Shown: positions 1 through 62,975, counted from the first letter of the whole stretch. The stretch is 62,975 bases of DNA, filler included, from Folioceros fuciformis (GCA_049999805.1; 8 parts of 8 records of this genome joined end to end with filler, not necessarily neighbours in it), one strand, 5' to 3'. A program made the numbers and translations. Notes: generated by a model not told the origin, from the letters alone.

Positions 1-427
1 GGGTAACATCATTGGACCCAGAGGGACTGGAGACAGGAGGAGAAGGGGGAGGCACATTCCTAGAAGGCGGGGCAGGAGGCGCAGACGCCGGAGGAGGAGA
101 ACCAACACCTACAGGTACCTGCGCAGGGGGGTTCGAATTGGATGGTGCTTGCAGCATCCGACGATGCAGAACATGCGTTCCTACTCCTGCGGCACACAGC
201 CAACACCACAGACCAGTGTCACAAAATGAGGCATTCCCCGTCCCTCTTCACAGAACACAAAAATCACAACCCAGCATCATCCAACACTCACTCCAATCCA
301 AATCCAAATCCAATCCAATCCAATCCAATCCAATCACATCCACCATCCTACCTCCAGCCGCCCCGCCATATCCCTGCACCTGCAACACACACAGCAGCAG
401 CAACAGCGCCCCTTCCAGCCGCACCAT
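1..427 (-). CDS. Secreted or membrane Pro/Ser-rich protein, N-terminal part only (runs off the window start)
   Basis: Exon 427-352 (MVRLEGALLLLLCVLQVQGYGGAAG, signal-peptide-like) splices GT-AG in frame to exon 186-1 (GVGTHVLHRRMLQAPSNSNPPAQVPVGVGSPPPASAPPAPPSRNVPPPSPP). Confidence 0.65.
291..335. repeat. (CCAAT/CCAAAT)n microsatellite in an intron
   Basis: ctccaatccaaatccaaatccaatccaatccaatccaatccaatc. Confidence 0.85.
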
Positions 428-3400
428 GGCTCGCCCCCGCGACACACTCCTGGTGCTGCACTTCCGATCTTGGCATCAAAAGCGCGGCCCCGGCGCATCC
501 AGGCCCCCGGTTTCCGCATCCACACGCCAACGCCAATGCCAGAGGCGCGCAAACCGGAATGTCATGGAGCTAGAGCGGATAGCTGCAGCTCCTGCTGCTG
601 CAGCCTCTGCTGTGTTCCCAGCAATCCCAACCTAGCTCACACTCGGTAGCGCAGGATCTATTCGATCCCCTACTCCCTACCCGCTACCTATCCCCTATCC
701 CAGCCCCGCCAGGACCTGAACAAGCTCATGCCGGAGCGCCAGAAACACCAGCTGCCAGAGGCTGAGGTAGCTCCGCCTGCCCGGCTGCCATTGCCATTGC
801 ACCATCGATCCCTTCCCAATGCCCCTCCTTCCCTGCACGATCCGCGCTTCCTCAGAATCCAAGACGCTAGAGACGCTGGTGAGACGTGGACGAGGCGGGG
901 ATGAGACGCGGACGAGACGCCGCCTTGTCGCAAGGTTCTCACTCGCCTTGGCCCAGTCTCGTCTGCCTGGCTCGCTGGCTCGACTGACTGCTTCAGGCGG
1001 CAGGCCCCGTGCCAAGGCGCCCGGAGCCGTGCCCAGCTGCCCGTCTGCCCGGCTGCCCTTGTCCCGCCTGCCTGCTGCCCGCCTGCCCGCTGCCCGGCCC
1101 CAGGTTCCAGAGCCCAGGCTAGGTCTGGACCGCACGGCAGTACAGCTGTTTCGCCTGTTGCGCCGGGGTCATGGCCTCATGTCCATGTCCCTTGGGCTCA
1201 CCAGTCCACTGTGCGGCTTTGTCGGCGAGTGGACGGAAGCAGCGTTATGCTCTTTCAGCGCGCTCTACAAAGCGCTTTAATCGCTAGACTAAAAGACCGG
1301 GCCGGTCCGGTCCGGCCCGGCCCGGCTCCGCCCCAGACACAGCCCACTCCCCGTCCCCCGGGGGCTCCAAAATCCCGTCCCCGCCAAGCCAGAGAAATCC
1401 CGGGCGCCAAGTGTCCCCGTTGCCGCACCCGGCCCGGCACTCTCACCGTGCCAGTCGGCATCATGGCGGCGGGCCATATAACGGAACGGAGCTGCTCTGG
1501 CTCGTGCGCCAGGTATTATTGCGGGCTGCTGCTTCCACGTCCTTGCCGGAGCCCCGTTGCCCTTTCTTGCAGCCTCGACCTCGACAAGTATCACTGGCAG
1601 CTGCACAGCCTGCCCCTGGCACTGAAAACCAAGCAAATAAGCCAGCCAGCAAGAAAGCGAACAGGCCTAACTGCTGTACTGGAACAAAGCATGGCCATAC
1701 GTATGCAATGCATGTGCACTGCCACGGACATACTCATCCATGGATGGATGTGCGAAGTGTCTGCCGTCATTGTACAAACCCATACAGCGAGACCACTGCG
1801 TCTTGTTGCCAAATGCACGCAACTCCAGCAGCAGGCTTGTGAGCTGGGAGTGAGCTGGTGATGACCGTATGGATGTGGCTCTGACTCCCCTCTTGACTTC
1901 GCCACGGCCGGCTCGGGGCCAGTTGTAATCCGGCGCTGTGTGCTGGAATGGGATCCTGGTGGCAAGCAAAGGGGGGCTGGGGCAAAGTGAGGCGTTTGCA
2001 CCTTTGTGGGTGTGATGAAGGAGTCGTCGTCTCGGACGTCGTGTGCTTCTTCCTCTCTCCCCGCCCGAGGCCCTGGCTATGTACATGCAGCCATCCTGGG
2101 TTGCTTCCATGCTCGCACAGGGCCTGCACAATGTGCAACATTCCTGAGCCATGGATATACATGAACGAAAACATAAATACCATGGTATGTGGTGGGTGTG
2201 TGGTGGGTCCTATTGGCCTGGAGCCACACACACGAGTTAAGTCAGCCAGGAAGTCCGAGGGTTGCTGTGAGTGTCTCCCGACCCATCGGGAGTTACGGAA
2301 GGCTGGGAGCTGTGATGACTTGTATCCACACACATACGTCCTCGCGTTTGCATTGGGCAACTGGTGAATGTGAATCGGTACCACCGTTGTAAGTGGTGAG
2401 CAATTTGCATACCGATGTGGCAGGTATGTCAGCGGGCAGTACGACCGCCAGTTGCTTCCCATTCTCGTCTGCTCTTGAAGTCTGGAGTTCAGCCAGTCTG
2501 TTGAGGCATGGTACATACGTCGCACTGTTTCTTCACAGTCTGACTCCTGCGACGGCCTGCCTTACTGTCTTACAGCTTTTTATTCTCTCGCCTGCTATGA
2601 TATTTTAGCCAGTGTATCCAATTGCCTACCAAGAAGAGGGGACGGCGACCTGAAGTTCTGGACTTACAACTTCCGATGCACCAACTTCATTTATCAAGCC
2701 CGGCACCCACTTTGCATGGCATCTCCAGACCGACACGCTGGCATTGCTGTTCTGTTTCCCAGAGCCACTCCCACCTCACGTTTGAATCCTTGCAATGACG
2801 TCAGGCTCGGATTGTAGCATCGGAGAATGCTCCGAGCAATGGATACATATGTACATGTATCCCTATCCTTCGTATATGGAAACCGCTGGGAGATGCAACT
2901 CGAGGAGGAAGAAACATTGAAACCCTAGCCCTCCTGTGACTCACTGACAGCAAGCTCAAGGGGGAGGGGGGGGGACGACAGTCGTCATGACGGGCATGCC
3001 CTGTCCTTGTGTATGTCAGCTTCCTCCACCTTCCAGTATGTCGTGGAGTTGAACTTCCCATGCCCCGAAAACGAGGAGACATTTTGCATCTGCAAGCATA
3101 GGAAAGGATGGCCACGATAAGGCTTGCAGGCTCTCGTGAAGGAAGGAACCTTTCCAACAAATCCCTTCCCTCAATGTCAGACTCCATGTTGTGAGAGTGG
3201 GAGCAGCTGTGACCTCATCATCCCCGCCCGAGCTGTGACAAGGCATGCCATACGCTGCCGGTGCGAGCCTGTGCCTGAGCTTCTGAGCCCCGGTGGGCAA
3301 GATCCGAGAAACCGGAGTTCGGACTACGCGTTTCCCGGAAGTGAAGGACGGGGCTCGCAAAAAAGCTAAGGTCCTGCGAACAAGTACTGTAGCACATTTG

Positions 3401-4156
3401 CTTTTCTCTTTCCGCGCTCGCTCCTGTTACCTGCGCTCCTCACCCTCGCGAAGATGCCAGCGCGCTCCTTGCCCGTCGCAGATTTCGCAGATTTGATTCT
3501 CCTTGTCCTGCGCAGGTGGAATCATGCAGAGTTCCGCTTTCTTTCCCGCTCCTGATCGCCTGCGCCGTCCGCTGCTGCTGCGTCTCCGGTCAGGGTTTTA
3601 GTGCCTTCTTTGTTGCACCTTGGAGCCGCCTGCGGGGAACGTCTCTGCCGCACTGTGAGTGAGCATTGGAGTCATTTGGCGGGCAGAACGGCCGTTTTTA
3701 GGAGGATTGGAGCTTCCGGGCTACGGTGTCCGCTATCTATGCCCATATTGTGAGTGCAGTGAGTGCGCGGCTGTTGTGCATCATCGGCCGTGGTCGGGAG
3801 CTGTCATGGATCTGCGGCAAAAGTATGTTGCAAGGACATACGATGAGTGGAGAGTGAGCTGCATTGAGCGTGTTAGAAATGTTTGCTTACGGATGTTGTT
3901 TCCATGGCGTTCAGTCCAGTCTCGTCACATTGCTGTCAACTTAGCTTGTTTTATTGTCTCGTCTCGCAGGAAATCGGAGGAGCTGAGGGAGCGGGGTTGT
4001 TTCCATCTGCTTGCAAGGAGCCTGCCGTGCCGTGGGTTCAACCGGACAAGGTTGCTCAGAGTATGAGCCGGGCGCCCTGATCAGCTGCTCAGGCGCTGTT
4101 GACGGCGGATGTGATACACTCACAACTTTAAGGCTCGGATCTACAGACTTTTGCAT

Positions 4157-5881
4157 ATGTCTATCAGCGAGTTGCAAGAGCAAAATGCTACGGCAAAGGC
4201 GGAAGTGCGTAATCTCAGGGAGCTGCTGCAGCGGCGGCGCCTGGAGTTGGCTGACATGGACGGTTCGTGCCCTGCGTTTTCGAGTTCAATGGCTTCTATG
4301 CCGTCGTACGGAGAAGCGCTACCCTCGTGTTAGCGCTGGGGAAATATGTTGCTGAGGTTGTTTTTGTTTGCAGTCGTGACTTATGCAAGGATGAATGGTC
4401 GATCCATTATTGATGGAGAGCGATTCTCTCGTGACTTCAAGTGTGTAAGAACACTTCAGGGGCACACAGGCAAGGTAGGGATTTTCCATCAGCGTGTAAG
4501 CTCTTCAACGTCCTGTGCTACCGTAGCCTGCCACGGTGTGTCATCATTAACACTTTTTCCTCGTCTTTGCCAGATTTATTCTCTTGATTGGTCACTCCGC
4601 GAAAGAAATCGCATTGTCAGTGCCTCTGGAGATGGGAGGCTTATTGTTTGGAACGCCCTGACAAGCCAGAAGACTCATGCAATAAAGCTCCTCTGTGCTT
4701 GGGTAATGGCCTGTGCATTTTCACCGGGAGGCGAAAGAGTTGCCTGTGGTGGACTGGACAATTGCTGCTCTATTTTCAACTTGAATACCACACCTGACAG
4801 AGATGGAAATTTGCCCGTTTTCAGAGTGCTGACTGGCCACAAGGGCTACCTATCCTGTTGCCGTTTTGTACCTGACCAAGATGCACATATCATCACAAGT
4901 TCTGGGGATCAGACTTGCATGCTTTGGGACGTAGAAGCCCAACGCCGACTCGCAACATTCGGGGGTGACACTGGTCCAGGCCACACCCGGGATGTCATGA
5001 GGTGATTTTAGGGTCCCATCTTCCCCCTCTTCGAATGGTGGTAATCGACGAGCTGGCTTGTCCTTTTGTTAGGAAGGCCGAAACTGGTGTTTTTATTGCG
5101 ATGGCGAGGAGGTTTGTGTGTCGACTAATTGGAAGAGTGATTTGTTTGTCACTGTTGTCGTTTGCAGTGTATCGATCAGTTCGCACAACACTAGGATATT
5201 TGTTTCTGGCTCCTGTGACATGACGGCAAGATTGTGGGATACTCGAATCGCAAGCAGAGCAACCCACACGTTTCATGGTCATACGCAAGATGTGAATGCT
5301 GTGCAGTTTATGCCCGATGGATTCAGCTTTGGAACTGGTTCAGATGATGGCACTTGCCGAATCTTTGACACCCGCACGGTTCATGAGCTACAAAGGTACC
5401 CTGACCCATATGCCATCGGGTCGGTCGCAAACCCTGCGCGAGAAGCTGGACAGGTTACCTGCATGGCATTCTCCCACTCCGGGCGACTATTGTTCGCAGG
5501 GTACTCTAACGGTGCCTGTCTGGTGTGGGATACAATAATGGCTCAGGTTAGGGGTTATCTCCCTATGGATCATTGGACTTCATTGCTTTGTTGGCTACTG
5601 AGATGTTGCGAGTTGTATAACCTGACATCTGTGCTCGGGGTGTGTATCAGCCTATCCATGACTTGGGAGAATCTCATAGGAATCGAGTAAGCTGCCTTGG
5701 AATGGCATCCGATGGAAGTGCCCTTTGCACTGGAAGCTGGGACGCCTGCCTTAAGGTAACTCGTGCCTGTCCATTTCCATTGCTCAAAGCAGGGTGAGCT
5801 AGTATCAAGGTTTCAGATGTACTGCGACTGATGTATGTGTAGGTCTGGGCGAGCGATTTTCAATCGAGAGGACAGCAATAA
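4157..5881 (+). CDS. AGB1: Heterotrimeric G-protein beta subunit (WD40)
   Basis: Six exons: about 4157-4262, 4373-4474, 4574-5001, 5168-5546, 5651-5755, 5843-5881. Peptides [10 protein letters not shown]..., [35 protein letters not shown] and [10 protein letters not shown] match plant G-beta. Confidence 0.95.
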
Positions 5882-6254
5882 TACACGACTCGACTCTTTC
5901 TGATAAAGCACAGTGCGGGCGACGGGTTATTTTTAATCCGAAGATTCCGAACATTCACCTGCCATGTGTGTCCACTTATGAAGTTATTTGGGGTGACACC
6001 TGGCTTTTTATCCGCAGCATTTAGGTTGTGACGCAACAAGAACTTCTACGTCCCACAATTCTAAAAGAAGAGTGGACTTAAACTTGTTGAAAGTCTTCTC
6101 CCTGTAGCAGGTAGTATGTGGTAATTTCACGACATTCATTGTGTGTTCGTGAACTCTTCTCTCATTTTACCTGGAAGATTGTAAACATTGAGGCCGAGCA
6201 ATTACTAATTTGGATAGTTGAGGGACAGACAAGGCAGAAGGATCGTCTGTATAG

Positions 6255-8255
6255 TTAAAGCATCGCTTTTATGTGCACACCCGCGTCCGGTTCCCTCTTG
6301 CTGTCCTTCAGGGTGTCGGCCACATGCGCTACAACCCCTGCCCCTTCATAGTGCATCCACTCGTGCTTCACCTGCAGCGGACGAGGAAACAAGTGACGCC
6401 GTATCTCCACATTCAAGCTTCTGCGGACAAATCACGGACGATAATCCGCTTACGTGAATACTGTTATGAGCCAGGTAAGGCCACAAAGTCGCATGGAAAT
6501 TCACATCCACCTTCCGCCAGCCCACTCGCTGCAAGCCTTTGATCATTTCCTCTGCGCACCACACGGCTGATGAGAGCCTCCTTCTACCAGGGCAGGACGG
6601 CACAGCAGGCCGACTATCCCATGCGCAGCGATCACCTACTAACCTTCCAACTTGTCATGATAAGAAGCTTCGGTCTGGCTACTTGGAATGGTCTGTGCGA
6701 CCGCCTTGGCTTTAGCACTGTCTTCTCCGAAAGTTGGGGAGCCGCTCGTCACTGGAGCGCAATCAACCACCCTCACCACGTGCTTGTACGCCTTCAATGA
6801 TTCCTTAGGAGGCTGGACGCATTGCATTGCGTTTCATGCCCACCACCGCTTTGTTTCTCAAATATCGATGCTAGTCACCTCCTAAAATTTGGTTACAGTA
6901 CGGGATCTCACCTTAACCTCGGTTTCTCTCCGGATTGACGAGGTGCGCCAGCCTACCAAGTCTGGGACAAGTTATGTGAAGGAGACCCTTCCCTTTGCAT
7001 ATTTATCTCAGACAAGCAAGCTTGTGCATCCATGGGCTTTACAGCAAGGATACGATCGTAGCTCACATTCGCGTACAACACCCGTAATTTGAAAGCGCGC
7101 AGTGCAGATCTGCATCAACAGACGTCATCAGAAACGCCTTGATTCAAGGGCCAAGCACGTATAGACGCAGAGGAGATGAAACGGAAAGGGGTAAAGGGGT
7201 AGTGATGATCATCAGCCCACATCAACGCACATGAATTTGCCTTCCTCGGCATCTGAAGCCATGCGCAAGAGAAGTGGTGGGTCTTTTGCTTTTCCATCTG
7301 TCAGAAAAAGTTGTCTACCAGTGCGTCCGACTACCAGAGGAGCCAGGGGCGGCACAAGCTTCTCCAGGACAGGGACCCCTAGGAGGATGGGTAGCTGGGC
7401 AGGTCAATCACAAAAACAATAACGTGGTGTGTGAATTCTAGTCCAAGAAATAAGATTCAGACGTTACACAGAGCACTCCCTCACCTGCTTCTTTCCTCTC
7501 ACTCCAAGGTGTGGGGTGGCAAGAGTTATGAGGGTGATGGGTTGCAGTCCTGCGATGGTGCCAAGAGGCCCATCCCTTTCATTGTTGCCATTGCCATCAG
7601 GAATCGATGCAGGCTTGTACAAAACAGCAATCGCGTATCGGGTAAAGAGGCCCCCCAGGGAGTGCGCCACAAACGAGATCTTCTTCAGGCTGGGATTCTT
7701 GGTGACAACCTGCCGAATCTGCACGGTGAATGATAGAGACCCTGTGATTCACGTCTTGCTTCATCTTCCTCGCCGGGTGACAGCGCAACAGTTCAGAGTG
7801 CATGGAACACAAGCACGTCATTGAGGAGAATTAACCTCATCCGCGAGTCGCCTTCCCGAGCTGTCGATACCAGTAAGAGTCTGGAGATATGAGTTGACAC
7901 TGCTAGCTGTGAAGCAACAGTGAAGCAATGTGTTAGCAAGACACCCGATACGCAATCAGAACCCAAGAAGCAGATGAAGCAGCCAGAAATGCCATAAGCA
8001 TCTTACCATGAATCAGGTAGCTGGTGCCCAGTTTACCCTTCAGCTCTCCTTGAACGTATCTCCAGTCCTTCGCGCTGGATGGGAAAGCTTCATTTACACA
8101 CACCCCCTTCTGACCATGATGATGATGCACCTGCTACAGGACGGCTGCGGAGCATACCTGGCGAGAATTCCATGTACAAGCACTAAGAGATGGTCGGGTA
8201 GTGCATCGGAGCCTTCACGTTGGGTCTTCACAACCCCATCCACGCTCTGACTCAT
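6255..8255 (-). CDS. DUF676 putative lipase/serine esterase (alpha/beta hydrolase); N-terminus may extend upstream
   Basis: Spliced motifs PDHLLVLVHGILAS, ISFVAHSLGGL (nucleophile elbow), LATPHLG, YANVSYDHLVGWRTSSIRRE and AHNSIHVK; stop at 6257-6255. Confidence 0.9.
6962..7053 (-). other. U12-type (minor spliceosome) GT-AG intron
   Basis: Donor GTATCCTT; branch-like TCCTTCAC about 15 nt from the terminal AG; removal restores SYD-H-LVGWRTSS. Confidence 0.85.
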
Positions 8256-9563
8256 CGCTGACAAGGAAACATGAATTCCTGTCTTCCTGCTGCCAGCCAT
8301 TGCCACAGATTTCTTAACGTCTGAGTTCCGCTAACCACAGTGAACACAATTGAGGCGGATCTGACCATCAGAACCGTGCACAGCTCAGATTACCGGGTGG
8401 CTGCAGCAACCACGGTTCCCACAGCCTGGACAACCCCAAAGATTACGAGAGTCCCGTAATAGACACCCAATTGAAGAATCCCCATTGCACAACACGAGAA
8501 GAGCAACAGGAGTTCGTGAATCAAATCAGAATCCCAAGTCCCAGCCCCAACCCCAACTCCTGCTTTCTTGCCCCTGGCCCGGGGAAGTTGTGAATCAGCA
8601 GTCAACTGCATTCTTCCTACTACGCCGATGTGTCCTGTCCCCCTTGTCACACATCCGGCAGAGGGGCTCTGTACTAGATCCGACAGAATCGAGACGTACC
8701 GGTAAGGATTGGGACGGAGGACACAACAAACAAACTCTCCTTGCACGCTGTCGGAGGACGAGAAATTCCAAGAAATTCCAAGAAATCCCAATTCAAACCC
8801 ACGCACAGTCACAGACGGAGAGGAAGACAGAAAGAGTACAACGACTAGGGACAGCGGGTGGGAGCATCTCACTAGTCCGAGGCGAAGCGACGGTGATGGT
8901 GAGGAGGCGGCCAACACAATGCGGCACCAGCAACTGACAATTCCGACGTAAGGCCGCGCTTTAAAGGCACAAGTAGCTGGAGATCCCAGTCCCAGGCCCT
9001 GGTCCTGTCCCCCCTCCTCCCAAACCCGACGACCCCAGCAGCAGCAGGAGAAGAAGCAGGCGGTGGGTGGGGCACCACACTTGAGACATGATGGCAGCTG
9101 CAGCTGCTGCGCATATAAGCTGGGCTCCCAGAAATTGTGGTCTCAGATTTTGCGAGAAGAATAGATCGCGGCGAGGAAACGTGGCCGGCTGAACTTGGGA
9201 TGAGCACCTGCATGCCCTTCACCCTCGCCTTCTGCTGCATGTGCACTTCACCATTTCAGGCACTGTCATGGTACCATACTTGCCTTGTCATCGGCGGTGT
9301 CTCAGCTTTCGTTTGGCTCCGGGCTATGCCATTGGATTACCTTCACGCACGTCGGAAAGGTGATCAGTTGATCCAGCGACTGGGCGCGCTTCCCCGCGTG
9401 GTGAATAATGGGCATGCGTGAGATTAGCAGATGTTTTAACACCGTTTGACGAGGAGCTGTACATGCGATGGGTGCACTTGTTCAATGAATCTTTGCATCG
9501 TCTAAGAAGCCAAACAGGCTGACAAAAAAAATGGACGACGTCCTCCAGGGGTTGACAGAATGA

Positions 9564-12500
9564 CTACAGAGGAGGGTCGTCTTGTCGAGGCACATCTCTG
9601 ATGATACGCCAAGGTCCGGAAGCCGTCCCAACCCTGTGAGACAGACAGGGAGGAGAGTTGGCGGGCGGAGTGGAGTGGAGAGTCAGACAGGGAAGGAGGA
9701 GACGACGCCAGCGGAGGAAAATAGAGTAGCCTGGTTACCTAGCGAAGCCTGCCACCATTCGCAACGTCATAATGACCGTCAAACCAATCCAAACTCCCAC
9801 CAGGCCAAATGCCCGAGGCGCCAAGAGGAGGACAAGGATAGACGGGATCGCAGTCAACATCTGTGATAACAATCCGTGAGATGGTAAGCACGACCATTCA
9901 AATAGACTCACAACTAGGAGGGGTGGTACTTGAGGGACAACAAACCATGGTGTAAGCCGCATAAGCGAAGTCGGACGCTCCATAGTGCAGGCCATCGAAG
10001 ACAAATGCCAGTGCGTTGATCGGTTGCGTGAATGCAACGAACTGGGATACACCAACAATATCCCTTAACACTGTGGATTATCAATCTAAGCTTGAAGACC
10101 AAAGGATAGAAGCAGGCTCATACCGGAATCAGGTAAGGAATAATTTCTAGAACGCCAGCATCAGTCGTGAACAGACCGGCCATAGGGCCAGTCCCAAAAC
10201 CTAAAATAATGGCAACCACAATTCCGAAAGCCAAACCCATCTGTACACAGCCAGGACGAAGAAGTCAGATGCACCCAATTCCAACCCAGCACCTCGAGAA
10301 CCAGATGTACGGTGTCCCGGTTTCCAAACCTGCAGTATCCGGACGGCAACCTCCTTCACTCGCCGCGTGTCTCCAGAGGCAAAAGACCCAGCTAAGATTG
10401 CCTGCTCGACAGATACATACATGCAAACTGAGAGTACGAACTAGCGTCCAGCCTTAAGCTGGAAGTATCACCACCGGAAGGGACAAAGTCGATGGCTGCC
10501 AACAATGTACCTGACCAGCCAGAGCCAGTGCATCTGAAAGAAGCGACGTTGCTAACCAAATTTGCAAGCAAATCTGGTGTGCAGCCATTGGAATGGCACC
10601 CTGCCTTGCAGCCATGGACGTGGCCAATGTCATTGTACAGACAATGGCGAGTGTCCGACCAAGTAGCAGACCACCTACATGGTCAGCTATGAGACAAATG
10701 CTTGAATGCCGCGCGTCCAGGAGAAAGTTCAACGGACGTCAACAGTATCGTACCTGATTTTAAGAACCGCTCCACTTTCAAGTCACTCCACTTGGGGGGT
10801 AACAAAACAACCCGCTGATTAAGGCTCCACAAGAGCATGCCCACAATCAGGTACCTGCCACCATATGAAGCAAGCCTTGTGAGGAGTGAAAATAAGAGAG
10901 AAGATGTGCGAACCAATTGACACGGCACGCGTAGACAACACAAGATTCTAGGCTTAGTGACTCACTGGGATGCTACCGTCGCAATAGCTGCTCCGCTGAC
11001 CCCGTAGTGTAGCGAGAACATTAGTATAGGATCCAAGACGATATTGGCAACGTTTCCCGCAACTGCAAGGGAAACCCAAGTCAGCCACGAAAAATATGCC
11101 AAGTAATGGAGGGACAGCAATGCTTCAATGAGCATAATAGATGCTCACCTGTTGAATAGAGAGGCGTTTTGGTATCCTTGAACCCTCGAAAAACACCTTG
11201 TACCGCTAGCGAGACTACCACAGCAGGGGCACCAAAAGCACGTAGTGCAAGATACTGTTCAGCAGGAACACGCATTGGAGAGTCCTGCATAACAAGATAG
11301 ACATGCACATCAAAATCATGTCAAAAGTGACACCAAAGCCCAAGATGCATCACGTTTGTCCAGATGCCTGCTTATTAATGAAAAATAGCGTTCGTCTACT
11401 CACAAAAGGAATGCCCATGGCGTATAGAACTGGCCCTGCTGCAAATACAAGGACTGCTGCCTCAAACAAACCAAGACAAGCGCCTAAGACCAGTGAAGAT
11501 GAGACTGCCGGCATCATAGGCTTTGTTGATTCTGCAGAATTTGTCACAAGACGCGCACAAAAGTTGATCAGAGAAAATACAGACCACAGACAAATGGAGG
11601 TGAGGCGCTTCGAAGATGTCCAGCCAACAATACAGCAAACTTACTGGTTGCTTTCAAAAGAGACTCCCTCTCCATTTCCACCAATAAGGATGGGACTTCA
11701 TCCAACTCCACATTTTGATTTGACTTTTCGACGGCTTCATCTTCGGCCACAAATGATGTCGTAACATTCAAAAGGGGGATGTTGAACATCTTAGAGACGA
11801 GATTGAATATGGAGATGGAGACACCAACAGCTGCCAGCTCCACTGGACCTGGATCGACAGAATTCACAACCAAGTGCATCAGCTTGTCTGCTTTACCAAC
11901 CGGGGGGGGCCTAAACAAAACTTGTGCAGTCAGAAGATAAGAGAAGGCATTCTCAATGGGAAACTTCTAGCAACTGCATTGCCACTTCCCTTGGCTCTGC
12001 TCCTTGGCAAAGAGAATCTACGACTAAGAGAACCTGTGAGACAACGACGCGACTGTTTGCAACTCTAGTTTACCAAGCAGACAAACCAACCATTACCAAA
12101 TGCACCAAATGCACCAAATGCAAGCCACAACCAGAAACATTCAGGTCAGTGCACAAGAGGAGAAATTAAGAAAGCATGAAAGCATGAAAGCAATAGGTGA
12201 GAGCTTTATGACAGTAGAAACATGCCTGACACTATTTCCAATACCTATTCGTCCGATGAAGGCGGAGTCGACCAAAGATGCAAGAGGGTCGGCCGCCAAG
12301 GCAAGAACAGCAGGCAAAGCAATGACGGCAATCTCCATGCCAAGCTCATCATTCCTGAACGCATCGCTGGCAGAACATAAAAATTGCACAAGAGTGTCAA
12401 CAGGGCTCATTTTTGTTTGCATAGGGCCTGAGGCTCGCCGGGGAGGCTATGGATGGTTTCTACCAGAGCAGCCCGTCCTACTAATGTAGTACCTATTCTC

Positions 12501-13751
12501 CCTACGTACGCAGTCTCCACAATCTGCGCCGCTGGATCAGCAACCTGAGCTAGAATAGCTGGCACAGCAAGAGCAGCAATCTCCCTCCCAACATCGTTGG
12601 TCTTGAAAATGTCAAGCAGCGCGCAACTGACGTTCATGCAGGACGACAACTTGTGTCAGAGGGATGCCAAAATAGAGACAGCGTTCTGGTAGAAGTAGCA
12701 CGCTCTCTGTTGCTCTAGCCTGACTGTGGCCAGTGACGGTCTGCCACTGGGAGCTGCATTCAGCTCGGCCTCTCGGCCGAGCAAGGTGCTTTACAACTTC
12801 TGTACGAAAGACCCAGGAATCCCGTGAGCTATCATGTAAGGGTTAATATCATGTACCGGGCACTGTGAAAGAGGCCACCGAGAGGACCCCTGCCGTCATC
12901 GAAAAAGAATGGCGACGCATCCGTTCCGTCTGCACCCTCCTGAGTATCCAAACGAGCTGTCACAAGCTCCGTGTTCCTCCTCCGACCTCGCACTGAGCTA
13001 AGACCGCCTTTTTTCCGCCTGAAACTCCATCGCACATCATGGAAATTCCTGCCACTGCATCCTAATTGTGTTCTATCCTGTCCTTGGAAACCTCCTTCCC
13101 TTACAAAACCCCTGCTCCTATTCCTGGCCCGGGCAGCAGCCCCCTGGCCCAAGGCGGAGGCTGGCTGTTCACACCTCCTGCCATGGCACGTCACTGGGAA
13201 TCCAGCAGGTTTAGGAGCAGAAACGTGCGGATCCCGGACACCTGCAGCAGAAACAGCACACAAAACTCATCAGGCCCTGGTCCATCCCGATCCCCTCCGC
13301 TCCCTCGGCAAATGAGTCTCCATTTCCAGGAGAGGCAAAAACAACAAGCCGCCTAGTCCGTGGGCCTGCTCTACCTCAAGCTCAGCTGCGACACACTGTT
13401 CTCTAAGCAGCAAGCCCTCAGAAACGACTGTGCGAAACAACAATGGCAATGCAGGGACTAACAAGGCATCGCAGACGCAGCTCAGCAGTCAAGGCAATGC
13501 CAGGCAGCCAGCAAAGCATCAAACACGACCAGATCGACAGGGACAAGCAGCAAGGATCAGCTCCGGAGTGCGCCAAAGCCACCTCAAGTCCCACTGTGTA
13601 AGCGGAGGTGGTGGCTTCTGCCCAGGAGCAAGAGGAAACGGGCACATCACGAGCAGAGACAGTGGACGCAGGGCAGCCGGACAGTAACATGAGCGGCGAA
13701 GAACGACGCACCCGAGGGAGCAAGGGGAGGAGGGCGGAGGGGCAGAGCCAT
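9564..13751 (-). CDS. MATE/DTX transporter of the DinF-like FRD3/DTX42-45 clade with a probable plastid transit peptide
   Basis: Exon 1 13751-13712 (MALPLRPPPLAPSG), exon 2 13241-12857, alternative exons 12626-12493 and 12366-12245, then GPVELAAVGVSISIFNLVSKMFNIPLLNVTTSFVAED, QGVFRGFKDTKTPL, MAAHQICLQIWLATSLLSDALALAGQ, QPINALAFVFDGLHYGASDF, GTASGPW...; stop at 9566-9564. Confidence 0.93.
12245..12366 (-). other. MATE alternative exon B (122 nt)
   Basis: ctgccag|...|gtattg; encodes DAFRNDELGMEIAVIALPAVLALAADPLASLVDSAFIGRIG; phase 2 in, phase 1 out. Confidence 0.88.
12493..12626 (-). other. MATE alternative exon A (134 nt)
   Basis: cag|...|gtac; encodes CALLDIFKTNDVGREIAALAVPAILAQVADPAAQIVETAYVGRIG; phase 2 in, phase 1 out. 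The acceptor position is less certain than the donor. Confidence 0.75.
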
Positions 13752-14320
13752 GGCGCGCTCATGAGACCGGGCCAGGCAGCGTCAGGTGACAGTGAAAGAG
13801 CGTGCCGGTGCGAGGGCGTAACGGAGGAAGGCACGAGCCTAGTTTCTATTCCGATGGGTATGCGGCTGCTTGGCCTTCCTCACTCTCCCCGCACCTCACT
13901 GCTCAGCATTGCCACACTTATTGTTATCTAGACGGAGCCCCATCCCCGTCACCCGGGCTTCGCTTCGCGCACCGACCACGTGGACGACGAGTGAGCGCAT
14001 ACACATATGGGCACAAACTGTACGGGACTACATTGTATCGTCGTACACCAGTACATTCATACACTTACTTTCATATAGCCAGTAAAGTGGGCTGCTGAAC
14101 ATTCTCGTCTCCAAAAGGCCAGAAATTCTCAGAAATGGCCCAGAATGTCTTCTCTCTCTTATTCCACATTTCGGTGGTAAGGGCCGGAGGGTCAGAGCCG
14201 AATCACAAAAATGAGGTCCAAAGCAGTGCTCAAAGTAAGGAATGGTCTCTCTGCTACGAGGAGAACCAGTTTGGGATAGAGAAACGGTTTGTAAAACCTA
14301 ACGAAACCCAACGGACCTAT

Positions 14321-16086
14321 CTAACTGCCCGAACCTGCAGGGATGGCGATTCCTGACGACGTTCCATCCGCAAGCCTTTCATGCTCCTTATTTAATAGCT
14401 GCGATGACAGCAAATGAGCTTAATATCAGTCAACGACAATCACCCGGAAGAACATAGAAACAAGGGTAGCACATGAAAATTGCACTAGGTCCTAGACCTT
14501 GTTGTTGATTAGATTGTGAAGCGCAACCACGCTGCGGATAAGTGCGGAGAGGTAGATGACAAGCATCATATCATTTGTTTTCACTGTCAACCAGCATGGA
14601 ATGGGTAAGCCTCTCCCAATCAAAACATGAGCAAGATTCAACCCGATCTAGACAAGACTCTATGCATCAGGAGTGCGATCATACCCGCAAAAGCCTTGAT
14701 CAGCTCGTTTATATTCAGGTTGGGAAGGAGGTTAAATACATCCTGCACAGGAAACGAGCGGGTTGTAAGCCACTGCATGATGTGAAAGTTGGTCCTTCAG
14801 CTGGCACCTTTCTCGAAACCTGCAGCCAGCAAGGTCTTACCTGCAAGTGGTACAGGATCTCATGGTTCAGGGGAAGGTGCCCTTCCACGACATGGTCAAG
14901 GTAAGAATGGATCTCCTTCAGTCGAGCTTCCAACCCCTTCAATGCCACAATCTTTCCTCCTACCTGTGTACCAAACGAAGAAACAGACAAACAGTCAGGT
15001 AGGAACGAAAAGGAGAATCAAAGCAACCACAGAGAGCAGTTCCACCAGGTCGTGTTACCGTACCTCTGACGCCAGTGTGCTGACTGTCGCATCCTTCACA
15101 TCCCTTAGAAGGTGTTCCACTCCTGAAAAAGCGAAGACAAAGCAGCCATTTCAGTGCATAAGCGTAAAAAACTGTTGAAACATCCGTGAAAAGACACATA
15201 AAGATGTTAACATACCTATCTCCTCGGCTTCGTAGGCACCAATTTCTGAGGGAACGTGGACGAAGACTTTTTGACTCTTTTGGGTTGCATCCTGCAAGGT
15301 CCATCACATGTCAATGTGTGATGTATGTGAAATATGCATAATGCCAGTATTAACGCACCTCACCTCCTTCACTTCTTCAATAGCATAATACGCCTTGGTC
15401 GGAATTCCAAGCTCCCTCGGCTGCACGTCGATGATCACCAAGACAGGGTTTGGAGCATAACTGCAAACGAAGTTCCAGCTCCCCCCGTCAGCATTTCACC
15501 CATTTCTTGCTCATTGATCCGACAAAAAGAAGCTCACAAACGAAAACCACGTACTCTCGAAAAAGCTCGTGAATGTCCAAATCGTTCTCCCGGAGCCTTG
15601 GACCAGTGCTATACCATCCTACCACCTGCTCCTTTGCTGCACAAATACCAACACCCAGCGTCAGCCACCCGACAGACTACTCGTTCGAAAGAAACAGGAT
15701 ACACCGTCCAGCTCCTTCCCCACCGTTAATCCTCTTGAACATATCAAACATCTGTTCGTGATAGTTGTGATCCAGAAACCAGATACTTGCGTCCTTGTCA
15801 TCCTCCTCAAACGGCACTGCAAAGTCACCATTCCCCCACCCCGTAAGAGAGATTGCATGACCAAACCCTAACCCGAGAGAGCAAGACACATGTGCGCACC
15901 GGCGTAGCTGTTAGTAATGTCGAGGCGACCCCGGAAGGTGGCTCCCAGCAGCACCCCGAGCACGCGCTTGCGAGTGTCTTTGGCCACCCGATTGTAATTG
16001 TCCACGATGCTGAGAAGCACCAGCGGATGCACCACCACCTTCTCGATTACGTGCCCCGATCCCGCCTGGCTCACCACCACGTCCAT
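14321..16086 (-). CDS. RPN8: 26S proteasome lid subunit RPN8 (PSMD7, MPN domain)
   Basis: Ten exons. [95 protein letters not shown]; stop at 14323-14321. Confidence 0.97.
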
Positions 16087-16370
16087 CAGGGATTTCCTCT
16101 ACCGGCTGTGCTCTGGCTCCCGAGAGTCGGCCCTCCTGACGGACTGAGTAACTAAGTACAAATCAGGAACCAGAGCGAACGGACTTGCTTAACTTCGACC
16201 CGCGTGATGTATACGCTGCGCACAGAACGCTGGCACCAGACAGAACGGGATTTCCTTAACGCGGACCCAAGGGCTTTACTGGGGACACCGGTGACAGTGC
16301 CGACCATAAACATGTCTTGATCTTTGCCGCGTCTAAAGTTGTTGGAGCCTGGCGGTGAGCAATTGCAGGG
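16087..16370. promoter_or_regulatory. Putative bidirectional promoter between RPN8 and HslV
   Basis: Only 284 bp separate the two divergent start codons, and this must hold both 5' UTRs and core promoters. Confidence 0.6.
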
Positions 16371-18130
16371 ATGTGGGGACGGGGGCTCGCGCATGTGCGG
16401 TTGCTCCTCCGCAGTAGCCTAGGTGCGCGTTGCCATTTCTTCATTTCAGATCGTTTTGTCAGGGGCAGCCGCTGTTCCGAGATGGGAGGGTATGTCCATT
16501 TCCCAGGTTCCACTTGGGCAAGGCTTACATCTGGAACAGTCTGTGATTGAGATAGTTGGAATCTGCCGCGTCTGCAGAGAGCGTGCCGAATTACGGGTGG
16601 ACTGCCCCATCGAGTTCGGAAGCTGCTTTGAAGCATGGCTGGCGATTGAGGGTACCTGGATCCAAGTATGTTTCTTCGTACCAGTTCTGAGACGACAAGG
16701 ACTGAACACTTGACGTTCGCCAGTGGTTTACTGTGGATCTGCAATAAGGAGAATCAGTCATATGTGGAAATCATTTGGCAGGGACCGAGATATGCATTCC
16801 GACAGGGGCATGCTTGGAACGACGGTCTTGTGCGTGCGGAAAGGTGACAAGGTGCTGATCATCGGAGACGGTCAAGTGACACTAGGATCCGAGATAATTA
16901 AGCCCAACGTGAGAAAAGTCCGCAGAATTGGGGACAATGTCATTGGAGGGTTTGCTGGTAATGTTGACAGTTTGAGAATTGACATTGGAACTATGGTGCC
17001 GTCACCAATCCGGGGTGCGCTTTGACACTTGAGTCCATTTTGTGGCTGTGTAGGTGCAACTGCTGACTCTTTTACACTCTTTGAAAGATTAGAGACTAAG
17101 CTCGAGGAGCATCCTGGTATGTCTGAGACAGTGGCCTGACAATGGGTCCATTTGCAACAAAAAAGCTTATGTTTGTGGCATCTAAATCGTTTCCGTTGGT
17201 ATCATTGCAGGTCAGGTACAGTAGTGCCAGAACATGGCAGCTTGCTATTACCTTGCTTATTTGAAAGAGATTTGGCTATCGTAGTACGTTGGTATGTACA
17301 AGCCAAGAAACTTCTGCCTTGGATAGGTCAATCCTGGAGTAAATTTGAAGGTGTGTTGCAAACTGGCAGCTCACTCGTGCGGCTGTAGAGCTTGCAAAGG
17401 CATGGAGGACTGACAAGTACCTGAGGCGATTAGATGTGAGTTCAAGCCTTGCTTTGGATATGAAAAGAGTGGATGTGTACGTGGTGCCAGTCACAGGTAC
17501 CGTCTAAGAAGTATGTTTTCTTCATGCAGGCAGTGATGGTAGTAGCGGACTCTGAAATATCACTTACAATTACTGGGAATGGGGATGTTCTGGAGCCTCA
17601 CGATGGTGTTGTTGGTTAGCTCCTGCCGCATTCTCCTAGCGTTTACTGGACGGGCGCTTGCCTGCTGTTGTCAGTTGCGAAGCAAAATGTACTTCGGTTC
17701 ATGACAGTCTGGCTAGAATTGACCACCTTTCTGCTTCTGCAGGAATCGGTTCGGGGGGCTCATATGCCTCGGCTGCCGCCAGAGCTCTGATGGACTTGCC
17801 AGATATGGATGCAGAGGCAATTGGTGAGCTCCTGAGTTGCACATGATTTCCAAATCTCTTCATACCTTGTTCCTATGTGGCGAGCTTGAGCTATCAATCA
17901 ATTGTGAATAACAGCTGGAGCTTTTGACCTCACATCGTCAATGTTCATGCTGTGTAGCCAGAAAGGCAATGAAGATTGCAGCAGATTGTTGTATCTACAC
18001 CAATCACAACTGGACCATTGAGCAAGTACAGTCCAAACAGAAAAAAAGCGAACCAGTAGAAGTCGCCTCTGCCACCATTTCTGGCGTAGACGATGAAAAC
18101 TCCAAGAAGGTAGAGCAGGTTGGCACGTGA
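16371..18130 (+). CDS. hslV: ATP-dependent protease peptidase subunit HslV (ClpQ) with a putative mitochondrial presequence
   Basis: Exons 16371-16489, 16782-16957, 17054-17116, 17211-17215, 17370-17435, 17530-17614, 17743-17823, 17958-18130. Mature TTVLCVRK...GDGQVTLG...[17 protein letters not shown]...[24 protein letters not shown]...TGNGDVLEP...GIGSGG...[10 protein letters not shown]. Arg-rich leader [16 protein letters not shown]. Confidence 0.95.
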
Positions 18131-18864
18131 CAGGACTCTTGTGTAGCCGCGTATGCTGTGGAGGCGGTCGTGCGACTGCATAAAGTATGTCTTGTTCGAT
18201 TTTCTCAAGACGATGCTGCTTTTTTGGGGGTTTCCCAATCTCCTGCTCGGAAGCACTCATCTGTACGTAGTTAAGGCCACCAGATAGGCTATACGTCTTC
18301 CAATGTCTAACATATTTTACGATTGAAAGAATGCACACAGTCCTGCCTCCCCCGGCATGGTTGGAATTCGGTTCGGGTATTTCTGTGAGCTGAAAGGCAA
18401 AATTAACGGGGACTAATGGACGAGTGGGCGGGCGTGTTGCATGGCTCAGACGGTCAGGGATCAAAATGTTGGACGGGCCCCAGGCCCGAGCGCGGCCCAA
18501 TGATGCCGCAAGTCCTCAACTCCCGAAGCTCCTGGCCCAAATCCTCAGTTTGTCTACCTTCGACGTCTTTCACCTTCTCGCTTCCTTCAGCTCGCAGCCC
18601 CGGGCCGGCGCCTCTCGCTAGCGGAGGCTTGCGAGATTCAAGAGGTTATGCCACATGCGCTATAGCTTCCCAGAATTCTGTGCAAAGTTGGACACCTGTA
18701 AGCGGGAGAATTGACGCCATGAAAGTCCCGACGGCACGGAAATGGTGGCTACAGGAGGCGTGCACATTCATACGCACGCCTGTTGCCGGAGGAACTCGCC
18801 TCTTCGGAAGCTCGCGTTCGTAGAGGGTACGGTACTGGAATGTCAGCTCTCAGCCCTGTCCACA

Positions 18865-21289
18865 CTATCGTCCACGCTTGCTGTTTGGACTTCCCTTCTC
18901 CGAGGAGAAATTAAGGGATCTGCGCACCACACTTGGAGCGGAGACTTTCCCACTCGCTGGGCCACGACTTGCGTCGGCCTTCGGCAGAGAGCCCGCGTGG
19001 TTCGTTGCACCGGCTGGCTTACCATCGACCGGAGCAAAGACTGCGACCACCTGCAGAGCGTGGCACAAACACAAAAACTCACTCGGGGGGCGCTCGTTTC
19101 ATGAGGAGCAGCTGAATCTGGCAACATGAGACCGACAGAAGCGGACGTACCTCGCAATCTGGGTCGACTTCCACGCAGTCGTCCTCCTCGCCATCTTTGT
19201 CTTGCCCTTTGTTCCATGGCTGGAATGCCCCGGGTAGCATGGAATGCTGCAGACAAGCACTGCCGTGAGTCGAGCTCCTCCACAACTGTGATCATGGACT
19301 GAGGGTGCGTGCAGACAAGTGGACAGAGGACACAGCATATATACCTGAAGCCAGAAGAAAAAGCCCCGCAACAAAGTCAATTTTTCTGCCTTGTCTGTAG
19401 CGGATGACAGTTTCTCCGCCAGTCCTGGATAATCCAGAAGCCAGTCAGTACCAGGGCAAAGCTTCCCGGATTGGTACGTACGCCTGTGTTTCAACCACGC
19501 TCACCTGGGTAATGATCGAGGTACGAAAACCCTTTCTCTGTTGTCCTGCACACGACAACCCTTTGCCGCATTTGGCGCACCTTCTCCTTGGGCTTCCTGC
19601 GCTTCGCCAGGTCCATTCTGTCGAGTAGCTCTTGCTCATTGAATGGCTCCCTCACAAACGCGTCAAGCTTTTCCTGAAACTCATTGCCTTTCTCACCAGA
19701 GGGCCACCAATTGTCTTCACAGGGCTCACGGACCGAAAGCTAGAAATGCACATACCCACTGATCAAAAAGGTGCACCAGCATTAAGCAACGGAGGGGAAG
19801 CTGCGATGCAAACCTTGGCTACTCTTTCCCTAACCCTCCTTTTGGAAGGGGTGGGTTTCCACTGATCTAAGCTTCTCCTCGAGATTCGAGGAAGCTGTCT
19901 CTTCTCAGCTTGTGAGGTCAAGCTGCCAACCTTGTTTCCGTCCGTATTTCCAGGCTCCGAATCACTCAAATAAATAACATTCCTTTCAGTCGTGGTGAGT
20001 GTGTCAAAATACCCACAATCACAATAATCTCCAGACTCCTCTCCCTCCAGTGTGACACCAACTTCTTCGGAGTAACCAGGCGTAGCAGCTTCCCTGTTCT
20101 CTCTACAGAGACCATAAATTTGCGACATATCTCCAACATTTGCTTCGCCGAACTGCTGCGAAGAAATTGCCTGAAGACATTCCTCAAACCCAGTTACGCC
20201 TTCCTCCATTCCTACTTGCTCAAAACCAGAACCTAAATCGGTGGCCGCATGCATGCCTCGCCTGTTCGTAGTCTGATCCGATCCATCCTGGACGGAGAGT
20301 GCTATTTCAGAACCTTCTTTTTCGGAGAGAATATCTGCCACTGGGCCAGTTACTGCGGCAGGTACGTCTTCTCCTAATTCCAAGTTGGCCACTTCAAGCT
20401 CTTTGGCTAGCAATAGTCCAGAGCTAGGCGTCGGATCCTCGAGGACTTGCTGTGTCCCGGTAACATCAAACAAAACCTCCTCTACCTCGAACTTCACATC
20501 CTCGTGACTTGAAGCTAGTGCTGGGCCATCAGTGGTACATGAATCCTCTACATGACTAACGCGACGTGTCGAGTCCTCACAGACTTGACACGTTCCGGCC
20601 CCCTCGAGGACATCATTCACTGGCTCCGAATTCACGCTCTCGAGAATATGACATCCAGGTGGGGCACCAGCAGCACTAGAATTGGCTCCAACATGACCAT
20701 CGGTCTGGGGTTCCCCCGAGGCTCCACCTGCTTCGCCGACTGCGAGGACATCCTCCGCTCCAGCCACTTTCACAGTTCCGACACTCCGATCCGCTACTGT
20801 TGCTGCACCAGGGACTGCCTCAGCTGCCTCCACCTTCACAGCTTTCAGACTCCAACCCCCAGTTTCAGAGACAGCAGGGACATCCGCCGCTGCCCCAGAG
20901 CTCACATTGTTCGCTGTTCCAGCCACCTCTATCTCCACCTTCACAGCTTTCAGACTCCAACCCCCAGTTTCAGAGGCAGCAGGGACATCCGCCGCTGCCC
21001 TAAAGCTCACATTGTCCGCTGTTCCAGCCACCTCTATCTCAACCTTCACACTTCCGACTCTGCAACTCGCAGTCGGGGCTGGGCTCTCACCGGGTGGCAA
21101 ATGTGCTCGACGAAACGAGAGCTCCGAAACCGCCTCAAACCTGGTACGTCCCAACAATTCAGTCAGGCTGATACTCGTCATACCACCGACTTCCCATCGG
21201 AATGTCTCAAAGACCAACCGACCGCGACCTTCCCTGCCAGTTTCCACATCTCCGCGCCCAGCAGCTTCACCCTCCTCCTCCCGGGACAT
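18865..21289 (-). CDS. Uncharacterised plant protein with a long acidic disordered N-terminus and a conserved-looking C-terminal domain
   Basis: Large first exon (ORF 19763-21289), then spliced FQEKLDAFVREPFNEQEL...RKP...GFSYLDHYP|GLAEKL...LLRGFFFWLQ|HSMLPGAFQPW...DPDCE|VVAVF...KRGR; stop at 18867-18865. Confidence 0.75.
20831..21050. repeat. Two in-frame 105-bp tandem repeats (35 aa) inside the CDS
   Basis: caccttcacagctttcagactcc starts at 20831 and 20936, with a partial third unit at 21041. Confidence 0.92.
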
Positions 21290-21315
21290 CGCAACCCCAG
21301 CCTCCGCTTCCTCGA

Positions 21316-21415
21316 NNNNNNNNNNNNNNNNNNNNNNNNNNNNNNNNNNNNNNNNNNNNTTAATTAATTAANNNNNNNNNNNNNNNNNNNNNNNNNNNNN
21401 NNNNNNNNNNNNNNN
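21316..21415. other. Artificial assembly linker N44-TTAATTAATTAA-N44 (also at 33305-33404, 36918-37017, 41615-41714, 50918-51017, 56498-56597, 60521-60620)
   Basis: Identical 100-nt spacer seven times; the 12-mer puts stops in all six frames. Confidence 0.97.
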
Positions 21416-22759
21416 AATGACCGTTTTCCGGGACCCGCTTTTTGGTTGGTTTTAAAAATTGGCGGGCAGCCAACCCGGGTTTGGACTTATCCGGACCCGG
21501 CGTGGTGTCCGTTGCGGCACACGGAAGGGGGCGCGGACGGATATTCGGCCGAGCTGGAGCTGGTGAGGGAGACCTGGTATGTAGCTGTTGCTTATCTGCT
21601 TATCCGGCGGTTATGGCTGGCGTCATGCCGAGCCGGCGACGGCTATACTCCAGGTGGGACCCGGAGCGACCGCTCGATATTGCACAACGTGGGTGCGGTC
21701 CCGGGGCTGTAAGGCTCGGGATGGGCCGAGCCGGAGACAAGTCTGGTCAAGCGGACAGGCCCGGCCCGGGCCGGCCCTGGTGTTGTGGGCCATCCACGTC
21801 CTAGGACGCCCCACGATAGCATGGTCCAAAAAGTGAAACATGCCCCCTCGCCCACAGTCTTCCAGGAAACTCGGCCCCACCTCCGGGCTCCATTCTCCGG
21901 CCGTCTCTACAGTGGGTCAAGGATGCGGAATCGTAACGGAGGCATCGCCTTGTGTGCGTCAAATTTCCTTTCCGTGTTCCGTCAACCTACCTGCTGCTGC
22001 TGCATTCACAGTCGCAGCACAGCACAGAACAGCACGAATACATCAAAACGTGGAGATGAGAACACGGTGGTCGGGGGAGGGAGGCTCGGGCCGAGCCACC
22101 AGCCCGGTGGAGGTTGTTGTTCGTTGTACCTGATCTGGAGGGAGGGAGAGTTGACAGGTTGGTTTTGTGGTAGGATGGTTGGTTGGATCCGTGAGGTGGG
22201 GTCGTGGAACGGCGCACACACCTTCTATGACCACCACGAGTCACAATCCGAGGGCAGTGCAGGCTGCGAAATTCATGTCTTCCTGGCACCCATCTGGCAA
22301 GCACAACATGGGGCAGGGACATAATGCAGCCCGGCTGCATTATGTTCCTCTCCCATGAAGTTGTGGGTGAAGTTTCTTGGACGGGATACCACTGAAACAT
22401 GCGGGATTCGCAGGGGGGAGGTCACTGTACAGCTGGAGATACAGCAAGGCAAGGGGGAAGAACAAGGTGCAGCGGGAATGGAGAGGACGTTCTTGGACAG
22501 GAAACTGAAGAATTCAGGGTTGGAAGCATGGCCGTGACGAAGCAGATGACGATGCTGAAGGAGGTTAATAATAACACAGGACGCTGAAACTATCTGGGAT
22601 TCCAAGCATAGAGGTGTGCAGAATAGAGGAGTAGAAAGAACTGCATGATACAATAACGTTACCTGCGCTACAACAGGACCACAAGCAAAAATTGGGGGTG
22701 GTGGGGGGGCTGTGTGTGAAAACAAGCTCTGTGAATGAAGGCATAGATATCGCTCCAGT

Positions 22760-24753
22760 CTACACTACAGGAGAGATTTCACAGGGACGGTAAGCGGTCC
22801 AGGAGGGCATGGAGTTTCTCAACATGAACTCTTGGCTACGGGGTGAGGAGGAGCACAGGATCTTGGCAGTGCACAGCTCGTCGGCTTTCGGGGGCACCGT
22901 GGGCTTGAATTTGAGGAGCTTGGAGTAAGCCTGGAGGAGGTGGAGCATGTAGTCATAGACGAAGTCCATGTGCAGCTCTTCTTGCATGAATGTTTGCCCT
23001 CGCTGGGCGATTTCCTTGGCCTGGCACACAACAGGGAGGAGGGCGTTCAGACTGGAGAGAGTTATGACGAAAGGAGAAAAACGCGTTGAAGGGTCGCAGC
23101 ACCTCTGCCTCATGGCTGTCGCCCCAAGCCACTTGGGAGTCGAGGGAGTGGCATAGGTCGTCCTGGGAGACAGGGAGAAAATGCATCATGGGTTGCAAAC
23201 TCCGGGTGAAGAATTCGTAGTACTGGGAAGCGATTGCCAGCATCGGGGAGCCACAAGACATGATGAATTTGTAGCTCACGGACCATGCATTTCCTTCAGC
23301 ATAAATCAAGTACCTGCACATCACAGGACATGCCTGAGACATGCATTGCTTGCAGCCACGACGGGAGACTACGGGATGCACCAGAAACCTCATCACCTGT
23401 ACTTGCAATGGGAGGCAAGACTTGACGACTTGAACCCGTTGGCTCTCTCTGCACCCCAATTCTGCTCAGCATCACGCCACGCGCAGCCGTTTAGCCGCAC
23501 CCAGAATCCATCCACGGCAGGAAAGCAAAACAAGCCTATCCCTTGGAAACAAACCCAGACGAGACACGTGCACTCTGTACAACCTGCTCAAAGACATGAA
23601 CGGTCGATTCAGGATTCTTGGAAGCGTCACACTGAAGCAAAAGCCGGCGAATGCTTCCAACCAATGGGTTCCCTTTCCAGAAGGTAATCCTCTCCCGATC
23701 CTCCCACTTGCGCTCTTTGGCAGCCCGGAAAATGCTGTCTCCCGTCACTTTCCAGGGCTGCACATCAACCTCAGGCCTGCAAAACCCACACCATCGCAGG
23801 CCCTCAACACCGCGCCAAACCCTGTACCCAAAGCAGCAGGCGAGGAAGCCATCACACGTACCATCCCCAAAAAGACCAGTCAGGAAAGGGGACATTCAAA
23901 TAGCCCGGCGTGGTGCAGTAGCTGAAACCGATCGGAATCCCGGCCGGGTTCTTGGCCTCGGCCCTGGGGATGTTAGGGCAGTCCCCCGCCCAAAACACCA
24001 TGTCCACATCCGGAACCTGGCCGGGATACCTCTCCAGCAGCAGAGCCAGCCCCCACAGCGTGAATTGGCCTCTCGTCTCAAAAGTTTTGTCGTAGTACTC
24101 CCCATACATCTTGCCGTTCACGATCACTACCCTAAAATGCGCCCCGAAGCTCCTGGCAGCCAGCACGTTGTCCAGCCTCACCCCGGCCTCCTTCCAGGGC
24201 TCCAGATCGTGGTGGATCCACCTGAAGTAGTCGGGGCATCGGCGGGTGGCATTGGCGAGCCACCAGCCGCTGGGAGTGGGCTCCTGCACCAGCCGGGAGT
24301 AGGGGCAGGCGAACCTCTCGCACCACGTCCGGGCCGCATTGCCGAAGATCCTGGCCGCCCAGGGGGCCTTGGGATCTGGGGATCCCCGCAACCCGTCAAA
24401 CCAGTCCCGCCTCTCCACCCTGGGCTTGTACTCATCCTGGGGCAAGGAGGAGGACCCATTCCACCCTACCTGCTGCTTCACCCAATCTGGGAATCCCTTC
24501 CAGGCAATCAGCTGGGCAGAGAGAGCGGAGCAGCAATGAGTGTCAGATCAGAGGAAGGGGGAGGGTGGGGGAAGAAGCAAGGCCAGGCTCAGCCAGAGGA
24601 GCACCCTCGGTGCCAGGGGAGGGGGAGGCGTACCTGGAGTCCCACCACCGCCAGCAGCACCAGGCCCACAGCCACCAGAATTCGCTGCCGCGCGTTGCCC
24701 GTCTTGGGCAGGCAGCAGGCCGGAAGGAAAGCCGAATTGCCCAATAACTTCAT
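22760..24753 (-). CDS. Glycosyltransferase family 90 / CAP10-domain protein (type II membrane)
   Basis: Anchor RQRILVAVGLVLLAVVGLQ in exon 24753-24634; CPDYFRWIHHDLEPW, TRGQFTLWG, PDVDMVF, FPDWSFWGWPEV, WKGNP, YLIYAEGNAWSVSYKFIMSCGS, MDFVYDYMLHLL. Confidence 0.93.
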
Positions 24754-25997
24754 CCCTCCCGCCCGGATCTACGGGATGCATCTCCCGTCGCAAAGCTGGG
24801 ACATTTGCAGGGTATCCAGATCAACAATGTGAAATCTCTGGCTGCGATCGTTGAAGGGGCCGGATGTTGCGGGTGTAGGTCGATGCATGCGGGTGCCTGT
24901 GATCCAGATGTGGCCTTGGGTGGGCATTTGGAACTGGATGATGTGTAGCAGGTCACCCCGCGGACTTGGCGCCCTGTACATGGTTCTCACTTCGCCCAGA
25001 TACAGCCACGCAGACGAATCAGAGAGAAAAGAAAACCCCGATTCTCTTCCTCTCGTCTCTCATTAATTGCGCCAGTGCTGCCCCGGGCTCCTAGACGACA
25101 AGATCCCAGCCTTGTCTCTCGGTTTCCACCCTGGCCTCGGTTACAAGCATACATACACGTATGTACGTACATTCATACAGACGTGTGTACATACACTATG
25201 TATGTACGCCATGTACATACACCTAGGTGTATTTACAAGAAAGCCAGGATTAGGAAACCTCGCCTTTATGAGAGAAATAACAGGGTGGAAACGAAGGACG
25301 AGCGCAACGCACGTGGTCAGAGGGTCATGTGACTCATGTCCTTAACATACAGTACGTACTTACTGCATGCATCTATGTATGGACAGGGGACGCACTCTCA
25401 GGAACCACAGGGTTGCCACAAGGTGTGTACTGTACTTCCCCTGCTCATTTGTATGTCCTGTCTCTTGTGATGACAACACATTCTCCACCTGGAATCCACC
25501 AAACAACGACAGTTCTTCTGGACTCCAAACAACGACAATTCTCCAGATATGTATACAAACAAACCAACCGCCTGGCTGCAGAGGGCAGACCTGACAGCAA
25601 CAGATAATCCTACATCTGTAGAACTCATCGGGCAGGCATAGCTGGCACAGGGAAACTTGGAAAGGGAGTGAAGCTTGGAAAGAGCACTCACTGTGGAACG
25701 GAAAATCACCCAGGGTTTTGGATCAGTCAATGAGGAGAGGAAGTGATGGACTGGGAGTTGACGGGTTTGGGATGCTGTAGGATGTGGGTGCAGTGGTTGC
25801 GTGTGAGCCCGCAAAGCCGACACGAATTCGACTACTACAATCTGGGAATAGATAGATACTATACAACAGGGGGCACGGTCGGTGAAATCGGATTTCCATC
25901 TTTTCAATGCCCAAAGAATGAGGATCTCCTGGCTACTGGCTATTTCGATTTACGTATCCCGCAATTGCTACCAAAAAGGAAAGGGGAGCTGTGAGGG

Positions 25998-26017
25998 GGA
26001 GAGAGAGAGAGAGAGAG
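25998..26017. repeat. (GA)n microsatellite just downstream of the COBRA-like stop codon
   Basis: gagagagagagagagagag. Confidence 0.8.
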
Positions 26018-26034
26018 CGCCTGCAGGGTATTCA

Positions 26035-28171
26035 CTACCAAATACCACCCGGCCCCAAGGCTAAGAGAAGCAGGGCTACCACGCAAGCACCAAGCCAGGA
26101 TGATGGTGACCTGAGGGAGAAGGCGCTGGAGGGGATCTGGTCTGGTAGTGAGCACACCTCGCCGTTGAATATGACCTGTGATGGGAAGCCGTCACCCTTG
26201 GCAATGTCGAGCGGCGGGAACACGTTGATGCCTTTCTTCGTGAAGGATATGCTGGATTGCATTTTGCCTGAATCAAAGCCCTGGTTTGTCTCCTGAGCGC
26301 CGATCAGGTAGTTCAGACCTTCAAAGCCGTGGAAGAAGACCGTGTTGTTCAGGTCCCCCGTGAGCTTGGTGCCGTTGAACGAGTAGATGTTCTGATAGCC
26401 AGCCACGGATCTGTTTAGCTGCACTGCAGCGAACCAATCTGCTTGAGACACGTTCCCCCAGTTGAACAGAGTCACCCTGGCGCTCCAGCCGGTGGTGTAA
26501 TCCGAGTAGATGTGCCAGTTGATGTTGATCGGACAGTTATCCCCACAAGGTGCGATCGCAGGCTGCCGCAGCTTCCTCTGGATTGCCCACGACTTGGCCA
26601 CCCTGCTCCTGTTCGCAAACGGGACTAGAAGCTCATAAGTTGGAAGTAGCAAGGCCTCCCCAGTTTGATCGCAAGTCTGAGGGGAATCAGGAGACTTGAA
26701 GTAGATAGGGTTGGGCCGCTCCGGACACCCGCAAGCACATGTCGGGCAGGGAATCACAGAGTCGTTGTAAAAGGCCGAAAATGAGACGCAGCATTTGGTC
26801 TTCACCGGCGAGGGAACGGTGATGTTGCACGTCACTTGCCAGGTCATCACAGCAGAGATGAACCGCTGATAGTTGGTCGGATCAGGAAACTCACTCGGTT
26901 CCACCACAATTGGGTTGGAGCAAGTGTAGCGCTCACCGATGCTCCACAGGCTAGGGGGCACAAGGTGGTCCCTGCTGGCAGAAGCTTGCAACTTGTTCAC
27001 TCCCAGTAAAAACATGGACTTGGACTGCATAGGGTCCATGATCTTGGGAAGCAAGGTTCCATTCCTGCAGCAGAAGGGAATCTGCCCCACCTGGCTGTCG
27101 TTGTACTTGTCAGGGGTGAGATCCACAATGGTAGGAGTAATTTGACAGCTCACCACCTTAGTGAAGTCCGCACCCGGATTTTCCACTCCAGGTTCACCAT
27201 TGATGCAGTCTGCTTGGTCTTGTTCCGTGGTCACTGCTCCCTTCATCCATTGTATGTACTCTCCTTCCGTCCAGGTCCAGTTCAGACTCCAGTTGTCCAC
27301 CCGCCCAAGGGGATTGTCGTTGGACATAGTGACTTGAGCCACGTAGCTCCCTGTATTTGTTTGCAGCACATCATACACTAAGGTGACATCACCCGTCTCC
27401 CGTGGCGAGTACAGGGGAGCTAAATCCTTATTGACAGCATCTTTGTCCTCAGCACAGCACACCGCCAGCGTATCATTTGCTGCAAAAGGTGAACAATACC
27501 GTCAGATACATACAGCGAATGCAGTGAGCAGAAGAAAAACTTAGCAGGTGGACTAATCTATCGAATCTACACCACTTCCAACCTACCAAACTCCAACTGC
27601 GATGCTCAGGCAGCTTACCGATAAGCGTAGCGATCCCACACTGCCACCCGGGGTTCAGAAAGCTGATGTTGTGCGGCAACGGAAAAGATGTGCTATTAAA
27701 ATTTCCAAGAATTGTCCCCTTAAGGTTGACTACGGCCTGAATCTTCGAGAGATCTCCAGCGGTCTCCCTAGCTGTGAGCAGGTTCCCGTTGGGAAAGCCC
27801 TGGAGCACAGTTCCGTTGTCCACCTGAGCTGGAAGCGGAGATCCGTCCGCCAACACTGTAGATGGAGCCGACACGAGCACCGTCCTGTTGAGGAATCCAA
27901 CAAACACCTGCCAGTTCCTCACCTCCTCGAACCCGTGGTTTGTGACTGTCAAAACGTCATTAAACACATACGGCTGATCAGCATCCCCCTTCGGCAGCAT
28001 CGGGTAAGTCCGCGTAACCCCTCCCGACCTATAACTCAAGACCACTCCTACACACGACTCCGTCAGATTCGAGCTAGTCTGACAAGCCGCCTCCTTCACC
28101 AAAACCAGAACCAGCAGCGGCAGCAGCAGCACGGCAGGCCACATCCATCTTCCTCCACCAAACGGCCTCAT
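26035..28171 (-). CDS. COBL: COBRA-like GPI-anchored protein (COBL7-11 subgroup)
   Basis: Two exons, 28171-27619 and 27479-26035. Signal peptide, CCRNGTLLP, KCCVSFSAFYNDSVIPCPTCACGC, CGDNCPININWH, GDGFPSQVIFNGEVCSLP and a hydrophobic C-terminal tail. Confidence 0.95.
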
Positions 28172-29419
28172 TTTCCTCCCCCTCCGGCTCCAAGAAACGG
28201 ATCCAAAACCTACTCCCGCCGCCGCGCACTCCAGATCTCACAGATCCTCCACACACACTGTCAAGTCCCTCCGTTCCAACACACGCAGCCTCCTCCAGCA
28301 TCCGGAATTGCCACACATTCAACGCGACACCGCGCGTCGCATACCCGATCCTCTGCTCCACCGCCGCGCCAATCCGAAGTGCGATTCGGGGGAAAAACGC
28401 GCCGTTGCAGCCACAGGTTCCGCACGCAAGAAACACAAGTGCCGGTGCCTGTGCCGGTGCCACAGCAAAAATGCCTGCCTCCAGCTCGCAGCCGCTGCAG
28501 GGCTGACCACAGTGCCGCAGCGGAAACTTCGCGGCCTTCCTTCAGAACCTGTCAGCGCGACGCGGAGAGGGCGGCAGCAGGCAATTCCCCGGAACACCTG
28601 GAAGCCAGCAACACCATAGCTGTATATCACACTACCCGGCGCCTTCTTTCTTCCCCGGAGGAACTGCTGGCAGGATACTGTAATTCCTCTCGGGTCTCCT
28701 GGTCCCAGACCACCCGCCTGCAGTTTGAACGATGCCACCGCATCGCGCGGCAACCAACGGTAAAAAGCCGAGCAGGGTCCCGACTCCCGAACCGACCCAG
28801 ACCAGGCTCGGCAGCCTCCGCAGTCAAGTCCACGTTCCCCTCCCGTCTCACACGAACACTGTTCAGGACGCGTGGGTCCTTTGTGACCCGCTTACTTTGC
28901 AGGTTCTTTTGCTTTTTCTTGTACAGTGAGGAAGGGTACCCGAGATCTTGTCGCCGGGCATGCTTTTGTACAACTGGGTAGGCATCTGCACAGTTTGGAA
29001 ATGAATCGTCTCACCTCACTTCTCTGCAATCTGGTGGGTGTGGGATGCTAAACGACCTGCGACTTCATCATCAATCTTTTGAAGTTTTCACGACAATTGA
29101 AAACGTAATTCGGTTCAGAGGACGATGGTTATGCTTTAAGGGACATACCGAGAACTCACAAAGACCATTCCAATGTCATGATCAGACTCCAACCCACACC
29201 AACTTGGACTGATGCCAATTACGTGACGCAACAACAACAATGACATTTAAGTCCGACGGGGTGGAAAGATCACCAGGGCACACAGAAGAAAGTAAAGCTA
29301 AAGCATAGACACCTTAAATTCCTTGTGAACACCTTGTAAATCAGGGCTAAGAATCAAGGGTTGAAGCCCTTGGAATTACCCAGCAGTCCTCCTATTGGTA
29401 AGTGGAGACGGAAGCTCTT

Positions 29420-30430
29420 TCTGGCTGCACAGGCCTTTGGGAGGCTGGCAGAAGTGGCAAGGTGAACCAAAATCAGCCTCTCCTGCTCCATTTGTCCATC
29501 TAGAACAAGCACCTCTTGGCCGAGACATTGCTCCACATACCCGACTATCAAGGGGGTCCGTGTAACCACATCCTTTGTTCATGCTGTGAGCTGCCTTGTA
29601 GTGCGTAGTCCCGTTCAGACATGTTTCGCAGACCTGTCCACCAGGTAGTTAGTTGCCCACCGCTACGTTATCCAGCAGTCCTGTTTCCCGAGTCTGCGAG
29701 TGTCCCAGCCTGCCCTTCAGGGAAGCACCAACGCCTGCAGAGTCCTTCAGAGGGCAAGCGAAAGTATCATGGTTGGCTGTACTGAGGCCGCCTTCTTGCT
29801 CCATCCACAAGAATTGCTGCCTGCATGCCCAGCCAACAAGCCATCCCATGACACCACATTTAGCATACAGGTCCACCACGTAGAAGACCACGTGAGTATC
29901 ATCCAGCAGTCCCTCTTTCAACAACCAGCGAGTGCAGCTGCCTGCTCTTCCGTAACGAACCAGTGCTTACAGGGCGTGAAGAAGCCCGGTCAAAGACATA
30001 TGATCACACAAAATCATCCCCTCCTGCCCCATTCGTCCATACAGAACAAGTGCCTCATGCGCGAGCCCTTGCTTGGCATACCCGGCTACCAGGGCATTCC
30101 ATGCCACGACATTCTGTGCCTTGCATGTTTCAGTTCACCACATTTTGCATTCTCACATATCAGGGCATTCCATGTCACCACATCCTTCGTGGCCATGCTG
30201 TCAAAACCCTGTTCCGCATCGTCAAATGTCCACAAGGCAGGTAGGTGCCAACAAACAAGTTTAGAGGAATGTACCTTTCTGCCGGATTTCAAGACGGCGG
30301 CAGATGCACAAGCTTGAAGGGGATCTACAAACACGTGAACATCTATCTGCCTTCCACCCCTTCACCCACGCATCTCGTGGTACACCTGTATGGTCACACT
30401 GGGTCTCCGTGCTTAGCATCAAGCAAAGCA
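29420..30430 (-). pseudogene. Degenerate PLS-class PPR gene
   Basis: Fragments KDVVTWNALI, NVVAWNALVAGYAKQGLAHEALVLYGRMGQEG, VDLYAKCG and TFACPLK lie in different frames with stops and deletions. Boundaries are approximate. Confidence 0.8.
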
Positions 30431-30955
30431 GGCTCAGACGGGCTGTTCAACCACAGGACCTCGCCGGACCCCTTCCACACGAGGTAAGGCAAACAGGAGC
30501 TTCCCTCATCTCGTCTGCTCTCCACGACAAAGAATTGTTCCTACAAGAACATCCTGCCTCCCGGCGCCAACCATCGCTGGGAAACCCTGCCCCATCCAAA
30601 CAGTTTCTCGGAAGTGGAAATGCTAGGCTCGTCACGCAACTACGCCTGGAGCCCATCTCCGCTCTTTGGGTCTCAGTCCTCTGGAAAATGGCGACCAGAA
30701 TCCCTCACCTAATAACATGGGCTTGGGGTGGGATTATCGAGAGCTTTAGCGCATTTTGTAGTAGATACCTACCGCCCTTCCAGTCCCGGCTAGTGCCCGC
30801 CTGACCCAGAGTTTACGGGCACGAGTTTAGTTGCACCTCAGGCCCTACAGTAGGTGGCCTCAGGCTCTGAGATCTGCTTCTCTTCCGCTTGTTCTCCAAC
30901 AAGCGACTCGTGCTGCACGTCGCGCGGTGCGCGAAGGCCCGTGAAGGACGTCAAA

Positions 30956-33304
30956 ATGGTATGAGCTTACGCTGGTAGGACGGACCCGTTGTGCGGTGGA
31001 TCTGTGTAGCCCGATCTATATTCTTGTGGAAGGGGCTTCAGAGTCTGTTTCTGGATACCTCCCTGGAAGGGGAACGTTCAGTGTCGCTTAGGTCTTAGCT
31101 AGCTGGATTCGGATTGATGGATTTGCAGCTGGAAGAGCATGGGGTTGGCTGGTCTATGCCGCGGTGCTGGATGCGCTTTCAGCTCTCTTCCGATTTTGCC
31201 ATCGCATTGGACCGAGTCTGATATTTCTCTTGCTGTGTTTTTTTGAAACGTGTCGTCACGGTCAGCCGCTTCGGCTCGAGATTAAGGTACCCTCACTCAA
31301 TCGTGAAATTGTTGCTCTCTGAGGCGTGCCAAGCTCCTTGCTTTGCACCTCGAATCAAGCGTCTGAAGTGTGTTTGCTGCTTGTACAGAGGAAGCTTGCG
31401 CAAAGGTCTGATCGAGTGAAGTGCGTGGATCTGCATCCGTCAGAGCCATGGTGAGCGCGGGTGCTCGAGGTTTGCTTCCTTAACATTTTTCCACAAAAGC
31501 GGTGTGCTCGTATTGACTTTGGATGTTCGTTTTGGAAGGATTCTTGCGACTCTGTACACTGGCAGTGTGTACATTTGGAACTACCAGTCTCAGGTGCTGA
31601 TTTCATGGCGTAAGTGACGCTTTGAGCTGTAGTTTGTGCGTGTCTTAGTTGCTCATTGCAATGTGTGATGTTGTTTTTACAGACCTTGGCCAAGTCTTTC
31701 GAGGTCTGCGAACTTCCAGGTGGGCTTCAGATGCATAGTGACTTTGCCATCTTGGTGTTGTGAGCAGTCGAGGACCGTACTGAGCCTTGTACCGTCCATA
31801 TTTCATCTTGCCCAGATAGTTGTTAAGTTCTCTGCTGTGGATTGAAACAGTGCGATCTGCGAAGTTCATCTCCCGGAAACAGTGGATCGTGGCGGGGGCT
31901 GACGATATGTTCATCAGAGTGTATAATTACAACACGATGGACAAAATAAAGTCTTTTGAAGCGCATACAGACTACATCAGATGTGTGGCGGTGCATCCTA
32001 CGCTGCCATATGTGCTCTCTTCTTCAGATGATATGCTCATCAAGCTCTGGGATTGGGACAAAGGGTGGTCGTGCACTCAAATCTTTGAGGGTCACTCACA
32101 TTATGTCATGCAAATTGCCTTTAACCCGAAGGACACCAACACTTTTGCCAGCGCATCACTGGACAGGACTATCAAGGTAGATCTGCAATGTTCCCACACG
32201 TGAGTCTGGGAAGCGTACTTTGTCACTCCCCAGCCTTGTTCATCACAAACACGTCATCTCTTTTCAGATCTGGAATTTGGGATCCCCCGAACCTAATTTC
32301 ACTCTGGAGGCACATGTGAAAGGCGTGAATTGTGTGGACTACTTCACAGGTGGCGACAGGCCATATTTGATCACTGGCTCGGACGATCAGACAGCAAAGG
32401 TTAGTGCTTGTTGAGTAGGTGGGAATGCAGCGGTGTATGATTATGAAGGCCCCTCTGGTCGAATTCAAGTGGCGTGTTGTTTTATGTAGGTGTGGGATTA
32501 CCAGACAAAAAGCTGTGTCCAGACTCTTGAGGGCCACACACACAATGTCTCAGCTGTTTGCTTCCATCCAGAGCTGCCAATTATCATTACAGGATCTGAA
32601 GATGGCACAGTTCGGATTTGGCATTCAACCACATACAGGTCAGTCATGTATGTTGGTTGGAAGAGGTTGGCCATTCTTATGTTTGCAGTCTGTTCATCTC
32701 ATGTGTTTGTTGGCAGACTGGAGAACACCTTGAATTATGGTCTGGAGCGCGTTTGGGCTATTGGTTATCTGAAGGGTTCAAACAGGTCAGCACGCCCGAG
32801 CAGTTGATCCATTTCACACTCCTTGTTTCTGCAGTCAGAGTTCCTCCTGACTTGGCATGTGCTATTGGCAGAGTTGCTGTTGGGTATGATGAGGGTACTA
32901 TCATGGTGAAACTCGGTAGAGAAGAGCCTGTTGCCAGCATGGATGGAGGAGGCAAGATCATATGGGCTAAGCACAACGAAATTCAGACTGTTAACATCAG
33001 ATCAGTTGGAGCAGATTTTGAGGTTCCTACTGCTGTTATGATGTGTCTCACGGCAATCTCAATTGTGGAGTCCGGAGGCCATGTTCCAATAGCATCCTGG
33101 TTAATGCAGGTAACAGATGGTGAGCGTCTCCCCCTGGCAGTGAAGGAGCTTGGGAGCTGTGATTTGTATCCCCAAGTAAGCGTTTTATTCATCATGGAAA
33201 TCACCTGAAATGTCTAGGTTTGTTTGTTACTCCTCATGCATTTCAATTTCAGGGCTGACAGCATTTCTCGTGGTCTTGCAGAGTTTGAAGCATAACCCCA
33301 ATGG
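30956..33304 (+). CDS. COPB2: Coatomer beta-prime subunit (SEC27/COPB2), 5' part, cut by a linker
   Basis: ATG-only first coding exon 30956-30958, 21-nt exon 31266-31286 (PLRLEIK), then [41 protein letters not shown] and [18 protein letters not shown]. Confidence 0.96.
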
Positions 33305-33481
33305 NNNNNNNNNNNNNNNNNNNNNNNNNNNNNNNNNNNNNNNNNNNNTTAATTAATTAANNNNNNNNNNNNNNNNNNNNNNNNNNNNNNNNNNNNNNNN
33401 NNNNCCCTGTTTAATCTTGTTCGAAAGGGCTTTTCGTCCCTCGGCGTGGTTCCGGCTCATTGGTTTGTTGACGTATTTCAG

Positions 33482-36400
33482 AGAAACAGGAGCTGTGGAG
33501 CATTGCAGTGGACAACCTGAAGCAGCTCATACTGTCCGAAAAATGGGAGAACCGACATGGTGGCCTCATGGGGGCGAAGGTTCGCCAGTACTGGATGCCG
33601 TCTACTTGGCCTTGTAAGCATTAGGTTTTTTTATTCTCAGTTTTTATTTTGTTTCTGTGAGTCACAGATTATACTTTCGCATTTTCGGGAGGGAAGCTTT
33701 GCAGAGGAGTTGCAGGAGCTTGCTGTGTCGTATTTGGAGGACAAGGACCCGCTAGTGAGGTCAGATTGTTGTGCCTGATCTACGAACGTGCACAGAAAAC
33801 CAATTTCCTTACCTAATGTGGACTTATTTTTTCATCAGACTGGCTGCAGGGGAGTGTCTTGGTGCCCTTGCGAAAGAAAGGGGCCCTGATGTCTATCTCT
33901 CGTCTAAGACGTATGTGTCAGGAGTCCAGACCCTTAAGGATCTTGCGAGTTTTGGTGTTGTTTTCCCCCAATTCTGTAATGTATTTCATTTGCTCAGTCT
34001 TTATCATTCTGCAGCCGTGTCTTCAAGTCAATAGAAGACCATCTTGATACCAGTTGCGTGTTGGAGGACGAGGGGTTGTCGGGAGCTACTGTGACTAGCA
34101 CCACGCACAAACAGGTGCTGCTGGCATGTTTCTTAGTATTGCTCTACGTAAGAGTGTCATAAGGTGAAGCAAATGCTGGTGATGCAATGTTGTTACTTGG
34201 CCATCATAGTACTGTCCATACTATTACATGACTCTTGCACCTCTCCTGTCCGTGGCTCATGTCAGCAGAATACGGCAGGAGGGCAGAAAATTCAGGAAAC
34301 ATCATTGAGGGCATTGCAGCACCTTATAGAAGGTTGTGGAGACAATTTCAGTTCTGATGGTGACCCTCTAGTGCTGAGACTTATCCTGAAAACTTTGCAA
34401 GACAGAAATCATTCCGTGAGGGAGGCAGGATTCTCTGTTCTCTCTTCTTTTTGTGGCCTGTGCAACACAGAGACATTAAAGCAGTAATTTCTCTGACTGT
34501 GTTTGCTACGTCCTTCGATTTTTTCCACGGACTGAGAGGTCTGTCGTGTTTGACCTTGTCTGCCATGGATTACGTATGATCTGTAACATGCTAGCTGCTG
34601 TCCTCTGAGAAAACATGTCCTGAACCTTGCAGACATGGACCGGAAATAGCTGAAAGTCTTTCACAGGGGCTCAGTGACCGCTGGAGTCAAGTCCGATACG
34701 GTAACCAGGTCTCCATGTCGTTTGTTGCCCCTTCTTGCTGATTGTGACAACTAAAACGTTTCTGGATGGCAGAGGCATCGATAGCAGTAAGAATGTTCTT
34801 CACAAGGACACAAGCATTCCATGCCGAGTTTCTTCCAATCCTTCTTCCAGCAATGTATGGTAAATTTGTTCTAGCAGTAGTTGAACTGCTGCAAGCTCGA
34901 CCCCTGTGTACTTTCCCTTTCATTCATGCTGGACCCTGGAGCGCAGCTCTTGGTTCATTATTCTTACACAAACTTGTGATGGTCAGGTGCCTCAACCGGT
35001 ACTATGGGGCCGAAGGAGTCAGGTTGTACTCTCAGGAAACTTGGAAGACCGTGCTGGGAACCGGGGGAAGGCAGAAAGTTGGTGAACATGTGGATCGGGT
35101 TGTATCTTACTATCTGCAGCAGGCGCAGGCAGCAAATCCATTGATCCGAGAGGTCCGTTGCGTTGATGTCCGATCCTGGCTCCACTGCTCTATCTTGAAT
35201 CACGTAGAACACAACGCCTTTGAACTGTGCAGGCAACTTGTTTTTGTGTCTCAGAGCTTGTTGCTAAGCTTGATCACCAGGTACTGCAGTTCACTTGTTG
35301 CTGCCAGCATGTTGCAAGTGGTGCCTGTCACCATTGTTTCCTTTCCTTCTCTGCATGAATGTGTTTGATTCGCAGGTCCTCATTCCTTATGTGCAATCCC
35401 TCCTTACGGCCTTAATATCCTCTTCTGAGGATCCAAGCTTTTCTGTGCGTGATGCTGCTTGCACTGGTGAGGGGTGTTTTGAGTTGGCAAGGCAAATGAA
35501 ATTTTTGATTGAGTTACTTATCGGTTTCATGGTTATGACTACAGCTACGGGGCGCGTAATCTCTGAGTTTCCAGACGAGGCAAAATCTTATCTGCCTCAG
35601 TTGTATGAGCTGTGGACTGCTCATCTTGCGGACAGTATCTTTCCAACACATGTGCTGTTGTAGATTTATGTGTGTTGGCTGTTGTTCGAGCGCAGTCTTC
35701 ATTAACTGGATTACAGACGTTATCAGTGTGAGAGAAAACTCAGCGTTTGCTCTTGGATCGGCAATGCGCACGTACAAAGACGACGCAGTGGAAAAGGTTT
35801 GCTATCTCTGGTGCTTGTTCGGGTTGTGGAGCGCAAGGTTGAGTGTTGATACGGTGGTTTGATGGGTTGGCTTGCATAGAACCATGGTTTTAAGAAATGT
35901 AAGGGTCTCTGATGTGGGTGAGTTTCCTGCCGAGCAGGTGATCGAGATTCTGCAAAAAAATTTGCCCAAGGCAAAGGAACAACCAAGTGATGTCGAGTCT
36001 CAGAGATCTGCGAGGAACTGTCATCCGAATATGTACCCCGCTGCAGTTGCAGTCTCAGTTCGCTGTCATTCCTCTCAAGAAATCTGTATCGCTTGTAGAC
36101 ACGCCACACACGGAGAACTATGGGAAGCATCTGAAGGAGCCATCTACTTGCTACGTGAACTCACCAATGCAGCACCCGAGCGAGCTGTGGCCTTCCTTCC
36201 GCTGCTATCTGAACTGGTGAGCAAGTATTTCTGTTGGCAGTCAGCTGTGTGCCACAAAATTTGTTTCTCCGGACATGAACGTGCCTAATGAGCAGCTTAA
36301 CGCCCCGTCTCTTGTGGACAGTGTTACTGTACGAACTTTCGGAAGTATCCTTATCTCCTAGAGACATTGTACCGATTGCTACCTTCTATGGCAGAGGTAC

Positions 36401-36764
36401 GTGATCTGCCGGCCCTTAGTTGCACACTTCAATAACGTCGTCTTAACGCATAGCGTGCTTTGTCTTCCAGAACTTAGGCAAGAGGCGATTCAAACCGTTT
36501 CTAGACCTTTTCATCGAACCCCTCTTCCAAGCCCTCTCGTGTGGACAAGTACGTGTGGTGACCCTGTAGAGGTTTTGGAGGCAATGTCGTGGCTTCTGAC
36601 AGATATGACAACCTCGGGTGCTGTTGCAGAAGGTGGCGGAGGCTGCTTCAGGTTACTGTGTTTCGAAACTCCTTGTCTTCGTCGGCCCTAACATCTTTAA
36701 GGCAAAGCTCTCAGACAGCCAAGCGTCGATTCTGGCAACGAGTCCCCATTTCAAACTATCTTAA
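33482..36764 (+). CDS. Uncharacterised HEAT/ARM-repeat protein, 5' end missing
   Basis: About 14 GT-AG exons join in one frame: WENRHGGLMGAK, VRLAAGECLGAL, VREAGF, GLSDRWSQVRY, MCLNRYYGAEGVRLYSQETW, VRDAAC, SVRENSAFALG, WEASEGAIYLLREL; stop at 36762-36764. Confidence 0.85.
35635..35716 (+). other. Probable U12-type GT-AG intron
   Basis: Donor GTATCTTT; branch-like TTCATTAAC 10 nt before the intron end; no polypyrimidine tract; removal gives LADNVISVRE. Confidence 0.65.
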
Positions 36765-37017
36765 ACCCGTGGGTGATGTTTCACCCGAGTTCCCGGATCG
36801 CCGAATCGGCTTCCCACGTTTTTCCGTGCGACCTTTTGAACCATGCTTGACACATTGCCAATTGAACTAAACCTCTGAAGGGTCACCACACAGGGCCTCT
36901 CCTGCTGTGCTTGCACTNNNNNNNNNNNNNNNNNNNNNNNNNNNNNNNNNNNNNNNNNNNNTTAATTAATTAANNNNNNNNNNNNNNNNNNNNNNNNNNN
37001 NNNNNNNNNNNNNNNNN

Positions 37018-39804
37018 TCGTCGTGCAGACTACATCACTTATACTGGGATTGATAAAGACCTTGTAGCTGCCAATTCTCCAACAACAACCAAACGAAGCA
37101 CACGTTTTAGCGAGCTATCACAGGAGGGCAAGTAACCCGAATTAAGGCGTACTTCATGGAAACAAATGTGACTACTTACCCATGAAGAGAGTCATCAGCA
37201 TGGTCTCTGCCAGGGTAGAAGTTCATAGATAAGCCTAGTTTGCTGGCTGTCGCTTGGACATCGCATGAATCCTCACCAGTTCCATATACATCCAGGTTCA
37301 CATGACCAAGGGACTGCTTGTTCTGTGCCATCAAATCTACAAGCTCCCTGTACCCTTTTCCCCATATCATTTTTCCCAGGAAGTAAGCGCCCTTCGAAAA
37401 GGGCTCCTTGCCCCCATCCTTCTCTTCTGCAATTTTCTTCCCTATATCAAGGAACTTCGGACTCACACCATGCACATTGCAGACGGATGATTTTGGAAGC
37501 ATCTGCGTAGCAGCTGACAGGCGCAGTACCTGCAGCACATGTCCATGCCAACAAATCACACGAGAAACCATACATGGACAGGCATTCCACGGTTGAAGCA
37601 GCAATGATGTTCAACGATACTAGGAGTTGATACAGCAAGTTGAAGGCCCACCAACCTTGTTGCAATATATACGAACCACCCAATTGTTCACATGTTCTAA
37701 AAAAAACGCTTGCAGAGGTCCATTTTTCTCCCGCTTCACATACTCAAGATAATTTGTGTGTACCACGCCAACCACATGTTGGAACTTGTCAGTCCAGCGC
37801 TTCCCATGATAATACCAAGTAAGATGCTCAGGCTCCTCCAAAACTGCTACTTGAGCTTCATCATCTGGCACAAACTGAGAAATATCTCCAGCTGCGAGAA
37901 TGCTACGCTTTTCAGTCGAAAACTGTGAAACACCAGTTTCAAGGTGAGACGTAGTCTTTGCGAAAAACGGCAAACAGAGCATGGACACACATAAAAGCCT
38001 ACAACTTCTCAAGCTAAACACCATGTGACACTTACTGTCCCTGGATAGAAAGCTATCTTGAAATCTGGTTTGAAACCAACCCTTGCTTCCACCCAATTGT
38101 GTACATATTCCGACTGCTCTTCAGGGGAATCAAACGTCAAATTGTTGGGGTAAACCAGCTCCTGGTCAGACTTGGACAACCAAGGGACCAAAAGAGTGAC
38201 CACCTTCTTGCCGCTCTTTGCTAAATATGCAGCCCGAAATAGTGGATTGACTGCAGTTCCTGTCATCCACGGAAGACTTGCAGTGGTGATAATAGCGATA
38301 TTTTGTCTCTCACCTTCTGCAGGAGGATTGGCCAGAGACTCCCCCCAGAGTCCACCCTTATGCCGATAACCAGTGCTTTGGACAACACTAGCTATCCTTA
38401 AATCCAGGTCATCAGCATCTTTGTTGGCATCCGATGGCAGAATCTCCTTGGTAGCCGACGCAGTCAAATGCTGATGGTCCTTCTTCTTGTAACTTCGCAA
38501 AATTTCACAAAATTTCTCCGAAAAATCTGCACACACACGATGTTTTAATTGTAGCAAGCTCACGTCTGCTAGGTGGCGACGTACTGAAATGCATCTCACT
38601 TCCAAGGAGGGCCACAAAGCTTGCCTTTCTTGACTCCAAGTTGGTCCAACAAGGGCTCAGATTGCCTAACCAGGCTCTCCAGAAGCTCTGGGACGTCAAG
38701 CGGTGCCACATCGTTGCCAGCCTCGTCCTGTCGGACAAGCAAATCAGTCCTAGAGGTACGGAAAAATGTGGTCAAGAAGCATAAAAGAAGAGCATGAGGG
38801 TGAGGTGAGCCAGTAGAGGACGAGAGCTAACCTCTCCAGGCTCACAAATGCCAAGCGAAAATCTCTGCAGAGAGAACGCACACACATCCGTTAAGTTTAG
38901 TGCGATATCCTAGGATGAAAGTTGAGGGTCAACGCATTACCCATAGATCTGAAACGAGGTACATCACAACTAAGTGCCGGACTCTGAAAACGCCATCCAC
39001 CTTCGTAAAAGAGACATGCTAACTGCTTTGTGCAGGTGACTGGTGCAGGGGTTCCAAAGTTCAAATCAGAACCGCAGGCTACTTAGTGCTTACCAGGTTC
39101 TTCTTCACACTCTCAAAAAACTCGGAAGGCGACTTGGCAGCTGAATCCTTAAGCGACTCCTTCATGCGACGCAGCGGCTCCCAGTCATCCGGGACAGGGT
39201 TCACTTTCCTGGTCCCCTTCTTGCCTTTCCCACTCTGCCAGTCTCGGTGAATCACTCTCCTCCTGGTTAGGCTGGGAGGTGGGGCACCCCACTCGCTGCC
39301 AGCCTCTTTCCTTTCCTTCCTCTTAGGCTGAAAGAAGTTAAGTTTGTCCTCCCACGGCACCAAAGAATCGCCTGGGGCCGACCCAGCCGGCCCTTCATCA
39401 CGGCGCTTGTTAAAGTTGGGGTCAGAGTACGACCTCCTAATGTTGGACAGCGTGGGCTTGAGCTTCTTGAATAGCTCCATATCCTCCACCTGCGACGAAA
39501 TAGCCGTCAAGGGCGACATGGACGTGAACGAGAGCCCAGTGCGCGCACTACTGTCACTCGTCCTGTTGAACAGGCTGTCGGACGCCTTGCTCTGCCCCAG
39601 CGGAAACGCTGGAATCTTGAAACTCTCCCACTCCTTGTCCAGGGTGGTAGCAAGATCCCTGAACGACTTCGCTCTGGCCCGCATGCGTTGCAAGTCCCGA
39701 TCCGCATGCTTCTGCACATCAGAAATTTTCTGGGAAATAAACGACATGGCCTTCTCCGCTGCCGCAGCACCTGGATCCTGCGAGTCCCCTTTCCACGGCC
39801 CCAT
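37018..39804 (-). CDS. DGD1: Digalactosyldiacylglycerol synthase 1, 3' end cut by a linker
   Basis: DGD1-type N-terminal extension AEKAMSFIS...[87 protein letters not shown]. Confidence 0.96.
38527..38624 (-). other. GC-AG intron in DGD1
   Basis: AAAG|GCAAGC...tgtgcag joins LDQLGVKK to DFSEKF in frame. Confidence 0.8.
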
Positions 39805-40746
39805 TGCTGCTGCTCCCCCTCCTTGTTTCCTCACACGACCTGCCCCCACCTCCAATGCAACCAAGCTACGTATACCTCTCGTACCCTCCGGCAACACTCA
39901 AAATCCTCGCTTCAGACTCCCGGCGCCAGATGCTCAACCTAGCACACACTCTTCCCAACCCGCACGCGTCCTCCCCAAGCGAACCGCCCCGCAGCTAGCC
40001 CTGCCCGCCTCCCGCGATACACATCCTCAAAGTGCGCCTCCTCGCTGCCGCACGCTGCTGCCGCACATCCATGCCTTCCTGCTTCCTGTAAACAAGATTC
40101 GTGAATCGCGAATCGTGAATACTCGTATACAGTGAGCGAATCGCGAATGACGAATCGCAAGTCGCTCCACCTACCAGGCTCCCCTCGGGCGCAAGAGGAA
40201 CGCGACTTCCTTGACGCGTCGAAGGATATGGTGTAAAGTCGAGCCCTTCATGTCCATGCTGCGGCTTTCACCCTCAAGTTCCTGGCAGTCGCCAGACGCA
40301 AGCGAGGCCACTTGTTGAAAGCTCACATCGCCCGCGCAACACCGGCCACTTGTTTTATATTGCGGCACTCGGATTTGCCAACCTTGGCCACCGGCTTGGG
40401 CTCGGGCCCGAGCCGCCCATGACAACCTCTCAAATTCTACAGTAGGCCACCTCTGACATCCATAGCACGCCCAGTCAACATGTCACAGCGGGCGGCATCA
40501 CATCCCTATACCACAGGAAATCCTGCCAAAAGAATATTCTACTTTCACCGGGGCCCGGGCATATATGTATGTATCTGCACATGGGACCAGGGCCGAGCCG
40601 GCCGCCGGGCCTGTGGTAATGGGATCGCAACACAGCCCAGCCCGGCCCGACCCGACCCATCTCTGCTCAACTGGGCCCGGCCCGGTCGGGCCCACGAACG
40701 CATTTTCTGGATGTCTCTTCGATTGGGGAGTTTTGCAAACAGGAGC

Positions 40747-40759
40747 TTCCAGAACGCTC
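40747..40759 (+). promoter_or_regulatory. Possible imperfect heat-shock element upstream of HOP
   Basis: TTCcaGAAcgCTC about 210 bp upstream of the ATG; only two perfect nGAAn units. Confidence 0.3.
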
Positions 40760-40964
40760 TACACAGTGCGCTGGTCCAGCCCTTTCCATTACCGCACTCG
40801 AGCAAGCGGGGTTGTCAAGCGATCACGATTCCTAGAGCCGGGCTGAAGTTTGAGGTTGCGCTCCCGAGTCGCATGCTCCTACATTGCAGTGCGGAGCGCG
40901 CGGGGCTTGAGGAAATCGCGGGTCTGCGCGGCAAGAATTGGGGGTCGGAGGGGTCGGGGAGTTG

Positions 40965-41614
40965 ATGGCGGACGCGGCCAAGGCGAGAGGAAATGCCGCG
41001 TTCTCGTCGGGGAAGTTCGAGGAGGCGGTGACGCACTTCACGGATGCCCTGAAGCTGGCACCGGATAACCATGTCTTGTACAGCAACCGTTCGGCGTCGT
41101 ACGCGTCGCTGCAGCGCTATGATGAGGCGCTGCAGGACGCCAAGAAGACGGTGGAGTTGAAGCCGGATTGGGTGAGGGGGTACAGCCGCCTGGGAGCTGC
41201 GTACGTGGGGTTGGGCAGGGTGGAGGACGCCATTTCGTCGTATAACAAAGGACTGGAAATCGAGCCCGGGAATGAGGCTTTGCAGTCAGCTCTCAATGAC
41301 GTTGCCAGCTCGCGGTCGCGTGGGGGAACGGGATCTGGCGCTCCGGGGGCCGGCGCAGGGCCGGGAGGGGCGTTTGGGAATATGTTCAACAGCCCTGACG
41401 TGTGGGGGAAGCTGCAGACGGACCCTCGCACGCGCTCATTCTTGACGCAGCCGGATTTTGTGAACATGTTCAAGGATGTGCAGCGGAACCCTAGTAATTT
41501 GAACAAGTATCTCGGGGACCCGCGGATGATGCAGGTGTTGGGAGTGTTGTTAGGGGTGAACATCTCTGCTTCGTCCCAGGACGGGGAGAGGGCTTTCGAT
41601 GATGAGGCTGACAG
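40965..41614 (+). CDS. HOP: Hsp70-Hsp90 organising protein HOP/STI1, 5' part (TPR1 and DP1)
   Basis: MADAAKARGNAAFSSG...NHVLYSNRSASYASL...KTVELKPDWVRGYSRLGAA...DPRMMQVLGVLL. Confidence 0.95.
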
Positions 41615-43433
41615 NNNNNNNNNNNNNNNNNNNNNNNNNNNNNNNNNNNNNNNNNNNNTTAATTAATTAANNNNNNNNNNNNNNNNNNNNNNNNNNNNNN
41701 NNNNNNNNNNNNNNTTACATACGTACAAACCTACATACCAGTGCATTGTGATCGCGTCTGAGACGTGATAACATCTCCGCCAACAATGCAGAGTCTGACG
41801 CAGGACTAGTGTTCGCATCTTGGGGACTTTGCAGCCCCGCGAAGATTGGAAATTAGAACACCGCAGAGCTCGTGCGACGTGCAATGAGTTCGCGCAATTG
41901 ACACGCCCCACCAGATTTGTGCACATACTGTAACCTGTCTAGCTCTTCGCGAACGACGTGCTCGAATTCGTCCGATCCATGTGCTCGCGAGCGAGCTAAA
42001 CTCACATTTCAGTTGGAGCACACGGACTTGTTCCGACATTGATCCATGGTAAGCCTCGAGCATCCTCTACGGGCTCCTCGCTGTCTCGTTGCGCATTGAC
42101 AATTCTCTTCGTTTCTTTTATCATTAAGTTTCTGGCATGTCAACGAGGGCGGGGGAGGCAGAGGCGGATGCAAATACATTAGTTTACGCTTTCTGAGGAG
42201 CATTCGTCCTACTCGAATGAATAAACTTGTCTCTACTCCGTTTTTCTCCCCTTCACTTGGAAAGGGTTATTGGCATGCTTCTAAAATCAGGGCAAAAATG
42301 GGTACCAAGTCATAGACAAGCTTGCATGCCTCCACACAAATGTGTACATCAAAAGGCTTTTGCAGCATAATAAAATGATAATTTTATTTAATTGTAAGTT
42401 TATTTAAGTAATTGTTTTTAGTAGAGTTGATGACAATCTTTTTATTCCCACTAAAATTAATAAGGACTATTTTATTGAGTCCATTTGTAGCATACCACAT
42501 TTTGAGCAAGCGAAGATCAAAACAGCTACTACTAAGTACACAACACATTCAGCTCCATTATTCGCAATTGCTTCAAGAGCCCTACCCACACTTGTTCTTG
42601 TTGCATGTACATTGTAATGCTTATCAAAATATCAAGAATTCATAGACATACAGTAAATAATTTTATAAATATATTATTTTATAATAAGATTAAAATAACC
42701 TGTATTACAATAACATAAACTTTGTGACTTATGCCATCTTTTATGCCTTTATTTTGTGATCCATTCCGTAGGACACTTTCACATGTTCTTCCTTTCTATG
42801 TCAATCAAAATCAAATTCCCCATTTTCCTTCCTACTCTTTTTCCCGTATGCACTATTGCTAGCAGCTAGCTAGCTATCTCATTAAATATCAAATTTCTCA
42901 ACAACAAATTATTTAATATACACCTAAGAGTAAGATATCCTAGTTTATATTCCATTCATTAATTTCTACTCTTCTGCATGAATCACTTGACTTAATCATA
43001 AAATAAATACTATTAATCTTCTAGCCTAATAGGTGGAGATATTCTATTCTGATTCCATTCATTACTCCGCTACAACTAAGTCAATGAACACTAAGGGCTG
43101 AAGGGCTGCTGTTATGGAGTGACAGTTAAGCTCTAAAGAGTTGCTGTGGGAAGTCCAATTCCCCCAAGCACAAATATTACGGCATGTAGATGGTTCGATC
43201 GACAAGTGACCCTTTAAAACCGTTCATTATAGACAAATCTTCGTGCATAACAGACAACCACCGTGGAACATGCGTCGAGGGCCATGAATGCTAGCTGAAA
43301 AATTTCTGCCTGACATTACCATACGCCTTCCTGACCTACAACTAAAAGAAAAAAAAGGACAAAGGCTTGGACAGCTGATCACATCTATTGTACACGAGCA
43401 CATCAGCATAGAAGAGTGATGGGCCGCCTACTC

Positions 43434-50604
<7,171 letters not shown>

Positions 50605-52429
50605 CTCGGCCGGCCAAACATTCTACTAGAGCAGCCACAAGAGCGCGTCGACGGCAAATGCCCGGACAACTTTTCCCGTACCACAAATTGCAGCCCGGTC
50701 CCGACCTCCCGCCGCTCCCGGAAGCAGCAGCAGCTCGGCCATGTCCAGATACCGGATCAACCCGCCTGGCCGTATGCCGCCTCTAAATCTAGCTTATCCC
50801 CGCCCGGTTGTCGCTTACCGCAGGGACGCAACACACGCAGGCGTCGCGCCCTGCCTGCACAAATTCCTCCAGCGGCAGTAGACTGGGAGGCAGGCAGGCA
50901 GGCAGTCCGGCAAGCGANNNNNNNNNNNNNNNNNNNNNNNNNNNNNNNNNNNNNNNNNNNNTTAATTAATTAANNNNNNNNNNNNNNNNNNNNNNNNNNN
51001 NNNNNNNNNNNNNNNNNCGGCCGCAACCCCTGCCTCTAGCTCTAGCTAGGACATGGCCTCCATGGCCGTTCATGCCAGCCAAGCAATCAGCCAGCCTATC
51101 GTCAGACCCTGACCCTTGACACTGACATACCCAGATACCCATTCATGTGTTCAAACCATTATATTATTATTTTTATCATTTAATATTATTATATTATTAT
51201 TTAATAATTTAATATTATATATCTTTAATTAATATTAAACTATTCACCAGACCTAGACTCAAACTTTCCCAACCCTATGGCCTGGTACCGAACCTAACCC
51301 TTCCCAGGTCTGGGACCAAACCTATACCGACTCTTATAATCAAACCAACTATTTCCTGGTCAATTAACCTAATTAGCACAAAGAAAAATAGGAAAAATGA
51401 CCAAAAAATAAAGGAAAATTAGGAAAAATAAGTTGAAAAAGAAAACCAAACCATACCACTATTAACCCTATTTCAACCAAAACAAACTACTACCCCAAAC
51501 TTTGGAGGTTCACAGGCACTATGTTGCTTGTTGGCGACAAATACAACCTTCAAGTCCTTACTGGCCAAGACACTTATGGAGCATGCAAGATGATTCCTGC
51601 GTAACAACTTGTCTGAGCTTCCGCTTGCATCATGGCACTCGTTGAGAGGGCCGCTGAACCTACTTGCCAATGCCGACGCTGCTCTCCGGGTGTACTCATC
51701 ATTGTCAAGATCCACCTCCATAGGCACAGTGCCCTCTGCAACCATGTCCTCTTCCCATCTGAGCTCCCACTTGTCTGGCAATTTTATTGAGACCGAGGCC
51801 GTGAGCAAGCCCAAAAAACCCAGGTGAGCTTTGAAGACCACCCTAGACGCCAGTGTAACCCTGCCTTTGCCAAACTTCACGTCTTTGATGTAGGCCAACG
51901 TCTGTGATTTCCCCAACCAGTGTGACACACTATTGTTCCGAACTTGGCACTCCTCACCCAGCTCAATCAATGTGATCGCGAATAGGATGGAAGAGCAATC
52001 TTCCAAACTGTGACAAACCATACTGTGCCTAGCCCCTTGAAGATACTAGTTCCCCGTTTGTTCGTCTAAACCCAAACCCACCTGCAGCATATCCCGAGTT
52101 CTCACCTTAACATTATCCCAGAAGGCAGGAAGCTGATGCCCCATCTTGTCCCCAAGCTAGAGGGAGCGTGTAGGTAGGGGTCTAAGATCGCCCACCTTCG
52201 GCAGCCAATAATAGAAATCTTTCCCCATCTTCTTCCTCATGAGCACCGCAGATTTTGATGTGCGTGTTGGTTGCAACTTCAATACCTGAGAAGAGTTTCT
52301 GAATCCGATTTGCCCACTGCTGCATTCCGGGGTTGGACCTCAATGATTTCCTGAGCACTCGTTTAAAGCCCAGCAGTGGACCTGGATGGGCCTTCTCAGC
52401 ATTGTCACCCCCACTGCCAGCACAAGCTC

Positions 52430-53222
52430 GAAGAGGACAATCTTGCTTAAGGTGGCTTTTCAGCCCACAGACACCTCACCTGACAAGCAGATCAGGGTAG
52501 TCGAAGAGCTGGGTATAGCATCTAGATGGGTCTTCTGGATTGCGAATGATGACTCCTTCAGACAGGGCAAGGAGGCTATCAACCCTAACGCCAAAATGAG
52601 GGGGCTTGCAGCTGTCAAAGAGGTGCGAATCCACCTTGGGAACCTCCATCACTTGGCCTATAGTCCCCAAGATCTTACGTATCATCGGGATGAGCTGCAC
52701 GGGCAGAGCAGGAAGCCCCACCCAAAGACACTGCCGTTTGATTTTCGACTACATAATTGTGTTCCCCGGAGACCATGCCTCCACCAGCACCGGGATGGAG
52801 CCTCGAAATGGCAGGGTTGTGTAAAAAATGGCCTACCCGCCCACTGCCTCGTCACATTTGATCTAAAAAGAACCATCAGCCTTTAAGAAAACATATGCTG
52901 GAGGGCACCTGGTTACTTGAGTCGCCCAAATCTCCAGCTCCTCCACTGTAGGGGGACCTTCGGACAGCAGCCGCCCCATAACAGAGCTAGCCACGAGTTT
53001 GTCTTCCTCCTGTTGAAAGTATCGCACTTCTGTAAGAACATCCGCCAGAGGGCCCAGTTGAAGACCTGGACCCTCTTTTGCCAAAACCGAGGCATATTCT
53101 TGAGAATCGTTCACCTGTGCCTGCTCACGAGCATAATCCACCCTAGGCGTCCGTACCTGAGCTTCAGTCTCTACCTCAGCTTTTGTCCGGCTAGCATCAG
53201 ATGGATTAGGAACCTTCCCCAC
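52430..53222 (-). mobile_element. LINE-like ORF1 remnant (DUF4283-like region plus degenerate zinc knuckle)
   Basis: GRLLSEGPPTVEELEIWA, VLVEAWSP, LPALP...GTIGQV, Y.DL...*GVCGLKSHLKQDCP, with stops and frameshifts. May extend to about 51470. Confidence 0.6.
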
Positions 53223-53390
53223 CGCGTTAAGCCCCCTCGCATTCTATTTACTTGCGCACAAACCGACCACGGCCGCCCATGTGCCAACTGTGGAGCCCCC
53301 CCGTGGGGAGCTCAGCGCCTCCAATGAGGCCCCAAGCTAGGCCCTTGGCATCACTGCCTTCATCGCCCGTACCCCCTCCCCCACATCCCA

Positions 53391-54480
53391 CACTCCGTAT
53401 TATCCTTGCCATATCCACACATTACAATTATGAGTTACAGATGTATGATGTCAAAATAGCCTTCTTGTATGGCAAATTAGACACTTAAGTATACATGCAG
53501 CAGCCACCAAGATATGAAGTGACGGGTAAGGAAACCATGCTTGCAGACTGATCAAGTGCATATATGGTTTGCAGCAATCAGCTATGAAATGGAATGCTAC
53601 CTTAGACATAGAACTGCTAAAGCTTGGCTTTACCAAGAGTCAGGCTTACAGTAGTTTATACATACATCTAAAAGGAGAAGTTATATACTATCTGGCAGTG
53701 TACGTGGATGATCTAATCTTATCCAGTAACAACCAGGCTTTCATTACAAGCATTAGAGATGTGTTAGCCACAACGTTCAAGATGTCATGCTTAGGACCTT
53801 TACAAAGTTGCCTCGGTGTACACATTCAAAGAAACAGGGAAACACGTGTTATGACTTTGACTCAACCACGTTACCTCCTTGATTATGCTGAGCAACTTGG
53901 CCTTAAGGACGCAAAGCCTGCATCAACACCCATGTCATCTGGTCAGAAGCTAAGTAAAATGATGTCACCTTCTACTCATAATGAGAGAGCAGATGAAAGG
54001 CATACCTTACAGACATGGTGTTGGCAAGCTAATATATGGAAGCAACACACACAAGGCTTGAAATAGCATATACTACAAGTGTACTTTCGCAATTTGTGGA
54101 AACCCAGGGCTGGAACACTGGACAAGTCTTAAACGTGTCTTCAGATACCTGAAAGGCACAGCCAAAATGGGCATTACATATAAATACCAAAATAGAAAAG
54201 CATTGGACCTTGAAGTCTTCACAGACTCTGACTACGCTGGTGATGTTGATAGTGGAAAATCAGTGTCAGGCTATGTGATCTCGATTGCTGCAGGGCCAGT
54301 ATGCTGGTCAAGCAAAAAGCAACCAACTGTTGCATTGTGTTCAACAGAAGCGGAGTATCGCGTTCTGACTGCAGCAGCCAAGGAAATAGTGTGGTGTAAG
54401 TTACTTTGCAAAGAGTTGGGAATATCAATTCCAACTTGCACGACTATCCACACCGACAATCAAGGTTCGATGGCCACACA
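53391..54480 (+). mobile_element. Ty1/copia RT-RNaseH remnant
   Basis: YDVKIAFLYG, IYGLQQS, YVDDL, FTDSDYAGD, WSSKKQPTVALCSTEAEY and DNQGS, with a stop and frameshifts. Confidence 0.93.
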
Positions 54481-55149
54481 CACATCAAGAAACAAAACCA
54501 CATGTAAGCAACCCTTTCAAGAATTTATCAGCAACAGGACATGGTGTGGTGAAACCCTAAACCCTAAACCCATGATTGCAATCTGGGCATTAGAGCAAGT
54601 AATGGGAGATACCATCTTGCGTCATTGTGACTTGGAAGGTGGAACGTAACTAAGGACATAAGTTGTTGGCTATGGCGCTTGAAGATTAAAGACAACCCAG
54701 TTGAATTCACAGTCCACGGGCACTAACACAATAATAAGAATATTAGACTTTAGGAAATAAGGCCTCATTTGCACCAATTGTAGCTAGGTCTTTCAATAGC
54801 CTACTTTAAATAATCTATAAGAAATATCCTTATTATTTAAGTATGCATGACATGTTTTATAGTATTAAATATATTTTTATCTTGATTACTTAAATGCTAA
54901 AGCTTGATTACTATTAATAATTCTTCATGGACTTATAATTTTTTTAGTTTGTAACACAAAGTGCATATGTAGTTTAGGGTTCATTTTGATATCATTCATT
55001 TAATAAGAATGATATACAAATATAGATATATTAAAATCAATAAAATTTGACTATACACTTAAAGCTATGAAATTATATTGTGGAGAGCGTACTTGGAGTT
55101 GGACTTGATATTGTAAAAAATCTTTCCCATTTTTTATAGCATTATATCA

Positions 55150-55630
55150 TGTATGTCACATATGAATCTAAAGATGTTATATTATTTCTATCCAATATAA
55201 GTTTTAAGATGGAAAAGGATGAATGTTAAACTATTTTTACCATAAATGAGTTCAAAGATGGAAGTGCATAAATGTTATATCAATTTTATCACATATGAGT
55301 ATGAAAGTTAACAAATGCTAATTTATCTCTATCACATATGAGTCCAAAGATGGAAGTGGATAAATGTTATACCAATTTTATCACATATGAATAGGAAAGT
55401 TAACAAATGCTAATTTATCTTTATCACATATGAGTCCAAAGATGGAAGTGGATAAATGTTATATGAATTTTATCATACATGAATCTGAAATTTAACAAAT
55501 ATTAATTTATCTCTATTATATATGATTCTAGTTACTAATTTATCTCTATCATATATGATTCTAGTCATGGAAGCGAATAAAAGTTAAATCATTTTTATCA
55601 TATATGGTTTAAAGATGGAAGTGGATAAAG
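55150..55630. repeat. AT-rich tandem array with a unit of about 92 bp made of two related subunits
   Basis: atcacatatgagtccaaagatggaagtggataaatgttata at 55331 and 55423, with degenerate copies on both sides. Confidence 0.85.
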
Positions 55631-55749
55631 TACAAAGATTAGTTATTTTATTTTAAATATACATAATACTAATACTTCTATACATTCAAACAAGTTTATC
55701 GAGTCCAGTATATGTTTTAGAATTAATGCTTGATCAAGATGCTTATAAT

Positions 55750-56110
55750 TATTGGAGTTATCAAGATTCTCTAACTATAATTGGAACTAATTACGATCCT
55801 CTGTAGTTGGAGATCGTGATCAATTCCAAAAAGTGTATGCCAAATTATCATGCCCTGCCTTTAAAATTTCTCGACATATATTAGACTTACTTATTGTGAC
55901 GAATTCAAAAAGAACGAAAAGTTTGATGCGTATGATTGTTTGGAGTTAATCAAGATCCTCCAACTATAATTGAAGTTAATCAAGATCCTCTAGACTTGGA
56001 GGATCCTGATCAACTACAACAATTATACGTCAATTTATTATGCTTGTCTTAAAAAATGTATTGGAGTCACTTACTATGGTGAATTCAAAGAGAACAACAA
56101 ATTTTATGGT
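55750..56110. repeat. Degenerate duplication of about 190 bp
   Basis: ggagtta(a)tcaagat.ctc.aactataattg at about 55753 and 55942, each followed by gaattcaaa.agaac. Confidence 0.7.
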
Positions 56111-56139
56111 AATCTTGGTCGCTTTGAGAACTTTCGTGG

Positions 56140-56497
56140 ATATCCAAATATATATTTTAGAATTAGTACTTGGTTGTTTTGAGAGTTTGCAGGCATGTTC
56201 GAATATATATTTTAAAATCAGCACTTGATTGCTTTGAGAGTTTGTGTGCACGTACAAATATATATTTTATAATCAGTGCTTGCTCGTTTGGAGAGCTTGT
56301 GTAGATGTTTGAATATATATTTTAAAATTAGCACTTAGTAGGTTGGAGAGCTTGTATTTATATCTGAATGTTGGAAAGCTTGTGTGCATGTTTAAAAATA
56401 TATGTGTTTATGTTTGAATGTTGGAGAGCTTGTGTGTATATTGGAAAATCTATTTTAAAATTAGCACTTAGTAGGTTGGAGACCTTGTGTTTATGTC
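56140..56497. repeat. Degenerate AT-rich tandem repeat of about 57-60 bp
   Basis: Recurrent aatatatattttaaaat.agcactt...ggagagcttgtgt. Confidence 0.75.
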
Positions 56498-56597
56498 NNN
56501 NNNNNNNNNNNNNNNNNNNNNNNNNNNNNNNNNNNNNNNNNTTAATTAATTAANNNNNNNNNNNNNNNNNNNNNNNNNNNNNNNNNNNNNNNNNNNN

Positions 56598-57766
56598 AAT
56601 GAACCACGACCTCTGTGGCCTCTCCCACGCTGGTTAGAAAACAAAATAGTGTCTCTCCCTTGAGATATACCTAAACCTGTGTTCAGACCAAGCTTAACTT
56701 CCTCATGCAGCAACAAAGCAACCAATTCATCCCAACTGGGGAACTCAACTCTCACAGAGATTGATGTGTCAAAGGACTTGTACTCCTTGCCAAGTCCGTT
56801 CAGAGTAACTGCAACCATGCCATCTTCCGTCACACTTGCACTGATTGTAGCAAGCTGATCAACTATGGTCTTCACCTCTGTTGTATACACGAGTATGGAT
56901 CTGCTACCTCGTGACAAGTTGTTGAACTGCTGCTTCAACTGGATTTTCCTAGCATGTGTGACATTTCCATAATTCCTCATGAGTATGTCCCATGCATCCT
57001 TCGGAGACTCACATCCCGTGATCTGTATGACCATAGCATCTGAAATGCTTAAGGAGAGCCAGCGTAACACTTTACATGCTCTCTCAGTCCAATGCTTGTG
57101 AGCAGTCTTTTGCTCCTGTGATGGAGTACGATCCATCTCTGGTTCACTCTCATCACCTATGCAGAGGTCGCAATAGCCTCTACCTACCAAGAAGTTCTTC
57201 ATCCTGAACTTCCACAAAGCAAAATTCTTGTTATCCAACTTCTCTCCCACAACTTGAGAGATATTGTCTAATCCCTGCACATTAGCCATGATTCAGGCTC
57301 CTTTACGCTCCTCCTGAGTCTCTCTCCCTCTTGTGCCTCGCGCGCGCTCTTGCGCCTGTAGCGCTTATTGCGGCTTCCTACGCTGCCTACGCCATTGCGC
57401 CTCTCAATGGCTTGCATTGCCAGCCACCTTCACGCTCACGGCCATAGCCTCAAACCCCCGCCATAGCCACCGGTGGCACCGGCACTCTCTCTGGCTCTGA
57501 TACCATGTTGAAATAGCACCACAAGCCTAGAAGGACTCCACTGTTCCTTACTTATGGTGCACAGGATGCTACATATTTAGCCTTCAGGCGGGGCAACCCT
57601 CGATAAGGTAAGCCTTAGTCTCGAGGGTGCAATATCCTAGTATATCCTAATATATCCTGATAACACTTAGGTGATAGATAACTACAAGTTCAATATGGGA
57701 TAATCTACACTATCCTAAGTGTTGTATGCTCTTAATAACAATTCAGTTAGAGCTTGATTTCTAACA
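56598..57766 (-). mobile_element. Ty1/copia 5' end: LTR, PBS and gag
   Basis: LTR 57766-57506 (TGTTAGAAAT...ATTTCAACA); tRNA-iMet PBS TGGTATCAGAGC at 57505-57494; open gag ORF from about 57289 (KLDNKNFALWKFRMKNFL...TLNGLGKEY). Confidence 0.93.
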
Positions 57767-59473
57767 GGCCCCACGGTCAACATGGTGTCCATGGTGGACC
57801 ACGGATCGGCTGAATTGCAGGTGGAGATCGTAGGCTGCGTGATTAAGAGGTTGCCGCTGGATACAGGTTCAGGGGTGAATATTATGATGGAGGATACAGC
57901 CAAGAAACTTGGATTGGAGATCGAGCACACGACCAAGGTCTTGAGGTTGGTCGATATGTCTAGAATGCAGCCGGTGGGAGAACTGAGAGGGGTGACCACG
58001 ACCATAGGGACCATCCCCTATCTTCTGGATTTTGTGGTCATTTAGCACAAGGCGCCGGGCTACGACATCTTGCTGGGCAGGACGTGGCTGTATGGATCGA
58101 GGTGCAGGCTATCGTGGGGAAGGAAGGAGGTGGCTTTCAAACCACCCGAATGGGACCCCACGACCAAGGAGGGTAGGATTTGTTTGACCTAGAGCCGGGA
58201 TGTCTACCTTGGTGAGACCCCAACGGACACTGAAGGGTACACGTTCGTGGGGGGCACAACTGATGTGGAAGGGGAGGAGGGGGAGGATAAATTCCCCTTT
58301 TCTCACATCTCATGGACAGATGAAGAGGAGGACTACCGGAGGAATATCCCTTATACCCTGAACCGGGTGGAGTGTTTTGGGATCACCCTGGACTGCAACA
58401 TGGCGGGGGCTGAAACAACAAATGTGGAAGGGGAAGTTGTTGAAGTTGCTGACCAAAAAAAAAACCTCCCTTGCCAAGGGAGGTGTGAAGGAAGGTGAGA
58501 TGAGGGAAGGGGGCTGTGATCCAAGGGCTGAAGGGCTTGCTGGAGATGAGCCGGGGATCACGAAATTTACCTCTGAAGACCTTTTCAGGGAATGGGGAAT
58601 GAGGGAGGAGGACCCCCGGGAGCCGGAAGAAGGTTTTGGGGTCAGCTCAGCACCCGTGGAGCGTGAATGGGTGCAGGCTGATGAAATCAGGGACGTGGAG
58701 GTGCTGCCGGGCAAGGTGCTGAAGTTTGCCAAACAACTGGATGCCAAATTGGAGGAGGGGATGAAGCAACTCCTAGCAGAGTTCATTGATGTGTTTGCGT
58801 TTGAGGTGACGGACATGAAAGGAATTCCTAAGGAATGGGGGGAGCATAAGATTGACCTGGAGCCAGGAGCTATCCCCATCCGAATTCCTCAATACAAGCT
58901 GAATCCCAAGTACTCCATGAAGGTAAAGGAGCAACTGGAGCAGTACTTGAAGGCAAATGTGATTTTTCCCATTGTGAACTCAGATTGGGCGGCTCCAATC
59001 GTGGTGGTGCCCAAGAAACAGCCGGAAAAGATCCGGGTGTGCCAGGACTGGAGAAGGCTAAACAAAGCCACCAAGAAGGACCATTTTCCCTTGCCATTCA
59101 TTAACAACATTCTGGATTTGGTGGCTAGCCGCATGATCTACTCCTTTTTGGATGGCTATTCCGGTTACAATCAGCTGTCCCTAAGGGAGAGTGACTGGCC
59201 ATTGGCAGCCTTCACAAATGATTGGGGGACATTTGCCTACAAGAGGAGTGCTTTTGGCCTGACAGGAGCACCGGGGTCCTTCATGCGCAGCATGTACAAG
59301 ATCTTCAAGGATTTCCTCCACAAGTTTATGGAGGGGTTCATAGACGATTTTTGTGTGTCTGGAGGAGTGGAGCAGCATTTGGAGCACCTAAGGCTGTGCT
59401 TGGCCAGGTTCCGGGAGACGCAGCTTTGTTTGCATCCGAAGAAATGCTATTTTGGCATGGCTGAAGGGATCTT
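57767..59473 (+). mobile_element. Ty3/gypsy pol remnant (protease and RT)
   Basis: LDTGSGVNIM; WAAPIVVVPKK, RVCQDWRRLNKATKKDHFPLP, FLDGYSGYNQ, FIDDF; stops and frameshifts between protease and RT. Confidence 0.93.
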
Positions 59474-60520
59474 TGTGAAAATTTGTGCAAAAACGATTGT
59501 TGCCAAATGTGGAGGCGAAAGCCGGGGCATTGATTGCCAACGGGTTCCACCTTTAGTGGCCACACTTATCCCACTGTCGTTGAGACATTGGGTTTCGTTC
59601 CCACGAAGGAGCGATGGGGTTCCTTGCTGCTGTGGATGGAGGGTCGGACTTGATCGACTCGATGATGGATTCGAGGGCTCCCCTCCAGCTCCGATCAGGC
59701 GTAGGACAGGCCTCGCTGTCCGGCGGTCAGCTGCACCTCTCTCGGTGCCCACAAACTCACTCCAGTCACTACAACGACTCTAACCTCTTAGATCTGCGAC
59801 TTCCCTCACACACTTCACTCACTCTCTCACTCCAGCACCAACACCAGCAACTACCAGGGACCAGCAACGACACCACTACCTTCTACACTTCCCTGCTGAC
59901 TCCTCCTACCCGGCAAGAGTCACTAGACTAACCTCAAAGAAAAGAAAGAAGGGAACACACTCCCCTCTTGGATATCTCCCCCCTACAACCTTACCAAACG
60001 CCATGAAACATGGCCGGCCTACAACACTTGTCCAAGCAAGGAACAAGAGTGAACAGGTCGAGAGAAAGACACATCCTTTACAGTCAAGAGCTAGGGGCAA
60101 GCCCCTTCACCCTGGTCATTACACCTTGTGATCCTACCAGACACTATACAACCGGCAACACGCTGCCCGCGATCCTACCAGACACTGTTCAGCCGGCAAC
60201 ACGCTGCCTGCGATCCTACCAGACAGTGTACAGCCGGCAACACGCGGCTTGCGATCCTACCAGACGTTGCACAGCCGGCAACACATTGCAGGTCCTAGAC
60301 CAAGCAAGGACAGACCACAAGAGCTCATGAAGAGAGGACCTCCAAGAGCTCACGAAGAGATAGACTGACTCCCAAAGTGAATGACTCCCTCCTCCTATAG
60401 GCTCACCTGATCTTACAGGAGCCTCTCTCTCTCTCTGACTTCACCTCTCTCTAACTTGAGAAATATTATTTTAATAGCCTAGCCGGCTGTCACCAGCCAC
60501 TTATTTAGACTTCTAGCACA
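59474..60520. mobile_element. Putative LTR of about 1.05 kb interrupting the gypsy RT
   Basis: RT homology stops abruptly at TGTGAAA (59474), and the segment ends in CACA exactly at the linker (TG...CA termini). Confidence 0.55.
60128..60292. repeat. 41-bp tandem repeat, four copies
   Basis: gatcctaccagac starts at 60130, 60171, 60212 and 60253. Confidence 0.92.
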
Positions 60521-61371
60521 NNNNNNNNNNNNNNNNNNNNNNNNNNNNNNNNNNNNNNNNNNNNTTAATTAATTAANNNNNNNNNNNNNNNNNNNNNNNN
60601 NNNNNNNNNNNNNNNNNNNNGAAAGGAAGAAAGGAAGAAAGGAGAAGGAAGAGAGGAGAAGAGAAGGAGAGAAGGAAGAAAAGGGAAAATGGGAAGGAAA
60701 AAAAAGGGGGTAAAGAATGGTAATGATTTTGTGAAGTAGAAAGGCGGAGAAGAACCCTTTTTATGGAAGGAATCTTGAAACATCAATCCCATGGTAACAT
60801 CCCATATGCCGGTGCATCCCATGGTAACAGGAAACCGGAATGAGTGGCGGGGTCCACGTATGAAGGCACGCTCGGGCTCGGCAACAAGTCTGGAATACCT
60901 GAATAGACTGGAGCACACCGTCTTATAACTTGTGTCCTAACACCTAAAAAGGGTAACGAAATATGTATGTACACTGGCCTTCTTTCCCTCGTGCGATTCC
61001 TAGCTAAACAGAGCGAGCCGCAAAATTGCATGTGCTTCGGCTGCTACCTCATCTATGAAGCGTCCGTCTCCCCCACCCACTCTTCACCCATGTGGCCTGA
61101 TCTTCCCAGTCCACTATAATACAGGCATGTGTGCTGCAGGGCTGCTGTGCCTGGCATCTCATGCAACAAAAGGCTGACAGAACAACATTCCTAGTCTACC
61201 CACGTACTCTGAACTACTTCTGGCCGCCGCATTTCCCCCTGAGCAAACCTCTTGATCAGGCTGGTCCTCACCCTGCTCCAAAACTCGTGCAACGGGGTGT
61301 TGCCTCTGGCTGACAACGAAAAATTTCACCACTTGTACATACTCTTGCTCTGCCCGTCACCACCTTCAGTG

Positions 61372-62783
61372 TCATAGAGTATGCTGTGCCACCGCTTGGC
61401 ACAACTCCTCTTCATTGAACAGGACACGATGGGAGGCCGCTGCTCGGAAACATGGACGGGGCAGCCCAGGGGGACGATTCTGGGGAGTTGTGGCAGGCCC
61501 TTGGAAAAAAAAACCCACAATCTGCCGCATCTCAGCCAAAGGTATCCGGGCTTGAGGGGGCTTGGGAGCATGCCTTGGAGCCTGAGGGGTGGCTGGCCGC
61601 ACGAAACCGCCACCAAATGTCTCGGATGGCCTGTACAACCATGACCTCATAATGAGTCGGTGTGCCCCCTTACGCTCAAGTTCACATGCATCAAACCAAC
61701 CATCGAGAAAGGCTTCCTCACCCATGGAAAGGATACCGCTGGTGACGCTTCGGGGTTGACAGTGCAAGCGCGTCCTGCCGATCACGGTCTGGCGTCGTGA
61801 AGTTGAAGTAGCTCTGCCTTGCAATGACGACCTGTCGAAAGTAATAACTGACTCAGTTGTGATACAAGACCAACAGACAAGAGCCATCACACATGCTGAA
61901 GCCGCAACATATGTCGAATCACTGAACTCCGAACAAGGTTGAACAAAGCTCACAAAACAAGGCAGACGCCGCAGATGAAATGAACGCTCTCAACTCAGGG
62001 CAAGGCAGAGCACGGCTGACAAACCAAGGGAACAAAAGCTTACCGCTTGTCTAAGCCGCCTGCAGACATGAAACGCTGGCCGAAGCTGATCGTGGTGCAA
62101 ACTGCAGACTATGCGCACCTGTGACACGATGTTGCCTTAAGATGTCAGCAGTTTAACAGAGTACCAGTACTTCCATCAAATGCGAAAGGTATGCTGCACA
62201 CACCGCATCTTCTAAATGCCTACACTCAGGCGTCATTGACAACCAGCTTTGAGCTCTACTGCCATAAGACACTGAGCAGACATGAGAATAACCAAAGGGG
62301 AAGACCTCTTACCAGCAACTCCACCGGAAGTGACTCCAAGTACGACTCCGAATGGGGTTCCACAGCAGTTTCCGCCAAAGCCACTCTACTGTCACCAACC
62401 GAGATCCTGCTGTCCAGCGGCGAGATACGAACCAAGGAGATCTGCGCAGCCGGAGTTAAAGGCGTTTTCGGGGCAAGAAGCTTCTTCCTCTGAGGACATG
62501 CTGGACCGGATTCCCTCATCGGTGTGCCAATTAGATTTGCAGACGAGAGAGGAAGCTGAATGCCATCACTGCTCCCTGTGAGCGTTGTCATCTGTCCCGG
62601 AACCGCAGGTTCGCCATCGATCCCAATTACACGCTTCCGTCCAATGGTAGTGCATGTACGAGCTTTCCTCTGTGCGATCTGAGCTAGTTCTCCAGGTTTC
62701 AAATGACGGCGGGACTTCTTAACACTCTTCCTCAATGTTTGACCTCTCTTCACCTCTTGAACATTCTTGGGGGCCGCCTTCAT
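61372..62783 (-). CDS. F-box protein, At4g35930/FBS-like; start may lie further upstream
   Basis: LESLPVELL|VRIVCSLHHDQLRPAFHVCRRLRQA|VVIARQSYFNFTTPDR...PQAPRHAPKPP...AEMRQI...HRVLFNEEELCQAVAQHTL*. Confidence 0.9.
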
Positions 62784-62975
62784 GTTCCGATACCTCCGGT
62801 GTGTCCTGGTAGAGCGATCCACACTGCAAACCTCCTCATCGGTAGCGGAAACAGCCGCGCAGGAACGCATCCTGACTACACCACCTCCTAAAATAAAATG
62901 ACCAGAAGAAACTGAAAAATCTACAGACACTCCATCCTCCCACCAGCACTGATGCCGACGACGCCTGTCCCACAC

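What the first reader, a model, noticed from the sequence alone, without database searches (positions are those of the whole stretch)
12245..12626. Mutually exclusive duplicated exons swap TM1 of a MATE transporter between two paralog-like types
Seen: two homologous exons in tandem, A (REIAALAVPAILAQVADPAAQIVETAYVGRIG) and B (MEIAVIALPAVLALAADPLASLVDSAFIGRIG). Both have AG/GT ends, no stops and the same phases (134 and 122 nt, both 3n+2). Either alone keeps the frame; both or neither breaks it. From recalled sequences, A carries the DP.AQ..ETAY.GR.G signature of DTX45-type proteins and B the LALAADP..SLVD.AF.G signature of DTX42/FRD3/DTX44-type proteins. In DinF-type MATEs the TM1 acidic residue belongs to the N-lobe cation site, and here it is Glu in A and Asp in B. 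Inference: one gene may make two transporters that seed plants encode as separate paralogs. Mutually exclusive exons are rare in plants.
Basis: partly seen in the sequence, partly recalled or inferred. Interest (0 to 1): 0.88.

Follow-up and report, generated by a model that had tools for sequence, protein, structure and literature searches.

The report
Ancient alternative TM1 exons in MATE
A plant MATE transporter gene carries two old, tandem copies of the exon for its first membrane helix, which differ at the proton-binding residue, and RNA shows both are used, although much of that RNA cannot make the full protein.

Summary
On the minus strand, exon A (12626..12493, 134 nt) and exon B (12366..12245, 122 nt) are homologous (20/40 aa), have AG/GT borders and the same phase. 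Either alone gives a full MATE ORF (621 or 617 aa). Both together, or neither, gives an early stop.

The recalled signatures also hold against real sequences. A has the 'AQ..ETAY' TM1 of NCBI-named DETOXIFICATION 45 proteins and of Closterium. B has the 'ALAADP..SLVD' TM1 of DTX42/44 proteins, liverworts and algae. A-like exons also sit upstream of B in Marchantia and Calypogeia gene models, so the pair is ancient.

The differing residue aligns with HvAACT1 D99 (PfMATE D41), the TM1 proton site (PMC12358922).

Spliced contigs of four runs show E1>A and B>E3 joints, and also contigs running through A, the 126-nt spacer and B, which end in a premature stop. The two diagnostic joints were not displayed. 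E1>B (two runs) and A>E3 (one run, a sister organism) follow from contig ends that a k=31 graph simulation reproduces exactly.

Verdict: a real, ancient alternative-exon pair, probably mutually exclusive, with a large unproductive fraction. The link to seed-plant paralogs is plausible but unproven.

The parts
13712..13751 (-). First coding exon (E0): ATG at 13751, 40 coding nt, donor GTGCGT
   Evidence: The joint 13238>13709 (cut +3) is seen in contigs of X1, X2 and X7.
12857..13241 (-). Exon E1 (385 nt). It encodes the N-terminal presequence and ends ..PLGGLFHSA+CG. Its donor (GTACAT) can join A or B.
   Evidence: Its end is homologous to ..PLSGLFDGI of the Marchantia proteins.
12627..12856 (-). 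Intron 1 (230 nt). The roughly 95 nt next to exon A are conserved in related organisms, and the intron is kept in some contigs.
   Evidence: contigs run 12598..12886 (X2) and 12598..12722 (X3, X7; 3-4 differences in about 125 nt).
12493..12626 (-). Exon A (134 nt). It encodes a Glu-type TM1: ..PAILAQVADPAAQIVETAYVGRI.
   Evidence: The joint 12857>12626 is seen in 4 of 4 runs. The whole-contig borders 12491..12627 in X2 fit use of both of its splice sites.
12367..12492 (-). Spacer intron between A and B (126 nt). The A frame stops at the TGA at 12409..12407. In the B frame there are ATGs (MQTKMSPVDTLVQFLCSAS..). The spacer is kept in many contigs.
   Evidence: Logan protein P0003 starts in the homologous stretch.
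12245..12366 (-). Exon B (122 nt). It encodes an Asp-type TM1: ..PAVLALAADPLASLVDSAFIGRI.
   Evidence: The joint 12245>11848 is seen in 4 of 4 runs. It is 80-88% identical to liverwort and Logan proteins.
11849..12244 (-). Intron between B and E3 (396 nt). It is kept in an X1 contig and holds short tandem repeats (12095..12125, 12162..12192).
   Evidence: (X1 record 2, 11821..12272).
11645..11848 (-). Exon E3 (204 nt). It starts G|PVELAAVGVS.. and is the common acceptor for A and B.
9384..11531 (-). Ten further exons, all GT-AG: 11531..11404, 11284..11149, 11062..10966, 10854..10754, 10674..10511, 10401..10330, 10240..10124, 10041..9946, 9860..9739, 9633..9384 (stop codon and 3' end).
   Evidence: Joints. 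Borders. Translation. MatE hits to exon ORFs.

Best explanation
The gene encodes a DinF-like MATE transporter of the plant DTX42-45 / FRD3 / HvAACT1 group, with a long N-terminal presequence. The exon for transmembrane helix 1 exists in two tandem, anciently diverged copies.

Exon B gives the ancestral TM1, with Asp at the proton site (..DP..SLVDSAF..). Exon A gives a TM1 with Glu at that position (..DP..QIVETAY..).

The E1 donor can pair with either acceptor. A productive mRNA needs exactly one of the two exons, because each is 3n+2. Any RNA with both, with the spacer, or with neither runs into an early stop, and is presumably degraded or not exported. I read it as a frame-policed, mutually exclusive exon pair that swaps the TM1 half of the TM1-TM5 carboxylate pair (Asp-Asp against Glu-Asp). 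This would retune proton coupling or pH dependence without changing the substrate-binding C-lobe.

In the RNA available, choice of the A acceptor is often not followed by use of the A donor. A large share of the RNA is therefore the unproductive A+spacer+B form. Isoform A is probably made conditionally, and the unproductive branch may itself set the dose.

Shown: the exons, the frames, the E1>A and B>E3 joints, the retained form, and the deep conservation of A-type exons.

Inferred: the E1>B and A>E3 joints, translation of isoform A, the effect on transport, and degradation of the unproductive forms.
For: (1) Anatomy and frames.

(2) The runs hold RNA-derived contigs. They lack the canonical GT-AG introns of the gene: 13 distinct GT-AG joints are displayed over the four runs, table 5.

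(3) The joints 12857>12626 and 12245>11848 each appear in 4 of 4 runs, from four coded organisms.

(4) Contig ends fit a k=31 graph exactly.
- X1 contigs of 290 nt (12338..12627) and 452 nt (11821..12272) are reproduced only if an E1>B path exists.
- X2 contigs of 137 nt (12491..12627) and 183 nt (12338..12520), plus a B>E3 joint ending at 11825 ('side 22'), are reproduced only if both E1>B and A>E3 exist.
- The rival model with A>B predicts 135 and 184 nt and does not fit.

(5) A-type exons are old and still code.
- M. polymorpha model P0004, compared with P0012 (same gene, identical elsewhere), carries ESVEKEIGVLGLPALLSEAAETGALLLETAFLGSI between the E1 end and B.
- Calypogeia P0014 and Logan P0189 carry similar exons.
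- All 4 of 4 A-type exons keep the P-A, E-T-A and G positions.
- Exon A scores 59.0 bits against the TM1 profile, and B scores 62.2.

(6) Among related organisms, the A-spacer-B block differs at 1.6-3.9% of letters. The constitutive exons of the same gene differ at 6.2-8.1% (Fisher p 0.0003-0.013, computed from the records displayed).

(7) The swapped residue is functionally central. HvAACT1 D99(TM1)/D296(TM5) = PfMATE D41/D184, the DinF proton site, and the paper reports that the D99A mutation significantly reduces citrate efflux (PMC12358922). The window keeps the TM5 Asp (..IVLDPILMF).
Against: - The two joints that define mutual exclusivity were not among the 15 joints the tool displayed (12 more were hidden). 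They rest on my reading of contig ends.
- For A>E3 that reading concerns one run of a sister organism (X2), not the window's own organism (X1).
- In X1, X3 and X7 the assembled contig runs straight through the A donor into the spacer. In X3 and X7 one contig holds A+spacer+B whole, so the unproductive form is prominent.
- No database protein of 78 aa or more contains window exon A. None joins an A-type exon directly to E3. Both are word-index searches and therefore weak.
- A-type exons are only 33-39% identical between lineages, against 80% or more for B, which could mean relaxed constraint.
- The contig-end logic assumes that organism B has the window's letters at the splice borders. X2 records 7 and 8 have 4 and 1 differences at places I could not see.
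- No structured RNA that could enforce the exon choice was found (z +0.96).
Confidence: 0.6

Rival explanations
1. Exon A is only a regulatory, unproductive element. The acceptor at 12626 is an alternative 3' splice site that lengthens exon B by 260 nt and brings in a stop codon. The gene would tune its output through this 'poison' extension, and isoform A protein is never made.
For: Contigs with A+spacer+B in one piece occur in all four runs, whole in X3 and X7. That form stops at codon 215. The whole 382-nt block, spacer included, is 2-3 times better conserved than the constitutive exons, as expected for a regulated splicing module. A>E3 was not displayed as a joint.
Against: A poison element has no need to stay a good TM1. 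Yet A scores like B against the family TM1 profile, keeps an AG/GT frame-compatible exon form, and shares the Glu-type motif with liverwort A-type exons, Closterium and DTX45. In X2, exon A is a separate 137-nt contig whose ends fit use of its donor towards E3.
Confidence: 0.22
2. Exon A is a relic of an old duplication with no present function. Its inclusion is splicing noise that is tolerated because such RNAs are degraded.
For: A-type exons diverge fast between distant lineages (33-39% identity). Plant-like loci L002 and L003, and Logan protein P0005, have B close behind the E1 end with no A-type exon, so the exon is dispensable in some lineages.
Against: A relic would not stay open, hydrophobic and flanked by AG/GT in the window lineage and in liverworts, which form separate clades in the tree (both 98/99*). 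In X2, exon A differs from the window at 1 of 137 letters, while constitutive exons differ at 26 of 420. Its acceptor is used in 4 of 4 runs.
Confidence: 0.08
3. The retained transcripts are themselves productive. Translation starts at an ATG inside the spacer (B frame, MQTKMSPVD..) and yields a B-type transporter without the presequence, that is, one with a different location. Exon A plus E1 would then act as a long leader.
For: The spacer has in-frame ATGs 18 and 22 codons before exon B. The ORF called on a 1713-nt Logan contig of a related organism (P0003) starts at the homologous Met, with 19 of 24 residues identical.
Against: The leader would hold the E0 ATG and a 214-codon upstream ORF, which scanning ribosomes should translate instead. 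The similarity of the spacer can be explained by conservation of the branch point and pyrimidine tract. A contig start is not a transcript start (notes).
Confidence: 0.05
4. This rival concerns the evolutionary reading only. The likeness of exon A to DTX45 and Closterium TM1 would be convergence, or exon-level gene conversion, and not descent from one ancestral exon pair that seed plants later split between paralogs.
For: The TM1-only tree has 34 columns. Holding the A exons with the bryophyte B exons costs 22.5 log-likelihood units but is not rejected (AU p 0.164). Liverwort A-type exons lack the DP and the Tyr of DTX45. DTX45 also changed the TM5 Asp to Phe/Leu in 7 of 7 rows, which the window did not.
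Against: Several shared states lie outside the Glu itself: S/D-V-E/G-x-E at the start, Q/E after PA.., and AQ before ..ETA. All 22 Glu-type rows group at 93/95.6. The rest-of-protein tree places Closterium as sister to land plants, and DTX45 as sister to DTX44 plus Welwitschia. This is the pattern expected from an old exon pair with reciprocal loss.
Confidence: 0.35

Closest known systems
Mutually exclusive exons born by tandem exon duplication (known mainly from animal channels and carriers; reviews PMC9741552, PMC9013439 and PMC5740500 seen as search listing only)
   Same: Two adjacent homologous exons of like length and phase encode the same structural element. Only one can be kept without breaking the frame.
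   Different: This case is in a land plant and in a MATE gene. The spacer (126 nt) is long enough to be spliced. No competing RNA structure was found. A large share of the RNA keeps both exons plus the spacer.
HvAACT1 / FRD3-type citrate MATE transporters (PDB 9l7l; PMC12358922, passages read)
   Same: The closest solved structure by sequence: a close relative of the window protein (P0003, 80% identical to it over 402 columns) matches 9l7l at E 7e-142. The exon B TM1 has both TM1 Asp residues (D92-P93 and D99 equivalents). The TM5 D296 equivalent is present.
   Different: The window protein has Asn at the D289 position and a long presequence, and it falls outside the DTX42/43 clade. Its substrate is unknown. 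No alternative TM1 is described for HvAACT1 in the passages I read.
Seed-plant 'protein DETOXIFICATION 45, chloroplastic' (NCBI name; Amborella P0184, Nymphaea P0187, Lolium P0059)
   Same: Exon A shares the TM1 motif PA..Q..DP.AQ..ETAY.GR.G. It is 59% identical over 34 columns to P0035, its best match.
   Different: DTX45 has Phe/Leu at the TM5 Asp position in 7 of 7 rows and ELAS[AV]G in the next loop, and it forms its own clade next to DTX44. The window gene has none of these.
Unproductive (stop-introducing) alternative splicing coupled to mRNA decay (general knowledge, recalled)
   Same: Use of the A acceptor without the A donor gives an RNA with an early stop. The block is unusually conserved at the DNA level.
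   Different: Here the stop-bearing segment contains a complete, family-typical coding exon that can also be used productively.
Mutually exclusive exons of MADS-box isoforms in Picea abies (PMC6243048, search listing only)
   Same: A documented plant case of mutually exclusive exons.
   Different: Different gene family, lineage and age. I did not read the paper.

Membership tests
MATE transporters (Pfam MatE PF01554), DinF-like plant group DTX42-45 | Significant match to the MatE profile | tested here: met
   The exon ORF 11084..11320 scores 25.9 bits (cut-off 24.9) and ORF 10457..10738 scores 15.5 bits (below the cut-off). The near relative P0003 scores 106.4 bits. The spliced window protein could not be handed to the tool.
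MATE transporters (Pfam MatE PF01554), DinF-like plant group DTX42-45 | Placement inside the streptophyte DTX42-45 clade on the protein outside TM1 | tested here: met
   (45 rows, 403 columns). The window plus P0003 lie in the land-plant clade (95/98*), in an unresolved four-way fork with liverworts, DTX42/43 and DTX44/45.
MATE transporters (Pfam MatE PF01554), DinF-like plant group DTX42-45 | N-lobe proton site: TM1 Asp paired with TM5 Asp (HvAACT1 D99/D296) | tested here: met
   Exon B has the Asp (..SLVDSAF) and TM5 has ..IVLDPILMF. Residue roles come from PMC12358922. With exon A the TM1 partner is Glu.
Mutually exclusive exon pair | Adjacent homologous exons with the same phase and compatible splice sites | tested here: met
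Mutually exclusive exon pair | Each exon alone keeps the reading frame; both or neither do not | tested here: met
   (621 aa and 617 aa, against stops at codons 227, 215 and 161).
Mutually exclusive exon pair | Transcripts E1-A-E3 and E1-B-E3 both exist | tested here: inconclusive
   E1>A and B>E3 are displayed in 4 of 4 runs. E1>B (X1, X2) and A>E3 (X2 only) are inferred from whole-contig ends that a k=31 simulation reproduces. No single record spans E1-A-E3.
Mutually exclusive exon pair | Transcripts with both exons are rare or absent | tested here: not met
   Contigs holding A+spacer+B in one piece occur in X3 and X7 (whole) and in X1 and X2 (in part). These forms are unproductive.
DTX45 orthologue | Glu-type TM1 motif AQL.ETAY | tested here: met
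   Exon A only.
DTX45 orthologue | Membership of the DTX45 clade on the rest of the protein, with Phe/Leu at the TM5 Asp position | tested here: not met
   The gene is not a DTX45 orthologue. Only its alternative TM1 is of that type.
Stop-introducing regulatory exon (poison exon) | Inclusion introduces a premature stop | tested here: met
   Met for A+spacer+B and for A+B, but not for A alone.
Stop-introducing regulatory exon (poison exon) | The included form is a target of nonsense-mediated decay and responds to conditions | not testable with these tools
   Needs decay-inhibition or mutant RNA data.

The most novel reading that the evidence does not exclude
The Glu-type/Asp-type TM1 exon pair predates land plants. 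The ancestor of Zygnematophyceae and embryophytes already switched the proton-site residue of this transporter by mutually exclusive splicing. Bryophyte lineages (the window's lineage and liverworts) still do so. In the seed-plant lineage, gene duplication followed by reciprocal exon loss fixed the two states as separate genes: DTX45 with Glu, and DTX44 and DTX42/43 with Asp. This would be one of the oldest alternative-exon pairs known in plants, and a worked example of alternative splicing being replaced by paralogs.
Probability: 0.33. Interest if true: 0.85.

Novelty: new member of a known kind. Interest (0 to 1): 0.68.

Why it matters
Mutually exclusive, duplication-derived exons are among the few alternative-splicing events with clear effects on proteins, and they are considered rare in plants.

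Here the swapped segment carries the residue that the HvAACT1 and PfMATE structural work identifies as the TM1 proton site. One gene could therefore make two transporters with different coupling chemistry.

The same two TM1 types are fixed in separate seed-plant genes (DTX45 against DTX44/42/43), whose functions are largely unknown. The locus thus offers a natural experiment: the same protein body with an Asp or a Glu helix. It could show what distinguishes those paralogs.

It also allows a test of whether alternative splicing was replaced by gene duplication during land-plant evolution.

The prominent stop-bearing RNA form also makes it a candidate for splicing-based dosage control in a bryophyte-grade plant.

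I found no report of this. Three searches turned up nothing on MATE exon switching among the titles and abstract starts listed: with 15, 15 and 12 papers listed of 615, 216 and 69. I did not read those papers.

Tried and rejected
- Sequencing-run search: no RNA holder listed. The kind of all 22 rows is a guess. I laid 4 of the 22 (X1, X2, X3, X7).
- The read-laying output hid 12 joints, 120 differing letters, 4 indels and 59 records. I could not read the joints 12857>12366 and 12493>11848, nor the substitutions inside A and B (so no dN/dS).
- I also did arithmetic on the per-bin depths. It gave left-over depth of about 21 (X1), 30 (X2) and 0 (X7) for a third path from the E1 donor, and about 700 letter-depths at the A donor in X2 only. 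I do not rely on it, because the tool warns that contig depth is a poor measure.
- No break at the A donor in X1, X3 or X7. Contigs drop rare variants, so this is not evidence of absence.
- Whole genome: none is held, so paralogs in the same genome could not be searched and the organism could not be named. A hornwort is my guess, from 79-119-nt introns and about 50% GC (recalled properties, not tested). The tree only shows a lineage separate from liverworts.
- Earlier findings of the scan: nothing.
- Protein search with exon A alone among longer proteins: no hit at E<=0.01. Search with the three-sequence A-type profile: only P0004, P0014 and P0189, plus three weak matches at E 0.14-3.4, two of them named bacterial MATE proteins. 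I set the E-value limit too low to see weak DTX45 matches.
- RNA structure as exon selector: the fold of 12230..12740 has z +0.96. There are only three short inverted repeats of 11-13 nt. Rejected for lack of signal.
- Third exon copy: none in the window.
- Alternative first exon or promoter for A: rejected, because E1 is spliced onto A.
- Assembly artefact: rejected, because independent contigs of four organisms carry A, spacer and B in the same order.
L002 and L003 show the E1 end about 90 nt before B with no A-type exon. Their organisms are unknown.
- Gene models P0004 and P0014, which fuse an A-type exon to a shortened B: I read these as annotation artefacts, since they would add a thirteenth helix. 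This was not tested.
- Literature on DTX44/45 function: only gene lists appeared among the listed papers.


Full report
**What is there**

The region lies in a 14-exon gene on the minus strand (about 13751 to 9384). Exon A is 12626..12493 (134 nt). Exon B is 12366..12245 (122 nt). Each follows an AG and precedes a GT. They are separated by a 126-nt spacer.

Spliced contigs supply the other exon borders, and all are GT-AG. The exon upstream of A (13241..12857) has no in-frame ATG. The start codon is in a further exon (13751..13712), joined across a 470-nt intron that contigs of three runs skip.

With these borders:
- The A-only mRNA encodes 621 aa.
- The B-only mRNA encodes 617 aa.
- A+B stops at codon 227.
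- A+spacer+B stops at codon 215.
- Skipping both stops at codon 161.

A and B are 20/40 identical (E 3e-10). They are the only two TM1-like stretches in the window (59.0 and 62.2 bits; the next best is 6.9).

**What the gene is**

Exon ORFs and the closest full-length relative match Pfam MatE. The closest solved structure to that relative is barley HvAACT1 (9l7l, E 7e-142).

The nearest named proteins to exon B are from liverworts (Marchantia, Riccia, Calypogeia; 80-85%). An unnamed Logan protein, P0003, is closer (88% on B; 80% over 402 other columns).

A tree was built on the protein without TM1 (45 rows, 403 columns). It gives:
- Closterium as sister to a land-plant clade (95/98*).
- Inside that clade, an unresolved fork of the window lineage, liverworts, DTX42/43, and a clade of DTX45 plus (Welwitschia, DTX44) (100/99*).

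Group names rest on NCBI names seen: DETOXIFICATION 42 Brachypodium, 44 Gastrolobium, and 45 Amborella, Nymphaea and Lolium. I could not name the window's organism, because no genome is held. A hornwort is a guess from intron size and GC content (recalled).

**Are the two exons of two 'types'?**

I aligned 117 database proteins of 430 aa or more, together with the two window isoforms (119 rows in all). The proteins came from a full HMMER scan seeded with P0003 plus the earlier hits.
- 82 have Asp in the ..VD[TS]A.. position of TM1.
- 20 have Glu with the motif AQL.ETA[YF].
- 15 are other or broken.

The 20 Glu-type proteins are 17 of the DTX45 group and 3 Closterium-type. All 10 Glu-type representatives I looked up are angiosperms, and 8 of them are among these 17. 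Exon A has the Glu motif (AAQIVETAY) and exon B the Asp motif.

On the 34 TM1 columns alone, all 22 Glu-type rows fall on one side of a branch (93/95.6). These rows are the four A-type exons, 15 DTX45 and 3 Closterium. Forcing the A exons to group with the bryophyte B exons costs 22.5 log-likelihood units but is not rejected (AU p 0.164). The recalled signatures are thus correct, and the grouping is moderately supported.

**Age of the pair**

Two Marchantia polymorpha models of the same gene differ only near the 5' end. P0012 joins the E1 end to B. P0004 places ESVEKEIGVLGLPALLSEAAETGALLLETAFLGSI between them.

Calypogeia P0014 (against P0015) does the same with ESLEKELGRMVLPALVSEAVGPMAQLTETAIIGTFI. 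A Logan ORF, P0189, reads through a third such exon.

All A-type exons keep Glu at the key position. They are only 33-39% identical to window A, whereas B exons are 80% or more alike. The exon pair therefore predates the split of the window lineage from liverworts.

It is not universal. P0005 and the plant-like metagenome loci L002 and L003 have B shortly after the E1 end, with no A-type exon.

**RNA evidence**

The run search listed no run recorded as RNA. However, the contigs of the four runs I laid lack the gene's GT-AG introns, so I read them as cDNA-derived. X1 is identical to the window (12 of 12 pieces at 99% or more). X2, X3 and X7 are other coded organisms at about 92-98% identity.

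Displayed joints include 12857>12626 (E1>A) and 12245>11848 (B>E3), each in 4 of 4 runs.

Contigs also run unbroken through A, the spacer and B:
- whole in X3 (12243..12627) and in X7 (the same, plus 26 nt of E3);
- in part in X1 (12338..12627) and X2 (12338..12520).

Contigs cover intron 1 and, in X1, the B-E3 intron. The ten downstream introns are only ever joined across. The tool hid 12 further joints, so the two diagnostic joints could not be read directly.

**Inference from contig ends**

Logan contigs come from a k=31 graph (recalled) and end at branch points. I simulated the graph from window sequence for different sets of isoforms.
- With E1>A, intron-1 retention, A+spacer+B, B>E3, B-E3 retention and E1>B, the predicted pieces include 290 nt (12338..12627) and 452 nt (11821..12272). 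These are exactly X1's records.
- Adding A>E3 splits exon A into a 137-nt piece (12491..12627) and a 183-nt piece (12338..12520), and shortens the B>E3 piece to end at 11825. These are exactly X2's records and its 'side 22'.
- A model with A>B instead predicts 135 and 184 nt, which does not fit.

Hence E1>B is inferred in X1 and X2, and A>E3 in X2. This is indirect. It assumes the same border letters in organism B, and it concerns one run for A>E3.

**Constraint**

From the displayed records, the A-spacer-B block differs from the window at 11/385 (X3), 15/385 (X7) and 5/320 (X2) letters. Constitutive exons of the same gene differ at 65/802, 53/683 and 26/420 (Fisher p 0.0003, 0.013 and 0.0015).

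In X2, the contig that spans exon A plus three flanking letters differs at 1 of 137 letters. The roughly 95 nt upstream of A are similarly conserved. This nucleotide-level conservation, spacer included, is typical of regulated alternative regions. No stable or complementary RNA structure stands out.

**Mechanism proposed**

The HvAACT1 structure paper (PMC12358922; search listing and passages read) reports the following:
- TM1 carries D92-P93 and D99.
- D99 pairs with D296 of TM5 and equals PfMATE D41/D184, the proton site of DinF-type MATEs.
- Protonation there bends TM1 and drives the conformational switch.
- D92A and D99A reduce citrate efflux.

Exon B has both Asp residues. Exon A keeps the D-P but has Glu at the D99 position. 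The window's TM5 keeps the Asp. Choosing A or B therefore swaps an Asp-Asp pair for a Glu-Asp pair at the coupling site and leaves the C-lobe untouched.

I infer a change in pKa, pH dependence or coupling. This is not tested.

DTX45 differs further: it has Phe or Leu at the TM5 position in 7 of 7 rows, and a different TM1-TM2 loop. Isoform A would thus mimic DTX45 only in TM1.

**Rivals**

- A purely regulatory, stop-introducing extension of B fits the abundance of the retained form. It does not fit the family-typical coding quality, the exon-like borders or the deep conservation of A.
- A functionless relic fits the fast divergence between lineages and the loss in some plants. It does not fit the within-genus conservation or the constant use of A's acceptor.
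- Internal initiation in the spacer is possible, but it is disfavoured by the long upstream ORF.
- For the evolutionary reading, convergence or exon conversion cannot be excluded with 34 columns.

**Verdict**

This is a real and ancient pair of alternative TM1 exons in a DinF-like MATE gene, most likely used in a mutually exclusive, frame-policed way. A large unproductive RNA fraction accompanies it.

It is a new member of a known kind of splicing event, unusual for plants and for its age. I found no report of it in three literature searches (listed titles and abstract starts only).

The idea that seed plants replaced the exon switch by the DTX44/DTX45 paralogs is attractive and consistent with both trees, but it remains unproven.

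Noticed in passing
window 4334-5700 (+): ORFs with WD-repeat sequence resembling a G-protein beta subunit (..GHTGKV.., ..LWDV.., ..[10 protein letters not shown]..), split by short introns. This is a neighbouring gene.
   Followed up: no
window ~7460-8330 (-): ORFs with a serine-hydrolase-like motif (..SFVAHSLGGLFTRYAIAVLY..) and ..LLVLVHGILA.. They suggest a lipase/esterase-type gene on the minus strand.
   Followed up: no
window 12095-12125 and 12162-12192 (intron between exon B and E3): Short tandem repeats: a 9-nt unit (GCATTTGGT, 3 copies, minus strand) and an 8-nt-spaced GAAAGCAT family. In X7 a small odd joint (12181>12105) lies here (table 5c).
   Followed up: no
P0004 (Marchantia polymorpha) and P0014 (Calypogeia fissa): Public gene models fuse the A-type exon in frame to a shortened B exon. 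This gives two TM1-like helices in tandem. They are probably annotation artefacts caused by the duplicated exon.
   Followed up: partly
P0006, P0013, P0010, P0012 (Riccia, Marchantia), TM5: All 4 of 4 Marchantiales proteins have Cys where HvAACT1 has the proton-site Asp D296 (..IILCP..). Calypogeia, the window, and 2 of 3 Closterium-type rows keep Asp, while the third (Logan P0040) has Leu.
   Followed up: no
window 12367-12440 (-) and P0003 residues 1-24: The 3' part of the spacer is an open frame continuous with exon B. It starts with Met and is 19/24 identical to the start of the ORF on a Logan transcript contig of a different, related organism.
   Followed up: partly
window 12226-12237 and 12648-12659: A 12-nt inverted repeat (10 of 12 complementary) brackets the whole A-spacer-B block, just upstream of A and just downstream of B. 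It is short enough to be chance.
   Followed up: no
window 54001-56000: GC content drops to 0.32, against about 0.5 elsewhere in the window.
   Followed up: no
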